The notes under the pieces were generated by a model. That model worked only from the letters and a program-made list of their open reading frames with translations. It was not told the origin of the DNA and ran no database searches. A stretch of 64,000 nucleotides of DNA, taken from positions 25,289 through 89,288 of the forward strand of contig JBBRCZ010000013.1 in the NCBI GenBank assembly GCA_038204425.1, read 5' to 3'. Made by a program: the position numbers and the translations under genes. Positions 1 to 64,000 of the stretch are shown in pieces. The DNA is from Spirochaetia bacterium (lineage in GTDB: Bacteria > Spirochaetota > Spirochaetia > DSM-27196 > Salinispiraceae). Each line of letters begins with the position of its first letter. The stretch's first letter is position 1.

Positions 1-1287
1 TATGCCCCGTAGCTGACCTTGATCAATCACTGGCGCAAGACCGAGGTCGGTAGAGAAAAACAGGTCTTCTATCTCTTGCAATGTCGACTGTGTGTTGAGC
101 GTCTTGGGGCTGCGATTCATGTAGGCTTTAACCGGAGCGTGCATGGAATCTGCTTTACGCGCCTTTTGAATTTCTCGCAGTGAGAGCAGGCCAAGCAGAT
201 GCGCGTGCTCATCGACAACCGGAGCACTGGCATGATTGTGTTCTTCCAAAAACTTGGCAGCTTCTAACATGGTCCAATCAACTCTGAGCGAGTTAACTGA
301 CTTGTGCATAATATCTTGAGCTCGCAGCGCTGGTTTGAGACGAATATTAAGCGCGCTTATGAGGTGCTGCATTACCGGAATGTCGTTGCTCTTCTTAAGC
401 AAGGCCGAGGCCGCTTGGGGGTGACCACCACCGCCAAAAGCAGAAAGAACAAAGGCCATGTCCAAGTCAGGCGATGCACTGCGACTTATGATTAGGTGGC
501 TCTTTTCTTTGAGCATATTAAAAACGCATACAATAACTTCGGCTTGTTCAAATTCAAACAAACGTTCCACTAGCAGCGCCAAGCCTGGCGCCTGATTTTC
601 GACATCAACTTCTCCAAGAACTACCGAATGACCGCGCAGCTGCCTACGAGTCATGCTTGCTGCCAACTGGTGCATCAAGACCGAGAGTGCGTTGTCGTAG
701 TATTTAGAAGTTCCCTTTCTAACAATGGACAGGTCGGCACCAGCATCCAAAAGCCAGGTTGCGGCAGAAAAATCGCGAGAACTTACATTGTTGTGACTAA
801 AGCTGCCGGTGTCGGCCACAATGCCCGCCAACGCAATAGTAGCCAGCTCAGGACTGATCACAATGTTTTCTCTGGCAAGCAGATGGCACAAAACGCTGGT
901 ATTGGCACCAAGCGCCTCTTGATGAGTCACCGCACCGGGAATATCGCAGCCATCGCTGTGGTGATGGTCGTAGACACTTACATGGGCGGGTAGGGTAAGC
1001 CCGCGTTCGAGGTACTCGTGAATTTGACTCAAACTGCGCGTATCGACCACCACTACATGTTCAAGATTGCTTAAGTCGAGTTCGTTCAGATTGACCAAAG
1101 GCAAATGATCTTGAAACAAATGGTAGAGGCTCTTCGCCAGCGGATGAATTCTTTGAGAGCGAACAAGTGCGTAGTCTGGGTACAAGTAGTGAGCAAGTGC
1201 CATACTGCCGAGGCAGTCCAAGTCCATGTTGCTATGGCCTAAAACAATGCCCTTAACGCTAGTCAAAACTGGTGAAGTGTGGCCCAT
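1..1287 (-). CDS. DHH/DHHA1 phosphoesterase with CBS-domain pair (partial, runs off the left edge; not in ORF track)
   Basis: Manual translation from ATG 1287 gives MGHTSPVLTSVKGIVLGHSNMDLDCLGS...VVVVDT...VYDHH...GIVADTGSF (DHH motifs). CBS-like segments (...APVKAYMNRSPKTL...LAPVIDQGQLRGI) follow at the edge. Confidence 0.85.
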   Translation of the reverse strand, partial: MGHTSPVLTSVKGIVLGHSNMDLDCLGSMALAHYLYPDYALVRSQRIHPLAKSLYHLFQDHLPLVNLNELDLSNLEHVVVVDTRSLSQIHEYLERGLTLPAHVSVYDHHHSDGCDIPGAVTHQEALGANTSVLCHLLARENIVISPELATIALAGIVADTGSFSHNNVSSRDFSAATWLLDAGADLSIVRKGTSKYYDNALSVLMHQLAASMTRRQLRGHSVVLGEVDVENQAPGLALLVERLFEFEQAEVIVCVFNMLKEKSHLIISRSASPDLDMAFVLSAFGGGGHPQAASALLKKSNDIPVMQHLISALNIRLKPALRAQDIMHKSVNSLRVDWTMLEAAKFLEEHNHASAPVVDEHAHLLGLLSLREIQKARKADSMHAPVKAYMNRSPKTLNTQSTLQEIEDLFFSTDLGLAPVIDQGQLRGI

Positions 1288-1293
1288 TAGCCC

Positions 1294-1322
1294 ATTGTAT
1301 GGCCAGACTGCTCAGAATGCAA
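1294..1322 (-). promoter_or_regulatory. sigma70-type promoter, leaderless type
   Basis: TTGCAT-17 nt-TACAAT, then 6 nt to ATG 1287, with no Shine-Dalgarno. Confidence 0.65.
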
Positions 1323-1399
1323 GATTATGTGCCAATCAAACATTAACACAGCAACGCGGCATTCTACAACAATGATGTTTAACCTCAGCTTGATCTAGA

Positions 1400-2359
1400 T
1401 CATATTTTTTTTTGCCTCTTCTCCTGAAACATGACGTTGTCAGCGTGAGCAAGCATTTCTTCCAAAGAGTCTGAAAAACTACTCGGGATTTCTATGGTGC
1501 CTGACGAAAATGATAGGCGGTATTCCGCTTTAAAAGACAATTTGGTCAGTTGGAGTAAGTCATTTAGCCTTGTGGCGAAAACATTAAAACTCTCACTCGT
1601 TGTATTGCTTTGCCACAGTACAAACTCGTCTCCGCCAATTCTTCCGAATATATCAGTGTCGCGCTTGACTTGGTTTGCGCATTTTGAAAAGCAAATTAGT
1701 GCTTCGTCACCGGCAGCGTGGCCGTAGCTGTCGTTTACTCTCTTGAAGTCATTTAGATCAAAGTAAGAAAGACTCGATGTTTGATTCTGTCTTTTGCAGA
1801 AATCAAGCCCCATTTCTGTGAGTTTAAAAAAACCACGCCGATTTGGTGTCTTGGTTAACTCATCCACAATCGCAAGCCTTATTGACGTAAGTTCAGCCTC
1901 TACCATCGCCGCCAAGTCTTTTAGTATCTCGTTTTCGCTATCGCTTAGCTTTCTAGGCGTGGTATCAATTATGCACAACGTGCCAACTTTCTCTCCATGG
2001 ACTACCAACGGTTTGCCAGCGTAGAAACAAATGTTTGGGTCGCCCATGACCAAGGGATTGTCAAAAAAGCGGGGGTCCTTGCTAGCGTCTTGTACCACAA
2101 AGACATCGTCTTCTAGAATCGCATGGCCACAGAAAGAGATATCTCGCTCCGTTTCAGCTACTTCTAAGCCAACCTGCGACTTAAACCATTGTCGATTCTT
2201 GTCAATTATTGTAACAATGGAAATCGGAACCCTAAAGATATTGCTGGCAAGTCTAGTGATTCGATCAAACCTTTCTTCCTGCTCTGAATCAAGGATACCC
2301 AGATTTTTGACAAGATCCAGTCTTTTAACTTCATTTTTTGGGCACTTAGGCGCTTCCAT
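1400..2359 (-). CDS. GAF-GGDEF diguanylate cyclase
   Basis: N-terminal GAF (EERFDRITRLA...SFCGHAI...FYAGKPL), GGDEF motif and RxxD I-site (RDTD). Confidence 0.92.
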   Translation of the reverse strand: MEAPKCPKNEVKRLDLVKNLGILDSEQEERFDRITRLASNIFRVPISIVTIIDKNRQWFKSQVGLEVAETERDISFCGHAILEDDVFVVQDASKDPRFFDNPLVMGDPNICFYAGKPLVVHGEKVGTLCIIDTTPRKLSDSENEILKDLAAMVEAELTSIRLAIVDELTKTPNRRGFFKLTEMGLDFCKRQNQTSSLSYFDLNDFKRVNDSYGHAAGDEALICFSKCANQVKRDTDIFGRIGGDEFVLWQSNTTSESFNVFATRLNDLLQLTKLSFKAEYRLSFSSGTIEIPSSFSDSLEEMLAHADNVMFQEKRQKKI

Positions 2360-2380
2360 TAATAATCCTGCCTTTTCCCT

Positions 2381-2409
2381 ACTATAGTACTCTAATTGTC
2401 TTTTGGCAA
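2381..2409 (-). promoter_or_regulatory. sigma70-type promoter of the GAF-GGDEF gene
   Basis: TTGCCA-17 nt-TATAGT upstream of a purine-rich leader. Confidence 0.55.
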
Positions 2410-2742
2410 AAGCTTGGTCACAGGACTTATAGGCACGCTCGCCATTTTTGCTCTAATAAAAAAGCCCACGGTGTCCGTGCTGACGAAAAAAAAAGCGTTA
2501 GGTTTAGATATTTCGCTTTACAACGAAAATGCCTATGCCATTTTGGATTTTTACCCAGCAACCTGAAAGTAGCTGCTCGAGTTCACAGATAATAGTATTT
2601 GCGAAGCACTTCTTGCGACGACTAAAAGTCATGGCGTCACTATTTTTGCGAAAGAAAAAAGAAAAGCTCATGGTCGCGAGGCAAAGCTGCAAACGGGGGA
2701 CAGAGCTACCCTATCAAATGAGCGCACCATACCTGATTGTTC

Positions 2743-2934
2743 TCAGTAGATCTTTTGCACCCGTCCAACCAAGCCGGACTGCAATCGAACCTTGATGCCA
2801 TGCGGATGATTAGCAGAGTTAGTCAGAATGTCCTGTACGAAGCCATCAGTCAGTGTACCCGTGCGTTGGTCTTCTTTTAGGACGATTGCTACTTTGATAC
2901 CTGGTTTTATCTCGGTTCTTTGGGTGCCTTGCAT
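2743..2934 (-). CDS. YwbE family (DUF2196) small protein
   Basis: MQGTQRTEIKPGIKVAIVLKEDQRTGTLTDGFVQDILTNSANHPHGIKVRLQSGLVGRVQKI. Start moved to ATG 2934. Confidence 0.85.
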   Translation of the reverse strand: MQGTQRTEIKPGIKVAIVLKEDQRTGTLTDGFVQDILTNSANHPHGIKVRLQSGLVGRVQKIY

Positions 2935-3194
2935 GCGGAATAGTAGCATTTTTTTTGCTGTGGTGATAGCGATTTTTGCCAACATACCTGTCGCAAGAGC
3001 GGGTGACAAGTGATGTAGATGTTGAGGTTTTGAATTTAACGCTCAAAAGCCGCACCCCAAGCCCATAGTAGCACCACAAAAATTAAAGATAGCAAAAAAT
3101 TGCTGTCGTTCGCCTGCCCAAACTATCACTCTCGCTAGCGAATTGTTTCGAGAGTCAATGTACCGGTGTCACCAAAATACATGCCGACAGGTGC

Positions 3195-3452
3195 CTAAGC
3201 AGCGTAATTACTCAAGAGCATCAAGTGCAAGTAGTCAACCAAGTCTGGTGGAGTGGTGCCCTCAATCAAGTGTCCGTTTACAAAGATGCCACACTCTTCT
3301 TTGTCGAGCCCCAAGGCCAAACATCGAACTTCCATCGCCAACTGGCAGCGCAGACGAGCCGAGAGGCAAGAATCAATGCGCATTAGTTCTTCAATAGCAT
3401 TGCCCGGAGTCTTGGTGCTGGTGACAATGGTAACGTCAATACAAGTTCTCAT
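3195..3452 (-). CDS. small Cys-containing hypothetical protein (85 aa), possibly thioredoxin-like fold
   Basis: GGAGG RBS before ATG 3452. GIFVNGHLIEG resembles the C-terminal strand of Trx/DsbA folds. Confidence 0.55.
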   Translation of the reverse strand: MRTCIDVTIVTSTKTPGNAIEELMRIDSCLSARLRCQLAMEVRCLALGLDKEECGIFVNGHLIEGTTPPDLVDYLHLMLLSNYAA

Positions 3453-3481
3453 GCTGGCCTCCCGATACATCTTGTGTCTAT

Positions 3482-3529
3482 ATAGATAATAATTAATCGA
3501 TATAAAATAATCAATAATAAAATATCTAA
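3482..3529. repeat. 14-bp periodic AT-rich array (putative operator)
   Basis: ATAGAT-8-ATCGAT-8-ATCAAT-8-ATCTAA with pure A/T spacers. Confidence 0.6.
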
Positions 3530-3570
3530 TAGGCCGTATTTCTTTTCTTTTTTCTGTTTCTGCTGAAGAC

Positions 3571-3600
3571 AAAAAAGGCCGCCCAGGTACCTGGGCGGCC
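3571..3600 (-). terminator. intrinsic terminator of the large lipoprotein gene
   Basis: GGCCGCCCAG-GTAC-CTGGGCGGCC hairpin followed by T6 on the minus strand, about 30 nt after the stop at 3630. Confidence 0.88.
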
Positions 3601-3629
3601 ACAGAAGACTGATCTTTGTCAGTGATTAT

Positions 3630-6600
3630 TTAGGGTAACAAAAACTGGAACTTAAATCGGTCATTGCTGCTAGAAAAATCGTCAGTAGTAATCGGGTTGC
3701 CGTCGAAGCCATCTTGACTCTTCCAGTAGCGGTTAGGATAGAGTTTGAGTGCAAGATAGTAGTAGCCGCCACCAGCTGGTGTCAGTACAAATAGCTCGTC
3801 ATCACCATTGTCAACCACTTCGGTCTTGACGTTGTCGTATTGTCCTGCCCGTAGGGCGTGGCCGGTCGCTTGACTTACAAACTTGTAGTAGCTGCCTACT
3901 TGGGTCAAGACCCACTTTTGGTTGGATGCACCGGTGTAGCTTGCATTATAAACCGATGAACCGGCATAGCTGTCGTTTTGTTGAACTTTGCCTGAGTACT
4001 TGTTTACGATTCGATATGTTCCTGCTGTTACAACCCCAGCAACTGTTGTCGATGTGGTACTGGAAGTGCTTGTAGTACTCGAGGTGCTGGAGGTGCTGGA
4101 GGTGCTGGAGGTGCTGGTGCTTGCTAATGTGGTTGAGCTGGTCGAGCTGCTTGTGCTAGTAGTGGAAATTATTGTCGTGCTAGTTGTTCCACCTGATGGG
4201 CCGGTAAATCTAAAGTAGTCAAAGTTTCCAACCCCATCACCACCCTTAAAGACGACAAAGAGATTGTGGACTCCCGACACGGGGCCAAAACTCGTGGCGT
4301 AGCTTTGGTAGTTGTTCCATCCACCAGTGTTTACTTGGGTGTAGGCCTTTACCAGTGTTCCTGTTGTACTGCCTAAGCGGAACTCCACGGTTCTGCCGGT
4401 GCTTCCCGACGCGTAGCGCAAGGTGACACTATTGTAGTTGTTGCTACCAAAGTTGACGTTGTCAAATCTAACCCAGTCGTTGTTGTCCACGTAGGCAATA
4501 AAACCGTTGCCTACCGTAATTCCTTGCGATGCATGTGCGCTTTCTGCTTCCAATTGCAAGGTAGTTCCAGCTGCTATGGTGGTGCTAGTTGTTGAGCTTG
4601 AGCTTGTTGAGCTGGATGATGTTGAGCTTGTAGACTGGATGCTAGTACTGGTTCCTTGCAAGGTTGAGCTGGTGCTGCCTTGTACACTGGTGCTAGTGCT
4701 GCTGACCGTGGTGCTGGTCGTGCCGCCACTTGGAGGAGCAACTATTAGGTCGTCAATCCAAACAGTGCCGCCGCTTGCACTACCGAGTACTGCAAGTTGG
4801 ATGCCGTAGTTTCCGGGTGCAAGATTGCTGTTGTCAGCAAGTGGTAGGGTGAGGCTTATGGTAGCAAAGGTTGCTGTGTTTCCGTCAACGGCTGCTGCTG
4901 GCCAGGCCAGGTTGTTGGGGCCGTAGGTGGCTTGTACCGACGCTGCTTCCACTCCACCTGAAGTATTGGGTGGTGGCAATATTGGTTTGAGAATAAAGAC
5001 TATCGTATTGTTGGCACTTGCTGCTCTCACTTTAAAGCTAACCGTGGCACTGGATACGCCAGCTCCAAGTCCTCTGTCAAGCAAGGGGCCTGCCCAGATG
5101 CCGCCACTTCCCGGTGTAGCAATTTTGAATGCCTTGCTTCCCGAAACGCCTTCTTGAGGAAAATCAACGCTCGCACCACCATAAGTGCCATTGTTGTTAC
5201 CAAATGTTGCACTATCTAGGCTGCTGTTGTTGTTAAAATTAAGTGTAAAAGCAACAAAGGTTACAACCGTTGTGCCGCCTCTAACCCTAATAGCGTCTGG
5301 TGCAGGAAAAATACCGTCATAGTCGCGAAACCCAATAGTGGTCCCGTTGCCAACATTCAGACCCTTGCCAACTACAAAACTGGAGGAAGAGTTTGGTTCG
5401 TAAAAACTGTCCCAACCTTCGCCACGGAAGTGTAGTCCAGGGTTGGCATCGTAATTGTTAGACAGACTTGCTCCGCTTAGGTTGCTAGTCCAAGGCAGAG
5501 TGTTGGTGGCAAGGTTTTCGCCATAGAAATCTGCGTTATATTTGACGTTGTTGCTTATCGTAACATTGCTGGCTGAGCCAGTTCCCTTGCTGATAACTGC
5601 CGTTGCGCTTGAACGCATCAGGAAGACGTTGTTCTGTATGGCAATGTTGGACACATTGGCACCAGACGAAATCTGACTAAGTTGAATAGCATTGTTAAAC
5701 CCAGCAAAGATGTTGTTCTGGATCTTTATGCTATCATTGCCGCGTGCAACCAAGACGGCCGCGCCATTAGCGCCACCAAAATCGGTGTGGGCAAACTGAT
5801 TCTCAAATACGTTTTTACGTACGGTGATTTTCTTTACATCGTAGATCCACATGGCCACGCCAAAGCCCTTGTCTTTAAAGTAGCTGTTGTAAATATCCAC
5901 ACCATTGGTAGCTACTTCAACCGCTTCCTTGGAGCTTACGCCATCAAGGTCAACCATCTTAATATTGTAAACCTTTAAGTTTTCACCGGCCACTGCTGGG
6001 CTAGTTGTAAAGCCTGGTTGGTCGACGAGAGAAAGCCAGGTATTACAGTCGATGTTATAGAGTTGGTTTCCTGGCCCAATATTCCACAGTTCTACCGAAA
6101 TGTCTTCGCCCCACTGAGCGTCGTTTTCGTTAACTCGGATATAGCAGTCGTAAATTTTGGTATTCTTAAAGTTTCCTGATACGGTAAATTTAATTCCATA
6201 ACCATAAATGTCATTGATGGTGATATCATAAATTTCCGCACCATCAAGGCGACCTATGTTGAGGTTACCAGAAGACCACGATCCGGGGCCTGCTATGTCG
6301 TCTTTACCGCTGTTGGTAAAGTCACAGTCAAAAATCTTGATACCGGTTGCGTAGTTGGAACTGGCAAAAACACGCGCTCCAGAATCGGCATTGTTGAGAA
6401 AGTGTATGTTGCTAATCGAAACATTGTTTCTGGTATTCGATACTATTCCGTTAAAGGTTTTGTTCTTGCCGTCAATTGTAAACCCAGAAACGGTTTGCAC
6501 AGCACTGTTGCTTGCTGGTGAAAGTCTGATAAGGTAGCTAGAGTCGTTCTCTGGCCCCTGAGAACTAAGGTTGTTGGAAGTCAAGACCGTACTTGCCTTG

Positions 6601-6911
6601 CCGGCACCAATCAAGTTGATAGCGGCTGGAAGCATAATCTGGTTCTCAACAAAAGTACCAGCGCCAACATTGACGGTGTTTCCGGCGACTGCTACGGTTA
6701 AGGCCTTGCCGATGCTACGGAAAGGTAGAACAAAACTACCGTTGCCGCTAGAATCGCTTCCGCTGGCCGTGACATAAACGTGGCCCGGAATTGCTGCTCG
6801 TGCTGCACTTACGCCTCCACTACTATCAAGCGGTGCGTTGTCTAGACTACATGCTGCCAAAAAGGCAAACATGGCCACGACAAGACACAAAGGGATCAAA
6901 TACTTTTTCAT
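3630..6911 (-). CDS. multi-modular carbohydrate-binding lipoprotein: parallel beta-helix, beta-sandwich, S/T linker, CBM6, S/T linker, ricin-B-like lectin
   Basis: Lipobox FLAAC. YVTASGSDSSGNGSFVLPFRSIGKAL (DUF1565-like) and IQNNIF beta-helix repeats. LEAES...NNDWVRFDNVNFG...TGGWNNY...GVHNLFVVFKG (CBM6). YRIVNKYSGKV...NQKW (ricin). Confidence 0.85.
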   Translation of the reverse strand: MKKYLIPLCLVVAMFAFLAACSLDNAPLDSSGGVSAARAAIPGHVYVTASGSDSSGNGSFVLPFRSIGKALTVAVAGNTVNVGAGTFVENQIMLPAAINLIGAGKASTVLTSNNLSSQGPENDSSYLIRLSPASNSAVQTVSGFTIDGKNKTFNGIVSNTRNNVSISNIHFLNNADSGARVFASSNYATGIKIFDCDFTNSGKDDIAGPGSWSSGNLNIGRLDGAEIYDITINDIYGYGIKFTVSGNFKNTKIYDCYIRVNENDAQWGEDISVELWNIGPGNQLYNIDCNTWLSLVDQPGFTTSPAVAGENLKVYNIKMVDLDGVSSKEAVEVATNGVDIYNSYFKDKGFGVAMWIYDVKKITVRKNVFENQFAHTDFGGANGAAVLVARGNDSIKIQNNIFAGFNNAIQLSQISSGANVSNIAIQNNVFLMRSSATAVISKGTGSASNVTISNNVKYNADFYGENLATNTLPWTSNLSGASLSNNYDANPGLHFRGEGWDSFYEPNSSSSFVVGKGLNVGNGTTIGFRDYDGIFPAPDAIRVRGGTTVVTFVAFTLNFNNNSSLDSATFGNNNGTYGGASVDFPQEGVSGSKAFKIATPGSGGIWAGPLLDRGLGAGVSSATVSFKVRAASANNTIVFILKPILPPPNTSGGVEAASVQATYGPNNLAWPAAAVDGNTATFATISLTLPLADNSNLAPGNYGIQLAVLGSASGGTVWIDDLIVAPPSGGTTSTTVSSTSTSVQGSTSSTLQGTSTSIQSTSSTSSSSTSSSSTTSTTIAAGTTLQLEAESAHASQGITVGNGFIAYVDNNDWVRFDNVNFGSNNYNSVTLRYASGSTGRTVEFRLGSTTGTLVKAYTQVNTGGWNNYQSYATSFGPVSGVHNLFVVFKGGDGVGNFDYFRFTGPSGGTTSTTIISTTSTSSSTSSTTLASTSTSSTSSTSSTSSTTSTSSTTSTTVAGVVTAGTYRIVNKYSGKVQQNDSYAGSSVYNASYTGASNQKWVLTQVGSYYKFVSQATGHALRAGQYDNVKTEVVDNGDDELFVLTPAGGGYYYLALKLYPNRYWKSQDGFDGNPITTDDFSSSNDRFKFQFLLP
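4081..4116. repeat. 9-bp tandem repeat x4 in a Ser/Thr linker
   Basis: (GAGGTGCTG)4, perfect, encodes TSS repeats. Confidence 0.9.
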
Positions 6912-6985
6912 TGATCGGCTCCTATAAAGGGATAGAAGGCTGGTTAAAGTAGCCTTAGGTATCCTTTCTATTACGAAGCCACTTT

Positions 6986-7008
6986 TGATTGTCGTGAATG
7001 GACAATCA
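6986..7008. promoter_or_regulatory. palindromic putative operator between the lipoprotein gene and the RluA-family gene
   Basis: TGATTGTC-N7-GACAATCA, perfect inverted repeat. Confidence 0.45.
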
Positions 7009-7097
7009 GAGAAAAAGCATGGATATTCTGTTTGGCAAAAACACCTTTAGCTTGTCTAAAGTGCTAAGCCCTGCGATACTCGCTGCACAGGACGGCA

Positions 7098-7775
7098 TTG
7101 ATGGCGCTTTCGGTTTTATATGAAGACGAATCTTTTGTGGCTATCAACAAAGCTGCCAATGTTTTGGTGATCCCTGCCCCAGGCCAAACAAGCCCAACAC
7201 TTACTGACTTGCTCAGAGCTCACTATATTTACCAAGAAAGAAAAAGTGCCGGACAGCCGCCGGAGCCTGTAAGTCCGCTTGCCCATCCATGTCATCGCTT
7301 AGATCGCGAGACTAGCGGCGCCATCCTGTTTGCCAAAGGCAAGGCGGCACAAAAGGCCGCTATGGACTTGTTCTTTAAGCATGAGGTAGAAAAAGTCTAC
7401 CTTGGCGTAGTCAATGGTCTGGTTGGACCACGGCAAGGTGTAATCAACAGTCCAATCGAAGCTAAGACCGCCCAAACACACTATAAAGTTTTGCACCGCG
7501 CCAGTGGAGTGTCGGTTATGATGTTTAGAATTATGACAGGTCGAACCAATCAAATTCGAATCCACTGCGCTGCGATGGGCCATGCGCTTTTGGGCGACAC
7601 TCGTTTTGGGCGCCGAGCAGAATTTGCACTTGGTTTTGAGCGTTGTGCCTTGCACTCCTTGAGGCTCGGCTTTAAGCAGCCCTTTACTCATTCTGCCGTA
7701 CGCATCTTTGCGCCGCTCAGTGATGACCTGCATTTGTTGCTTGCTTCTCTTGGCTTGAACGCGCCGGTTGAGTAA
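7098..7775 (+). CDS. RluA-family RNA pseudouridine synthase
   Basis: AINKAANVLV, HRLDRETSG, TGRTNQIRIH, GDTRFG and ALHSLRL motifs. No S4 domain. Confidence 0.92.
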   Translation: MMALSVLYEDESFVAINKAANVLVIPAPGQTSPTLTDLLRAHYIYQERKSAGQPPEPVSPLAHPCHRLDRETSGAILFAKGKAAQKAAMDLFFKHEVEKVYLGVVNGLVGPRQGVINSPIEAKTAQTHYKVLHRASGVSVMMFRIMTGRTNQIRIHCAAMGHALLGDTRFGRRAEFALGFERCALHSLRLGFKQPFTHSAVRIFAPLSDDLHLLLASLGLNAPVE

Positions 7776-7796
7776 GCAATTTTTGAACTAAAAAGC

Positions 7797-7825
7797 TTGT
7801 AGCGCGGGCAAAAATACGGCACTAT
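7797..7825 (+). promoter_or_regulatory. leaderless-type sigma70 promoter of purK
   Basis: TTGTAG-17 nt-CACTAT, then 6 nt to ATG 7832, no SD. Confidence 0.5.
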
Positions 7826-7831
7826 GCTGTC

Positions 7832-8974
7832 ATGAAAATGAGTCTTCCTGGTTTTAGACTTGGCCTAATTGGTGGCGGTCAATTGGGGCGCATGATGGCT
7901 ATTGAGGCGAGACGCCTTGGAGTGCATACCACGGTCTTGGACCCCGCTGCCAATCCACCGGCTGCCGGTATTGCGGATGTGCATATTAGAGGCAGTCTTT
8001 ACGACCATGCTGCATTGGATAAGCTTGCAGCGAGCGTCGATGTCGTCAGTTTTGAAATAGAACACACCGACGCCGACTACCTTGCAACACTAGAACAAGG
8101 TGGCAAAAAGATATTTCCCAAGCCAGCAACGTTGCTGACTATTCAGGACAAACTGCTCCAAAAACAATTTCTTGCCAAGCACGATTTGCCGGTGCCTTCT
8201 TTTAGAGCTTTAGCTCGCTCAGAAATTAAAAATTTTACAAGCGAAGTTTACCCCGTTGTGCACAAAGCTCGCGCCGGAGGCTACGATGGCAAGGGTGTGA
8301 GCGTTATTCGTAGCTGCGACAACCATGACCAGCTCTTAGATGTCGATGGCATGATAGAAGAATACATTGACCTTAAGCTAGAACTGGCTGTTCTTTTGGC
8401 CCGGGGTACGGCCGGCCAAATTTCTGTCTGGCCATTAATTGAGATGGTTTTTGACGAGCGTACACAAATTTGCAGTAGAGTTTGCGCTCCGGCGCGAGTT
8501 AGTGAAGCCATTGCAAAACAGGCAGTGCAAATGTCGGTCGCTGCAATAGAAGCCCTGGACGGGGTAGGAGTTTTTGCAGTCGAACTTTTTATTACCCAGG
8601 ATGATCGAGTCTTGATCAACGAAATTGCTCCTCGCCCACACAATAGCGGACACTGGACCATCGAGGGTGCGGTTTGCAATCAGTTTGAACAACACGTCAG
8701 GGCAGTTTGCGGTTTTCCCTTGGGTGACGCACGTCTGCTAAGACCTTCAGTTATGGTCAACCTCTTGGGTGCCGAAGGTGCCCAAGGAAGCCCAATCATG
8801 GTCGGTGCCGACCAACTTTTGGCAATCCCAGGCTTGCGCTTGCATTGGTACCAAAAAGAAACCGTTGCACCAATGCGAAAGATGGGACACTTTACTATTA
8901 CTCACGACGATTTGGAAAAAGCACTGGTACTTGCGCGTAAAGCCGAATATCTTGTAAGTATAGAAGCACGTTAG
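7832..8974 (+). CDS. purK: N5-carboxyaminoimidazole ribonucleotide synthase
   Basis: GGGQLGRMM, GGYDGKG, NEIAPRPHNSGH and RKMGH motifs. Confidence 0.96.
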   Translation: MKMSLPGFRLGLIGGGQLGRMMAIEARRLGVHTTVLDPAANPPAAGIADVHIRGSLYDHAALDKLAASVDVVSFEIEHTDADYLATLEQGGKKIFPKPATLLTIQDKLLQKQFLAKHDLPVPSFRALARSEIKNFTSEVYPVVHKARAGGYDGKGVSVIRSCDNHDQLLDVDGMIEEYIDLKLELAVLLARGTAGQISVWPLIEMVFDERTQICSRVCAPARVSEAIAKQAVQMSVAAIEALDGVGVFAVELFITQDDRVLINEIAPRPHNSGHWTIEGAVCNQFEQHVRAVCGFPLGDARLLRPSVMVNLLGAEGAQGSPIMVGADQLLAIPGLRLHWYQKETVAPMRKMGHFTITHDDLEKALVLARKAEYLVSIEAR

Positions 8975-9001
8975 AGATTTGATAGCGCCAAGGAGACCAC
9001 G

Positions 9002-9613
9002 ATGGAGAAAAATCTTACGCATCCGCAAGATCCGCAGTCAAACAACAGTCAGAACGAACATGAGAGCTCGCTTTTAGGCGTTTCGTTAGTTGGCATCATC
9101 ATGGGCAGTGACTCTGACTTGGTGGTAATGTCCGAGGCCGCCAAGATTCTCGACAAACTACAAATCCCCTATGAGCTGACGGTCATCTCAGCACATCGTA
9201 CACCACTACGCATGGTGGATTACGCAAAAAGTGCGCACCTGCGTGGGATTCGCGTGATTATTGCCGGAGCTGGCGGCGCCGCCCACCTGCCTGGCATGGT
9301 TGCCAGTCTAAGTCCCTTACCAGTCTTGGGTGTTCCCATTAAAGGGCGGAGTCTAGATGGTTTAGACAGTCTTTTGTCCATCGTTCAAATGCCAGCCGGG
9401 ATCCCCGTTGCGACACTTGGCATTGGTCAAGCAGCCAACGCTGGTCTCTTAGCAGCCCGTATTTTGGCTACCAGTGATGGCCAAATCCTTAGTCGCATCC
9501 AAGAATACCAAGCCGAACTTGAGGTTATGGTTTTGGCCAAGGCAAATAGACTAGAAAGTGACGGGTGGCAGTTTTATCTCAATTCTATGGGCGACGCCGC
9601 ACGCAGCCAATAG
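9002..9613 (+). CDS. purE: N5-CAIR mutase
   Basis: [29 protein letters not shown] and [13 protein letters not shown] motifs. Confidence 0.97.
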
Positions 9614-9653
9614 AGGTTCTTGCAAAAGTCCCTCGTGAAACTGCGCCTGCGAT

Positions 9654-10430
9654 CTAAAACCAGTTTTCTGAATGGACACTTGAAACTGGCAAGCCGTGCA
9701 TGAGTAGCTTCTCACGCACGGTGGCAATCATGGCGCTTGAGCCGCAAAGCATAACTCTATCGTTTGCCCGGACTTCTTCTAGACCTGGCCATACGGTTAA
9801 GCGACCAAGAAATAGTTGTTGCAAAAGCACAGGGTTAAGATCGACAGCGCTTTGCACCTCAAGAGTCGCATCGGGAGCGCTCAGGCAGATAAGCACTTCC
9901 ATACCAAATTCTAGATGAGCTTTGAGTATAAGTGGCAAGAAACACAGCTCGTCCAAGCGCCTGACGCCATAAACCAAGACACGCTTTGCAAGCCAATCCT
10001 TCTTATCTTTGATGGCATGGCGAATGTTTGAGATAAAAGGTGCCACGCCACTTCCGTTGGCAATCCACCAGGTTTTGCCGCTTGGCACTTTGTCTGCTTG
10101 CTGACTGTCAAGCAAAGCAGCATCAATAAAGCTACCGCGAATGTCATGGATGCGGACTGAATCGCCAGGTTTTAGTTGCCACAAATAAGGGCTGAGCTGG
10201 CCTTGGTCAACGCGGTTGTAGAGAACTTCCATGTTAGATTGTGGCTCGGAGCAGATGCTGTAAAGACGCGCACTCAAACTTGCTGCTGATAACGAGGCAA
10301 GTTGCCCACTGATAAAGCTCGGTTGGTGATCCACGCACAGCAGTCGGCTCGATAGCGAAATGTTTTGATTGCTAAGAACTCGTAAGTGTTGCGGATAGAC
10401 AATTTTCTGGGCACTGTGCTTACTCGTCAT
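9654..10430 (-). CDS. ferredoxin-NADP reductase-like FAD/NAD(P)-binding oxidoreductase
   Basis: RLYSICS, GQLSPYL, IANGSGVAPF, LVYGVR, MLCGSSAM and a C-terminal aromatic residue. Confidence 0.85.
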   Translation of the reverse strand: MTSKHSAQKIVYPQHLRVLSNQNISLSSRLLCVDHQPSFISGQLASLSAASLSARLYSICSEPQSNMEVLYNRVDQGQLSPYLWQLKPGDSVRIHDIRGSFIDAALLDSQQADKVPSGKTWWIANGSGVAPFISNIRHAIKDKKDWLAKRVLVYGVRRLDELCFLPLILKAHLEFGMEVLICLSAPDATLEVQSAVDLNPVLLQQLFLGRLTVWPGLEEVRANDRVMLCGSSAMIATVREKLLMHGLPVSSVHSENWF

Positions 10431-10434
10431 GGTA

Positions 10435-11010
10435 TCACGTCACACATTCATACATACGCAAAATCGACCGGCCATACTCTCGTTGGTCGTAGAGATTTAA
10501 ACCACTTATCGATAGCTCTTGCTCACTCTGGGTGGGTACCGCTCGTTGGACCGTGTTTGCTATTTCATCTTCGGCAGGAAAATGCATAAAGATTTTGCTG
10601 TTTATGGTGATCAGACGACTGGCCAACAAGAGCTTTAAAAGTTCTTCTTTAAAAGGGTAGTCAAAGGGTGGATCCAAAAAAATTAGATCAAAACTTTGTC
10701 GCCAACTGGTCACAAAGCGTTCTACGGGCATAATTGAAAGATCAATCCGTCGCTCGGCCATGCTCAGATTTTCCAGTATAACCCGGCGCTTGCCATTGTC
10801 TTTTTCTACGCATCGCACCGGATAGGCGCCGCGTGACCAAGCTTCAAGCGCCATAGTTCCTGAGCCGCTAAAGCAATCAAGAAAACTCAAACCACCCAGC
10901 TCGCCCAAAATGGAAAAAAAACTCTCGCGCATGCGATCCATTGCCGGCCTGATAACGCCGGGTGGGCAGGTGATTATGCGACCACGTAGGCTGCCGCCTG
11001 TTATTCTCAT
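10435..11010 (-). CDS. rsmD: 16S rRNA m2G966 methyltransferase
   Basis: MRITGGSLRGR, RPAMDRMRESFF, LDCFSGSG and DPPF motifs. Confidence 0.92.
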   Translation of the reverse strand: MRITGGSLRGRIITCPPGVIRPAMDRMRESFFSILGELGGLSFLDCFSGSGTMALEAWSRGAYPVRCVEKDNGKRRVILENLSMAERRIDLSIMPVERFVTSWRQSFDLIFLDPPFDYPFKEELLKLLLASRLITINSKIFMHFPAEDEIANTVQRAVPTQSEQELSISGLNLYDQREYGRSILRMYECVT

Positions 11011-13160
11011 ACTTGGCTAGTTCCTTCTTTGTTGTTCTTAAGCGACAGGTCCAGAACATGCTTGAGAGCTTGGTGCTCGCTCTCCTGTAAGAGCGGGTCG
11101 GCTTCCAACAAGTCAAAGGCATCGGCTCGAGCTTGATTCATCAAGGCCATGTCTCTCTTTAGGTCGGCAGCGTGTAGTTTAAGGTAACCAGATTGGCGCA
11201 ATCCGCGCAAGTCCCCGGGCCCACGCAAAGCAAGGTCTTGTTCGGCAATAACAAAACCATCGTTTTGTTCTTTTATGATCTTTAGTCGTGCTTTACCTTC
11301 GTCCGACAGAGGCTCTTTGTAGACCAAAAAACAATACGATTGCTCACTGCCGCGGCCAACGCGCCCCCGTAGTTGATGCAGTGCGGCAAGCCCAAATCGT
11401 TCGGCGTGCTCTATAACCATACAGCTGGCGTTGGGGACGTCAACGCCCACTTCTACCACACTTGTTGCGACCAAAATCTGCACCGTACCGTTGCTAAAGC
11501 CACGCATGGCCGCTTGTTTTTCCTCTTCTTCAAGGCGAGAATGAACCATGGAACAGCTAAATTCAGGAAAGACTTCCTGACTCAACGTTTTAAACATGGC
11601 TTGGGCATTTTTGAGTTCACCTTCAAAGCTCAGTTGACCGCTCTGGGGACCTTCGTCGCTTGAAGCGCTGCCATCGTCAATTAGTGGATAGACAAAGTAG
11701 GCTTGCCTGCCAAGTGCCAGTTGACTGCGTACCCAGTCGTAGACCTTTTTTTCGTTGCCAATGCGGGCTAAGTGGGTTTCTATCGGTTTGCGTTGCGCAG
11801 GCAGATCACGGATCGCAAAGACTTCCATGTCACCAAATACCGTTAAGGCTAGGGTCTGAGGGATGGGCGTGGCGCTCATCATTAGCAAATTGGGCACTTT
11901 GGCCTTGGCACTCAAGGCTTTGCGTTGCACCACACCAAAGCGGTGTTGTTCGTCGACGATCACTAGGCGCAAGTTGGCATATTCCACAGGATCAGAGAAT
12001 AAGCCATGCGTACCGATTATCAGTTGTGCGTCACCATTTGCCAATGCTGACAACAAGCCAGGTTTGACCTTGTTTGTTAACGTGCCTGCCATTATGGCTA
12101 CATTAATGCCAAGCGGAGCCAAAAGACTTGCCGCTTTTTCGGCATGCTGACGAGCCAAGAGAACGGTAGGAACCAAGAGTGCTGCTTGGCCACCTTCGGC
12201 AATAACCGCCAAAGCGGCCGCAAGCGCAACCAATGTTTTTCCACAACCAACGTCCCCCTGCAAAAGCAAGGAAAGTGGCCAAGCTTGTTGCATGAGGGCT
12301 AAGATGGTTCCCAAGGCCGAGTTTTGTCCGGCTGTCAGGTCAAAAGGCAGACCAACAATCAAGTCCTTAACAAGAGCAGGAAATTGCAGCGGTTCAAGTT
12401 GCTTGGCAAGTGTGCTAAGTTTGCTTGGATCTTGGCCAAGGGCTGCTAGTTTTTCTTCCAATACACGTCGAGCGATACCTGCCTGCAGTAAGAAAAGTTC
12501 ATCATACGCTAAGCGCTGACGACAAGCTTCGGCCTCGACTGCGCTCTGAGGACCATGGACTTGCGTCAAAGCAAAAGGACGGGCTATCAAGTTGCGCTTT
12601 TGTATCAATGTTGGCGGAAGGTAGTCTTGGATGTGCCGACCGTAGTTGTCGATTGCATAAGCAATAACCTTGCGAAAAAAAGCCTGTCCCAAGTCGTCAA
12701 GCAAAGGGTAACGCGGCAAGAGCATGCCAAAGTGGCTGACTTGAGCATCCAATTCTTCGTAGTCAAAGGCGCTTAGCTGCGTCTCGCCAAACTTGCGCAC
12801 GGCCCAACCACAGAGCCTGATTTCTTTGCCAACACTCAGTTGGCGAGACAAAAAGTCTCTACCAAAACAAACCAAACTGGCTCGTCCGCCAGAATCCTCC
12901 ACTTGCACCTTGAGGCTGCGTTTTGGTGGCTTGCCAAAAAACTCGTGACTTTGCACGCAGACTACAGTGTTTATCCAAACGGGCTGCGAACCGCGCACTT
13001 GGTCAAGACTTACGCTGACAAGGCGATCTTCGTAGTCGCGTGGTAGATGCCACAAAAGATCAACAATAGTGTTGATTTCCGCCTTTTGCAGGACGGCTAA
13101 ACTGTGCGGACCAACGCCGCGTACTTTATTGATCGGTTGAATCAAGTCCTCAAGCTGCAT
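11007..13160 (-). CDS. recG: ATP-dependent DNA helicase RecG
   Basis: QGDVGCGKT, DEQHRFG, SATPIP, HQLRGRVGRG and DLALRGPG motifs. Confidence 0.96.
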   Translation of the reverse strand: MQLEDLIQPINKVRGVGPHSLAVLQKAEINTIVDLLWHLPRDYEDRLVSVSLDQVRGSQPVWINTVVCVQSHEFFGKPPKRSLKVQVEDSGGRASLVCFGRDFLSRQLSVGKEIRLCGWAVRKFGETQLSAFDYEELDAQVSHFGMLLPRYPLLDDLGQAFFRKVIAYAIDNYGRHIQDYLPPTLIQKRNLIARPFALTQVHGPQSAVEAEACRQRLAYDELFLLQAGIARRVLEEKLAALGQDPSKLSTLAKQLEPLQFPALVKDLIVGLPFDLTAGQNSALGTILALMQQAWPLSLLLQGDVGCGKTLVALAAALAVIAEGGQAALLVPTVLLARQHAEKAASLLAPLGINVAIMAGTLTNKVKPGLLSALANGDAQLIIGTHGLFSDPVEYANLRLVIVDEQHRFGVVQRKALSAKAKVPNLLMMSATPIPQTLALTVFGDMEVFAIRDLPAQRKPIETHLARIGNEKKVYDWVRSQLALGRQAYFVYPLIDDGSASSDEGPQSGQLSFEGELKNAQAMFKTLSQEVFPEFSCSMVHSRLEEEEKQAAMRGFSNGTVQILVATSVVEVGVDVPNASCMVIEHAERFGLAALHQLRGRVGRGSEQSYCFLVYKEPLSDEGKARLKIIKEQNDGFVIAEQDLALRGPGDLRGLRQSGYLKLHAADLKRDMALMNQARADAFDLLEADPLLQESEHQALKHVLDLSLKNNKEGTSQV

Positions 13161-13172
13161 GCGATGCCTTGG

Positions 13173-13775
13173 TCAAAAAGGAATGCCGACGCTAAGTGAG
13201 GCAAGCAAGTCAAAGACCAGCTTGACGCCAAGCCAGATTATGACCATCAAAGCACCATAGAGCGCAAGCCCGTTGGCGTAGGCAATTTTTTTGTGCGGAC
13301 TTAGGCGGTTTAGGATTGGTGCTATCATGGGCTGCAAAATAGTATCCAGAAAGAACCAGATGCGATTTACCGTTGACGCCTTTACTAAAATGGCCACTAA
13401 GCGGATCGCTGCTAGGACAGCAAAGATAAGAAATAGTGAGCCAATGCTGCTACCAAGCATAGTCAGAATTAGGGCCAAAATGTAGCCAAACCTTGGAACA
13501 ATTCCGCTCGACAAGACCGAAAAGACTTGGACAACTATTTGAAGCAACATAAGTGCAAGAATAGGGCTTAGGTCAAAACCAGCGATCTGAAGAAACTTAA
13601 GACTTCTGAACGGCCTAAGATAAGGCTCAACTAGTTTGTCTATAAATTTTAGGGCATTTGGTCGCGCTGCGCCTTGCATAAACCAACGAGATACAAGGCT
13701 GATTAGAACTAAGACCAAGTAAACGGTCGCGAGAACCGAAACAATTGAGAAGCCAAATCGAGCAAGTTGATTCAT
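13173..13775 (-). CDS. YggT family membrane protein (two repeats)
   Basis: VEPYLRPFR...GFDLSPILAL and hydrophobic helices. Confidence 0.88.
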   Translation of the reverse strand: MNQLARFGFSIVSVLATVYLVLVLISLVSRWFMQGAARPNALKFIDKLVEPYLRPFRSLKFLQIAGFDLSPILALMLLQIVVQVFSVLSSGIVPRFGYILALILTMLGSSIGSLFLIFAVLAAIRLVAILVKASTVNRIWFFLDTILQPMIAPILNRLSPHKKIAYANGLALYGALMVIIWLGVKLVFDLLASLSVGIPF

Positions 13776-13796
13776 TTTTGTAATTCCTTTAGATGT

Positions 13797-16700
13797 TTAT
13801 ACATCGGTGCTCAATACCAGCTCGGCCTCATCTGCAAGTGGATCTATTTCGTCGGCCTCGCTAGAGTCGGTGCTGTTGGTCCAAAGGTCAGAATCATCTG
13901 TCTCGACCATCAGTTCTTTGTAGTCGAGCTCAACTGCCAAGCGAGATTTTTGCCTAAGCATGGCTGGGTAGATCTTCCAAACCTCGGAAACACAGGGATT
14001 GCTTGCCACTTCGCTGAGTACTTCATTTTGACTCGACGCGAGTAAGCTGCGCGCAGGTCGAATTATAAGTTCTTCACTTGGGTCTGTGTCTTGTTTGAGA
14101 TGCAAGTAGACCGGACAGCTGCCACTTTGGCCAAAAAGTGTCGATCTCAAACGGTAGAGCGCTTCGTTGTTGTTGGAACATCCCGTTTTGAGTCGCACAT
14201 GTAGTTCGCCACCTTGGCGGTCCTCAAGATCACCAAGCAGTCTAATCTCTTCCACCACAATCTGGGCCTTGCCACGCTCAAGATCGACCTTGCATATCAA
14301 ACCAAAAATTTGGTCCACGACTAGCTGGGACTCAAACTTGTCCAAGTTGTCGGCAAAAAATACTGCTTCAACGTTGCCATTGTAATCTTCGAAATTGGCG
14401 ATACCCATCCGTTTGCCGCGCTTGGTTATCACAAAGCGCAGACTGGTAAGTTGAGCTATCAACTGATAACGTTTTTCTGGATCTGCAAAATCAACCCTCG
14501 ATAGGTCAAGATTGGTGGCACGTTCCCAGTCTGAGCGTACGCTGTCCAATGGATGGCCAGAGAAGTAATTGCCCAAGAGTTCTTTTTCTTTGGCCAGTTT
14601 TTCTAAAAGTTCAAACTCTTGGCCATCAAGTGTAACTTCTCGATACTCTTCTTGCGGTGCATCATCAAAGAGCCCACTTTGACCAAACTTTTTACCGTCC
14701 TTTTTGGCTAGTGCGGCAGCCATAATCTGATCGAGCTTGCTCATTGCTGCTTGGCGATTGGGTATAATGCTGTCTAAACAACCAGAATAGATTAGGTTTT
14801 CCATGGCCTTGCGGTTGACTGTTCTTAGGTCCACTCGGTCGAGGAAGTCTTGAATGCTGGCAAAGCTGCCAGCTTGGCGACGTTGGTTGAGGATTTCCTC
14901 AACAACTGCGGCGCCAATACCCTTGACCCCCACGATGCCAAAAACTATCCGACCCTTGTCGACGGTAAAAGTCAGTTGGCTCACGTTTACATCGGGTGGT
15001 AAGACTTCTATCCCCATGGCTCGCGACTCAGTCAAATAGAGGCGAAACTTGTCTGGCACGCTGATTTCGTTGCTAAGGTTGGCTGCCATAAATTGGGCAG
15101 GAAAGTTGGCTTTGAGATAGGCTGTTCGATAACTGACCAGCGAGTAAGCGGCAGCGTGGCTTTTGTTAAAGCCGTAGCCGGCAAACTTATCTAATATATC
15201 AAAGATTTCATTGGCCTTATCGGCGCCAATACTATGCTGTAGCGCAGCGCCCTTGATAAAGGTAGCGCGCTGTTTGTCCATTTCGTCTTTCTTTTTTTTG
15301 CCCATAGCGCGACGTAGCATGTCGGCGCCACCCAAGGAATAGCCGGCCACTATTTGCGCCGCCTGCATAACCTGTTCTTGGTATACCATAATGCCGTAGG
15401 TTTCTTTGAGAATACCTTCTAGGCTGGGGTGGGGGTAGCTTATCGCTTTTCTACCCCACTTACAGTCAATAAATTGCGGAATGTATTCCATAGGTCCAGG
15501 CCGATAGAGCGATGTCAGAGCTATTAAGTCCTCGATGCAGGTTGGTTTGGCTTTTTTAAGCGTGGCTTGCATGCCGTCGCCATCAAACTGAAATACAGCC
15601 GAACTCCTTCCTTCTCCCAACATTTCAAAGGTCTTTTTGTCAGTGTCGGAAACCTTCATTATGTCAAAGTTGGCATCAACAGTTTTGCGGATTAAGGCTT
15701 CGGTGTTGGAAATCAGCGTCAGCGTCTTGAGGCCCAAAAAATCCATCTTCACCAAGCCACATTCTTCTAACATGTCCATGGTAAACTGAGTAGAAATTGC
15801 CCCAGTTTTGGGGTCACGGAACAGTGGCACGTATTTAGTCAGCTCTTCGCGGCCAATAACTACACCGGCGGCATGAGTAGAAGCGTGACGAGCCAAGCCT
15901 TCCAGTCCGATAGATATGTCAAAAAGCTCTTGGTAAATACCACCTCGTCCATAAAGCTCTTTGACGCCATTGGCCTGTTCGCAAAACGGCCCGCCACTAA
16001 GAAATTTCTTGCGAGTTTCGTCGGCCTTGTCTTTATAAGTTGTAGACCAATAATCGCTTTGCGCTTCGCTGATTAAATCTTTTAGGTGCAGCTTGGCGGC
16101 CGTTGGCCCGTCAGGAATATGCTTTACAATTTGGTTAGCTTCGCCAAAGGAGATATCAATTGCTCTAGCGACATCCTTAATAGCCGCCTTAGGTCTAAGC
16201 GTTCCAAAAGTTATAATCTGACCAACGCGTTCTTTACCATATTTCTGGGTAACATAGTCAATTACCTCAGAGCGTCTTTCATAGCAGAAGTCTATGTCAA
16301 AGTCAGGCATGGATACTCGTTCGGGGTTGAGAAAACGTTCAAAGAGCAAGTTGTAGCGGATAGGATCAATGTCAGTGATGTCCATGCTGTAAGCAACAAT
16401 GCTACCAGCACCCGAACCGCGCCCTGGTCCAACTGGTATGCCGTGGTCCTTGGCATAGCGTATAAAATCTCCAACTATAAGGAAATAGCCCACAAATCCC
16501 ATGCGGATAATTACATGCAATTCAAAGTCAAGCCGTTCGATCAATGAGTTCTCTGGCAAGTCTCCGTAGCGCTTTTGTAAACCACGGTTGGACAACCAAA
16601 CAAAGTACCTCGTGGCTGGATCCTCAATTTGTTGACGAACTTTTTGGCTGTCGTTTGCAAATCTAGTTGCTAAGCGGTCAAGATCAATACTCATCTGCTC

Positions 16701-17618
16701 GCTTGACTGCATAAGAAAATCAGTCGGAACGTCGTAGTCGGGAAGTAGCGGGCCAGGCAAGTCGAGCTTTAGATTGCATTGCTCAGCTATCAGAAGTGTA
16801 TTGGACAAGACATGAGGAATATGGCCAAACAAAGCCTCCATTTCTTGCGACGACTTGAGGTAAAACTCATTGGAAGAGAACTTAAAGCGACCGGCTTCGT
16901 GCCGTTTTCGCTTGGAACCAATGCACAAAAGCACATCGTGGGCCAGACTATCTTCTTTTTTTAAATAATAACAATCATTGCTTGCCACCAAGGGAAGATC
17001 CAAATCTTTGGCTAGCTCCAAGAGACCTTGGTTTATGATTTTTTGTTCAGTGATTCCGTGGTCAGAAAGCTCCAAAAAAAAGCGGTCTTTGCCAAAAAGC
17101 TCACGATAGAACTCAGCAGCTTTGCGGGCTTCTTGTACGCGGTTGCTTCTCAACAGACTCGGTATTTCGCCGCCCATACCACCCGAAAGTGCAATGGTAT
17201 CGGCTGAGTGACGACTGAGCAGTTCCTTGTCGATGCGGGGTCGATAATAGAAGCCTTCTGTGTAAGCTGCTGACGACATGAGCGAAATATTTTGGTAGCC
17301 ATTGCGGTTTTTGGCTAGCAGGACTATACGGTGATAGCGATTTGCGTTCTCATTGTTGCCTTTCTCTAGCCGGCTACCAAGCGCCAAAAAGAAATCGCAG
17401 CCAACAATTGGCTTAAGGCCAGCCTCAGGCTTATCACTTTTTTGACTCGCTGAGCACTCTTTGTAAAACTTAAGCGCGCCAAAAAGGTTGCCGTCATCCG
17501 TCAGGGCAATTGCTCTTTGGCCCAGCTTTTGAGCAGTTTTTACCAAGCCTGCTACTGTAGCAGATGCGCGAAGCAGACTAAAGTCTGAATGATTGTGAAG
17601 ATGTACAAACTCGGACAC
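13797..17618 (-). CDS. dnaE: DNA polymerase III alpha subunit
   Basis: FVHLHNHS, PGRGSGAGS, FERFLNPERVSMPDFDIDF, KMDFLGL and YGFNKSH. Likely start is GTG 17618, since the longer ORF overlaps the upstream kinase gene. Confidence 0.96.
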   Translation of the reverse strand: MSEFVHLHNHSDFSLLRASATVAGLVKTAQKLGQRAIALTDDGNLFGALKFYKECSASQKSDKPEAGLKPIVGCDFFLALGSRLEKGNNENANRYHRIVLLAKNRNGYQNISLMSSAAYTEGFYYRPRIDKELLSRHSADTIALSGGMGGEIPSLLRSNRVQEARKAAEFYRELFGKDRFFLELSDHGITEQKIINQGLLELAKDLDLPLVASNDCYYLKKEDSLAHDVLLCIGSKRKRHEAGRFKFSSNEFYLKSSQEMEALFGHIPHVLSNTLLIAEQCNLKLDLPGPLLPDYDVPTDFLMQSSEQMSIDLDRLATRFANDSQKVRQQIEDPATRYFVWLSNRGLQKRYGDLPENSLIERLDFELHVIIRMGFVGYFLIVGDFIRYAKDHGIPVGPGRGSGAGSIVAYSMDITDIDPIRYNLLFERFLNPERVSMPDFDIDFCYERRSEVIDYVTQKYGKERVGQIITFGTLRPKAAIKDVARAIDISFGEANQIVKHIPDGPTAAKLHLKDLISEAQSDYWSTTYKDKADETRKKFLSGGPFCEQANGVKELYGRGGIYQELFDISIGLEGLARHASTHAAGVVIGREELTKYVPLFRDPKTGAISTQFTMDMLEECGLVKMDFLGLKTLTLISNTEALIRKTVDANFDIMKVSDTDKKTFEMLGEGRSSAVFQFDGDGMQATLKKAKPTCIEDLIALTSLYRPGPMEYIPQFIDCKWGRKAISYPHPSLEGILKETYGIMVYQEQVMQAAQIVAGYSLGGADMLRRAMGKKKKDEMDKQRATFIKGAALQHSIGADKANEIFDILDKFAGYGFNKSHAAAYSLVSYRTAYLKANFPAQFMAANLSNEISVPDKFRLYLTESRAMGIEVLPPDVNVSQLTFTVDKGRIVFGIVGVKGIGAAVVEEILNQRRQAGSFASIQDFLDRVDLRTVNRKAMENLIYSGCLDSIIPNRQAAMSKLDQIMAAALAKKDGKKFGQSGLFDDAPQEEYREVTLDGQEFELLEKLAKEKELLGNYFSGHPLDSVRSDWERATNLDLSRVDFADPEKRYQLIAQLTSLRFVITKRGKRMGIANFEDYNGNVEAVFFADNLDKFESQLVVDQIFGLICKVDLERGKAQIVVEEIRLLGDLEDRQGGELHVRLKTGCSNNNEALYRLRSTLFGQSGSCPVYLHLKQDTDPSEELIIRPARSLLASSQNEVLSEVASNPCVSEVWKIYPAMLRQKSRLAVELDYKELMVETDDSDLWTNSTDSSEADEIDPLADEAELVLSTDV

Positions 17619-17676
17619 AGTTAATGATACTACTGCGTTCGCCAAAGTAGGTAAAGGTCTCGCCAAGTATAAAGTT

Positions 17677-18882
17677 CTAAACTTGACCAGCTTTTGGCAT
17701 AGGTAAGACAAAACTCAAGGTGCTGCCCTTGCCAAGTTGGCTCACTACTTTGAGCTCACCACCGTTGTTAAGTGCAATGTCATTGCACAGTATCAGCCCC
17801 AGACCACTGCCGGTTTCGCCTTCTGTACCGTTGCCGTGTGCGCTCTCAGTCAAAGAAAAGAGCTTTTCTTGTTGAGCGACAGTCATGCCTAGTCCATAGT
17901 CTTTTACACTTACACAAACCCAATCTTTGTTTGCACTTGCCGCAATCTCTATCTGCCCATCTTTGTAGCTAAATTTGATCGCATTGGAGATCAAGTTACG
18001 TACCATGGTGTTTATCATTGCATCATCGGCCCATACTTCTAAATCCTTTGGCAGCGATGTCTTGAGTCTTAAATTCTTGTGCAAAAGCTGAGGCTCCAAG
18101 AGTTTAACGGTTGCCGCTATCATCGAGTCTATAGTAAGGCGGCTGGCATGGTTCTTATAAGAACCATTTTGCATACTTGACCAAGACAGCAGATTTTCCA
18201 AAAGACGATAGGTTTGTTCGGCTGATTCCTTTAGTACCCTAAGCATCGCCCTCAGATCGTTGGCACCCAGCGTGCCTTCTACTAGCTCTGCTAGTATCGC
18301 AGCCGTGCTTCCGATTGGCCCGCGTAAATCGTGAGCTAATATAGAAAAAAACCTATTTTTGCTTGCGTTGGAAAGGGCCAGCTCTCGGTTAGTTTCTTTC
18401 AAAAAGCCTTCCAGCACTTTGCTTTTGGTTATATCAAAGACTATGCCCGCCACTAAGATTGGCTTTCCTTGCGGGTCTCGCTTGGTAACTACGCCGCGGT
18501 CGTAGTACCATTTCCAGTCACCAGATTTGCAATGAATACGATATTCTACCTCGTAAGCATCACTTTTTCCAAACAGGTGGGAGCGCATATTTTCCATGAC
18601 TCGTTCGTAATCCTCAGGATGAAGCTTCTCAGTAAAAAACTCAAAGCCTATCGGGCCATCGATCTCGCTGGGATTGTAACCAAGGGCGGTGGCTTTGAGA
18701 GAATTAAAAGTGACGCAATTTGAAGAAATATCCCATTGCCAGTGGCCTAAGTTGCCGCTCCACTCATATTCTAGATTGAGCTGTTTTTGGCGCTCAGCTT
18801 CGAGCAAAGCTAGATTGGCTTCCAATTGTTGTACACGTTGGACTAACTGCTCGTTAGGCATAGATTGTAGATCTTCACTCAC
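17677..18882 (-). CDS. cytoplasmic PAS-domain sensor histidine kinase
   Basis: PAS_3 (LHPEDYERV...EYRIHCKSGDWKW), H-box AHDLRGP, NLISNAIKF, DYGLG and GSGLGL. Confidence 0.92.
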   Translation of the reverse strand: MSEDLQSMPNEQLVQRVQQLEANLALLEAERQKQLNLEYEWSGNLGHWQWDISSNCVTFNSLKATALGYNPSEIDGPIGFEFFTEKLHPEDYERVMENMRSHLFGKSDAYEVEYRIHCKSGDWKWYYDRGVVTKRDPQGKPILVAGIVFDITKSKVLEGFLKETNRELALSNASKNRFFSILAHDLRGPIGSTAAILAELVEGTLGANDLRAMLRVLKESAEQTYRLLENLLSWSSMQNGSYKNHASRLTIDSMIAATVKLLEPQLLHKNLRLKTSLPKDLEVWADDAMINTMVRNLISNAIKFSYKDGQIEIAASANKDWVCVSVKDYGLGMTVAQQEKLFSLTESAHGNGTEGETGSGLGLILCNDIALNNGGELKVVSQLGKGSTLSFVLPMPKAGQV

Positions 18883-20867
18883 ATGGTACTCCCTGCTTCG
18901 GCCGCTACTGTAAAACTCTTGGTATACTGATTTATAAAATAAAATCGTTCCAGAATGCTATCAACTTCATCACGTCTGGCAATTTGGACTAGTTCTCTAA
19001 CGAGTGAGTCAGCTTCGTCTTTGAGTCCGTCCACTTTTTGCCATTCAAAAACTATAGCGGTTTCTCCCAGTCTAATACTGGCAAGTAGACTGAGACGAGC
19101 TGCCACTATGAGCGCTTCAACGGTTTGCAGGCCAGCTAGCTCAGCTGGGCCTTCTATAGTTTCATTTTCTTCAGGCAGCTTAAGTTCCTGATCGGCTTGG
19201 GTGCTGCCTCGCACCTGAGCTGGTGCGCTTGGGCAGCGTAGCCTAATAAAATCTGCCAAGGCCTTACCCAAACCACCGTAGAGTGCATGCAACTCTTGCA
19301 GGCAAGCCAAAACGTTTAGTTCTGGCCCTTCGGACTTCTTAACATCCATAATTAGTTGATTATAGCGGTGCTGAGTAAAGTTAGCCAAAGTCGCACTCGC
19401 GTTACCAAGTCTGTCCACAATCAATTTAATGCGGCTTATCTGGGCTGGAATTACGCCGGTCTGAAAAAGCACTAGTTTTCGGCGCGACTGGAGGTTGACG
19501 CTGCCAGCTAAAAGTCCAGAAAAACTATTGATAAAGTGGTCGCAGAAGTCCAAAGCCCACTGAGCAATGCTGTCGTGTGTCCGAGAAAAACTCGGCATCA
19601 AATTGTTGGTTTCGACTTCTTTTGGCGGTTTCTTTTCGTTGCAGAATTGTTCGAGCACCGAAAAGTCTATTTTTGAGGCTGCTGAATACTTAATCTCCTG
19701 TGTGTCTTTGTTCAAAAAAAGGCCAGATTCGGCAGGAATAAAAAAATGCAAACGCAGCGTTTCGTGAAAAAGCAGGCTCAGGTTTTCAAGTCTTTTGACA
19801 AGCTGACCAATGTGGCGATCAATTTCTATCTGGACTTCTTGACTGCAGTCAAACACACCCTCAGGAAAAAAAGAGGCATGGTTGGCAGGTATCATTTCAG
19901 AAAGCTCAACAAAACGATGGCTCTGCAACATCCACAGCGACAAGAGTAAACTCGCGATGGTTTGACTTTTGTCGTTCTTACCAAAAAACTTGCCTAAGGC
20001 CTCCTGTACAAGATTGTACCTTTCTATTTCTAGACCCAAAGCGCGCCGGGCCGTCTCTACAATTTGTGAAAGCTGCTTGGGACTGTTCTTGTCAGAGAAG
20101 AAGACAAGGACATGGGGTGCAAGTGCTTTAAAAGGAAGTACTATCCTGTCATGGGGAACTTTTTGCAACTGATAGTTGGTTCGGGAAATGTCAAGCACAA
20201 GATTATAGAAGGCGGACAAACGATTGTAGCTGTTCTTGTCGATGTGCAACCAGCCTCGACGTAGTAAAGGCGGTATGCCGTCCAGCAAAACGCTGATGAG
20301 ATTTTCTTTTAAGTTCTTGTTAAACCAGATTTGTGACTGCGGGTCAGCTTTGAGGGTAAAAGGAAACGAGCCTCGCGTGATCGTTTGCATGCTCTCTCCA
20401 TAGCTTCGGATTAGACCTTGGTGCCTAAAAAAGTATGCAAAGATCCCGACTGAGTGGGGCTCCACAATGAAGCGACTGCGATTTCTTTTTGCTTGTCGAG
20501 CACCGGTGCTGGTCACGCCCTGGGTCTTTTCAGTATCTAGCGACGCTTTGTCTAAACCATCATCAAGATCGGACTTGAGACTGGATTTTTCTTTTGCGAT
20601 GGGTCGGGGATCAGAAACAATTGTTTTCTTTGGCTTGTCGTTGCCATGCGTTGGCGCTTCACCTTCGTCACGGGCGTCAATGGTGGCAATTTTGACAAGT
20701 TTCTCAGCAATGGAGAGTTTGCTTCGGACTATTGCCTCTACCTGCAGTGATTTAGCGTCGCTGCGAGGCTTTTGCAGCAGGACCCCAAGCTTGAATAACT
20801 GCGCAGCCTGGTTGCTGTCGCTAGCTGAAGTATCAAAATCTTCATTGTCTCCATTGTCCATAGTCAA
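18879..20867 (-). CDS. hypothetical protein (about 660 aa, mostly helical)
   Basis: Long ORF with a 4-bp overlap to the downstream kinase. No recognisable motif. Start uncertain (TTG 20867 or ATG 20861). Confidence 0.8.
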   Translation of the reverse strand: MTMDNGDNEDFDTSASDSNQAAQLFKLGVLLQKPRSDAKSLQVEAIVRSKLSIAEKLVKIATIDARDEGEAPTHGNDKPKKTIVSDPRPIAKEKSSLKSDLDDGLDKASLDTEKTQGVTSTGARQAKRNRSRFIVEPHSVGIFAYFFRHQGLIRSYGESMQTITRGSFPFTLKADPQSQIWFNKNLKENLISVLLDGIPPLLRRGWLHIDKNSYNRLSAFYNLVLDISRTNYQLQKVPHDRIVLPFKALAPHVLVFFSDKNSPKQLSQIVETARRALGLEIERYNLVQEALGKFFGKNDKSQTIASLLLSLWMLQSHRFVELSEMIPANHASFFPEGVFDCSQEVQIEIDRHIGQLVKRLENLSLLFHETLRLHFFIPAESGLFLNKDTQEIKYSAASKIDFSVLEQFCNEKKPPKEVETNNLMPSFSRTHDSIAQWALDFCDHFINSFSGLLAGSVNLQSRRKLVLFQTGVIPAQISRIKLIVDRLGNASATLANFTQHRYNQLIMDVKKSEGPELNVLACLQELHALYGGLGKALADFIRLRCPSAPAQVRGSTQADQELKLPEENETIEGPAELAGLQTVEALIVAARLSLLASIRLGETAIVFEWQKVDGLKDEADSLVRELVQIARRDEVDSILERFYFINQYTKSFTVAAEAGSTM

Positions 20868-20958
20868 ACTCTAAATCATAAGCGTCAAGATTTCAAACGA
20901 AATAGACTTACTGTTGCTACTTGCAGGCTGGCATGTTTGGCTGCATAATTTGTACACG

Positions 20959-21501
20959 ATGAGAATATTAAATGCTTCTGCCCAGTGTCTGGTAATCGAT
21001 ATGCAAGAAAGACTCTTGCCAGTAATTCATGATTCAAACAAGTTGATCGACAAAGTGCTGCTCTTGCTCGCAGGACTCAAAGTGCTGCAAGTGCCAATCC
21101 TTATTAGTGAGCAGTACCCCAAAGGGCTCGGCCCCAGTTTAGAAAGCATCGCCCGTTGTGTTGAGGCAGGCAAAATATTGCCAAAAATAAGCTTTAGCTG
21201 TGTTGACGATGAGGCGATTTTGTCTACTTTGGTGCAGACCAATCGATGTCATGTGATCGTGTGCGGTGTTGAGGCCCACGTCTGTGTTCAACAAACGGTT
21301 GTCGACCTCTTGGTTCAAGGTTATACACCGGTTGTGCTTGCAGACTGTGTCAGTAGTCGCAATCCAGAGGACTGCAGCGCAGCACTGGAACGCATGCGCC
21401 ACGAAGGGGCAGTGATTACGCGCGTTGAGTCACTGCTTTTTGAACTGACACGCTACGCTGGCAGCCAAACATTTAAGTCGATTTCTCATCTGGTAAAATA
21501 G
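20959..21501 (+). CDS. isochorismatase-family (YcaC-like) hydrolase
   Basis: LVIDMQERL, SEQYPKGLG, KISFSC and GVEAHVCVQQT. Promoter TTGCAG-17-CATAAT (20921-20949) supports ATG 20959. Confidence 0.92.
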   Translation: MRILNASAQCLVIDMQERLLPVIHDSNKLIDKVLLLLAGLKVLQVPILISEQYPKGLGPSLESIARCVEAGKILPKISFSCVDDEAILSTLVQTNRCHVIVCGVEAHVCVQQTVVDLLVQGYTPVVLADCVSSRNPEDCSAALERMRHEGAVITRVESLLFELTRYAGSQTFKSISHLVK

Positions 21502-21559
21502 CAAGTCAGCATAGATAGTTAATAGAGTCAGATCTATTACTGACGAAAGGACTCACTTT

Positions 21560-22430
21560 ATGAAAAAACTTAGAGCCATGTTTTTGCTGCTGGCACTGAT
21601 TTTCTTGGCTATTGGGCCACTTGTTGCAGATGAGGGATCTGTTCCTGCCCAGTTTGATTGGACATGGTATGCTCGTATAAAATCTGGTCCCGCATTGGCT
21701 TACCTGAGCTCAGGGGAACTGCAGATGAAGGCCCGCTACAACCAAGAGGGGCGCTTGGTTGAGTTTTGGACCAACTCAGAGGATCTGACCTACAGCGAAC
21801 GTTTTGATTACTACAGCGATGGTAAATTGCAACGTCATAGCCTATGAGCCTTTTTCTCTTCCATCAGTGATCGATGCTAAGGGCAATGCCAGCTTTGCCG
21901 AGCCGGTTGGTGATACCTTGGTTCTAAGTCAAGTTTTTGATACCAATGGTCGCATGATAGAAAAGTCGCTTTCCGAAAAACTTCCCAGTGCAAAGTTAGT
22001 AGCGTATTGGAAAGTAAGCTACAGTTACGACAAAGACGGTCGACGCATCAAGGTAACTATCTTTATGGCTGCTGACAAAGAAACTAACAGCCCCGAGCGC
22101 AACTTGAGCTTAAATTACACCCACAAGTTTAATACTGGCGGAAGCATAAGTGCTATTTCTGTCAAAAAATCAGCTAGCAATGCTGAGATCTATCTTGACG
22201 ACTGGTCAATGACCGGCGTGAGCATTCGCTATGAAACCGGCGCCGCCATCGGCCCTAGCACAAGCACCACGGCAAGTTCAATGATAGGTGCCAAGGCAAA
22301 AGTGTTATGGAATGGCACATGGTACGATGCCACTGTTATTGAACAAAAAAATGCCACCTACAAAATCAGATACGACGGCTATGACGCAAGTTGGGACGAA
22401 TGGGTAGAAAGTGAGCGAATCACTTTTTAG
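21560..22430 (+). pseudogene. secreted YD-repeat-like protein with C-terminal Tudor/chromo-barrel domain, split by a +1 nt frameshift near 21841
   Basis: Signal peptide. YNQEGRL, YYSDGKL, FDTNGRM and YDKDGRR repeats span both ORFs. CAT AGC CTA TGA becomes HSYEP... if one C is removed. Total span 871 nt = 3n+1. Confidence 0.7.
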
Positions 22431-22469
22431 CCACTAGCATTTTCTAACGCATAGTCACAAACTTATTTA

Positions 22470-24422
22470 CTAGTATTGAGCGTAGTTAAGTTCTATCCAT
22501 TGGTCGGAATACCAGCCGTAGAGTGATCGAAGTTTGAGGCGTTTGAGATCAAAGACACTCACAACGCCTCCGACTGGAACTTGATCCTCTGGGATATGAT
22601 TGCCGTGACTGTCCTCACCATAGTAGAACCAATAGGGACCAGGTGTGACTTGGTCACGGTTGTAAGGCCGGAGAAAATTGATAATATCCTGAGCACTGTC
22701 AAGGTCAAGTTTTTTGCCTTCTTGTTCTAAGCGTGCCAAGGTATCGATGAGCGTTCGATTAAGTGCGTCGTACCTAAACTGAAAGTCTTGGTAGTTACCC
22801 CCAGCGCTTGCCAACTTGGCAGTCCATTCGTTCATAGACAAGAGCCTCATTTCTGGCAGCAGATAGTGATTGCTGACGACAAGGATATCAGTTCTTATTT
22901 GACGCTCGGGGGCGAAATACCAAGCGTCAGGCACTACTCGTTCTTTTTGGTCTTTGCCAAACATGGCACGTGGCCCCCAGTCATCTTGTTTCCAAGGGAA
23001 GCCAAAATGGTCAAAGAGAGCAGGATTGTAGTCCATCCAGGCTAGGCTGGGTTTCCAGTTGTTCCAGCGTACCGCCAAGCCCTTTCTAAAGCGACAGGTG
23101 GGATGTCTTTTAATAAATTTTGGTCTAGGCAATAGTCCCGCTTTGCGAAGCTCGCGCGGTGTGCGGCGCAAGAAATTATTTTTTTGACCTGAGTAGCCTG
23201 CTTCCAAAACTGCAGCTCTTTGTGCCTGCGCATCCGCCACCAAATAGAGCCAGCTCACCCCGCGATGGGTACGTCTGACATTTCTGACGGCTTTTTCAAT
23301 GCTGCGTGACTGTTGCACGGTATGACGAACCATCATCAAGGAATTGAGACCTATTTTGGTACTTGAAGTATTGCGGCCATTGACCATGTCTACGCCCATT
23401 GCCAGACCATGTTTATTGAGAGCTGCAACAGCTCCAACCATGCCGGGGCTAGAAAAGCAGAGTACGGGCAGAGGATGCTTAAGAATGATTGAGTCAGGCT
23501 TGGGGCCGAGCATGCCGTTTGATTTGTACATTATTGGAGCAGCAACATCCCCAAAAACACCGCAAGTGGGAAACATAAAGTCACGCCCCATAAAGGCTTG
23601 TCCGTCTCCACCAGCCGCCTCACCCAAAGCCGCAAAGCCATTGCAGGCAGCAGGATGGACCCAGTTGTTGAGCTTGATGCCAAGGGCACGTAAAATTGGC
23701 TCTCCGCCTGCATAAACCAAAGACAAAATGATATCAACACCATAGTTGAGCACCATCAGGTCGCGCGTCAGTACCCGGCTGTGTCTGTTGACGCTGTGAC
23801 TTCCTGCCCAAAGGCCATAGATCTCAGCTCGTAGTTCTGCAGGTAGGCTAGCTCTGCCAAATGTAGCAAGTCGGTAAATAAAATCTGCAAGCAACATACC
23901 TAAGACGGGATATTTGCCCTTTAGTCCAGCAAACTCAAAAACTACATTGTCGACGTAGTCTACGCTCATGGATTTAATGTCTTTTTCTGCCAAAAGTCCC
24001 AAGAGCAAGCCCATCTCAAAGTGGTTGCCCTCCAAATAATATGCTCGTTTGGGTCGCCTAGAGTGGGTATTTACCGCACTTGCGTGGTCAACACATAGGG
24101 CATAACTGTTTTCGGTGGCCTGGTAGTGCCAAGAGCCCGCTTGGTCGTTGTATCCGTCCGCCTTAAACTTGGTCAAAAGTTGCTTTGTAAGCTGCTCTAC
24201 TGCGACTTGCCTCTGCGGACTTAGCACCTTGCTTGCATCCTTGGGAACCCAAGCATAGTATTTTTTGATCCATGCCAAGGACAGCCGTCGGTTTATGCCT
24301 AGTAAGTCACTAATTAGTAAAAAAAGTGTATTGAGCAAAATAAACCCCAACAAAAAAGGAATCGCGAACATGGCGATAAACAAAGTTTTAAAACTAATGT
24401 GAGCCTGTATGCGGCTGGTCAT
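22470..24422 (-). CDS. C45-family (Ntn-hydrolase) autoproteolytic acyltransferase/peptidase, membrane anchored
   Basis: N-terminal TM helix, LEGNHFEMG pro-domain, ACNGFAA nucleophile Cys, GRDFMF, ALNKHGLAMG and VSNHY. Confidence 0.78.
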   Translation of the reverse strand: MTSRIQAHISFKTLFIAMFAIPFLLGFILLNTLFLLISDLLGINRRLSLAWIKKYYAWVPKDASKVLSPQRQVAVEQLTKQLLTKFKADGYNDQAGSWHYQATENSYALCVDHASAVNTHSRRPKRAYYLEGNHFEMGLLLGLLAEKDIKSMSVDYVDNVVFEFAGLKGKYPVLGMLLADFIYRLATFGRASLPAELRAEIYGLWAGSHSVNRHSRVLTRDLMVLNYGVDIILSLVYAGGEPILRALGIKLNNWVHPAACNGFAALGEAAGGDGQAFMGRDFMFPTCGVFGDVAAPIMYKSNGMLGPKPDSIILKHPLPVLCFSSPGMVGAVAALNKHGLAMGVDMVNGRNTSSTKIGLNSLMMVRHTVQQSRSIEKAVRNVRRTHRGVSWLYLVADAQAQRAAVLEAGYSGQKNNFLRRTPRELRKAGLLPRPKFIKRHPTCRFRKGLAVRWNNWKPSLAWMDYNPALFDHFGFPWKQDDWGPRAMFGKDQKERVVPDAWYFAPERQIRTDILVVSNHYLLPEMRLLSMNEWTAKLASAGGNYQDFQFRYDALNRTLIDTLARLEQEGKKLDLDSAQDIINFLRPYNRDQVTPGPYWFYYGEDSHGNHIPEDQVPVGGVVSVFDLKRLKLRSLYGWYSDQWIELNYAQY

Positions 24423-24589
24423 TTTCTACTCCTACACCTAGTGATCAATCAGCGTTGACTTTGGATTGGATGACCTTACAAGCTTCGTCCATGGTTTTGT
24501 AAACAGCAAGGTCTAGATTACCTAGTTTGCCCACTTTTTGAGAACGAGTATTAGTATCACAATAAAGGTAGGGACCAATTTTATCTATC

Positions 24590-25696
24590 TTAGCCAAGGT
24601 CTATGCTCTCCTCATAGAGCACAATTTGATTGCGGCCGTGTTCTTTGGCATAGTAGAGTGCTTTGTCAGCGCGTCGGATTACATCCTCACAGCTGGAATC
24701 TTCCGACAAAAACTCGGCGATGCCGACGCTAACGGTAATTGAAAATTTTCCATTTTTGCCATCGTCAAAGCTGACCTGCGCCAAAGAATCTTGTAAACGC
24801 TGAGCAGGTATACGCGAGTTGGCAAGATTGGTGTCCGGTAAGAGCACTATAAACTCTTCGCCGCCATAACGACCTTTGGTATCACAATCTCTAAACAAGC
24901 CGGGACGATTGAGCAACGCTCCGGTACTTCTAAGAACTTCGTCTCCAACTAGGTGGCCATAGCTATCGTTGACATTCTTAAAGTGATCAATATCCAAAAT
25001 CAGACAGGTAAAATTGCCTAAGTGGTCAGAAAGGTTTCCAGTGCTGGTGTAGTTAAAATTGGGGGCCCAATCTTTTTCTATTTCAATTTTGCTATTAGAA
25101 TATTTATTGGCCTGTACTAGTCGCCATCTATTGCGTACCGCTCGACGTTTTTCGTGTTCAAAGGCTTCAATCAAGGCTCGGCGATTGAGCAAGTTGGTCA
25201 AATGGTCTACGCGGCTAATCTCAACCAGCTTTTGGTTGAGGATTTCTATTTCTTCTTTTTGCTTCTGCAAGAGATTTGCCTCGACAATGTCCTTAAATGA
25301 GTCTTGGATAAATGAGTTGAGCCGGGTCAGTAGAATATTTCGATCAAAGAGACTGTCCAAATAGTTAATCAGGTTGCCCTTGGATATGGCAGAACCGGTT
25401 TCAAAATAGAACAAGTGAAGACCAGCTTGTTTGTAGTTTTTTGCTTGGTCTTGAGAGCTCAATTGTTCAACGAGCAGAATGGTAGAAAGACTGCGGACTC
25501 TGGCGAGCACAATTGATTTGACTTCTGCCGAAAGATTTACAAAGAGAGCTTCGTCCACGAGCACTATACTTTCGTTGGCTGCAACTTGGTTCAAGCTGAG
25601 GTTTTCTAGGCTTAGTTCGAGCAAATAGTACGAACTTTGTTGTAACAAGCAGTCCTTAATTTCTTGGCTTGCACTACTGAAAAGAATGGTTTTCAT
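24590..25696 (-). CDS. diguanylate cyclase with N-terminal domain of unknown type and a coiled coil
   Basis: DHLTNLLNRR, LDIDHFKNVNDSYGHLVGD, RDCD I-site and GGEEF. GGAGG RBS before ATG 25696. Confidence 0.9.
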   Translation of the reverse strand: MKTILFSSASQEIKDCLLQQSSYYLLELSLENLSLNQVAANESIVLVDEALFVNLSAEVKSIVLARVRSLSTILLVEQLSSQDQAKNYKQAGLHLFYFETGSAISKGNLINYLDSLFDRNILLTRLNSFIQDSFKDIVEANLLQKQKEEIEILNQKLVEISRVDHLTNLLNRRALIEAFEHEKRRAVRNRWRLVQANKYSNSKIEIEKDWAPNFNYTSTGNLSDHLGNFTCLILDIDHFKNVNDSYGHLVGDEVLRSTGALLNRPGLFRDCDTKGRYGGEEFIVLLPDTNLANSRIPAQRLQDSLAQVSFDDGKNGKFSITVSVGIAEFLSEDSSCEDVIRRADKALYYAKEHGRNQIVLYEESIDLG

Positions 25697-25903
25697 ATTT
25701 GTCGAATTCCTCCATAAAGAATGATAATTCCTTGCTGACTGCGAATGTGCAATTAAATCGAAAATAATGCCAAAAACGTGAGCAAAAACTTTGGAGAAGC
25801 CAGTCTCGAGAAGTCCAGCGGCTAGATTTGCTCTTTTCTCAATGACCAAGAATAGTCTATAATTTGTGACCTTAGCACGTGACAGGCACCGAGGAGTAGG
25901 AAG

Positions 25904-26989
25904 ATGAGCAAGCTTAGAGTAGGAATTTTGGGCGCAACTGGCATGGTTGGGCAGCGTTTTGTAGTGCTTTTGCAACAGCACGCATTTTTTGAGCTAACCT
26001 GCTTGGCTGCCAGCTCCCAGTCTGCCGGCAAGACCTACAGCCAAGCCTTGGCCGGGCGTTGGGCCATGAGTTCTCCAGTTCCAGAAACCGTGGCTTCGCT
26101 TGTAGTCTACAATGCGGCCAACATCGCTGAGATTGCTGCTCAAGTGGACTTGGTTTTTTGCGCGGTTGATATGAGTAAAGAAGAAACTCTTGCCTTGGAA
26201 GAAGCCTATGCTCGGGCCGAAGTGCCCGTTGTTTCCAACAATTCGGCCGCACGAGGCTTAGATGACGTGCCTATGCTCATCCCTGAGATTAATGCTGGCC
26301 ACAGTCAAGTAATTGACAGCCAACGCAAGCGTCTGGGCAGCAAACGTGGTTTTATAGCCGTCAAACCAAACTGTTCAATCCAGAGTTATGTGCCAGCACT
26401 CGAAGCTCTGCGGGGATTTGGACTCAAAGAAGTATCTGTTTGCACCTATCAGGCGATTTCGGGCGCTGGCAAAACATTTGAAACATGGCCCGAGATGATA
26501 GACAATGTAATCCCATTTATAAAAGGCGAAGAAGAAAAGTCAGAACTGGAACCACTCAAAATTTGGGGTGTTGTAAAGGATGGCAAAATAGTAAATGCAC
26601 AAAGGCCGCTAATCAGTGCCCAGTGTATCCGCGTAAGTGCACTTGACGGGCATTTGGCTGCAGTTTCGGTTCGTTTTGACAAAAAGCCGAGTCGCGAGCA
26701 AATAATTGATGCTTGGCAATCCTTTAAAGGTCCAGCGGGCACTGTTGACTTGCCGCTCGCCCCGAGGCAGTTTATCAATTATTTTGAGCAAGACAATCGA
26801 CCGCAAACAAAGTTGGATCGTGATTTAGAAGGCGGCATGGCCATCAGTGTTGGCCGCTTGCGGCAGGACAGCATTTTTGATTACAAGTTTGTCTGTTTGT
26901 CACACAATACGGTCCGGGGAGCGGCTGGTGGTGCCGTGCTTATGGCTGAGCTGCTCTACACGCAGGGTTACTTGAGTTTGGCCAAATAG
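25904..26989 (+). CDS. asd: aspartate-semialdehyde dehydrogenase
   Basis: GILGATGMVGQRF, KPNCSIQSY, QAISGAG and HNTVRGAAGG motifs. Confidence 0.96.
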   Translation: MSKLRVGILGATGMVGQRFVVLLQQHAFFELTCLAASSQSAGKTYSQALAGRWAMSSPVPETVASLVVYNAANIAEIAAQVDLVFCAVDMSKEETLALEEAYARAEVPVVSNNSAARGLDDVPMLIPEINAGHSQVIDSQRKRLGSKRGFIAVKPNCSIQSYVPALEALRGFGLKEVSVCTYQAISGAGKTFETWPEMIDNVIPFIKGEEEKSELEPLKIWGVVKDGKIVNAQRPLISAQCIRVSALDGHLAAVSVRFDKKPSREQIIDAWQSFKGPAGTVDLPLAPRQFINYFEQDNRPQTKLDRDLEGGMAISVGRLRQDSIFDYKFVCLSHNTVRGAAGGAVLMAELLYTQGYLSLAK

Positions 26990-29085
26990 TAGCGTGGTGC
27001 CTTGTCGTTTGGACAGTCGCGACTGAGCTTTTCTAAGACAGTCTTGGCCTGAGCCGTTTGATTGTGCAGGTAGTGGTCTATGGCGCGCTCAAAATCTCGC
27101 CGCCCGCGTCTTTTTTGATGCCATAACTCGCGGCTATCACCATCAAAAAAGTCGTAGATCTTAAAAACCTCGTCCGAGCTATACATCGTAAATTCACCCA
27201 AAAATCTTTGCTGAAAGTCTTCGACGTTTTTGATATGTCTAAGAGTTTGCTCGCTTGCTATTATGTGGCCGCCAAGTGGCCGAGTAAGAGCTTGCATGCG
27301 ATTGGCAAGTCCAACTGCTTCGGAAATGATACTGCTTGCCAGATTGCTAAGCTCGCCAATGATGCCAAGCAGCATTGGCCCATGATGCAGCCCGATGCCT
27401 AGCTCGAGTGCTTCTCGGCCCAAGAGCTTTTGTTCTTGATTGATGGTGTCAAACTTGCGTATTAGTTCGATGGCGGCCTCTAACGCTTGACGAGCGTTGC
27501 CAGGAAAAAGCGCCATAAAACCGTCACCAGTAAACTTTTCTGTAAAGCCATGGTGTTTGCGTACAATTGGTCCACTGTACTCCATAAATCGGTTAATAAG
27601 GGTAAAGACAGCTTCGGGTGCCAGGTCTTTGCTAAAGCGAGAAAAATTCTTGATGTCGGCAATCAAAATAGTCCAACTTTGACTACTGTGATCTCCGAGG
27701 GAGATTTGACTTATGCTCTGGCGTTTGAGAAAGCGTCCAAAGTCTTTAGGGACAAAGCGCAACATAGCTGAGTTGACTTTTTGCAACTGTGCACTGAGTC
27801 GCTCGGCTTTGCTCGCCATCGCAAAATTGCTTTTGGAAATCAGCAAGGCTTGAAAAAAAACAAAAACTATCATGCCATATTTGGCCAAATAGGGGCTGGA
27901 GAGCGAGTAGTGGGGCTTAAGGATGTCATGAATAGTGCAGGCGACAACAATCAGCAGGCCAAAGAAAAATAGCCCAGCGTTCTCCTGTTTTTGGACCATA
28001 GAAACAATCAAAACAAGAATCATCACCAGACAAACGGCCAGGCTGTAAACTTGAAACCACACTAATAAAGCAGTATAGATCGCCGGTGGAAAGATGATGA
28101 TGATAACGCTATAAGCCAAACAAACGACCACATTGACGGCGTTAATCAAAGTATTGGTTTGATGCGGAAAAATGGTCAAAATAAAACGAACAAAGAGCAT
28201 AAGCAAGGCAGTGTAGCTTAAGTAGGAAATCCAAAAAACTGCCCAAGCCGGAAAATCTTTCCACAATATATTGATAAAGACATCGTCAGTTGCCAGGATA
28301 CGCAAAGCCAGAGACAGGCAAATAAGCCCAAACCAAAGTGGCGAACGATTGCTGGTTCTGAAGAAGAAAAGAAAAAAGTGATAAACAGCCATAATCGAAT
28401 AGATGCCAAACAGGAGAAAACAGACAGCAATGCTCAGGTGCCAGCGCGCATCCATTGTCTCACGTGAGCCAAGTTCCGGCGCGCCACTTAGACCGGTGGT
28501 TATGTCGTCAAAGTTAGATACGTTAAGCACGATAAAATTGCTACCAGCCTGTAAGTTGAGGGCAATCAGCTCGGTTTGCCAAGACATGCGGTGCTGACTT
28601 GGGTTCTTTCCGATGTGCCCAAACTTGGCAACAAGGATTCCATTGCAATATAGATCGCCGGCCGTACCAATTTGTGGCAGATAAAAAGACAGTTTGGGCA
28701 CATCTGCTGCAAGATCAAGACGCATGATATAAGTGCCATAACCGAAGACAGGATTATCAAGGCCACGCTCTGGATCAAACCAAACCATGCCAGGCTTAAG
28801 TGCGACAGCGGACTGCCTTACTTGTTCAAGATTCGCCGGGCTGAGCGCATCTGCTTCCATCCACTTTCCGCCGACAAAGGCCCAATCGCCGTCAAGTCTC
28901 ACAACTGATCCATAGGCTGCATGCCACTTGCTAAGGTCAACCACCCCAAGCTTGGTCCCCTCGTCGCCGCTAGTGCTTGTGCCAACAGTGCGGTTACTAG
29001 TGGCGGATGCTGGTTTGGGCAATGCCAAGAGTGCAGTAGAACTTAGAAAAAAAACGAGCAGTCCCAAACCGATACGTGAGCGCAT
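26968..29085 (-). CDS. 7TM-DISM membrane class III adenylate/guanylate cyclase
   Basis: Signal peptide, extracellular beta-sandwich (RLDGDWAF, GYGTY), 7 TM helices, ADIKNFS, KFTGDGFMALF and GIGLHHG. Start set at ATG 29085. Confidence 0.88.
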   Translation of the reverse strand: MRSRIGLGLLVFFLSSTALLALPKPASATSNRTVGTSTSGDEGTKLGVVDLSKWHAAYGSVVRLDGDWAFVGGKWMEADALSPANLEQVRQSAVALKPGMVWFDPERGLDNPVFGYGTYIMRLDLAADVPKLSFYLPQIGTAGDLYCNGILVAKFGHIGKNPSQHRMSWQTELIALNLQAGSNFIVLNVSNFDDITTGLSGAPELGSRETMDARWHLSIAVCFLLFGIYSIMAVYHFFLFFFRTSNRSPLWFGLICLSLALRILATDDVFINILWKDFPAWAVFWISYLSYTALLMLFVRFILTIFPHQTNTLINAVNVVVCLAYSVIIIIFPPAIYTALLVWFQVYSLAVCLVMILVLIVSMVQKQENAGLFFFGLLIVVACTIHDILKPHYSLSSPYLAKYGMIVFVFFQALLISKSNFAMASKAERLSAQLQKVNSAMLRFVPKDFGRFLKRQSISQISLGDHSSQSWTILIADIKNFSRFSKDLAPEAVFTLINRFMEYSGPIVRKHHGFTEKFTGDGFMALFPGNARQALEAAIELIRKFDTINQEQKLLGREALELGIGLHHGPMLLGIIGELSNLASSIISEAVGLANRMQALTRPLGGHIIASEQTLRHIKNVEDFQQRFLGEFTMYSSDEVFKIYDFFDGDSRELWHQKRRGRRDFERAIDHYLHNQTAQAKTVLEKLSRDCPNDKAPRYYLAKLK

Positions 29086-29087
29086 GT

Positions 29088-30245
29088 TTACCCCAGTCGT
29101 GATTGTAGTATGGAGCCAAGTTGCTCGGGTCCAATACCTTGGTCCTCTCCCAAGCACCAACCTTTGGCAGCGATGCGCGATACTACCTGATCAACCGCAC
29201 TTTGGTCGAGCTTATAGTCGCTCAGGCGAGTACCCAGTCCAAGAGATTCAAAAAATAAGACGGTTCGGCCAATTGCCTCATCCATCAGGACTTCTTCGTC
29301 GCCTTGGTCTAGGCCCCACACATTCTTTGCAAACATAAGTAGCTTGGCCGATTTTTGCTTTTTGCGCACACTGAGAACTCCAGGCAAGACCACTGCCAAG
29401 CTACGGGCATGATCGAGGCCATATAATGCAGTCAGTTCGTGCCCAATCGCATGAGTAGCCCAGTCTTGTTTGACGCCGACACCAATGATGCTGCTGAGCG
29501 CTACGGTACTGGCCCACATTAAGTTGGCTCGCAGCTGGTAGTCATGGGGTGCAGCAAAAACTCTGGGACCATAGTGGACGAGTGTCTTGAGAATGCCTTC
29601 AGCAAAACGGTCTTGAACTGGTGTGTTTTCGTCACTAGTCAAGTACTGCTCACAGACATGAACAAAAGTGTCTACAATACCGTTGGCGCTCTGGCGATCA
29701 GGCAAGCTGTAGCTTGTCTCAGGGTCAAGAATCGAGAAAACAGGGTAGAGTTTCTGACTAGAGAAGCCCAATTTGTCGGGGATTTCTGAGCGACTAATAA
29801 CGGCGTTGGTGTTCATCTCGCTTCCAGCGGCTGGCACGGTCAAGACGGTTGCGATTGGCAAGGCAGTTTGAATCAGACTTGCATCTTTGACCAAGTCCCA
29901 TGGGTCAAGATTTGGTTGGCTGACTGCAGCAGCTACCAGTTTGGCAGCATCTATTACGCTACCTCCACCCACAGCGAGTATAAAATCAACATTATTTTCT
30001 ATAAAGGCATCGCGTGCTTTGAGGCAGTCACGGTATTCTGGATTGGCGCCGATTCCGCCAAACTCGCAGACTATGCGCTGGCCAAGTGCATCAAGACACT
30101 GTTGATAGACCCCATTGGCTTTTATGCTTCCGCGGCCAAAGAGCAGACCAAGACGAACGTGCTGCGGAACCAAATTAGCGAGCTTTTTTATGCTACCCTT
30201 ACCAAAAATAACTTTTACGGGATTGTAATATTCAAAATCTAGCAT
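29088..30245 (-). CDS. iron-containing alcohol dehydrogenase (YqhD/BdhA-like)
   Basis: FEYYNPVKVIFGKG, AVGGGSVIDAAK, GSEMN and DWATHAIGHELTALYGLDHA motifs. Confidence 0.93.
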   Translation of the reverse strand: MLDFEYYNPVKVIFGKGSIKKLANLVPQHVRLGLLFGRGSIKANGVYQQCLDALGQRIVCEFGGIGANPEYRDCLKARDAFIENNVDFILAVGGGSVIDAAKLVAAAVSQPNLDPWDLVKDASLIQTALPIATVLTVPAAGSEMNTNAVISRSEIPDKLGFSSQKLYPVFSILDPETSYSLPDRQSANGIVDTFVHVCEQYLTSDENTPVQDRFAEGILKTLVHYGPRVFAAPHDYQLRANLMWASTVALSSIIGVGVKQDWATHAIGHELTALYGLDHARSLAVVLPGVLSVRKKQKSAKLLMFAKNVWGLDQGDEEVLMDEAIGRTVLFFESLGLGTRLSDYKLDQSAVDQVVSRIAAKGWCLGEDQGIGPEQLGSILQSRLG

Positions 30246-30263
30246 GATACTGTTGATTATATC

Positions 30264-31547
30264 ATGTCTTCCTCTGAGCGTTTTGTACTTGACAAATATT
30301 TGCGACCAAATCGAACTTTTTTTTACACCATAATGATATTTGTTATGGCTGGTCTCTTTGCAGGTTTGGCTTGGGACGTCCAACTTGGACTGCTTTCAAT
30401 CATAATTCTCGATCTTGTTGGACTGTTTCTTTTTTTGACCATTGTAGTTTTGTTGTTTCGCGGTAAGCTTGCCCCCAATATAGCCATGTTGATGGTATGG
30501 ATAACAGTGCTTCTGATGTTCTATTTGAGTTTTATTTTTTTAAACATAGCTGGTCCCAATAACGATCGAGTACTGATCGAAATGATTAAGAATATTTTTA
30601 TGACTGCAATTCTTGGATCGTTAGTAGGGCTTGTAGTCGATCGACGTGGGGCTTTGGTTTTTTTGGCAACTGGACTTGCGTTTATGCTTGCATGTTTGTT
30701 TTTTTTGCAGCAAAGCCGTACGGAGATTCCCAAACTCATTCTCTTGAGTTTGATTTTGTCTGGCACATTGCTGATCGTATTTTATTATCGCTATACACTT
30801 GAGGGACTTCTGCTCAATTTTGGTAAAACTATTGTTGAGACTGCTCGCTACAAAGACCGCGTAGAGGTTAACAATGAGCAAAACCGACCCTTCGTCTACT
30901 TTGGCCATAATTCAGTCGGACTTATTATTGATTTTCGCGAGGACGTAGGTCGATTGACAGGCCTAAACAAGAACCTAGATCGGGAGGCAGATGGCTTCAC
31001 CAATGCTGCCATTTTAAAAGAAATGTCGACCTATATTAAGTCACTCACTCATCGCATAGACTTGGTCACCTACCTGACTAGCTCCAACGCACAAAGGAAG
31101 GCTGAGGCGCTTGATTTTGGACTCTTGCTTGAAGCCGTAGTTTATCCTTTTTTAATCGACCCTGAGTATAGGTCTTGGCTTAGAATAGTCTATTCGATTA
31201 GGGCAAGACCCTTAAGCTGGGATACACGCTACGGGTGGATCCGGCTGTTTGAGTACATTTTTAGATCCGCAATCCAAAAAACAGCGGCCGCTAGCGATAG
31301 TCTAAGTGAATATCAAATCCGCTTGTACTTAATGCAAGAAGACCAAAACATAGAACTTGAGCTTCGAGAATCCCGACCAATTCTGCTTCCCGATGTAAAC
31401 AAAGGTGGCGACGAAGTAGAAACTTTTTTTGGGCCGCTGCGCAGTTTGCTTTCTGCGATGTCAGCCCGCTGTGAGCTTCTTTTGACAACAGACACAGGGT
31501 CTTGTGTTTTGCGTATAGCTGTGCCAGTTAAGGAACGACTATCATGA
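30264..31547 (+). CDS. membrane histidine-kinase-like pseudokinase (paralogue of the next gene)
   Basis: About 6 TM helices. FGHNSVGLIIDFRE aligns with FGKNAAGLVHDFRN and LLEAVVYPF..PEYRSW with LLEAVVYSF..PEYRHW. H, N and G boxes are lost. Confidence 0.8.
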   Translation: MSSSERFVLDKYLRPNRTFFYTIMIFVMAGLFAGLAWDVQLGLLSIIILDLVGLFLFLTIVVLLFRGKLAPNIAMLMVWITVLLMFYLSFIFLNIAGPNNDRVLIEMIKNIFMTAILGSLVGLVVDRRGALVFLATGLAFMLACLFFLQQSRTEIPKLILLSLILSGTLLIVFYYRYTLEGLLLNFGKTIVETARYKDRVEVNNEQNRPFVYFGHNSVGLIIDFREDVGRLTGLNKNLDREADGFTNAAILKEMSTYIKSLTHRIDLVTYLTSSNAQRKAEALDFGLLLEAVVYPFLIDPEYRSWLRIVYSIRARPLSWDTRYGWIRLFEYIFRSAIQKTAAASDSLSEYQIRLYLMQEDQNIELELRESRPILLPDVNKGGDEVETFFGPLRSLLSAMSARCELLLTTDTGSCVLRIAVPVKERLS

Positions 31548-32911
31548 TGCCAAAGCCCTTACGACGTGTGGCAGATCAAGACCAGCTCTTGCCCACAAAA
31601 CCCTGGCTCTTGCTCTACTTGAGCTTCCTTTTTGTAGCATTCTTCTTTGGTTTTGGCTCAGGTGAGTTTAGATCATCAATGGTCCTGGTGTCTAACAATG
31701 CCGTCAGCATAACTGCCTTTTTGCTATTAAGCTTCTTGGGTCTACGCGGTGAGATGAGCTCTTCTCACTCACTTTCATTGATCTTGCTTGAAGCAAGTCG
31801 CAATGTCCTATTTCAGTTTGTAGCTGTGATCTTCTTTTTTCCAGTTTCGCCGGACAATGAGTTTTTCTTTTACATGGTAATACTCATGCTCTCAATGTTT
31901 GGCATTATAATGGGCATCGCTGTATCGGCTTGGATGGGTCTTCTTATTGGTGTTTTGGGCATTCTGGTGCAAGTAACAGTAATCTTTTTTAGGCCTGATC
32001 TGCTAGATTTCCGTGGTGCATTTGTGCAAAACTCAATTTTTATTTGTGGACCAATTTTAGTGGTCTACTATTTCAGATCCTTTATTCAACGTGTTTTTAG
32101 TTTGCGCTCTAAATCACTAAAAAATATGCAAATACTAAAGGGCCGTGCTGAAGCATGGGAGCAGGAGAATAAGCCGTATCTCCTTTTTGGCAAAAATGCA
32201 GCGGGTTTGGTTCACGATTTTCGCAACTACGTTAACGTGCTTTCGATAAACGTGCAGACGCTTTCAATTGGTATCCAACGTGGTCGCAACCTAGACCCGC
32301 AGGCAGTTGGCGACATCGCTAGCAAGTTGTCAGAACTAGAGGAGCGAATCCGTCTCGTCAGTTTTTTAGCTGCAAGTACTAAACTGAGTGAAGAAAATGA
32401 GAAGCTGTCGATCTTGGATCTGCTTGAGGCAGTAGTATACTCGTTTAAAGTCGCTCCCGAGTATCGACATTGGGTTGGGTTCAGCACCGATGTAGAAAAG
32501 GGGCTTTACGCGTTTGCTCCGCGTCAAGTTTTGATGCGTATAGTTGAAAACCTTGTTCGCAATAGCTGCGAGGCAATAATTGCAGACCTACAAGGCGAGG
32601 ACCCCACACCGCCGATTAGTCCGCTGGGATCTATTAGTGTATCCGCTCGGCAACAGGACAACCGTGTTGTAATTGAAGTAAAAGATAACGGCCCCGGTGT
32701 AACCCAGTGTCATGATTGTGGTCATGAGCATGACTGTACCGATTGCAATTGTTTTGCTATTGGTAAGACGAGCAAAAAAAATGGTTCCGGCTTTGGTATG
32801 GTAAATGTGTTTCAAAACGTCCGGGCCTTGAGTGGCAAGGTTCTTTTGGAAACAGAACTAGAAAAAGGAACACGCATCATGGTTGCCTTGCCATGTTTGA
32901 TTAAGGAGTAA
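31544..32911 (+). CDS. membrane sensor histidine kinase with Cys/His-rich ATP lid
   Basis: About 6 TM helices, H-box VHDFRN, ENLVRNSCEA, DNGPG, CHDCGHEHDCTDCNC and GSGFGM. Confidence 0.88.
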   Translation: MMPKPLRRVADQDQLLPTKPWLLLYLSFLFVAFFFGFGSGEFRSSMVLVSNNAVSITAFLLLSFLGLRGEMSSSHSLSLILLEASRNVLFQFVAVIFFFPVSPDNEFFFYMVILMLSMFGIIMGIAVSAWMGLLIGVLGILVQVTVIFFRPDLLDFRGAFVQNSIFICGPILVVYYFRSFIQRVFSLRSKSLKNMQILKGRAEAWEQENKPYLLFGKNAAGLVHDFRNYVNVLSINVQTLSIGIQRGRNLDPQAVGDIASKLSELEERIRLVSFLAASTKLSEENEKLSILDLLEAVVYSFKVAPEYRHWVGFSTDVEKGLYAFAPRQVLMRIVENLVRNSCEAIIADLQGEDPTPPISPLGSISVSARQQDNRVVIEVKDNGPGVTQCHDCGHEHDCTDCNCFAIGKTSKKNGSGFGMVNVFQNVRALSGKVLLETELEKGTRIMVALPCLIKE

Positions 32912-32918
32912 GTGCACC

Positions 32919-33551
32919 ATGATTACGACATCACAGACAAAAAAGAAACTGCTTCTATCCGCACTTGGTATGCTTGCCCTTTGTTTGGCGCCCTACAGCC
33001 TGATAGCACAAGAGCACAAGGTTGAGAGCTACCGTGCCAACGGCGTCCACATAACTGAGGGCTGGATAAGCGCAGAAACCTGGAGTGATAAAGCTCGAAA
33101 GATCTTGGCTGACTATTCAAAGTATCGCCAGTGGGGACTTCGTTACATGGACGGCAAGGACCAGCATTCTGCCAAATTTTGGGCGCATTTTACCGATTTT
33201 GACTACAAATCTCCCGACTACATGCATGTTATTTTTGATCTTAAACTTGGCTTTCCCTTTGGTGCAAAAGACGCCAAAGCTATCTTTAAGATAGACCATC
33301 AAAGAGAGTCACAGGGGATCTTTAGATTCGTCTTAGAACGGCCTCCGATTGGTATCAATAATGCGCTCTTGGATTTACGGGTCAAAAAAGGATCACAAGG
33401 AAGAGCGGATCAGTTAGTCTTTAGGCTTGAGATCAAATTCTGGAGCGCGATAGAAGCGATGATGGACTTCAAAATTTTTGACAGAGATATGATTTGGCGT
33501 GTGCAACGTATGCAGGAGAACCTGCGCGACTACGTTGAAGGAAAACTGTGA
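32919..33551 (+). CDS. exported hypothetical protein (possible START/SRPBCC-like fold)
   Basis: Signal peptide. ARKILADYSKYRQW followed by alternating strands and a C-terminal amphipathic helix. Confidence 0.65.
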   Translation: MITTSQTKKKLLLSALGMLALCLAPYSLIAQEHKVESYRANGVHITEGWISAETWSDKARKILADYSKYRQWGLRYMDGKDQHSAKFWAHFTDFDYKSPDYMHVIFDLKLGFPFGAKDAKAIFKIDHQRESQGIFRFVLERPPIGINNALLDLRVKKGSQGRADQLVFRLEIKFWSAIEAMMDFKIFDRDMIWRVQRMQENLRDYVEGKL

Positions 33552-34519
33552 CATTCTTTGGCAGTGCCACCAAAGCAGCTTTGTTGCTGTTTTGTATAGC
33601 CTTAACGTGCCAATCCTGTGGCCCAGCCAAGTCAGACCAGGGCGAGCAAGCGCTCGCATCAGCAGCCAAGTACACCATGAGAGACGATCAAGGTCAAAGC
33701 TTTTCTTTTGACGTTTTTCCACACAGGATAGTTAGTCTTTGCCTTTTTGTGGATGAAATCCTGCTGGACTTGGTCGACAAGCAGAGCATTTTAAGTCTTA
33801 CAGCTTTGTCCTTGGACGCCAACATTTCCAACATTGCCGACTCATCGCGCGGCATAGAGCATCATCTTGGACTCAACGTTGAGGCTTTGTTGTTATACAA
33901 ACCAGACTTGATTCTTGTGGCTGAATGGAGCGAGAAGGACAAAGTAGACCAGTTGAGATTGCTTGGTTTGCCAGTTTTTAGCGTAAGTACTCCACGAAAT
34001 TTTGAAGAATTACGTCGCCTAATAGATCAACTTGCTCTATTGACCGGGGCGCACAAACGATCTGTACAAGTTAAAGCCGCAATAAAAACGCGTTTAGAGC
34101 GCATCCAGGCTAGCCTTAATCAACGTGGCCTAGCCAATACCGTAAGTGCAATGGACTACACACCTTGGTCAAGTGGATTTGGAAGAGGAAGCTCTTGGTC
34201 CGAGCTTCTAAACAAAGCCGGCATAAAAAATGCCTTACAGGCTTTTCCAGTCGATTCAATTGGGCAGGTAAGTCTTTCTAAAGAAATGCTCTTGCAGCTC
34301 GACCCTGACCTCTTGATTATTCCGGGCTGGGTTTATGGTGATGCCCAAGCTGCCAAGGTTTTTCTCGCCCAGATAGTAAATGATCCAAGTTTGGCGGGGC
34401 TTAAGGCGCTTAAGAACCAACGACTAATTCAGATGCCAGAACGCCTTAAATCAGCGGCCTCACAGTTTATGGTAGATGCTGTTGAGTTTCTCGTCGCTCA
34501 TGCCTATCCAGAAAACTAA
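33548..34519 (+). CDS. ABC substrate-binding lipoprotein, cobalamin/Fe-siderophore (BtuF-like) class
   Basis: Lipoprotein signal, PHRIVSL, NVEALLLYKPDLIL, EMLLQLDPDLLI and LKALKNQRL. Confidence 0.88.
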   Translation: MTFFGSATKAALLLFCIALTCQSCGPAKSDQGEQALASAAKYTMRDDQGQSFSFDVFPHRIVSLCLFVDEILLDLVDKQSILSLTALSLDANISNIADSSRGIEHHLGLNVEALLLYKPDLILVAEWSEKDKVDQLRLLGLPVFSVSTPRNFEELRRLIDQLALLTGAHKRSVQVKAAIKTRLERIQASLNQRGLANTVSAMDYTPWSSGFGRGSSWSELLNKAGIKNALQAFPVDSIGQVSLSKEMLLQLDPDLLIIPGWVYGDAQAAKVFLAQIVNDPSLAGLKALKNQRLIQMPERLKSAASQFMVDAVEFLVAHAYPEN

Positions 34520-34541
34520 GCGCTTGTTACAATAGAGCAGC

Positions 34542-35576
34542 ATGCGCTTTAGACTTCTTCTTTCTTTACTGATTATTATTTTGATAGGTCTGAGCATAGC
34601 CTCTTTAGTTTTGGGCACCTTTCCCTTAAGTCCAACAGACATAGTCAACGCCTTTCTCGTGCAAACTGGCCTCAATGACAGCACTTGGTTGCAAAACAAC
34701 GACCATATCAAAAACGCCGTCGCCATAATTTTTTACATTCGTCTGCCTCGGTTATTTGCCGCGCTTGGAGCAGGCTGGGCCTTGGCGCTTGCTGGGACGG
34801 TCATGCAGGGGCTGCTGAGAAATCCTCTGGCAGGACCTGAGATCTTGGGGGTATCTGCAGGTGCCAGTCTGGGAGCAGTCCTGGCAATCGCTTTGGGGAT
34901 GAGCGCTGTTTGGGAGGGATCCCTGGCCTCAATGGCAGTTATTGGCTCTCTAGTGACAGGATTTGCGATTTTTTCTGTCGGTGCCAAGGCGCAGCGCGGC
35001 AGTCTCTACACTATTATTTTAGCCGGCATGGCAATTTCCAGCCTTGTAAATGGAGCCGTTTCTGCGGTGCTGCTCTTTTCAAAAGAGTACGAAGTCAATC
35101 AGTTTGTGTTTTGGACTATGGGCGGCTTAGAGGGCAGGCAATGGTTTCATATTGTGTGGGCCTTTCCCTTAATTGCCTTGTCTAGTTTGGTCTTTTTTGC
35201 CTCAGCCAAAACCCTCAATCTCTTGCTGCTGGGCGAAGATCAGGCTCATGCCTCAGGACTATCGATTGCCACAAACAAGTTAGTGCTACTGAGCACCACG
35301 GCAATTTGCACGGCTATGGCTATTGTTTTGGCAGGGCCGATAGGGTTCATCGGCCTTTTGGTTCCGCACTTTTTTCGCATGATTGTTGGCTCCGATCACA
35401 AAAAACTTTTGCCACTAACCGCCTTAGGTGGCGCCGCTTTTTTGACCTTTGCGGACCTGATAGGCAGAACATTGTTTTCGCCTCTAGAGATTAAGGCGGG
35501 CATCATAACCGCAATGATTGGCAGTCCCTTCTTTTTAATCTTAGTTTTTAAAAACCGCGCCAGGTCGGGCCTTTGA
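34542..35576 (+). CDS. FecCD/BtuC-family ABC permease
   Basis: IRLPR, QGLLRNPLAGPEILGVSAGA, LGEDQAHASG and GPIGFIGLLVPH motifs. Confidence 0.93.
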   Translation: MRFRLLLSLLIIILIGLSIASLVLGTFPLSPTDIVNAFLVQTGLNDSTWLQNNDHIKNAVAIIFYIRLPRLFAALGAGWALALAGTVMQGLLRNPLAGPEILGVSAGASLGAVLAIALGMSAVWEGSLASMAVIGSLVTGFAIFSVGAKAQRGSLYTIILAGMAISSLVNGAVSAVLLFSKEYEVNQFVFWTMGGLEGRQWFHIVWAFPLIALSSLVFFASAKTLNLLLLGEDQAHASGLSIATNKLVLLSTTAICTAMAIVLAGPIGFIGLLVPHFFRMIVGSDHKKLLPLTALGGAAFLTFADLIGRTLFSPLEIKAGIITAMIGSPFFLILVFKNRARSGL

Positions 35577-36802
35577 AGACTCTCGTGTCAGCAAGCAAGT
35601 TGAGCTATACTATAAATGGTAGGACTATAGTCAGGGACCTCGATATTTCGCTTCATACAGGTGAGCTCGTCGGCCTAATAGGCCCAAATGGCGCTGGAAA
35701 AAGCACTGTCCTAAAACTGCTTTTGGGCCTTATAAAGCCAAGCACAGGAACGGTTCTTTATGAACAAAAACCTCTGACCATTCTTAGTGACAAGCAACGT
35801 GCTCAAAGTCTGGCTTGGTGTGCTCAAGAACACAACCTTAGTCTGACCTGTACCGTCGACCAAATTCTAGAAATGGGACGCTATCCGCATCTTGGACGCT
35901 GGGACAGTTTAACCATGCACGACAAGCAAATACTGCGACAAGTAAAAAGTTTTGTTGGTCTGGACGACTGGACCAACGCAGATGTCAGTACACTCTCGGC
36001 TGGCGAGCGACAAATCCTAATGTTTGCACGGGCTTTGGTTCAAGACACCCAGTGTTTACTTTTGGACGAACCAAGTTCCAACCTCGACATGGGGACAGAG
36101 CATAAACTCTTTGCCATGATCACTGAGCTTCGACGAGAAGGCAAAGGGATCGTTGCGGCAATCCACAATCTCAACACGGCGGCCGAGTACTGCGACCGTT
36201 TGATTTTGATGTACCAAGGCTCGTTAGTAGCTGAGGGTACGCCAGCTAAGGTTTTGAGTGAAGAGAACCTACGACGTTACTACGGCATAGAAGTTAAGGT
36301 GCAGCTCAACCAAGTGACTGGCAGCACCTCAATTGTGCATATTCCAAAGCACGTAAAGAACCAAGGCAAACGAGTGCATCTGATTGGTGGGGCAGGCAGC
36401 GCTTTGGCCTTAACGCGACTTTTAGTGCAAGCCGGTTACCAACTGAGCGCTGGTGTAGCACACGAGTACGACAGTGACGCGCAACTTTGGCACAACCTTC
36501 AGATAGAAATGGTAAAGGTTGCCGCATTCTCGCACATCGACGACTCTTCTTTTGCACAGGCTCACACACTGATGGCTCAGGCCGACTGGGTTGTGCTATG
36601 CGCGTTTCCAATTGGACCATCCAACCGGCGCAACCTTGTTCTTGCAGCCCAGGCGCGGCGCTTGTTAATTGTCGAAGAAGAGCCAGGCTTTGAGAGGTTT
36701 TTTGGGGACCAAGCAATCAAAAACCAGTTTGACACCCTGGCGCATAAATCGCCAGTTTTGACCAAGAATGCAGTCCTCGCGCATTTAGCCCAGAATGACT
36801 GA
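35573..36802 (+). CDS. ABC ATPase (FepC/BtuD-like) with about 150-aa C-terminal extension
   Basis: GPNGAGKST, LSAGERQ, LLLDEP and HNLNTAAEYCD. Extra domain RVHLIGGAGS...SAGVAHEYDSD. Confidence 0.92.
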   Translation: MKTLVSASKLSYTINGRTIVRDLDISLHTGELVGLIGPNGAGKSTVLKLLLGLIKPSTGTVLYEQKPLTILSDKQRAQSLAWCAQEHNLSLTCTVDQILEMGRYPHLGRWDSLTMHDKQILRQVKSFVGLDDWTNADVSTLSAGERQILMFARALVQDTQCLLLDEPSSNLDMGTEHKLFAMITELRREGKGIVAAIHNLNTAAEYCDRLILMYQGSLVAEGTPAKVLSEENLRRYYGIEVKVQLNQVTGSTSIVHIPKHVKNQGKRVHLIGGAGSALALTRLLVQAGYQLSAGVAHEYDSDAQLWHNLQIEMVKVAAFSHIDDSSFAQAHTLMAQADWVVLCAFPIGPSNRRNLVLAAQARRLLIVEEEPGFERFFGDQAIKNQFDTLAHKSPVLTKNAVLAHLAQND

Positions 36803-36836
36803 TCTCAAGCACTGATACATGCTATAATTACCCACT

Positions 36837-37196
36837 ATGCTGAATGAAATACGTCCGACAAGACAGATCCAAGGTGAAGGATTTAGACGATGGTTTACCG
36901 ACAGTGACTGTGACCTGGTCGTTTGGTATCCTGCGCCGGAAAACCCACAGATAGACGGCTTTCAATTTTGTTGGGACAAACTCAGTAGTGAGCAAGCCCT
37001 TACTTGGAATGCTAAGTCTGGTTTTCGTTATAGTAAGGTTGATTCTGGTGATCATGGTGGCTTTGGATTTAAAAGCACGCCGATCTTGAGAGACGTCGAC
37101 ATGGCCAACGCAACTAAGATAAGCGAAACGTTCTTTGCGGTTTCGCAGTCAATTGACCACATGCTACGCAACTTTATCCTGGATCGCTTGCCGTAA
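36837..37196 (+). CDS. hypothetical protein
   Basis: Trp-rich compact ORF (RRWFTD..DLVVWY..FQFCWDK). TGnTATAAT lies 8 nt upstream. Confidence 0.75.
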   Translation: MLNEIRPTRQIQGEGFRRWFTDSDCDLVVWYPAPENPQIDGFQFCWDKLSSEQALTWNAKSGFRYSKVDSGDHGGFGFKSTPILRDVDMANATKISETFFAVSQSIDHMLRNFILDRLP

Positions 37197-37236
37197 TTGT
37201 TAGTCAAATTAGCAAAAAAAGAGGAGTTCTAGAGCA

Positions 37237-37701
37237 ATGACATTTCTATTGTGGCTGATCATTGGCGGCGGACTTCTTGTTGTACAGATGCTTTCTGGCT
37301 GGATGGATTTACTCTTTGTAGCCTTGGCTGCCGGCTTAACTGCACTACTCTGTGCGCTTTTTCCTGCCTTCGCAAATCTTGTGGTAGTACAAATCGTTTC
37401 TTGGGTTGTGCTGAGCTTTTTTAGTGTGCTCTTTTTTAGGCGAAGGTTCAAAAAAACCTTTGTCGCCAAGAACACAAGTCAGGACAGTGCAATCTCAGAC
37501 CTTGTGGGTAGGCAGGCCCAAGTGATTGAAGACATTCGCCCACCAAGCGAGGGCAGGGTAAGCCTCGACGGTACCAGTTGGGCTGCCGTAAGTAACGATA
37601 CAACCATAAGTGCTGGCACGACAGTCTTTGTGCATACACACGACAATTTGCTGTTAGAAGTGAGCACAAGACCTCTTGACCACTACTCCTCGAGCAAGTA
37701 A
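37237..37701 (+). CDS. NfeD family membrane protein
   Basis: Three TM helices, then the OB-fold LVGRQAQVIEDI...GRVSLDGTSWAA. GAGGAG RBS. Confidence 0.88.
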   Translation: MTFLLWLIIGGGLLVVQMLSGWMDLLFVALAAGLTALLCALFPAFANLVVVQIVSWVVLSFFSVLFFRRRFKKTFVAKNTSQDSAISDLVGRQAQVIEDIRPPSEGRVSLDGTSWAAVSNDTTISAGTTVFVHTHDNLLLEVSTRPLDHYSSSK

Positions 37702-37709
37702 AGAATAAC

Positions 37710-39575
37710 ATGGACCAGTTTCTCGTCATACTTTCCATAGGCGATCTTGCCGCAGGTGGGGATAAATTCTACCGATTTGAGAACCCTGTAGTGTGGCGCG
37801 AACCACAAGAGCGCACCGAACTGGCAAGGCTACTGGAACAAGACCTGGACTATGCAGCCAAAAACGGACTGTGGTGGGCCGGCGCCTTGGGCTACGGTGC
37901 CGCGATAGCCTTTGAACCAGAACTGCTACAGCAGTCCACACCGTCTCTAAATTCAGTGCAAGCTGTTGATCAAGCCCTAGCAGCCTGGGGATTATTTAAA
38001 CAACCCAAACTGGTTGACTTGGCGGATCTGCAATGTCAAGCTGCGCAAGATGCCACTTTTGAGCTTCCTTTCTTAGCTTCGTGGTCGTACGACGACTACC
38101 ACTTGGCGTTCGAGGCATGCAAACATGCACTGCAAACTGGCCAGAGCTATCAACTCAATCTGACTATGTCCTTGCAAGGCTCGATACTGCCAGAGATTGA
38201 CCACCTGCACTTGTGGCAGCGCTTGTTGACCACAAGCCATGTAGCACACGCCTGTTTTGTAAGACACTCAGGCGGCAGCATAGTAAGTTTGAGCCCTGAG
38301 CTGTTTTTCTCAAAAAGTGGCCACCAATTGCTCTGTAGACCAATGAAGGGCACCGCCACTCGCCAAGATGATGCTTTGTTAGACCAAGAAGCTCGTAGCG
38401 CCTTGCAAGCTAGCCCCAAGAATCGCGCCGAAAATCTAATGATAGTAGATATGATTCGCAACGACTTGGGCAAGATCGCAACAATTGGCAGTGTCCAAGT
38501 TTCTAAGCAGTTTGAGATAGAGAGCTACCCCAGTGTCTACCAAATGACCAGCACCATTGAGGCCACATACGATGGGTTGATGTATACTTTACTGGCGGCA
38601 CTTTTCCCCTGCGCCAGCATCACCGGTGCGCCAAAGATCAAGACCATGCAGGTTTTGTCCACGATAGAAGGGCGTGATCGTGCTTGGTACACCGGCAGTG
38701 CAGGTTGGGTTAGCCCAAGCAACGACGCCAACTTTAACGTTTTGATTCGTAGTTTGAGTGTAAGCCACGACGGCCAAGTTAGCCTCGGCGTTGGTGGCGG
38801 CATAGTCTGGGATAGCAGTCTTTTAGACGAATACAACGAGGCGCTGGCCAAGGCACGCTTTTGCCGATCGCTTGAGCCAAGTTTTGACCTTGTAGAGACA
38901 CTGCGTTATGATCCTGGCCACGGTTTCTGGTGGCCACAAGAACACCTGTCGCGCATGGCTGCCTCGGCACAAGCGTTTGATCGAGCCTTTAGTGTCCATG
39001 AGGCCTCAAAGATTCTTGAGCGAGAAATAGATGCCTATTGTGCAAACCACAGCACAGGTCCGCTACGGATCCGGCTTGCCCTAAGTCGAGATGGTAGTTT
39101 TAGTACTCAAGTAAGCGCCTTAACCAAACAGCCCATTGCCCAAGAGCGTCAGCAGGCAAGTTCAGTAGAGCTTGCACTTAGCTTAGCTACAAGTGCCTTT
39201 CCTCAGTCCGCGGCACTCAAATTGTTCTTGGCGCACAAAACAAGCCTACGTAGTCACTATCTCGAGAGAGAGAACCAAAGTGCCGGACTTGGCACAGAGG
39301 CCAAACTTACTACTGACATTTACAATCAGACTTTGTTCTACGCTCATGATGGGCGCTTGACGGAATCAAGCTACGCCAACCTAGTACTTGAGCTCAAGGG
39401 CAGATTTTTTACGCCGCACCACTCGGCAGGTTTGCTTCCAGGAATTATGCGAAATCATCTGCTGCAAGCAGGACTCGTGAGCGAAGCCGACTTGTACCTT
39501 GACGACCTGCAAGAGGCGACTTCGGTCTGGTTGATCAACTCGGTCAGAGGATGGATGCGGACAAAACTGACTTGA
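37710..39575 (+). CDS. pabB: fused aminodeoxychorismate synthase component I / ADC lyase (PabB-PabC)
   Basis: GQSYQLNL, SPELFF, PMKGT, KNRAENLMIVDMIRNDLG and SITGAPK. C-terminal class-IV aminotransferase (LVETL, HKT, GLLPGIMR, INSVRG). Confidence 0.9.
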   Translation: MDQFLVILSIGDLAAGGDKFYRFENPVVWREPQERTELARLLEQDLDYAAKNGLWWAGALGYGAAIAFEPELLQQSTPSLNSVQAVDQALAAWGLFKQPKLVDLADLQCQAAQDATFELPFLASWSYDDYHLAFEACKHALQTGQSYQLNLTMSLQGSILPEIDHLHLWQRLLTTSHVAHACFVRHSGGSIVSLSPELFFSKSGHQLLCRPMKGTATRQDDALLDQEARSALQASPKNRAENLMIVDMIRNDLGKIATIGSVQVSKQFEIESYPSVYQMTSTIEATYDGLMYTLLAALFPCASITGAPKIKTMQVLSTIEGRDRAWYTGSAGWVSPSNDANFNVLIRSLSVSHDGQVSLGVGGGIVWDSSLLDEYNEALAKARFCRSLEPSFDLVETLRYDPGHGFWWPQEHLSRMAASAQAFDRAFSVHEASKILEREIDAYCANHSTGPLRIRLALSRDGSFSTQVSALTKQPIAQERQQASSVELALSLATSAFPQSAALKLFLAHKTSLRSHYLERENQSAGLGTEAKLTTDIYNQTLFYAHDGRLTESSYANLVLELKGRFFTPHHSAGLLPGIMRNHLLQAGLVSEADLYLDDLQEATSVWLINSVRGWMRTKLT

Positions 39576-39608
39576 CTCAAAGCGTCTGTGGAGTCATTAA
39601 TAGCTGCT

Positions 39609-41540
39609 ATGGCATATGTACAAACCATTTTTGACAAGAACTTTCTGGAATACGCCAGTTATGTAATTAAGGACAGGGCCATTCCTCATCTCGATGATGG
39701 CCTCAAGCCGGTTCAACGAAGAATCCTGCACTCACTCTTTGAAATGGACGACGGCAAGTTTCATAAAGTTGCCAATATTGTAGGCCATTGTATGAAGTAT
39801 CATCCGCATGGTGACGCAAGCATTTACGAAGCCTTGGTAGTGGTAGCCAACAAAGGTTTTTTTATAGATACCCAAGGAAACTTTGGAAACATTTTTACCG
39901 GCGACCCGGCCTCCGCAGCGCGTTACATTGAATGTCGCGCACTGCCATTTGCCAAAGAAGTACTTTTTAGACCGGACATAACCAAGTTTGATGCCAGCTA
40001 TGATGGGCGTAATCAAGAACCCGTTGTTTTTCCTGCCAAAATTCCTGTCGTGCTTTTGATGGGTGCCGAAGGTATCGCTGTTGGTATGAGTACACGCATC
40101 ATGCCGCATAACTTTGTTGAAGTTTTGCAAGCACTACAATCAGCGCTCAAGGGCGAGAGCTTTCAGCTTTTTCCTGACTTCCCGACCTCTGGTATTATGG
40201 ACGCTTCGGGCTATGCCGACGGACTAGGCAAAGTCTTGGTTAGGGCTCGTCTTGACACTTCAGATCCCAAGCGGATTGTCATCCGCGAGTTACCCTTTGG
40301 CTCTACCACCGAGAGCCTAATCGAAAGCATAGAAAACGCAAGTCGTCGCGGCAAACTAAAAATTGCTGGCATCCAAGACTTTACTACCGAAAATGTTGAG
40401 ATTGAGATTCAACTGGCACGAGGCGTTTATACCCAAGACGTAGTCGATGCACTCTACGCCTTTACCGACTGCGAGCAATCAATTAGTGCCAATCTCTTGG
40501 TCATTAGCAAAGAAAACAAACCAGTAATTATGACAGCCACAGAGGTCATCAATTACCATGCCAAGCAGTTGCAATCCATTCTCAAAATGGAACTCGACCT
40601 CGACCTCAAGAACTTGCTCGACAAGCTGCACGCCCGCACACTGGAGCGTATTTTTATTGAAGAACGAATCTATAAAAAGATAGAAGAAATGGCTACCGCA
40701 GAACTTGTGGTAGAAGCAGTCAAAATAGGCTTTGTACCCTTTGCTAAAGAGATTAAGCGCGAGGTGAGCGACGACGACGTTGAGCGTCTGCTCAAGATCC
40801 CAATCAGACGCATCTCGCTCTATGATATCAATCGAGCCAAAAAAGAGATTGCCCAGATAGAAGCTGACATAAAAATCGTTAAGAAATATCTGCAAAACCT
40901 AGTTGGTTTTGCCCTTGATTACGTCGATGGCATTCTGGCCAGAGAGGGCAAAAAGTGGCCGCGCAAAACCGAAGTCACACGATTTGACAAAGTTGATGTT
41001 AGAGAAGCCGCAGTCCGAAACCTCACCCTACGCTACGATAGCGAATCGGGCTATCTCGGGCACGTGCTGGCTCCAGCAACAAGTGATGGCAAGGGCGCCA
41101 CCTCATTGTTTGCGGTAAGCGAGTTTGATCGCGTGGTAGTGCTCAAGGCTGATGCAAGCTGGATGGTTGTTCCCTTGCCAAGCAAGCTCTACCTCGGCAA
41201 AGGCATGCTGGCCTGCTTTTTGGCCGACAAAGACGAGGCACCCAAGCATATTTTGACCTTTATCTTTCGCAATGAGGCAGGCGAGTTTTACATTAAGCGC
41301 ACTCGGATTGAGGCATGGATAATGGAAAAAATCTATCCGCTCTTGCCAGAAAAAACCAAGCTGGTCGCATTTACAGAAAGTCAAACCGCAATCTTGCGCC
41401 TACACTATGCCAAAAACGTTAAACTACGTGTCACTCAAGAAGACTTTGCAGTTGCCGACTACTTGGTTAAAGGAACTTCTGCCGGTGGCGTGAGACTCAC
41501 CCAGAAACCAGTCATCAAATTTGAGTGGAAAAAAGCCTAG
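39609..41540 (+). CDS. parC: DNA topoisomerase IV subunit A (short, spirochaete type)
   Basis: RAIPHLDDGLKPVQRRIL, YHPHGD, AARYIE (catalytic Tyr) and GIAVGMST. Truncated CTD with no GyrA box. Confidence 0.9.
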   Translation: MAYVQTIFDKNFLEYASYVIKDRAIPHLDDGLKPVQRRILHSLFEMDDGKFHKVANIVGHCMKYHPHGDASIYEALVVVANKGFFIDTQGNFGNIFTGDPASAARYIECRALPFAKEVLFRPDITKFDASYDGRNQEPVVFPAKIPVVLLMGAEGIAVGMSTRIMPHNFVEVLQALQSALKGESFQLFPDFPTSGIMDASGYADGLGKVLVRARLDTSDPKRIVIRELPFGSTTESLIESIENASRRGKLKIAGIQDFTTENVEIEIQLARGVYTQDVVDALYAFTDCEQSISANLLVISKENKPVIMTATEVINYHAKQLQSILKMELDLDLKNLLDKLHARTLERIFIEERIYKKIEEMATAELVVEAVKIGFVPFAKEIKREVSDDDVERLLKIPIRRISLYDINRAKKEIAQIEADIKIVKKYLQNLVGFALDYVDGILAREGKKWPRKTEVTRFDKVDVREAAVRNLTLRYDSESGYLGHVLAPATSDGKGATSLFAVSEFDRVVVLKADASWMVVPLPSKLYLGKGMLACFLADKDEAPKHILTFIFRNEAGEFYIKRTRIEAWIMEKIYPLLPEKTKLVAFTESQTAILRLHYAKNVKLRVTQEDFAVADYLVKGTSAGGVRLTQKPVIKFEWKKA

Positions 41541-41574
41541 TCTGCACGCCAAAAAATGAAACGTTCGGGATAGC

Positions 41575-42045
41575 TTAGCGATTGATCATCCAAAGCGAAA
41601 AATCTTCAAGATAGGCCACAAAACCATCCATGTGCTGCTGCGGAAAAGAAAAATCACTATGAGCGCGCGCCAAAACGGGGTACCAACAATCTAACCAGGC
41701 TTGGCGAGCCTCATGATCGATTGCAAAATTGAGGTGTCGGGCGCGCATACGCGGCGGTCCATATTTTTGTTCAAACAAGGGTGGTCCACCGCAGGCGGTA
41801 ACCCAAAACAGCGAACTCTTTTGTGCTGCCAAGACCAGTTCTTCTGGATCAGATGGAAACATAGAGGCTATTGGTGATTGGGCTAGACCAAAGTAAACAG
41901 CTTCTATCATTTTTGCTATGTGATCTTTTCCCATTACTTGATATATTTCCGAACTGGGAAGACTAACATTAGGCATAATTGGGCCTTGTTGTGGTAAGGG
42001 CGACGTCATGCTACTGAGTATAGCATTCGTTTTTTTGTCGGACAA
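41575..42045 (-). CDS. truncated (2/2) bacterial globin
   Basis: IASMFP, FWVTACGGPPLF, PRMRARHLNFAID and AWLDCW. Start uncertain (TTG 42045 or ATG 42009). Confidence 0.85.
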   Translation of the reverse strand: MSDKKTNAILSSMTSPLPQQGPIMPNVSLPSSEIYQVMGKDHIAKMIEAVYFGLAQSPIASMFPSDPEELVLAAQKSSLFWVTACGGPPLFEQKYGPPRMRARHLNFAIDHEARQAWLDCWYPVLARAHSDFSFPQQHMDGFVAYLEDFSLWMINR

Positions 42046-42081
42046 GCCAAGCCAAGCTTAGTAAAATGCTCTATAATAGAT

Positions 42082-44211
42082 GTGTGGAGTTCCATGAAGC
42101 CTAAAGTGCGCCGAATCAGCAGTTTTCCTCAGTTTTTGTTCTCTCGTTTTTCTCTTTTTTTGTTTCCATTTGTTGTTGGTCTGACCCTGGTTTGGATAAT
42201 AAGCGAGTACAATTTTGAGCTCAATCATGTTGACCAAGTGCAAACCGCCTTGGATCAAGGACTTAAAGCTGATGCCCAACTGCGACTTAAGCGAGTCCAA
42301 GTAAAAATTGAAAAAACGCGCCAACAACTTGGCGCCAAAGATCTGCTTCGTAAAGCGCTTATCAGTGCATTTCGTATGCAGGGCGACGGTACTGACGACT
42401 ACTCTTTTATTATAGGGGGAGACGGCAAGCTAATCTACGAGCCAAGTTTGGCACTTGCCCAAGCGAGCACGGGCCTCCAACTCAAAGATTCAACAGGGCA
42501 GTTATTTGTCAAAACTATTATTGATGCAGCTAAACAGACTCAAGACTATGTTGCGCTAAGCTACCAATGGCTCAGACCAAGCACTCAGCGTATAGAAAGC
42601 AAAAAAGTGCTCGTTTACTGGGACGAGCAGCTTGAGTGGGTATTTGGCGTTGCCTACTTTCGTGACGCCTTGGCCTACACCTTGGGCAGCACTGGCTACA
42701 AACTGCAAACCTCGGTGCGCCAAAAAGTCTTGGTGGTGCTTTTGGGCTTCTTAACTTTTGTGGTGGCATTTCTGTTTTTCGTTCGCTTGGCGTCGCGCCA
42801 TCTTTTGGCAGACACGGCGGTTTTTCGTGAATTTTTCCTGCGCTCTATAATGGAGCAACGAGCAATTGTAATCGAAAACTTGGCCTTTCGCGAATATCGA
42901 GACTTAGCAGAGATGGGCAATCAAGCCATAGACAAACTCAGGCGCAACATGCACGAACTCTCGCACAGCGAGTTTCGCTATCGCAGCCTTTTTCATGCCT
43001 TTAGGGACGCAATTATTGTCCACGACCTAGACGGCAAGATCGTTGACACCAACGAGAAGGCCAGAACGACGCTTTTTTCTGAGAGTGAGATTGCCAATCT
43101 CAAGGACCGAGATTTGATCCAGTGTTTTGGCAGCAAGGCCAAGAAAAAAATCGAGCTAATGCTTAAAGAACTGCAAGTAAGTTCTATTGTAGAAACACAA
43201 ACCAGGATAGAAGGGCGTTCGGGCGTAACTTTGACCGTTGAGATGGTCTCGGTTAGACTTGATGATGCACTCGGCTTGGTTCAGACCATAGTAAGAGATA
43301 TGACGGCAACGCTCGCCAATAGAGAAAAAATTGAGCAGCTCAATAGAGAGTTGCTGCGCACCGTCAATCAGAGAACCGTTGAGTTGGCCGATTCTCAAGA
43401 AAAGTTACAGCGTGCACAACACGAACTCATACAAAAAGAGCGCATGGCCAGTCTCGGCAACGTGGTCGGAGCCTTGGGTCACGAGATAGAAACTCCACTT
43501 GGAATTGGCATTACCTTGTCGACTTTGTTTGAAGAACGAGCGGCAGAACTTGGAAAAAAAGTAGAAAAGGGCGAACTGACACGCTTAGAACTTGCTGAGC
43601 ATTTGGCCATGCTTGGCGAGTCGAGCCGCATCCTGTCTAGCAATCTTATCCGAGCCTCAGAACTAATGATGAGCCTCAAAGTCATAGCGGTCGACCAAGC
43701 CAGTGATTTAAATCGCCGGTTTGGTGTGCGGCAATACCTCGAAAAAATTGTTACCAGTCTGCGACCTACCCTTAAGAAAACCCGGCACATGATAATGGTT
43801 GATTGTGATGAACAGCTCTCTATGTTTGCCAATCCTGCTATTTTGTACCAAGTTATTATAAATTTGATCAATAATTCTCTCACGCACGGCTTTGGCAAAA
43901 TTGAAGATGGCTTAATTGATATCCAAGTCAGTTTAGAAGGTCAAGCCGGGCTTCGCATCATCTATCGCGACAACGGTTTAGGCATTGCAAGTGACATCCA
44001 AGACAAGATATTTGAGCCGTATTTCACTACCAATAGAGACAAAGGTGGCAGCGGACTTGGTATGCATATTGTGCGCAGTCTGCTTGAGCAAGAACTTGGC
44101 GCTAGTATAACTCTGCAATCAGAGCTAGGTCAGGGATGCCAGTTTACCGTACTTATTCCAAATTGCGACGCTAGGCTTAGCGAAGATAAACCTAGCGAAG
44201 ACAAATCCTAG
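42082..44211 (+). CDS. Cache-PAS sensor histidine kinase
   Basis: TM-Cache-TM (DYSFII, KDSTGQLFV, SYQW, EWVFG), PAS, GHEIETPLG, NLINNSLTHG, DNGLG and GGSGLG. Confidence 0.9.
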   Translation: MWSSMKPKVRRISSFPQFLFSRFSLFLFPFVVGLTLVWIISEYNFELNHVDQVQTALDQGLKADAQLRLKRVQVKIEKTRQQLGAKDLLRKALISAFRMQGDGTDDYSFIIGGDGKLIYEPSLALAQASTGLQLKDSTGQLFVKTIIDAAKQTQDYVALSYQWLRPSTQRIESKKVLVYWDEQLEWVFGVAYFRDALAYTLGSTGYKLQTSVRQKVLVVLLGFLTFVVAFLFFVRLASRHLLADTAVFREFFLRSIMEQRAIVIENLAFREYRDLAEMGNQAIDKLRRNMHELSHSEFRYRSLFHAFRDAIIVHDLDGKIVDTNEKARTTLFSESEIANLKDRDLIQCFGSKAKKKIELMLKELQVSSIVETQTRIEGRSGVTLTVEMVSVRLDDALGLVQTIVRDMTATLANREKIEQLNRELLRTVNQRTVELADSQEKLQRAQHELIQKERMASLGNVVGALGHEIETPLGIGITLSTLFEERAAELGKKVEKGELTRLELAEHLAMLGESSRILSSNLIRASELMMSLKVIAVDQASDLNRRFGVRQYLEKIVTSLRPTLKKTRHMIMVDCDEQLSMFANPAILYQVIINLINNSLTHGFGKIEDGLIDIQVSLEGQAGLRIIYRDNGLGIASDIQDKIFEPYFTTNRDKGGSGLGMHIVRSLLEQELGASITLQSELGQGCQFTVLIPNCDARLSEDKPSEDKS

Positions 44212-44444
44212 CACTACTAGTCATCAAAAGTTCTATCCAAGGCATTGCTGGTTTTAGTATTGATTGTATTGAACAAAAACAGCTTGAACGACAACTGAGC
44301 CTATGCGAAGAAACGCTTCGTCAACTTGGCAAATCTTAAGTTATTTATTCGGAAGCTCAATCAATAGTGCGCCAGCTTGCAATTAATTCCAACCTACTTT
44401 AGACTTGCCACTATGGCTGATACTACAAGTAAGCTCAAGCGCTC

Positions 44445-47054
44445 ATGAGTGCAATACAACGCACAATTCTCTTGGTTGAGGATGACGTTCTGATTGCAAT
44501 GAACGAGTCGCAAAGACTTCGCAGCTTTGGTTATCACGTGTTGACTGCTAACAACGGCGAAAAAGCCATCGACATGGTGGGCTCTTCTACCACAATCGAT
44601 CTGATTCTGATGGATATCGATCTTGGCGCTGGAATTAGTGGCCCCGAAGCTGCCCAATTGATTCTTGGCAAAAAAACTTTGCCAATAGTTTTTTTGACCT
44701 CCCACAACGAAAAAGAGATGGTCGAAAAAGTGCGCGGCATTACGCGCTATGGTTATGTCATAAAGAACTCAGGTGACTTTGTTTTACAGAGTTCAATTGA
44801 AATGGCATGGGAACTTTTTGACCAGAAACAACGCGAACAAGAACAGAGGCGACAACTTCAACTGAGCAACCATCAGCTTATAGACACCACGGCCCTTTTA
44901 GAAGGAGTCTTTGAGTCAAGCGATATCCCTATGGTATTGATTGCACTACCAGAACTGCGCATTCGGATTGCCAATCCTGCTAGTCTCAAACAACTAGGGT
45001 TTGACACCAAAGGCAGCTTGCTGGGTCTACCATTGTCTAAGTTGGAGCAAGGCTGGAAAGAGTTTGATTCCAATGGCGCCGTCTGCGATTTTGAGGACAG
45101 CGTCATAGTCAAGGCGACCAAGGGAATTACATCAAGCAACGCAGAGGTCTTGTTTGAGAACAAATCCGGTATCCAGTCTTGGGCCCTGGTAAACGCTAGT
45201 CCGCTCTTTAATAACCAGGACGCGCAGATTGCCGCCTTTATCGCCTTCCCTGATATAAGCGAACAAAAAAGGTCAAAAGAGGTAATCCGCGAAAGCGAAC
45301 AATCGCTTTCCATTACGCTCAATTCTATTGGCGACGGTGTAATTGCCTGCGACATTGACGGCAGAGTGACTCGCATGAATAAAGTAGCCGAAAAGCTTAC
45401 AGCTTGGAACTTAGCAGATGCACGCGGTCGCTTTTTACATGAGGTATTTGTTATCGTAAATGCCGAGACCCAAACGCCTGTTGAGAATCCAGTTAAACTG
45501 GTGCTTGCCCGCGGCGAAATTGTTGGCCTTGCCAATCATACGGTTTTGATTGGTCGTGACGGTAGTCGCTACCATATTGCTGACAGTGCGGCCGCCATCA
45601 AGGACGAGCAAGGTCAAGTGCAAGGCGTTATTCTGGTCTTTTCTGACGTGACTGAGCGTTACGTGGCCGAGAAAATGCGAGAAGAGCTGCGAGCCCATGA
45701 GGTCAAGTTTAAACACGTCTTTGACTCAATTCCAATGGGCATGTACCTATACGAACTGCGGGCCGACAAGCAACTTATCTTTGTAGGCTACAATCCCGCA
45801 GCCGATGCGATTTTAGGCCTAGACCATAGTCAGTTTTTGACCAAAACTATCGAAGAAGCCTTCCCTAGCCTGACCGCCACCACCTTGCCTGATCAATATC
45901 GTTCCTTGGCCTCGGATGGCGGCTGGTGGCATCAAAATTTGGTGGACTACGACCAGGGTGGCATTAAGGGTGCTTTTGACTGTTATGCCTTTCAGATAGA
46001 GCCACACAAAATGGTAGTTATGTTTGTTGGGATTACTGAAAGACTTAAGACCGAACAGGCCTTGTCAGAAAGCGAGCAAAAGTACCGCACCCTGGTAGAG
46101 TCCTCACAAGACTTGATTTGGGAATGTGACTTAGAGGGCAACTACGTCTATCTCAACCCGGCATGGGAAATCACGCTTGGTTACACCAAAGAGGAAATGC
46201 TCGGACAACATTTTACCAAATTTTTAGAACCTGAACAAATCCAAGCTGACCTAGCGGCGATGACAGAAACTCTTGAGCAAGGCCAAATCAATGCTTACGA
46301 AGCGATGCACGTACACAAAAATGGCAAGCCCGTCCAATTGATCTTTAGTGCACGTCATCGCCGCGACAAGGAAGGTCGCGTTTGTGGCACTAGTGGCACG
46401 GCCAGTGATGTCACGGAACGTAAGCAAGCAGCTGCCCAGATCAAACGTTTGCTCGATGACAAGACGCTTCTGTTAAAGGAAGTTCACCACCGCATCAAAA
46501 ACAACATGGGAACCGTCGCCAGCCTCCTGAGTTTGCAGGCTATGCAAAATCAAGACCCGGCCGTCAAGCAAGTCTTTGACGATGCCAAAAACCGTGTGCA
46601 GAGTATGCTGGTCTTGTATGAACTGTTGTATCAATCCGAAAACCTAATGGTTCTCTCGTTAAAGGACTATATCAATGGCTTAATTGACAAATTGACTGAC
46701 ATTTACTCGTTCTATCAGAACATTAAGATAGTTTGTACGGTGGAGGACATTTTGGTAGATGTAAAAAAAATCCCCAGCTTGGGCATTATTATCAACGAGC
46801 TTATTACCAACTCAGTTAAGTACGCGTTTGTTGACATGGAACAAGGCTTGATAGAGCTTAAGGCGGTCAAACATGGCCGACGTCTAGAAATCAAGTACTC
46901 AGACAATGGAAGTGGCAGAAAAAAGGTAGCAGGCGACGTGTTTTCACCGGGTTTTGGGATGCAGCTTATAGAAATTTTACTGGGGCAGCTAGATGCTGAT
47001 TGTGAACTTAGTTACCAAAATGGTACCCATTACCAGATTAGTCTGGAGCTTTAG
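44445..47054 (+). CDS. REC-(PAS)4-HisKA_2 histidine kinase
   Basis: ILLVEDD...LMDIDL...YVIK receiver domain, four PAS domains, EVHHRIKNN and NELITNSVKYA. Confidence 0.92.
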   Translation: MSAIQRTILLVEDDVLIAMNESQRLRSFGYHVLTANNGEKAIDMVGSSTTIDLILMDIDLGAGISGPEAAQLILGKKTLPIVFLTSHNEKEMVEKVRGITRYGYVIKNSGDFVLQSSIEMAWELFDQKQREQEQRRQLQLSNHQLIDTTALLEGVFESSDIPMVLIALPELRIRIANPASLKQLGFDTKGSLLGLPLSKLEQGWKEFDSNGAVCDFEDSVIVKATKGITSSNAEVLFENKSGIQSWALVNASPLFNNQDAQIAAFIAFPDISEQKRSKEVIRESEQSLSITLNSIGDGVIACDIDGRVTRMNKVAEKLTAWNLADARGRFLHEVFVIVNAETQTPVENPVKLVLARGEIVGLANHTVLIGRDGSRYHIADSAAAIKDEQGQVQGVILVFSDVTERYVAEKMREELRAHEVKFKHVFDSIPMGMYLYELRADKQLIFVGYNPAADAILGLDHSQFLTKTIEEAFPSLTATTLPDQYRSLASDGGWWHQNLVDYDQGGIKGAFDCYAFQIEPHKMVVMFVGITERLKTEQALSESEQKYRTLVESSQDLIWECDLEGNYVYLNPAWEITLGYTKEEMLGQHFTKFLEPEQIQADLAAMTETLEQGQINAYEAMHVHKNGKPVQLIFSARHRRDKEGRVCGTSGTASDVTERKQAAAQIKRLLDDKTLLLKEVHHRIKNNMGTVASLLSLQAMQNQDPAVKQVFDDAKNRVQSMLVLYELLYQSENLMVLSLKDYINGLIDKLTDIYSFYQNIKIVCTVEDILVDVKKIPSLGIIINELITNSVKYAFVDMEQGLIELKAVKHGRRLEIKYSDNGSGRKKVAGDVFSPGFGMQLIEILLGQLDADCELSYQNGTHYQISLEL

Positions 47055-47949
47055 CTGTTCTGACGGGTCTAAATCCAACGCTGTTGTCGCACCAAGAACG
47101 ATCACTGTAGCCGTTGCGAGAGCTAACTCGTGCTGACTCTTGGGGATTTCCCCACGCACCACCTCTAAATACTGTTGTTGATCCCCGTGCTGGACCAAGT
47201 GGATCGACTAGCTGTTTGCTGGGGTAGGGTGCATAGTAGTCAAAAACCCATTCCCAAACGTTGCCCAAGATATCATACAAACCTAAGCGGTTTGGCTTTT
47301 TGAGAGCCACAGGCATCACGCCATCGGGGCTGTTATTGTACGTCCACGCGTGCTCGTCAAGTTGCTTATTAAGATCATCCTCGGTCGCTTTCGCAAATTG
47401 CGCACCGCGTGCAGCGTATTCCCACTCAGCTTCGCTGGGCAGTCTGTAGCCATTTGCACTAAAGCTGGCCTGCCAAGTATCAAGGTCAAAGACCGCTCGC
47501 AGTTGATCTTCTTCACTTTTCCAGTTGCACCACGCTGCTGCGCCATACCAACTGATGTTGACGACCGGCTTGTTTTCGGCATCGGCTATGGGCCGGATTT
47601 GATTATCCTCAAGCACTAGGTGTTCATGAGGTAGCCGCAGCAAGCGCGGGCCATTGGCTAGATAAATGCCATCTTCTTCTATGACCGCAAGAGTTTGAGC
47701 CAAGGCCCAATTGTAGACTGGTAACAACTGAGAAATGCTTAGTTCGTGCTCCAAGATCAAAAAGTCGCGGCTAATGGTGACTGCACGGGGCGGAGACTCG
47801 TCATGCTCGTCCGACCCCATCATAAAGCTGCCAGCCTTAACCAAGACCATATCTAGTTGCGACTTTTGTATTATCACGGGGCTGCTTTGGCAAGAAGTGA
47901 GGGCGCTCACGAAGAACGCCATCAGACAATAAAAAACTAGTTTGTGCAC
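47038..47949 (-). CDS. FGE-sulfatase (SUMF1/CLec-fold) domain lipoprotein
   Basis: LTSC lipobox, GSFMMGS, PVVNISW, YRLPSEAEWEYAARG, GLYDILGNVWEW, RGGAW and GFR. Confidence 0.9.
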   Translation of the reverse strand: MHKLVFYCLMAFFVSALTSCQSSPVIIQKSQLDMVLVKAGSFMMGSDEHDESPPRAVTISRDFLILEHELSISQLLPVYNWALAQTLAVIEEDGIYLANGPRLLRLPHEHLVLEDNQIRPIADAENKPVVNISWYGAAAWCNWKSEEDQLRAVFDLDTWQASFSANGYRLPSEAEWEYAARGAQFAKATEDDLNKQLDEHAWTYNNSPDGVMPVALKKPNRLGLYDILGNVWEWVFDYYAPYPSKQLVDPLGPARGSTTVFRGGAWGNPQESARVSSRNGYSDRSWCDNSVGFRPVRTAKAPD

Positions 47950-48947
47950 TATTTCTGACTCTTGAGTTGTTGTTGAAGTTTTTCGGCGCTTGATTTTTCA
48001 AAACGTGCAGTTCTAATAGCTTGGCTATAGAGGTCATTGTTGGGTTGGACCTTAAATGCATTGTTTAAGAAACGAAGTCCTTCGTCAAAGCGCCCAGAGT
48101 AGACCAATAGGATGCCGTAGTTGTAAAAAGCCTTGGACTGGACTTCTTTTTCTACAAAGTCCTGCATAGCCAGTTCCTTGGCAATCTCCAAGGCGCCATC
48201 TAAGTCGCCGGTTTTGATAAGCTTAATTGCAGTATCAAACTGGGGCAGCTTGCTGTCTGGAAGTAACTCAACTTGTACAATTTCTTGGTAGGGTACAATA
48301 AACTTCATAAAAGAATCAGCTAGGTCTTCCACTGCCGCAAGGTACAAATCGGTAGAATTGATTGACTCAGGCACTTGGTTGTCGGCTTCGGTGGTTTCGA
48401 TTTTGACAGCTTTTAAGCTTTTGGCACCTATAACTCGTGCCGACTCAGCGTCGGTGACTTGTACGTTGACACTCAAAGTATAGGTCCCCGTTCGTTTATA
48501 AACCGTTACGTTATAGTTCTTTTTTGTCGTTGCGTCATAGCGTTTTTCGACTTCTGACCTTTCAACTTCATCGTAGTTATCAACGGTGATTCGTCCGAAC
48601 ACCAAAACTGCGGCTCCGATAAACTTGCCAATCTTAACCACAGCGTCGTCGTCTACCATACCGCTGAGTGTCAGGTTTTGTTCCTTGATGATGCCAGCAA
48701 GGTTTTGACGATCTATAACACTGTCAAAGTAGTTTGCCTGGGTTAACTTGGCGGTAAATGCATCGGTTAGGTCTATAGCGTGGCTTCGCCTAGCGCCTTG
48801 CACTTCACTTACAGCGATGATTTTGACACCACCAATACTGACTTCCGCTGGTCTGGTCACATGCACTCCGACGGTGGTAGCACAAGATGCTACTACAGCA
48901 AGAAGCAGCACGATGATCATGGTGAGCAAAAATAGTTGTTTTTTCAT
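47949..48947 (-). CDS. CsgG/HfaB-like lipoprotein with C-terminal TPR
   Basis: VASC lipobox, IDRQNLAGIIKEQNL..SG, KIGKFIGA and AFYNYGILL (TPR). Confidence 0.8.
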   Translation of the reverse strand: MKKQLFLLTMIIVLLLAVVASCATTVGVHVTRPAEVSIGGVKIIAVSEVQGARRSHAIDLTDAFTAKLTQANYFDSVIDRQNLAGIIKEQNLTLSGMVDDDAVVKIGKFIGAAVLVFGRITVDNYDEVERSEVEKRYDATTKKNYNVTVYKRTGTYTLSVNVQVTDAESARVIGAKSLKAVKIETTEADNQVPESINSTDLYLAAVEDLADSFMKFIVPYQEIVQVELLPDSKLPQFDTAIKLIKTGDLDGALEIAKELAMQDFVEKEVQSKAFYNYGILLVYSGRFDEGLRFLNNAFKVQPNNDLYSQAIRTARFEKSSAEKLQQQLKSQK

Positions 48948-49034
48948 TGTTTACCTCAGACATTAGCTTAGTTAATTTCTGCACCAATAGCAATATTCTC
49001 AAACTAAGTTGCTGAGCTGTCGATAGTTCTAGTT

Positions 49035-49583
49035 ATGACTAATTTTAACAAGCTCGCCTTAAAGGGCAACACTACCGCCTTGTTTTTTCTGCTGGGCTGC
49101 CTAATTCCGTCTGGCTTATCAGCGCAAACCGTAGGTGTGCAAGTCCTGGCGCAAATTGGGCGAGAGTCCGAGCAAGATCCGGCCAAGCAGGCCATGGCCT
49201 ACGACTATTTGCGTGCTTTGGAAGAAGTCCTGCTCAACGCCGGCTTTGAACGTGGCATGATTACCTTTAACCTTCCACCAGTGCTTGGTGTCAGTGGCGA
49301 TAAAACCTCAGAACTCAGTATCAAAGACTATGCCAACTTTTTTTCCCAGATTCGCAGCGGTGGCGGCCAGCGAGCGTGGGTGCTGCAGCTGGAACTTCAT
49401 ATTGAACCGGCACCACTACGTTGTTTAGCAAGCTCCTTTGATCTATCTACCTATGACCTAGGAAGAGGAATGGTGACCGGAATCGGAAGAGTAAGCCTTG
49501 CAAGCAACGCCAGTGCTGGTGATGGTGCCAGTGAACTTGGCAAGCAAATTTCGCAAGCGCTTGACGCAATTAGTGGGCAATAA
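49035..49583 (+). CDS. exported hypothetical protein
   Basis: Signal-peptide-like N-terminus. Fills the gap before the SPOR gene. Confidence 0.7.
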   Translation: MTNFNKLALKGNTTALFFLLGCLIPSGLSAQTVGVQVLAQIGRESEQDPAKQAMAYDYLRALEEVLLNAGFERGMITFNLPPVLGVSGDKTSELSIKDYANFFSQIRSGGGQRAWVLQLELHIEPAPLRCLASSFDLSTYDLGRGMVTGIGRVSLASNASAGDGASELGKQISQALDAISGQ

Positions 49584-49655
49584 ACCACATTAGACAAAAC
49601 TTGCTCTCAAAAGAGTCACCAAACAGGACGAAGATAGAGAGCAGGAGAGTCTCAA

Positions 49656-52631
49656 ATGAAAAGAACATCCTTTCTACTTATCATAGCTTTGCTATTATCA
49701 ACCACAGCCACTGCTCAGCAGGCATGGCAAGGAAGAGCTACGCGTGGCAATCTTGAGGACTTTCCTAGCCAAGGCTATTATGCGGCATCCAATAGCTTTC
49801 CGCGCAATAGTATTGTAACGGTAAAAAATATGCTCAACGGCAAAACAGTGAGGGTAGTAATATCCCGAGGCCTTAACGATGAGTCTTTTTTGTTATCCTT
49901 GTCCAGCGAAGCCGCTCGAGCAATAGATTTGGAAGCTGGGACAGCACTTAGTGTTTCGGCGCAACAGCTCTTGGTTCCGGGGATTGCTGACTCGGGACTA
50001 GGTGACGAGCGCGCTTTTAGCAATGATCCAGACTTAGCTTACCTCAATACCACCACAAGCACTCTGGCTCGGTCCACCACACAGACAAGCAATCAAGCAA
50101 CTTTGGCAAATAATGCCAACCAAGCAAGCAATCGCCAATCAGATCTTTCTAATGCGCAAGCTTTGAGAACTGCCCCTCGTAATCAAACAAGCGGAAGTCT
50201 ACGAGATCCTTCACAAACAGAAATCATCGCCCCAGCGCAGAATCAACGAACCGAGATAGTAAATAATCCAGGACGAACGGCCGGTTCGGGCCAAGCTATT
50301 TCTGGAACGGTAACTACATTGGCACAGAATTTCGTTAGTCCGGGTGGACTTAACGCTTTGCCTGCAGTCAATCAACAATCCCAAGTAGCTGCCGACCTAG
50401 TGACACAAAGCAACGGTGAACAAGGCCCCCAGGGAGTCGCAGCTATACCGGCTGACAGTCAAAACGCCAACTCAGCACGGGGCGGCACTAATCAAGTCCA
50501 AAATCTCGAGGTTCAGCCAGCTCGAGAAGCACCCGCCCTGGCAGGCAATCAAAATATCGTCGATCCTGGCCAGATGCTCGCTTCTCGTACGGGTAATCCA
50601 GTCATCCGTGACCCAGGTTTGGTCAACTCCAACAGCTCCGGCAACTCACTCAGCACTTCACCGCTGGCTGTAGAACAGGGCTCGGCAGGACGAGAACCAG
50701 TCAATAATCTGGCACCGCAAACTGGGATAGCGGCAAGCGTTCAAAATTTGCGCAGGCCTGGCAATGTCACCACCACAACAATCGTGGGAACGCAAGTGCA
50801 AGCCACCATCTCTGACAACAGGCCGTCCAGTTTGCGAAGTGGCGCCATAGCGGCACGACCCAGTCAGTCATTGACTGGATCTCAAACCGGTACACGCAGC
50901 GACCGAACGACGCCAAGTCAAGTAACACAGAATACAAGTGGACAAGCTAGGCAGCAAGGAGACACAGTCGTTACTGAAGCCCGACCACAAGCAAGCACTG
51001 GCCTTTTGAACGGTGTAAGGGGCTTCAACTCTGGAACCAGGGACTTACCCAACCCCGGTGATGTTGCCCGACCTGAGCATCTCTTTACCCCACCTCAAAT
51101 CAGTCAGGATAGGTCAGCTATCACTAGCGGCCAGTCACCTTTGCCTCAGACCAGAGACATCAGATCTCAGGGTAATAACCAAGCAACTATTGTTGCCAAC
51201 GGTGGTATCAATACAGAAAATCCGGCCCTACTTTCTAGCCAGATGGCAGCGGCGTTGCCAGAAAATCAACAGATTCAACTTTTTAGACCCTATGAGCAGC
51301 TTGAGAGCAACGACTTGCTGCGACCAGGCCAGGCTCCAACAGAGGCTGGCCTTGCCTTGGCCTCGCGTTTGCCAGAGTCCAGAGCACCGGGGGTGCTCGT
51401 ACCTGATTCCAGCTTGCGTTCCGGCTCAGTCCCGCGCACTGGCGAGCTGAGTGCCAACTTGCCCTCCAGCCAAGTGCCTGGCAGCTTGCAAGCCGACCCA
51501 TCCTTGCAGCGCGGCATTGCGCCCGGTAGCGGCGAGCTGAGTGCCAACTTGCCCTCCAGCCAGCTTTCGGGCAACACCGTGCCCGAAACAGGAAATCCTT
51601 GGCTCGACGGCGGTACCGGTCTTGCCCTAAGTGGGGTCAATCTACCGCTGGCACAGTTTGTTCCTGAAGAAGTACCGCAACTTGCATTTGAAGGTGCATT
51701 ACCGGGATTGACCTCATCACTACCAGCAGATGGGCTACCTTTGGCTGCGTCGGTTGCAGGCTATGCGGACACCAGCAGTCAACGATTAAACAGCGAAAGC
51801 CAAGAGCTAACAGCAAATCTGCCTCAGCCAGCAAAAAAGACTGACACAATCCCAGAGAACCCAGTAAATGGCTTACGACCGCAGGGAAACGTGATTAGTT
51901 TAGAACCGGCCGACTATAGACCGCCAACGTTACCAGCAATTGATAGGGCCGATGCCTTAGTGACCATCGGCAGTCCAGGCCAATTGGGCTTGCAAGATAC
52001 CCGTATCAGTCAATTGCCACGACTTCAAACTGGACGTGGGTCAGGAAATGCAGAACCAGGAACCGTGCCACTTACAGCCAATCAAACGCAAGTTAATGGA
52101 GAGCTCAGCCAACCAGGTTCACCGTTTGCAGAGCCAGGATCAAATGGTCTTATTACAACACCGCCAAGCAACGGCACCATCACTATTGATCCTAATCGGC
52201 CACGTGTGCCCCAACAAGGTCAAATCAGTGTCACTACCAGCACTACTATTGTCCAGCAAAACTTAACCCTCATCGACGCTGACAAGCGTCCACCGCTAAA
52301 CGGTAATCTCCAAGTAACGGGTGATACAATACTTTTGGGCAACCTGCCCGACGAACAATGGGCCCGTGCCAACCTACCATTGATAAGTTCCTTGTTAGAC
52401 AACAAATACTATTTACAGCTCGGTAGCTACGCCAATCCGCGCAGCGCACGCCAGGCTATGATTGATGTTGCGCCAGCTTACCCCTTTGTTGTTGTTCCCG
52501 AGAAGTCCAGCAGTCGTCACGTCTATAAAGTCTTTGTGGGGCCCTTGCAAGATGATGAGAAAGGTATGGTATTATATATGTTCCGAGCCAAGGGATTTAA
52601 AGACGCCTTTATTCGTAAGTCTCAACCCTAA
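49656..52631 (+). CDS. RlpA-like DPBB, long low-complexity linker and SPOR domain protein
   Basis: Signal peptide. AASNSFPRNSIVTVKNMLNGKTVRV (DPBB). C-terminal YYLQLGSY...YKVFVGP...KGFKDAFI (SPOR). Confidence 0.85.
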   Translation: MKRTSFLLIIALLLSTTATAQQAWQGRATRGNLEDFPSQGYYAASNSFPRNSIVTVKNMLNGKTVRVVISRGLNDESFLLSLSSEAARAIDLEAGTALSVSAQQLLVPGIADSGLGDERAFSNDPDLAYLNTTTSTLARSTTQTSNQATLANNANQASNRQSDLSNAQALRTAPRNQTSGSLRDPSQTEIIAPAQNQRTEIVNNPGRTAGSGQAISGTVTTLAQNFVSPGGLNALPAVNQQSQVAADLVTQSNGEQGPQGVAAIPADSQNANSARGGTNQVQNLEVQPAREAPALAGNQNIVDPGQMLASRTGNPVIRDPGLVNSNSSGNSLSTSPLAVEQGSAGREPVNNLAPQTGIAASVQNLRRPGNVTTTTIVGTQVQATISDNRPSSLRSGAIAARPSQSLTGSQTGTRSDRTTPSQVTQNTSGQARQQGDTVVTEARPQASTGLLNGVRGFNSGTRDLPNPGDVARPEHLFTPPQISQDRSAITSGQSPLPQTRDIRSQGNNQATIVANGGINTENPALLSSQMAAALPENQQIQLFRPYEQLESNDLLRPGQAPTEAGLALASRLPESRAPGVLVPDSSLRSGSVPRTGELSANLPSSQVPGSLQADPSLQRGIAPGSGELSANLPSSQLSGNTVPETGNPWLDGGTGLALSGVNLPLAQFVPEEVPQLAFEGALPGLTSSLPADGLPLAASVAGYADTSSQRLNSESQELTANLPQPAKKTDTIPENPVNGLRPQGNVISLEPADYRPPTLPAIDRADALVTIGSPGQLGLQDTRISQLPRLQTGRGSGNAEPGTVPLTANQTQVNGELSQPGSPFAEPGSNGLITTPPSNGTITIDPNRPRVPQQGQISVTTSTTIVQQNLTLIDADKRPPLNGNLQVTGDTILLGNLPDEQWARANLPLISSLLDNKYYLQLGSYANPRSARQAMIDVAPAYPFVVVPEKSSSRHVYKVFVGPLQDDEKGMVLYMFRAKGFKDAFIRKSQP
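51441..51562 (+). repeat. intragenic 32-bp direct repeat, 90-bp period
   Basis: GGCGAGCTGAGTGCCAACTTGCCCTCCAGCCA at 51441-51472 and 51531-51562 (GELSANLPSSQ x2). Confidence 0.92.
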
Positions 52632-52654
52632 GTGGCTCGCAACAGGATTTAGCC

Positions 52655-54709
52655 ATGAACGACCAAGAAACGCAGCTAACAACGTTACGCGAAACCATTA
52701 GAACGAGCGACTATCATTATTATGTGCTCAATCAACCAAGCATAAGCGACTTTGATTACGATCAATTGTTGCTCAAACTGACTGCCATGGAAAAGGCTTG
52801 GCCAAACTTCGCCAGTAGCGACTCTCCAAGCCAACGTTTTGGGTCGGATCAGAGTTCCGACTTTGCAGAGGTTAAGCATACTATTCCGGTCTTAAGTTTG
52901 GACAAAGCATATAGCGTGGCAGAAATTCTCACCTGGGTAAAACGATCAAGTGCAAGTCTTAAGGCCAAGTCATTGGCACAAGATTTTTCCTGCATTTTGG
53001 AAGAAAAAATTGATGGCCTTTCGATAGTGCTCTACTACGAACAAGGACAATTGGTGCGCGGTGTAACTAGAGGCAATGGCGAGCAAGGCAACGATGTAAG
53101 TGCCAATGTTCGTACTATCCGAGAAGTACCGCTGCGCTTGAGCCGCCCCATAAGTGGAGCCTTTAGAGGCGAAGTCTACCTAAGCAAGCCGGACTTCCAA
53201 CGTCTCAATAGTCAGCAAGAACTTAGCTATGCCAACCCGCGCAACTTGGCAGGCGGCACGCTTCGACGCATCAAAAGTAGTGAAGTAGCCAAAGTTCCAC
53301 TGCGTATATTTATCTACGAAGGATTCTATCAAGAAGCTCCCCAAACCCACCAACTGATGCTTGAGGATTTAAAACAGTTAGGATTTAAGACCAACCCTTC
53401 TACCGCTGTCTTTTCATTGCCTAGGCAAGCCGAGCAGCTGGCCGATGAGATTAAGCAAAGGGCAGCAGGGCGCGGGCACCTCGACTACGAAATCGACGGA
53501 TTGGTCTTTAAAATCAACGAACTTGAGCTACGCGAGCCGCTTGGCTATACCGAGCATCACCCGCGCTGGGCGCTGGCTTACAAATTTGACAATCCACAAG
53601 GTCAGTCGAGCCTGCTGGCAATAGACATTCAAGTCGGACGCAGCGGCCGCATCACACCTGTGGCGCGCATTGAGCCGGTTTTAGTGGGCGGAGCAACCAT
53701 CCAGAACGTGACCTTGCACAACCAAGACTACATAAATGCCCTTGATCTCGGCATTGGTGACAGCATAGTGGTCAGTCGTCGAGGCGACGTAATTCCAGCC
53801 ATAGAATCAGTTAGTGAAAAAAAATCCAGCGCAGCCTGGCAGATCCCTGAGCTCTGTCCCTCATGCGCATCAAAACTGCACAAGCAAGGTGCTCATCATT
53901 TTTGTCTCAACTTTGCTTGCCCACAGCGCAGCCTTGGCCGGCTAATCTTCTTTGCTGGACGCGACCAAATGGACATCGATGGCTTGGGTTCTGAGTCGAT
54001 GCAATTTCTTTGGCAACAAGGTTTTGTTAGAGACATCCCGGATCTCTACACATTTGACTATCAACAACTTGATGCGTTTGCCGGTTGGGGGCAAAAAAAA
54101 ATCGTCAAACTGCAAAACTCGCTAGAGAGCAGCAAACAACAGAGCTTTGCGCGCGTGCTGGTAAGCCTTGGTTTGTCTGACCTCGGCCCACGAATGGCAC
54201 GCCTGCTTATTAACGCTGGCTTTCTCAGTATGCAAAGTCTTTTTGACCTAGCCGACCGTGGACAAAGCTCCCAGCTGAGCTCTTTGCACGGTCTTGGCGA
54301 AGTAACTGCCCAAACTCTTTTGGACCAACTTAAAGAGCAGCGTTTGCGTGACATGGTAGCCCGCCTGCGCGACTGTGGACTCTGTTTTGAGCAAGCCTTA
54401 GCTGAGCTGGCCTCAGAAACCCTAGCCGCTCATGGCGATCCGCCTTTAGCTTTTAGTGGGCAAACGTGGTGTGCTACGGGCACGTTTGAAAACTTTAAAC
54501 CGCGCTCGCTTGCTCTTGAGCTCATCGTTAAGCATGGAGGCACGGCAAGCGAAGATCTAAACAAAACAGTTAGCCACCTATTGCTGGGCGAAAAAGCAGG
54601 TTCAAAGCTGGCCAAGGCTCAGGCTTGGGATATTGCAATCGTTACGGAGAGTGAGTTTTTAAAGCTAGTTTTTGAAGCCGGTTTGAGTCTGGATTTAAGC
54701 CAAGCTTAA
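52655..54709 (+). CDS. ligA: NAD-dependent DNA ligase
   Basis: EKIDG, TRGNG, NPRNLAGG, CPSC...C..C zinc finger, HhH repeats and BRCT. Confidence 0.96.
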   Translation: MNDQETQLTTLRETIRTSDYHYYVLNQPSISDFDYDQLLLKLTAMEKAWPNFASSDSPSQRFGSDQSSDFAEVKHTIPVLSLDKAYSVAEILTWVKRSSASLKAKSLAQDFSCILEEKIDGLSIVLYYEQGQLVRGVTRGNGEQGNDVSANVRTIREVPLRLSRPISGAFRGEVYLSKPDFQRLNSQQELSYANPRNLAGGTLRRIKSSEVAKVPLRIFIYEGFYQEAPQTHQLMLEDLKQLGFKTNPSTAVFSLPRQAEQLADEIKQRAAGRGHLDYEIDGLVFKINELELREPLGYTEHHPRWALAYKFDNPQGQSSLLAIDIQVGRSGRITPVARIEPVLVGGATIQNVTLHNQDYINALDLGIGDSIVVSRRGDVIPAIESVSEKKSSAAWQIPELCPSCASKLHKQGAHHFCLNFACPQRSLGRLIFFAGRDQMDIDGLGSESMQFLWQQGFVRDIPDLYTFDYQQLDAFAGWGQKKIVKLQNSLESSKQQSFARVLVSLGLSDLGPRMARLLINAGFLSMQSLFDLADRGQSSQLSSLHGLGEVTAQTLLDQLKEQRLRDMVARLRDCGLCFEQALAELASETLAAHGDPPLAFSGQTWCATGTFENFKPRSLALELIVKHGGTASEDLNKTVSHLLLGEKAGSKLAKAQAWDIAIVTESEFLKLVFEAGLSLDLSQA

Positions 54710-54746
54710 ACCAAGCAAGACCATAGAGTTCCACATCGGACTTGGC

Positions 54747-54777
54747 TTGACAAGCATAGATTTGGGTTCTATGCTTG
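54747..54777 (+). promoter_or_regulatory. sigma70 promoter overlapped by a palindromic operator
   Basis: TTGACA(54747)-17-TATGCT(54770). CAAGCATAGA-N7-TCTATGCTTG at 54751-54777. Confidence 0.75.
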
Positions 54778-54786
54778 CGCACAACC

Positions 54787-55503
54787 ATGGCTTATGTTAG
54801 TCCACCCTACATTGTAGCCCGCAAACGGCGCGTTAGATCACGCATCCTAGACAGTGCTGCCCAGCTTTTTGCTCAGAAAGGCTATGAGTCATGCAGTATT
54901 AAGGACATTGTTGCGCTTGCCTCAAGTTCGGTGGGCAACTGTTACTTCTATTTTAATAACAAAGAAGCTCTGCTTCGTGAAGCAACTAGGCGTTTATGCC
55001 GCCGCACCGATATCAAAATTAACAGAGCCGCCAAGGACTTTTACGATGCACCTTCCCGGATGGCAGCTTCGTTATGGATTGGCTCCTTTTTGATGGTTTC
55101 GTACCCAGCTTTGGCGCGTATGTTGTTTATTGAGGCTACTAAGACGGTCAACTCTCGCAATGAAGTACTACGTTTTTTGCAACGCCGGGTAGAGTTGAGC
55201 TTTTCGTATCGCAATACCATCCGCCGCCAATCACCTCGAAACACAGCTGCCGGTCTTCTGCGTGATCCTGCCTTTATCAAGGTGGTCTGGACGGGGGCTG
55301 TCTGGGGAGCTTTTGAGGCTGTGGCCAAAGGAGAACTCGCCCTCAGTGCCGAAGAACTGGGCCGCAAGCTTGTTTTTTGGAACCTTGGAGCCTTGAGTAT
55401 GCCGGCGGCAGAAATTGAACTCATTATAGAAAAGCTAAAAACGGGCATTAACACAGAACTAGACTTTGCACCTGACGCCGAAGAACGCTTCTTGACCCTA
55501 TAG
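54787..55503 (+). CDS. TetR/AcrR family transcriptional regulator
   Basis: RILDSAAQLFAQKGYESCSIKDIVALASSSVGNCYFYFNNKEAL HTH. Start set at ATG 54787. Confidence 0.92.
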   Translation: MAYVSPPYIVARKRRVRSRILDSAAQLFAQKGYESCSIKDIVALASSSVGNCYFYFNNKEALLREATRRLCRRTDIKINRAAKDFYDAPSRMAASLWIGSFLMVSYPALARMLFIEATKTVNSRNEVLRFLQRRVELSFSYRNTIRRQSPRNTAAGLLRDPAFIKVVWTGAVWGAFEAVAKGELALSAEELGRKLVFWNLGALSMPAAEIELIIEKLKTGINTELDFAPDAEERFLTL

Positions 55504-55506
55504 ACC

Positions 55507-55540
55507 AAAAAAGCCCACTGATTGCTGTTCAGTGAGCTTT
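55507..55540 (-). terminator. intrinsic terminator downstream of fabZ (possibly bidirectional)
   Basis: Minus-strand AAAGCUCACUGA-7-UCAGUGGGCUUUUUU. Confidence 0.75.
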
Positions 55541-55562
55541 GGCTCCAAGTGACTGGAACCTT

Positions 55563-55988
55563 TTATTGGGCGGGTTTATCACCAACCAAGCACATCCATT
55601 CCGCTTCTGCTGCCACGTCTTCGCCAACATAAGCAATGCCACTTTGTTTGATCATTCGTGGACCAACGCGTAGGTTTTTGATGACAAAACGAACCTTGTC
55701 ACCTGGAACAACTTGGCGACGAAACTTTACCTTGTCGATACTAGCAAAAAAGAAAAGCGCTTCACCCAAAACGCCGCTTTCTCGTACACCAGCGCCGCCG
55801 GTTTGCGCCATGGTTTCTACCAAAATTACACCAGGAACAACAGGGTAACCAGGAAAGTGGCCTTTAAAAAAAGGCTCTGCTGCTGTAAACGTTCTCACAC
55901 CAACAATTTCCTCTGCGCTTACCGAAAGTAACTCATCGACAAACAAAAAAGGATCTCGATGTGGCAACAATTGCTTGATATCGGTCAT
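55563..55988 (-). CDS. fabZ: 3-hydroxyacyl-ACP dehydratase
   Basis: LPHRDPFLFVD, FFKGHFPGYPVVPGVILVETMAQ and KFRRQVVPGD. Start ATG 55988 with GGAG RBS. Confidence 0.95.
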   Translation of the reverse strand: MTDIKQLLPHRDPFLFVDELLSVSAEEIVGVRTFTAAEPFFKGHFPGYPVVPGVILVETMAQTGGAGVRESGVLGEALFFFASIDKVKFRRQVVPGDKVRFVIKNLRVGPRMIKQSGIAYVGEDVAAEAEWMCLVGDKPAQ

Positions 55989-56146
55989 TCTTGACTCCAT
56001 AAAAGTGTTTTCAAAGGCAGAAGCAAGAGCTTTTACCTGAGTAATTTTAGCTATAGCAGGAATGTCAGTGCTTGACAAGGACAGCGTGCATGAGGTAATT
56101 AGCGGTTTACCAGTCTTTCCAGTCAGCGCCAAAGCGGTGCACTTCG

Positions 56147-56175
56147 TTGACAGCTTCGTGCTCTAATGGTAGCTT
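56147..56175 (+). promoter_or_regulatory. putative sigma70 promoter of the acc operon
   Basis: TTGACA-17-TAGCTT with a TG extension. Confidence 0.45.
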
Positions 56176-56251
56176 GACGCGGACTATAATTGCCCTGAAA
56201 TGGTCGGCTTGTAGAACGGCCAGAGCAGTATCCATCTAGGAGGAATTTCCC

Positions 56252-56710
56252 ATGAACCTTAAAGATATTTTTGAACTTATGGACAAGTTTGACCAAAGCA
56301 ACCTAAGCGAGATGGAAGTACAGATTGCCGAAAGTGCAGTCAGCTTCAAAAAGCCAGGTCCAGCGCCGCTAATTGCAGCACCTCAGTACTACGGTGCACC
56401 CATGCAAGCTGCACCTCAAGTCGCTGGTGCTCCCCTAGCTGATGCTGCTTCAAATGCCACCAAAGAAGGCATTGAACTTATAACATCACCAATCGTTGGC
56501 ACCTTTTTCCGTTGTGCTGCTCCTGATACTCCTGCCTTTGTTGACGTAGGAACTAAAGTAGAAGACGGCGGTACTTTGTGTATTATCGAGGCCATGAAGA
56601 TAATGAACCGCCTTGAGTCCGAGTTTAAGCTGGAAGTCATCTCCATTTTGGCCACCAATGGTCAGATGGTTGAGTTTGGAACACCATTGTTTGAGGTCAA
56701 GCGCGTATGA
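56252..56710 (+). CDS. accB: biotin carboxyl carrier protein
   Basis: SPIVGTFF and EAMKIMN (biotinyl-Lys). AGGAGG RBS. Confidence 0.96.
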   Translation: MNLKDIFELMDKFDQSNLSEMEVQIAESAVSFKKPGPAPLIAAPQYYGAPMQAAPQVAGAPLADAASNATKEGIELITSPIVGTFFRCAAPDTPAFVDVGTKVEDGGTLCIIEAMKIMNRLESEFKLEVISILATNGQMVEFGTPLFEVKRV

Positions 56711-58032
56711 TCAAGTCAATCTTGATTGCCAACCGCGGCGAAATCGCAGTACGGGTTATCCGTGCCTGCCGCGAAATGGGCATCAAGGCCGTTATGGTCT
56801 ACTCAGAGGCCGACAAGGATTCATTACCTGTCAAAATGGCCGACGAAGCCGTCTGCATCGGTCCCGCGCCCTCTCGTGACAGCTATCTAAACTGGAAGAA
56901 TATAATCGCGGCAGCCAGTCTCACCCACGTTGACGCCATTCATCCAGGTGTCGGGTTCTTAAGCGAAAACGCCGACTTTGCCACCGAAGTAATTAAGGCT
57001 GGCTTTATTTTTATTGGTCCCAATCCAGAGACCATCTCTCGTATGGGAGACAAAGTAGAGGCCAAGAATACTGCCAAAGCCTATGGCGTTCCCCTTATTC
57101 CAGGTGTCATCGGCAGCATAACAGACTACGACGAAGCCCGTAAAACGGCTGATGAAATGGGGTACCCAGTAATCATTAAAGCAGCCTCAGGCGGTGGCGG
57201 CAAGGGTATGCGCATCGTTTGGAAAAATGAAGACTTAGAAGAAAGCATTAAGATTGCCTCATCGGAAGCCGAAAAATCTTTTTCTGACCGCACGGTCTAC
57301 ATGGAAAAGTATCTGCAAAATCCACGACATATTGAGTTGCAGTTGATTGGTGATACCTTTGGCAACGTGGTTCACTTGGGTGAACGCGATTGTACCGTAC
57401 AAGAAAACCATCAAAAGCTGGTCGAGGAAGCACCAAGCCCTATCGTTTCTCAAGAAATGCGAGAGCAGATGGGTGAGTGTGCAGTTAGGCTCTTTAAGGG
57501 TCTGCGCTACCATGGCGCTGGAACCATAGAGTTTTTGGTAGTCGACAATAAGTTCTACTTTATGGAAGTCAACGCTCGCATCCAAGTTGAGCATCCGGTG
57601 ACAGAGTTAGTTACTGGGATAGACCTCATCCGAGAACAGATCCGTGTCTGTGCAGGCGAAAAACTTTCTTTTAGCCAAGAGGATATCAAGATCCGTGGCT
57701 ACGCTTGTGAAGTCCGTCTGAATGCAAAGGGCGCCGGTTTGATCAAGAACTACCTACCGGCAGGTGGATACGGTGTTCGCATAGACAGTTTTCTCTATAC
57801 TGGTTACAAAGTCAGCCCGCACTATGATTCTATGTTGGCCAAGGTTTTGGTCCATGCTAATGACCGCACAGAAGGCCTCAATCGCATGAATCGCGTTCTT
57901 GATGAAATGATTATTGATGGCGTGCCCACCAACATAGACACTCAAAAGGTAATTATCAACTCTAAGGTGTTTCGTTCAGGAATTTACGGCACTGATGTAC
58001 TCAAGACTATCCTTGAGGAGGTTAAAAAATAA
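56707..58032 (+). CDS. accC: biotin carboxylase
   Basis: ANRGEIA, GGGGKGMR, HLGERDC, EVNARIQVEHPVTE and YDSMLAK motifs. Confidence 0.96.
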   Translation: MIKSILIANRGEIAVRVIRACREMGIKAVMVYSEADKDSLPVKMADEAVCIGPAPSRDSYLNWKNIIAAASLTHVDAIHPGVGFLSENADFATEVIKAGFIFIGPNPETISRMGDKVEAKNTAKAYGVPLIPGVIGSITDYDEARKTADEMGYPVIIKAASGGGGKGMRIVWKNEDLEESIKIASSEAEKSFSDRTVYMEKYLQNPRHIELQLIGDTFGNVVHLGERDCTVQENHQKLVEEAPSPIVSQEMREQMGECAVRLFKGLRYHGAGTIEFLVVDNKFYFMEVNARIQVEHPVTELVTGIDLIREQIRVCAGEKLSFSQEDIKIRGYACEVRLNAKGAGLIKNYLPAGGYGVRIDSFLYTGYKVSPHYDSMLAKVLVHANDRTEGLNRMNRVLDEMIIDGVPTNIDTQKVIINSKVFRSGIYGTDVLKTILEEVKK

Positions 58033-58919
58033 TGGCCACAAACTCGCAGTCAATTGGCGAATTTTTTCGCCGAATAATGTTTATTCCCAGTCGGGCCCTT
58101 AAGCAGGCAAACCGGGACGAACGTTTTTTTGTAAAAAAAGAACATATGTGTTCAAGCTGTGGTTTTCACTTGGACGACGAAAAATTTTTTGAAAATGAAT
58201 ACGTTTGTTATAATTGCAACCATCATTTTCGCATAAGCATAGAAGAGCGCATGCAGTTCCTTGCCGATAACGCCCAGTACGAAGAATTTGATACAGGCAT
58301 CACCAGTTCTAATCCACTCGACTTCCCTGATTACGACGACAAATTAACACAAGCTCGCAACAAAACTGGCTGTGAAGATGCTATCAAGAACTTTCTTTGC
58401 AAGATTGGCGGCAAGGACGTTGTAGTAATTATAATGAACTTTGCCTTTATGGGTGGTAGCATGGGCTCGGTTGTGGGCGAAAAGATCACACGAGCTATGT
58501 TGATGGCAGCCGAACAGCGCTTGCCAACTATCCTCTTTACTGCATCGGGTGGAGCGCGTATGCAAGAAGGCATATTTTCGCTGATGCAAATGCCCAAAAC
58601 CAGCCACGCGATAGCGCTGCTCGAGCAAGAGGGCCTGCCTTACTTTGTAGTCTTGACCGACCCAACTACCGGTGGAGTTACCGCCAGTTTTGCAATGCTT
58701 GGTGACGTAATCTTGGCCGAACCAGGCGCCTTAATCGGCTTTGCTGGGCCGCGAGTTATTGAAGGCACTATCAAACAAAAGCTGCCCGAGGGTTTTCAAA
58801 AGTCTGAATTTCAATTGCAAAAAGGCTTTGTGGACATGGTTGTTGACCGCAAAGAACTGCGTCGTACTTTGAGTTTTCTTATCGACGGCTACATGAATGT
58901 TCAGGGGGTGCGCAAATGA
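58032..58919 (+). CDS. accD: acetyl-CoA carboxyltransferase beta subunit
   Basis: CSSC...CYNC zinc finger, GGSMGSVVGEK, SGGARMQEG and PTTGGVTASFA. Confidence 0.96.
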   Translation: MATNSQSIGEFFRRIMFIPSRALKQANRDERFFVKKEHMCSSCGFHLDDEKFFENEYVCYNCNHHFRISIEERMQFLADNAQYEEFDTGITSSNPLDFPDYDDKLTQARNKTGCEDAIKNFLCKIGGKDVVVIIMNFAFMGGSMGSVVGEKITRAMLMAAEQRLPTILFTASGGARMQEGIFSLMQMPKTSHAIALLEQEGLPYFVVLTDPTTGGVTASFAMLGDVILAEPGALIGFAGPRVIEGTIKQKLPEGFQKSEFQLQKGFVDMVVDRKELRRTLSFLIDGYMNVQGVRK

Positions 58920-59899
58920 GCGAAATTCAAAAAAAGATCGCTGAGCTAAAAGAACTAGCTGCCCGTGAGAACCTGGACATTAGTGATGATTTGTCCCGCA
59001 TAGGTGCCAAAGTGCAGAGTGCCAGCAACAACATCGGCCCGCTTACAGCTTGGCAACGTGTCCAGTTTGCGCGCTCACCCGACAGACCCACAACGCTGGA
59101 CTACATTCAACGAATTTCAGAACAGTACGTTGAGCTGCACGGCGACCGAGCCTTTGGCGACGACCCCGCCATGGTGGGTGGTATAGCGCGCATTAGCGGC
59201 ATAGCTTTTACCTTTATTGGCCATCAAAAGGGCAAGAACATGAAGGAGAACCTGCGCCGCAATGGTGGCATGGCTCACCCAGAAGGCTATAGAAAGGCAC
59301 TGAGACTTGCGCAGCAAGCCGAACGTTTCCATAGGCCAATTATTACCTTTATTGACACGGCAGGCGCCTTTCCAGGAGTAGCCAGTGAAGAACGAGGCAT
59401 CTCCGAAGCTATTGCCCGCAATATGAAGATCTTTTCTACCATAAAGACACCCATAATTTGTATTGTCTGTGGCGAAGGTGGATCCGGTGGCGCAATTGGT
59501 ATTGGTGTTGGCGACCGCGTCTACATGCTAGAAAACGCCTACTACGCTGTAATTACACCGGAAGGTTGTGCTTCTATTCTGCTGCGCGACGCCAGAGAAG
59601 CGCCTACTGCGGCCGGAATTATGAAACTAACCAGCTTTGACCTCAAGAGTTTTGGTATCATTGATGCAATTATCCCGGAACCACCGATGGGAGCTCAGTC
59701 AGACCGAGACTTGATGGCATCCAATGTTAAAGAGACCATTATGGCCGCCTACCGTGAGTTGTCACAAAAACGGCCAGATGTCCTTCTCAAAGAGCGTTCA
59801 CGACGTATCCTCGAGTATGGAGTCTTTAACGACGATTCCGACCAAAAAAGCCGCAAAGAGGGCTTCTTTAAGCGCCTCTTTAGTTGGGGACAGAGCTAA
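58916..59899 (+). CDS. accA: acetyl-CoA carboxyltransferase alpha subunit
   Basis: ELHGDRAFGDD, PEGYRKALR, FIDTAGA and GEGGSGGA motifs. Confidence 0.96.
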   Translation: MSEIQKKIAELKELAARENLDISDDLSRIGAKVQSASNNIGPLTAWQRVQFARSPDRPTTLDYIQRISEQYVELHGDRAFGDDPAMVGGIARISGIAFTFIGHQKGKNMKENLRRNGGMAHPEGYRKALRLAQQAERFHRPIITFIDTAGAFPGVASEERGISEAIARNMKIFSTIKTPIICIVCGEGGSGGAIGIGVGDRVYMLENAYYAVITPEGCASILLRDAREAPTAAGIMKLTSFDLKSFGIIDAIIPEPPMGAQSDRDLMASNVKETIMAAYRELSQKRPDVLLKERSRRILEYGVFNDDSDQKSRKEGFFKRLFSWGQS

Positions 59900-59900
59900 A

Positions 59901-59942
59901 GCAGCAAAAAAAAACGCCGATATCCGGCGTTTTTTTTGCTGC
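59901..59942. terminator. bidirectional intrinsic terminator
   Basis: GCAGC-A9-CGCCG-ATATC-CGGCG-T8-GCTGC between the convergent accA and TlpA-family genes. Confidence 0.9.
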
Positions 59943-59964
59943 AGCACTGGCAATGCTGTGCGTG

Positions 59965-60582
59965 CTACTTTTTTGCGAGCAATTCCTTTACTACTTGTCT
60001 AACGGCTGGACTGTTCCAGTCATGAAGACCAATTTTTCCTGCTACCACGACGCCGTTGGGATCAATAAGGTAAGTTGTCGGTATTGAGGCGATTTGGTAC
60101 AGTTCGCCAGCCACATTGTCTTGGTCCACAAGAATAGAAAAACTGTAGGGGTTGGACTTTACAAAGTTGTTAACGGTTGCTGCATCCTCGCCAGTACTCA
60201 CCGCTAACATGGCCAAGCCCGTGTTCTTAAAGTCTTTCCACAGAGCTTCCATAGAAGGCATCTCAACACGGCATGGTGGGCACCAAGTAGCCCAAAAGTT
60301 GAGGATCACCCAACGGCCCTTAAAAGATGAAAGCTTTACCGCTTTGCCTGCTAAGTCTGCAACCGTAAAGTCAGGCGCAGTGGGTTTGGCTGCCACCTCT
60401 GAGAGACCCATAGCCTTGATCTGTTGTGCGCTAATGTTAGCTTTAGAGCTACTCTGAATCGTTGGATTGGTGGCGTTTGTCTGGCTAGACAAAAGAACTA
60501 CGCCGCTCAACAAAGTGCTTATCAATATAAACGTAACGAAATTGAGCCGATTTTTTTTGGTCTTGGAATGGATCATGAACAC
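59965..60582 (-). CDS. TlpA-family thiol-disulfide oxidoreductase
   Basis: TM/signal, APDFT, LNFWATWCPPC and IPTTYLID. Confidence 0.93.
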   Translation of the reverse strand: MFMIHSKTKKNRLNFVTFILISTLLSGVVLLSSQTNATNPTIQSSSKANISAQQIKAMGLSEVAAKPTAPDFTVADLAGKAVKLSSFKGRWVILNFWATWCPPCRVEMPSMEALWKDFKNTGLAMLAVSTGEDAATVNNFVKSNPYSFSILVDQDNVAGELYQIASIPTTYLIDPNGVVVAGKIGLHDWNSPAVRQVVKELLAKK

Positions 60583-60674
60583 CGCCTTGTTTTAAAATAG
60601 ATTAACAAAAATCTATATATACCATAACGCATATTCTGAAAAAGTAAAGTCTATTTTACATTACGTTCAATACA

Positions 60675-62185
60675 TTAGGGCATCATTGCTACAAAAGACG
60701 TCGTTGCTATCGAATAGTTGCGCAGCACCAGAGTGTAGCTATTGTCGAGACTGCTAAGAATCATAGCATAGGAAAACATCAACCTGGCCTCATCACCACT
60801 ATAGTACTCGTACAAAAAGGTCAGGTTGCCGGTTTCCATAGTTGGCCTCCATAACGATGGATCGACAACGCTCCCGTTGGAACCAATATAGGCCCAGCGG
60901 CCATCAACTAGTCCAAGTATGGTGCCATCACTTAGAACTCGCTGGATTGACCCTGGCAAAGTTCCTGGTATAGTTGGAGCTGGGTTTGTTGTCGGAAAAA
61001 GGGCCTTCTCACTAGCTGAGCCCATCTGTGAGTACGCTTGCCAAGCAGGAACACCAGCAAGGCTAAGGTATTGTGACATAAACGTTGTTTGTGGGGTGTA
61101 ACCAGCGTTTGCTATAGAGTGTGTCCCAGTCAGCCAGTCTGTATTTGCAATTTGCTTGTACTAGCTGTAAAAACGGATGTCGAATTAAAGTCGTCTGGCA
61201 GAGTGTTAGAAAATGGCCACCAAGGGCTTGTAGTGTCAGTAACTTCAGGCAAGCTAACTTGCACTAGACCTTGGATAGAAACTGAATTGACCGTATGAGT
61301 ATACAAGGATAAAGTCTCTGTTGTTTGCAAGCTGATCAAGCTGATCAAGCGATAGTCTATAAAATCTGCGCCACGTACTGGTGGAAGACTGCCAATACCT
61401 ACAACCCAGTCTTTAGTGGACGCAGACCCATCTCTGAGATCGTCAACAAACTGAATGGGTAGTTCTGTTGCTTTGGTTGTAGGGCCTGAGTCTATCAGCG
61501 GTATACGATCAGGAAGGCTTAGTATCCACTTGGCCCCCAAGGTGTTGAGTTGCGTGGAAGCAAAACCCACTATGCCCAGCTGGGCACTTTGGCTAGCCGA
61601 ATCACGCCCAACTAACTGCACACTGTATGAGCTTGTGTTGTTGTCGGCAATATAGATTGGCACAAAAGAGTAGGGGGCAGTGCTGGCTGAGTTAGGGTTG
61701 AGCAAGGTATAGGCGTCAAGACTCCGCGAGGTACCATTGTTGTCGGGTAACCTAAATGCATAGATGCCGTATCTTGAGTCGTCATCGCTTAGGCTGGCAA
61801 AGCGGTGCGTAGTGTAGAGGCTTAAGTTTTCTGATTCGCTACCGTTGTCAGAGTCGCTCGTTTTAAAAATATTGAGCTGGGCGCTTTGTCTGGGAATAAG
61901 TAAGATGCGTTGCCCCGTGTTGTGGTGCTTGACGAGTAGTGGCAAAAAGCTCGGTTCTATACTGGTTTTGTCCAGTCTGGGTCGGTTTTTGGATCGGATA
62001 CCTTCCAGCTTTACTTCTCCTTCTTTGGTCATGGCGGCCAAGAGCGCAAAGTTTTGACGGTACTGATCTGGTACCACCAGAGGAAACCCGCATGCCAATG
62101 TTAAAGCAGCAAGTGATGCAAGAGACAATAAAAGCATCACTATACTGAGGCCCAAAGTCAAACGAAGGTTTGGTGTTTTGTTCAT
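60675..62185 (-). pseudogene. putative lipoprotein (about 500 aa) split by a 1-nt deletion near 61150
   Basis: LTLAC lipobox. ORF1 ends at 61130, while the frame of the 60675-61079 ORF is already open from about 61160 (IANTDWLTGTHS...) with no RBS before its ATG. Span 1511 nt = 3n+2. Confidence 0.6.
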
Positions 62186-63504
62186 GGTTGTATCCGTATT
62201 CCCATTCTAAAATGAAGTGGCTCAAACACAAAAGGCCCAAGTGCTGCTGCGATGTTGCCTGGGCTTATCGATGTCTGATTGTTAGTGAGGTTTTGGTAGT
62301 GGAGCGCCGACAGGACCAGATCGGGATCGGCACTGTAAGTGAGCATAGGAACAAGCTCGGCAAAAAAACTTATATTTTTGCTGAGGTTCAGTTCTAGACC
62401 CAATGGGATTTGAAAGAAGACTGGGCTAATTTCATCTAAGCCGCCATTGCTGCCTGTATAAAAGTTGAGTCCCAGCCCCAAGCCCAGTCTAAAACGCAAA
62501 AGATCGCTGGCAGAACCAAACAGATAATGTCCGTCTAAGTAAGTCGAAATGCGCTTAAAATCCTTAATCAGGCTTGAATCGGTGCTCAAAGGGCTACTTG
62601 GAACAAAGCCAATAACATAGAGGTCAAAACCCAAGCGCAGACGCCAGTTGTCGTCAAGTTGTAGATTGATTGCCGGAGCTAGGAAGCTTAGCCAATGCAA
62701 ACCAAGGTCAAAGCTGAGCGGAAAGACGCTCTCACCTAAGTAGTCGAGTTCTAGCTTTTGATCTACAAAAACCAAGTGTCGCTCAACCTGCATGCCTTTT
62801 TGATAGATGGTGACACCTAGGGTTATGCCTGAGGGAGTTTCCATTACAAGGCCACCACTCTGGTCTACTATTGCATCGAGCGAGCCGGCCAAGACTCTTG
62901 TCCCGGCTGGTGCCCTAACAGTTACGGCAGCGGCATCGCTTATTCTTTGTGAAAAAGGTACGAGCATGGCGGCTATTTGCTGCCAAAGGCCGCCAAAGGC
63001 ATTACGAAAGCGACTGTCTATTTTGGCGCTTAGTTCCGTAGTCGCTAGTAAGTTTTTGTTGCTGATGTCTTGATACTGGGCTTTGATGGTAGCAAGCTCC
63101 ATGGAGCCTGCGACCACAATGTGCAGGTAGGCATCTGCTCCCATCAATTGGGCACTGGCAAGCAGATCTGTTGCTTCTGGTATTCCTAGTAAAAATGCAT
63201 TGCGCAGCACGTAATTGCCATGAGCATCCTGGATCTTGAGTTCCAAACTTTCCATCAAAAGGCTTTTTTCTGATTCTTCAAAACGGGCTTGTTTATCAAA
63301 GCCAATCAACAAGGCAATAATGCGTGGTCGCAAATTTGCGGACTGCCCATCCAAGCTGACTTGGTAGCGAATATAACTCGCAGGCACTTGAGCCTCGGCA
63401 ACCGCAGGCTCCTCCTGAGCATAGGTAACGGCATTAGCAAATATAAAGAAAAATGCGGCGCAGAGCGGGACAATGGCTTTGAGAATCGTCTTGTTAGTGT
63501 TCAT
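62182..63504 (-). CDS. exported protein, probable periplasmic/PEGA-like domains plus C-terminal outer-membrane beta-barrel
   Basis: Signal peptide and amphipathic beta-strands (FDLGLHW, RLRLGFD, RFRLGLGLG, GLELNL, FRMGIRI). ATGA overlaps at both ends. Confidence 0.72.
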   Translation of the reverse strand: MNTNKTILKAIVPLCAAFFFIFANAVTYAQEEPAVAEAQVPASYIRYQVSLDGQSANLRPRIIALLIGFDKQARFEESEKSLLMESLELKIQDAHGNYVLRNAFLLGIPEATDLLASAQLMGADAYLHIVVAGSMELATIKAQYQDISNKNLLATTELSAKIDSRFRNAFGGLWQQIAAMLVPFSQRISDAAAVTVRAPAGTRVLAGSLDAIVDQSGGLVMETPSGITLGVTIYQKGMQVERHLVFVDQKLELDYLGESVFPLSFDLGLHWLSFLAPAINLQLDDNWRLRLGFDLYVIGFVPSSPLSTDSSLIKDFKRISTYLDGHYLFGSASDLLRFRLGLGLGLNFYTGSNGGLDEISPVFFQIPLGLELNLSKNISFFAELVPMLTYSADPDLVLSALHYQNLTNNQTSISPGNIAAALGPFVFEPLHFRMGIRIQP

Positions 63505-64000
63505 GGTAACCACCAAGCGCGGTTGACGTCCAGCGTGCTAGTTAGCGGATCCCAGTTGAGCCACTGCGTGCTGTCACCCAGAAACATAGGGGGCGAGTCA
63601 TAGGCAGGCACTGGAGCATCTGCGGTGTTTTTGGAGGCTGGTATCGGTAAGACGCCACTTGGTACTCCATCCTGATTGTCACTTGTCCAAAACACCATAT
63701 ACCTAAGCTTGCCCGTGCGGTTACTAAGAGCAAAGCCCCCGCTTACCAGCCCCAATGAATACAAACCATTATCACCTGACAAGACCTCGTTGCCTGCACT
63801 GCCCGAGTAGGGCGCATTAAAAACTTTTTCTTGACTGTAGACTGTCAGGGGGACGTCTACTGGATCGGTGTTGAGTTGGCTCAAGGGCAGCCAAAACTCA
63901 AACAACTGGCTGGAGCTGGCAGCTGACCACATGCGGCCAACTACTCTCAAAACTTGACTGCTAGGACTTCCTGTTAGACTAGTGCTAACAATTTCCACTG
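63501..64000 (-). CDS. hypothetical protein, C-terminal part (runs off the right edge)
   Basis: Frame open to the window end. Stop overlaps the next ATG. Confidence 0.7.
   Translation of the reverse strand, partial: VEIVSTSLTGSPSSQVLRVVGRMWSAASSSQLFEFWLPLSQLNTDPVDVPLTVYSQEKVFNAPYSGSAGNEVLSGDNGLYSLGLVSGGFALSNRTGKLRYMVFWTSDNQDGVPSGVLPIPASKNTADAPVPAYDSPPMFLGDSTQWLNWDPLTSTLDVNRAWWLP

Follow-up and report, generated by a model that had tools for sequence, protein, structure and literature searches.

The six tightly packed genes that the initial annotation joined into a single sensory system are, on balance, best explained as a chance run of three units: a histidine kinase with a lid predicted to bind metal, paired with a dead paralogue that would tune it; a predicted secreted protein; and a likely B12 importer without a riboswitch. 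The labels given to the parts (pseudokinase, kinase with a cysteine-bearing ATP lid, exported protein and BtuFCD-like importer) hold up well. The circuit built on them, in which the kinase pair would sense corrinoid or metal status through the transporter, does not, since its parts are unlinked in every relative that could be judged. The six-gene system is most likely not real, and the headline claim falls with it; the second option named in the annotation, that the genes are neighbours by accident in a compact genome, is preferable.

Results

All six open reading frames were confirmed in one orientation (Table 1), and the junctions from gene 1/2 to gene 5/6 are, in order, ATGA (-4), 7 nt, GTGA (-4), 22 nt and TTGA (-4). 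By the ORF calls made in this analysis, 828 of the 1556 pairs of co-oriented neighbours genome-wide are spaced by -8 to 25 nt, and the genome has 22 runs of six or more such tightly spaced genes; the arrangement is not beyond chance expectation in this genome. The TGnTACAAT that had been read as a hint of an internal promoter just before 34542 is indeed present and belongs to a motif class enriched before starts, with TGnTAnnnT found 5-12 nt upstream of 70 of 1930 start codons compared to about 78 of 12055 internal ATGs (a chance rate of about 0.65%). The permease and ATPase are likely to be read from a promoter of their own. A motif scan found no promoter-like motif between genes 1 to 4, so the binding protein encoded by gene 4 may well be co-transcribed with the kinases. 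A sigma-70 scan gave 17 sites versus 13.8 expected and carried no information. Upstream of gene 1, the gap between the divergent starts has an extended -10-like motif for each direction; the two overlap, and either one lies 10 nt ahead of the ATG it faces. The cyclase and dehydrogenase genes on the far side of this gap, which fell outside the run as first annotated, are the kinase's conserved neighbours, the cyclase being near the kinase in 4/5 same-family loci and the dehydrogenase in 1/5.

Table 1. Features of the six-gene run and its upstream neighbours (positions in the window, i.e. the whole 64,000-nucleotide stretch analysed).
Feature	Coordinates	Strand	Details
7TM-DISM adenylate/guanylate cyclase and iron-type alcohol dehydrogenase genes	26968..30245	-	Pfam
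Gap between divergent starts of alcohol dehydrogenase gene and gene 1	30245..30264	.	18 nt
Six-gene run	30264..36802	+	six ORFs
Gene 1, membrane pseudo-histidine kinase	30264..31547	+	427 aa, about 6 hydrophobic segments
Gene 2, predicted orphan HisKA-type histidine kinase	31544..32911	+	455 aa, 5-6 hydrophobic segments
Gene 2, four-cysteine ATP lid	32708..32746	+	C389, C392, C398, C401; CxxC-x5-CxxC, between G1 and G2 boxes
Gene 3, predicted secreted START/SRPBCC-fold protein	32919..33551	+	210 aa
Gene 4, BtuF-like substrate-binding protein	33548..34519	+	323 aa; genome's only PF01497 match
Extended -10-like motif TGtTACAAT	34525..34533	+	8 nt before gene 5 start; likely internal promoter
Gene 5, BtuC-like FecCD permease	34542..35576	+	344 aa; PF01032 E 6e-84
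Gene 6, long BtuD-like ABC ATPase	35573..36802	+	409 aa; PF00005

Neighbourhood conservation, the comparison on which the initial annotation had staked the circuit, went against it: in relatives the kinase, the exported protein and the importer lie in separate places. No homologue of the importer or of gene 3 occurs at any of the 21 kinase loci of relatives, and none of gene 1 or 2 at any of their 13 importer loci. In a set of 99 genomes of the order, the kinase family occurs with no importer in 28, and the importer with no kinase in 10; where both are present, the distance between them is 207 kb in G003 and about 423 kb in G006. Because the relatives of these genes lie apart in other spirochete genomes, the six-gene run is likely due to chance. 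The relatives compared are distant ones from outside the genus (kinase about 28-39% identical), so the link could still be a young one confined to this lineage. A Bce-like grouping of kinase, regulator and ABC transporter was likewise found at none of the 21 kinase loci and none of the 13 importer loci. The run itself has no response regulator, as first reported: a profile made from the receivers of this same genome finds the first such domain of the window 7.6 kb further downstream, within an 869-aa ORF at 44445, and 50 receiver-domain proteins are encoded elsewhere in the genome.

Gene 2 likely encodes an active orphan histidine kinase. Its H, N, G1 and G2 boxes are intact, with H224 (codon 32213-32215) as the phospho-histidine, it matches PF02518 (E 1.2e-11), and its predicted model (pLDDT 79) has the DHp-CA fold of HisKA-type kinases, with ZraS, DivL and KinB as best matches (Z about 20). 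A cognate regulator is absent from the vicinity in 19/21 kinase loci. In a 17-row alignment, lid residues C389 and C398 are invariant and C401 nearly so. At least four lid cysteines are present in 87 of the best 150 family representatives, the others having none (29), one (8), two (15) or three (1), or not covering the lid (10); two or more occur in 0/30 lids of this genome's other kinases. The lid cysteines are kept alongside two different membrane domains and recur in a distant family of the phylum, in six of its genomes. The gene 2 family thus has conserved cysteine ligands like those expected of a metal or Fe-S sensor kinase, and we infer that the lid binds metal; confidence in this part of the model is modest (pLDDT blocks of 80, 69 and 57). 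Scans of genome contigs with gene 2 alone and of viral contigs returned no family member, a plasmid scan gave only 7 weak generic kinases, and the kinase alignment matched 13 loci on metagenome contigs, of which one (L149) belongs to the family.

Gene 1 is a paralogue of gene 2, to which it is 23% identical (E 2e-28). The DHp-like region of gene 1 has an isoleucine in place of the phospho-histidine and its degenerate ATP-binding domain has no N, G1, lid or G2 motif, which makes it a pseudokinase; it matched no Pfam or NCBIfam family. It sits on a long branch within a clade of six His-less proteins (support 96/96) whose members have 416-427 aa and are 23-32% identical to gene 1, and a replacement motif at G1 is common to three of its relatives. 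The existence of these full-length relatives weakens the idea that gene 1 has decayed recently. The 98 other genomes of the order yielded no protein of its type, and the pseudokinase alignment matched no family member among metagenome contigs. The pseudokinase P0100 and the kinase P0002, each the closest of its kind, both come from Logan contigs 8388 bases long, in all likelihood a single contig, and the pairing of pseudokinase and kinase elsewhere rests on that one pair of equal-sized contigs. None of 10 further kinases is on a contig equal in size to a pseudokinase contig, and when the pseudokinase alignment was used in a word-indexed search, P0068 and gene 1 were the sole matches, which gave no further pairing of this kind.

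In other spirochetes, an unannotated protein of about 180 residues that ends near a tryptophan is encoded upstream of membrane receptors in 25/25 loci. A link between this protein and the kinases of the window is not supported: it was not found in this genome, and the failure of the two membrane domains to align (HHalign probability 1.8%, control 0.9%) also counts against it.

Gene 3 has a hydrophobic stretch (residues 11-29) that is likely a signal peptide, and no Pfam or other sequence-family match. Its best Atlas match is a polyketide-cyclase/lipid-transport cluster (0.94), and its predicted model (pLDDT 81) shows the helix-grip fold of the START/SRPBCC superfamily, with Foldseek matches to START/Bet v1 proteins at E 1e-5 to 1e-4 and TM about 0.4-0.5. 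Homologues in G001, G005 and G009 adjoin Trk potassium-uptake or rubrerythrin genes.

Genes 4 to 6 combine a class III binding protein (PF01497), a FecCD permease (PF01032) and an ABC ATPase (PF00005). The best NCBIfam models are NF007081 (BtuC) for gene 5, at 251 bits for a cut-off of 461, and NF007082 (corrinoid ABC ATPase) for gene 6, at 291 bits for a cut-off of 537; gene 4 scores 31.8 bits with the curated BtuF model, for a cut-off of 234. As all these scores are below the curated cut-offs, the importer is filed as BtuFCD-like by orthology rather than as an equivalog member. Gene 4 is 31-38% identical to its orthologues, most of which lie downstream of a cobalamin riboswitch. The extra C-terminal part of the ATPase, rightly likened to that of long BtuD proteins, is covered by NF007082 (profile 4-363 of 402, below cut-off) and is present in 19 of 99 genomes of the order. 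The reported lack of a cobalamin-riboswitch leader was also borne out: nothing in the window reached an Rfam gathering score, and a search of 28500-38000 gave no riboswitch even at E<=10. In relatives, RF00174 precedes 9 of the 11 intact importer leaders (of 13 importer loci), the exceptions G004 and G014 having neither a riboswitch nor an adjoining kinase; the G004 genome has no kinase-family match. The only cobalamin riboswitch over the cut-off in the present genome has no clear downstream gene, and the sequence that follows it showed no trace of the six genes. A B12-binding domain over the cut-off lies in a 1166-codon frame on C3 that resembles MetH. The importer is likely a BtuFCD that has lost its riboswitch, with B12 as its probable substrate; riboswitch control of the importer has been lost repeatedly in the order (this genome, G004 and G014).

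Discussion

We propose that three unrelated units, the kinase pair, the predicted secreted START-fold protein and the likely B12 importer, were brought together in this lineage. The importer is likely a BtuFCD of the usual kind that supplies the B12-dependent methionine synthase of this genome, its permease and ATPase probably having a promoter of their own. The four lid cysteines of gene 2 likely bind one metal centre, either zinc or an iron-sulfur cluster, in which case metal loading or oxidation of the lid would gate ATP binding. Gene 1 is an old duplicate in which the membrane and dimerisation parts remain and catalysis is lost, and it would act as a heterodimer partner tuning gene 2. Taken further, this would mean a widespread spirochete kinase family in which an Fe-S or zinc four-cysteine lid gates nucleotide binding and adds a redox or metal check to membrane sensing, the conserved dead paralogue contributing a second membrane input here by heterodimerisation; we put this forward tentatively, as an idea that is possible but more likely to be wrong than right.

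A rather unlikely alternative keeps the chance run but sees the lid cysteines as structural zinc ligands or redox disulfides with no metal-centre sensing, in keeping with their loss or reduction to two in 53 of the 140 representatives that cover the lid. Against this, four cysteines are kept in 87 of the 140 in paired CxxC spacing, a pattern more in line with a metal site than with a single disulfide, and in loci titled Alkalispirochaeta the kinase is surrounded by flavodoxin, flavin reductase, radical-SAM, Rieske and SUF genes. A precedent for the disulfide is SrrB, whose catalytic-domain cysteines can act in this way without metal (PMC8534201; PMC8774646). Gene 1 would in this alternative act alone, for example as a response-regulator sink like DivL, or be slowly decaying; its long branch agrees with either, but its full-length relatives and the replacement motif at G1 common to three of them argue against decay.

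The circuit, in which the kinase pair would rely on the importer to sense corrinoid or metal, after the manner of BceS with BceAB, and so stand in for the lost riboswitch, is in our view very unlikely. In its favour are the co-orientation and overlaps, the lack of a riboswitch that most orthologous leaders have, the overlap of gene 4 with gene 3 and its possible shared transcript with the kinases, and the orphan cobalamin riboswitch elsewhere in the genome. It is opposed by the consistent separation of its parts in relatives, by the missing riboswitch in G004 and G014 where no kinase is nearby, by the lack of a regulator in the run and by the promoter-like motif before the permease. Least probable of all is that haem or an iron siderophore is what the importer takes up, with the Cys-lid kinase reporting iron, since, even though haem and iron ABC models also match and gene 4 is the genome's sole candidate binding protein of its class, its reciprocal best matches in relatives sit under cobalamin riboswitches and the best permease and ATPase models are the B12/corrinoid ones.

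With the chance run of three units as the preferred reading, the interest of the locus moves to its kinases. The four-cysteine lid is a small, soluble and testable feature of over 80 sequence clusters, and a metal centre there, if real, would give histidine kinases a mode of control not seen before. Full-text searches, in a collection without most subscription journals, found no description of a cysteine- or metal-bearing ATP lid; the accessible parts of reviews place kinase cofactor sensing in PAS-type domains, and mention catalytic-domain cysteines only as the SrrB disulfide. Few conserved pseudokinases are listed for bacteria, and gene 1 is a further case.

Among known systems, BtuFCD with the long archaeal-type BtuD (NF007082/NF007081) has the same order of binding protein, FecCD permease and long ATPase, and orthologues under RF00174; the importer described here differs in scoring below the curated cut-offs, in having no riboswitch and in the likely internal promoter before its permease. 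The START/SRPBCC (Bet v1-like) ligand-binding proteins have the same predicted fold as gene 3, which differs in matching no Pfam family and in its likely signal peptide. BceS spans the membrane with two helices and works with a cognate regulator that controls the transporter operon, whereas the present run has no regulator and no conserved linkage; BceRS-BceAB, where the kinase senses through an ABC transporter (PMC8534201), is the model for the circuit idea. Gene 2 resembles the HisKA-type kinases ZraS, KinB and HK853 in its DHp and catalytic fold (Z about 19-20) and in its H, N, G1 and G2 boxes, but in alignment with ZraS has a four-cysteine insert in place of the usual lid sequence. SrrB of Staphylococcus aureus has one disulfide, Cache/PAS sensors and a cognate regulator, whereas gene 2 has four lid cysteines in CxxC pairs and a predicted metal centre; the catalytic-domain cysteines of SrrB tune kinase activity by redox state (PMC8534201; PMC8774646), as those of gene 2 might. 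FasB and FasC of group A Streptococcus have their regulator FasA in the locus and split the histidine and ATP roles between them, whereas gene 1 has lost both the histidine and the ATP motifs and gene 2 keeps both; like the pair described here, they are tandem kinase-like proteins, and a heterodimer has been proposed for them (PMC12675982). In DivL of Caulobacter, a kinase has been turned into a sensor without catalytic function (PMC4211667).

Origin of the six-gene run

Our comparison indicates that genes 1-6 are probably a chance assembly of three units. The initial annotation had read them as a candidate circuit in which the kinase pair senses metal or corrinoid status, perhaps through the importer (genes 4-6), and much of its description held when the sequence was re-read: ORFs and junctions agree with it for all six genes, Rfam gave no match in the window (no riboswitch at E <=10 in 28500-38000), and the run has no response regulator, the nearest receiver domain lying 7.6 kb downstream. 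The tight spacing carries little weight, because in the window's own 2.84-Mb genome (G000), with ORFs called by us, 828 of the 1556 co-oriented gene pairs are equally close (-8 to 25 nt) and 22 runs of at least six tightly spaced genes occur there. In the linkage comparison, which covers only relatives outside the window's own genus, none of 21 kinase loci held gene 3 or the importer and none of 13 importer loci a homologue of gene 1 or 2; these loci leave the six-gene candidate system unsupported, and the sensing circuit is very improbable.

Full-length relatives of gene 2 (E <1e-30) were found in 9 of 40 relatives, the kinase being single copy in the 12 loci examined; a receiver domain is present in two of the 21 kinase loci, and the same 7TM cyclase as in the window lies near the kinase in four of five loci of the window's family. 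Across 99 genomes of the order, G000 counted, the kinase profile, at a threshold that takes in distant paralogues, matches 37, the importer 19 and both nine. Where kinase and importer share a contig, the distances between them are 207 kb, about 423 kb and, for a weak match, 1.67 Mb; the contigs of G021 are too short for this comparison. Relatives of gene 3 occur in 3 of 98 genomes, adjoining Trk or rubrerythrin genes.

The motif TGnTAnnnT stands 5-12 nt upstream of 70 of 1930 start codons in G000 versus about 78 of 12055 internal ATGs. In the window, genes 1 and 5, the divergent dehydrogenase gene and the one starting at 36837 have it upstream, and it was not found before genes 2, 3, 4 or 6. 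An internal promoter is likely before the permease gene. The motif peaks at 6 nt before starts (32/1930, 1.66%, versus 0.03% of internal ATGs) and a Shine-Dalgarno-like word accompanies only five of the 70, so the starts that bear it are likely a class of leaderless transcripts. The starts of gene 1 and the dehydrogenase gene are only 18 nt apart and fall within an inverted repeat, CATGATA-N10-TATCATG; each ATG has an extended -10-like motif 10 nt to its 5' side.

Coordinates and loci of the features discussed (window positions unless a locus or contig is named)
Feature	Location	Assignment
Gene 1, pseudokinase	30264-31547, +	
Gene 2, Cys-lid kinase	31544-32911, +	
Gene 3, predicted START-fold protein	32919-33551, +	
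Gene 4, BtuF-like	33548-34519, +	PF01497 binding protein (Pfam)
Gene 5, BtuC-like	34542-35576, +	FecCD permease (Pfam)
Gene 6, BtuD-like	35573-36802, +	ABC ATPase (Pfam)
Inverted repeat with two starts	30243-30266	
Canonical kinase	G000:C1:415614-417086	
Kinases with degenerate G2 box	L026:8429-9694, L027:8154-9416	gene 2 family
Second PF01497-like protein	L048:8232-9131, L053:2098-2910, L054:10070-10909, L055:2620-3444, L057:7912-8745	
Cobalamin riboswitch, 76.8 bits	L001:1501-1695 = G000:C11:58183-58377, +	
Trp-tailed protein, ~170-190 aa	L196-L220, L061, L063, L065, L066, L068, L092, L094, L096, L149, L183, L194	
Trp-tailed protein, 131-145 aa	L181, L182, L184, L186	

The importer and gene 3

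The importer likely carries B12, since in NCBIfam the B12/corrinoid models score best for the permease and the ATPase (all under cut-off), riboswitch-led orthologous blocks exist and a MetH-like frame of G000 contains a B12-binding domain. The C-terminal part of the ATPase has matches in 19 of the 99 genomes; in the 13 loci taken from these the importer genes recur as a three-gene block, 31-47% identical to those of the window, and in the 11 loci compared the best matches are reciprocal. A cobalamin riboswitch lies 5' of the block in nine of the 13, two being cut by a contig end, and none was found in the G004 and G014 loci even at E <=1. G000 encodes MetE, and no NrdJ was found above cut-off.

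The only over-cut-off cobalamin riboswitch of G000 begins 119 nt from the metE start, oriented away from metE. A terminator-like hairpin follows it, a convincing gene does not, and the riboswitch was possibly orphaned by rearrangement or inversion. In five relatives a second PF01497-like protein with no obvious signal peptide, absent from G000, lies 3' of the importer; two of the five were scanned.

Gene 3 has a hydrophobic N-terminal stretch and no Pfam or NCBIfam family match. Its top Atlas match is a polyketide-cyclase/lipid-transport cluster (0.94) and its model (pLDDT 81) matches START/Bet v1 chains, so that a secreted ligand-binding protein is predicted; nothing connects it with B12.

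A pseudokinase and a four-cysteine ATP lid

Gene 1, 23% identical to gene 2, lacks the phospho-His and every ATP motif. The representative search gave five further full-length His-less proteins, 23-32% identical to it, and a tree of 19 chosen rows places all six on one side of a 96/96 branch, gene 1 grouping with P0100 and P0122 at 100/100, although long branches can attract and the tree excludes P0088, a fragment that retains its His. For both P0100 and P0002, the closest kinase, the source is a Logan contig of 8388 bases, likely one and the same. No gene 1-type pseudokinase was found in 98 other genomes of the order; G017 and G032 show separate, milder catalytic-motif losses with the lid cysteines kept. 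In L026 and L027, the four lid cysteines all persist in gene 2-family proteins whose G2 box is degenerate (the L027 protein also has His replaced by Gln). A second membrane protein follows in each, that of L026 with a weak HATPase_c match; these genes are a separate kinase-like pair.

Gene 2 retains H224 (HDFRN box), the N box, DNGPG and GSGFG. A 17-row profile matched 114 clusters at E <=1e-30 among 1.84 billion representatives, and the lids of the best 150, ten of which do not cover the lid, hold at least four cysteines in 87, three in one, two in 15, one in eight and none in 29; as a control, 30 lids of other G000 kinases were compared, and none holds two. The family occurs in 40 of 401 genomes of the class and in seven of 301 sampled phylum-wide, six of these from one distant family and all six four-Cys. 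The four-Cys lid is found with two mutually non-aligning membrane domains (8/19 and 51/94) and is therefore part of the catalytic core. CxxC pairs are usually zinc- or iron-binding. The kinase neighbours differ between groups and lean towards a redox or metal role: Alkalispirochaeta-titled loci have flavodoxin, flavin reductase, radical-SAM, Rieske and SUF genes, those of the window's family have Hsp33 or a heavy-metal ATPase, and the distant family has an FAD oxidase. Elsewhere in G000, a canonical kinase with the membrane domain common to genes 1 and 2 (E 6e-24) is followed by two receiver-domain genes, whose products are candidate phosphotransfer partners.

Comparison with known systems

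An unannotated protein of ~170-190 aa, marked by the motif D-R-x-x-G-K-Y-N-P and by a tail of variable sequence, is found in relatives (90 of 401 genomes of the class), not in G000; Pfam, NCBIfam and PDB gave no notable match to it. Its last Trp lies at most seven residues from the end in 26 of 27 sequences, and in all 25 best-scoring loci it stands directly 5' of a co-oriented 3-6 TM protein; 20 of these, when scanned, ended as a HisKA_2 kinase in nine, a LuxR-type HTH in ten and a gene 2-family kinase in one. A different Trp-rich-tailed protein (131-145 aa), which does not align with this family, lies directly 5' of gene 2-family kinases. The ~170-190 aa protein and the membrane protein after it resemble ComQX/ComP, a peptide signal and receptor pair, and may be a new quorum-sensing system; ComX is prenylated on Trp.

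For the run as a whole, we consider it on balance probable that three units met by chance, that the importer would be an ordinary B12 importer lacking a riboswitch, and that a metal-bound lid would gate an orphan kinase whose partner is dead. Pfam and NCBIfam gave no model specific to the gene 2 family, and no description of four-Cys-lid kinases was found in the literature searched. This family and the pseudokinase clade are a variant of known kinases: the gene 2 model fits ZraS, DivL and KinB at Z about 20, and ZraS has an ordinary lid where gene 2 carries CxxC-x5-CxxC between the G1 and G2 boxes.
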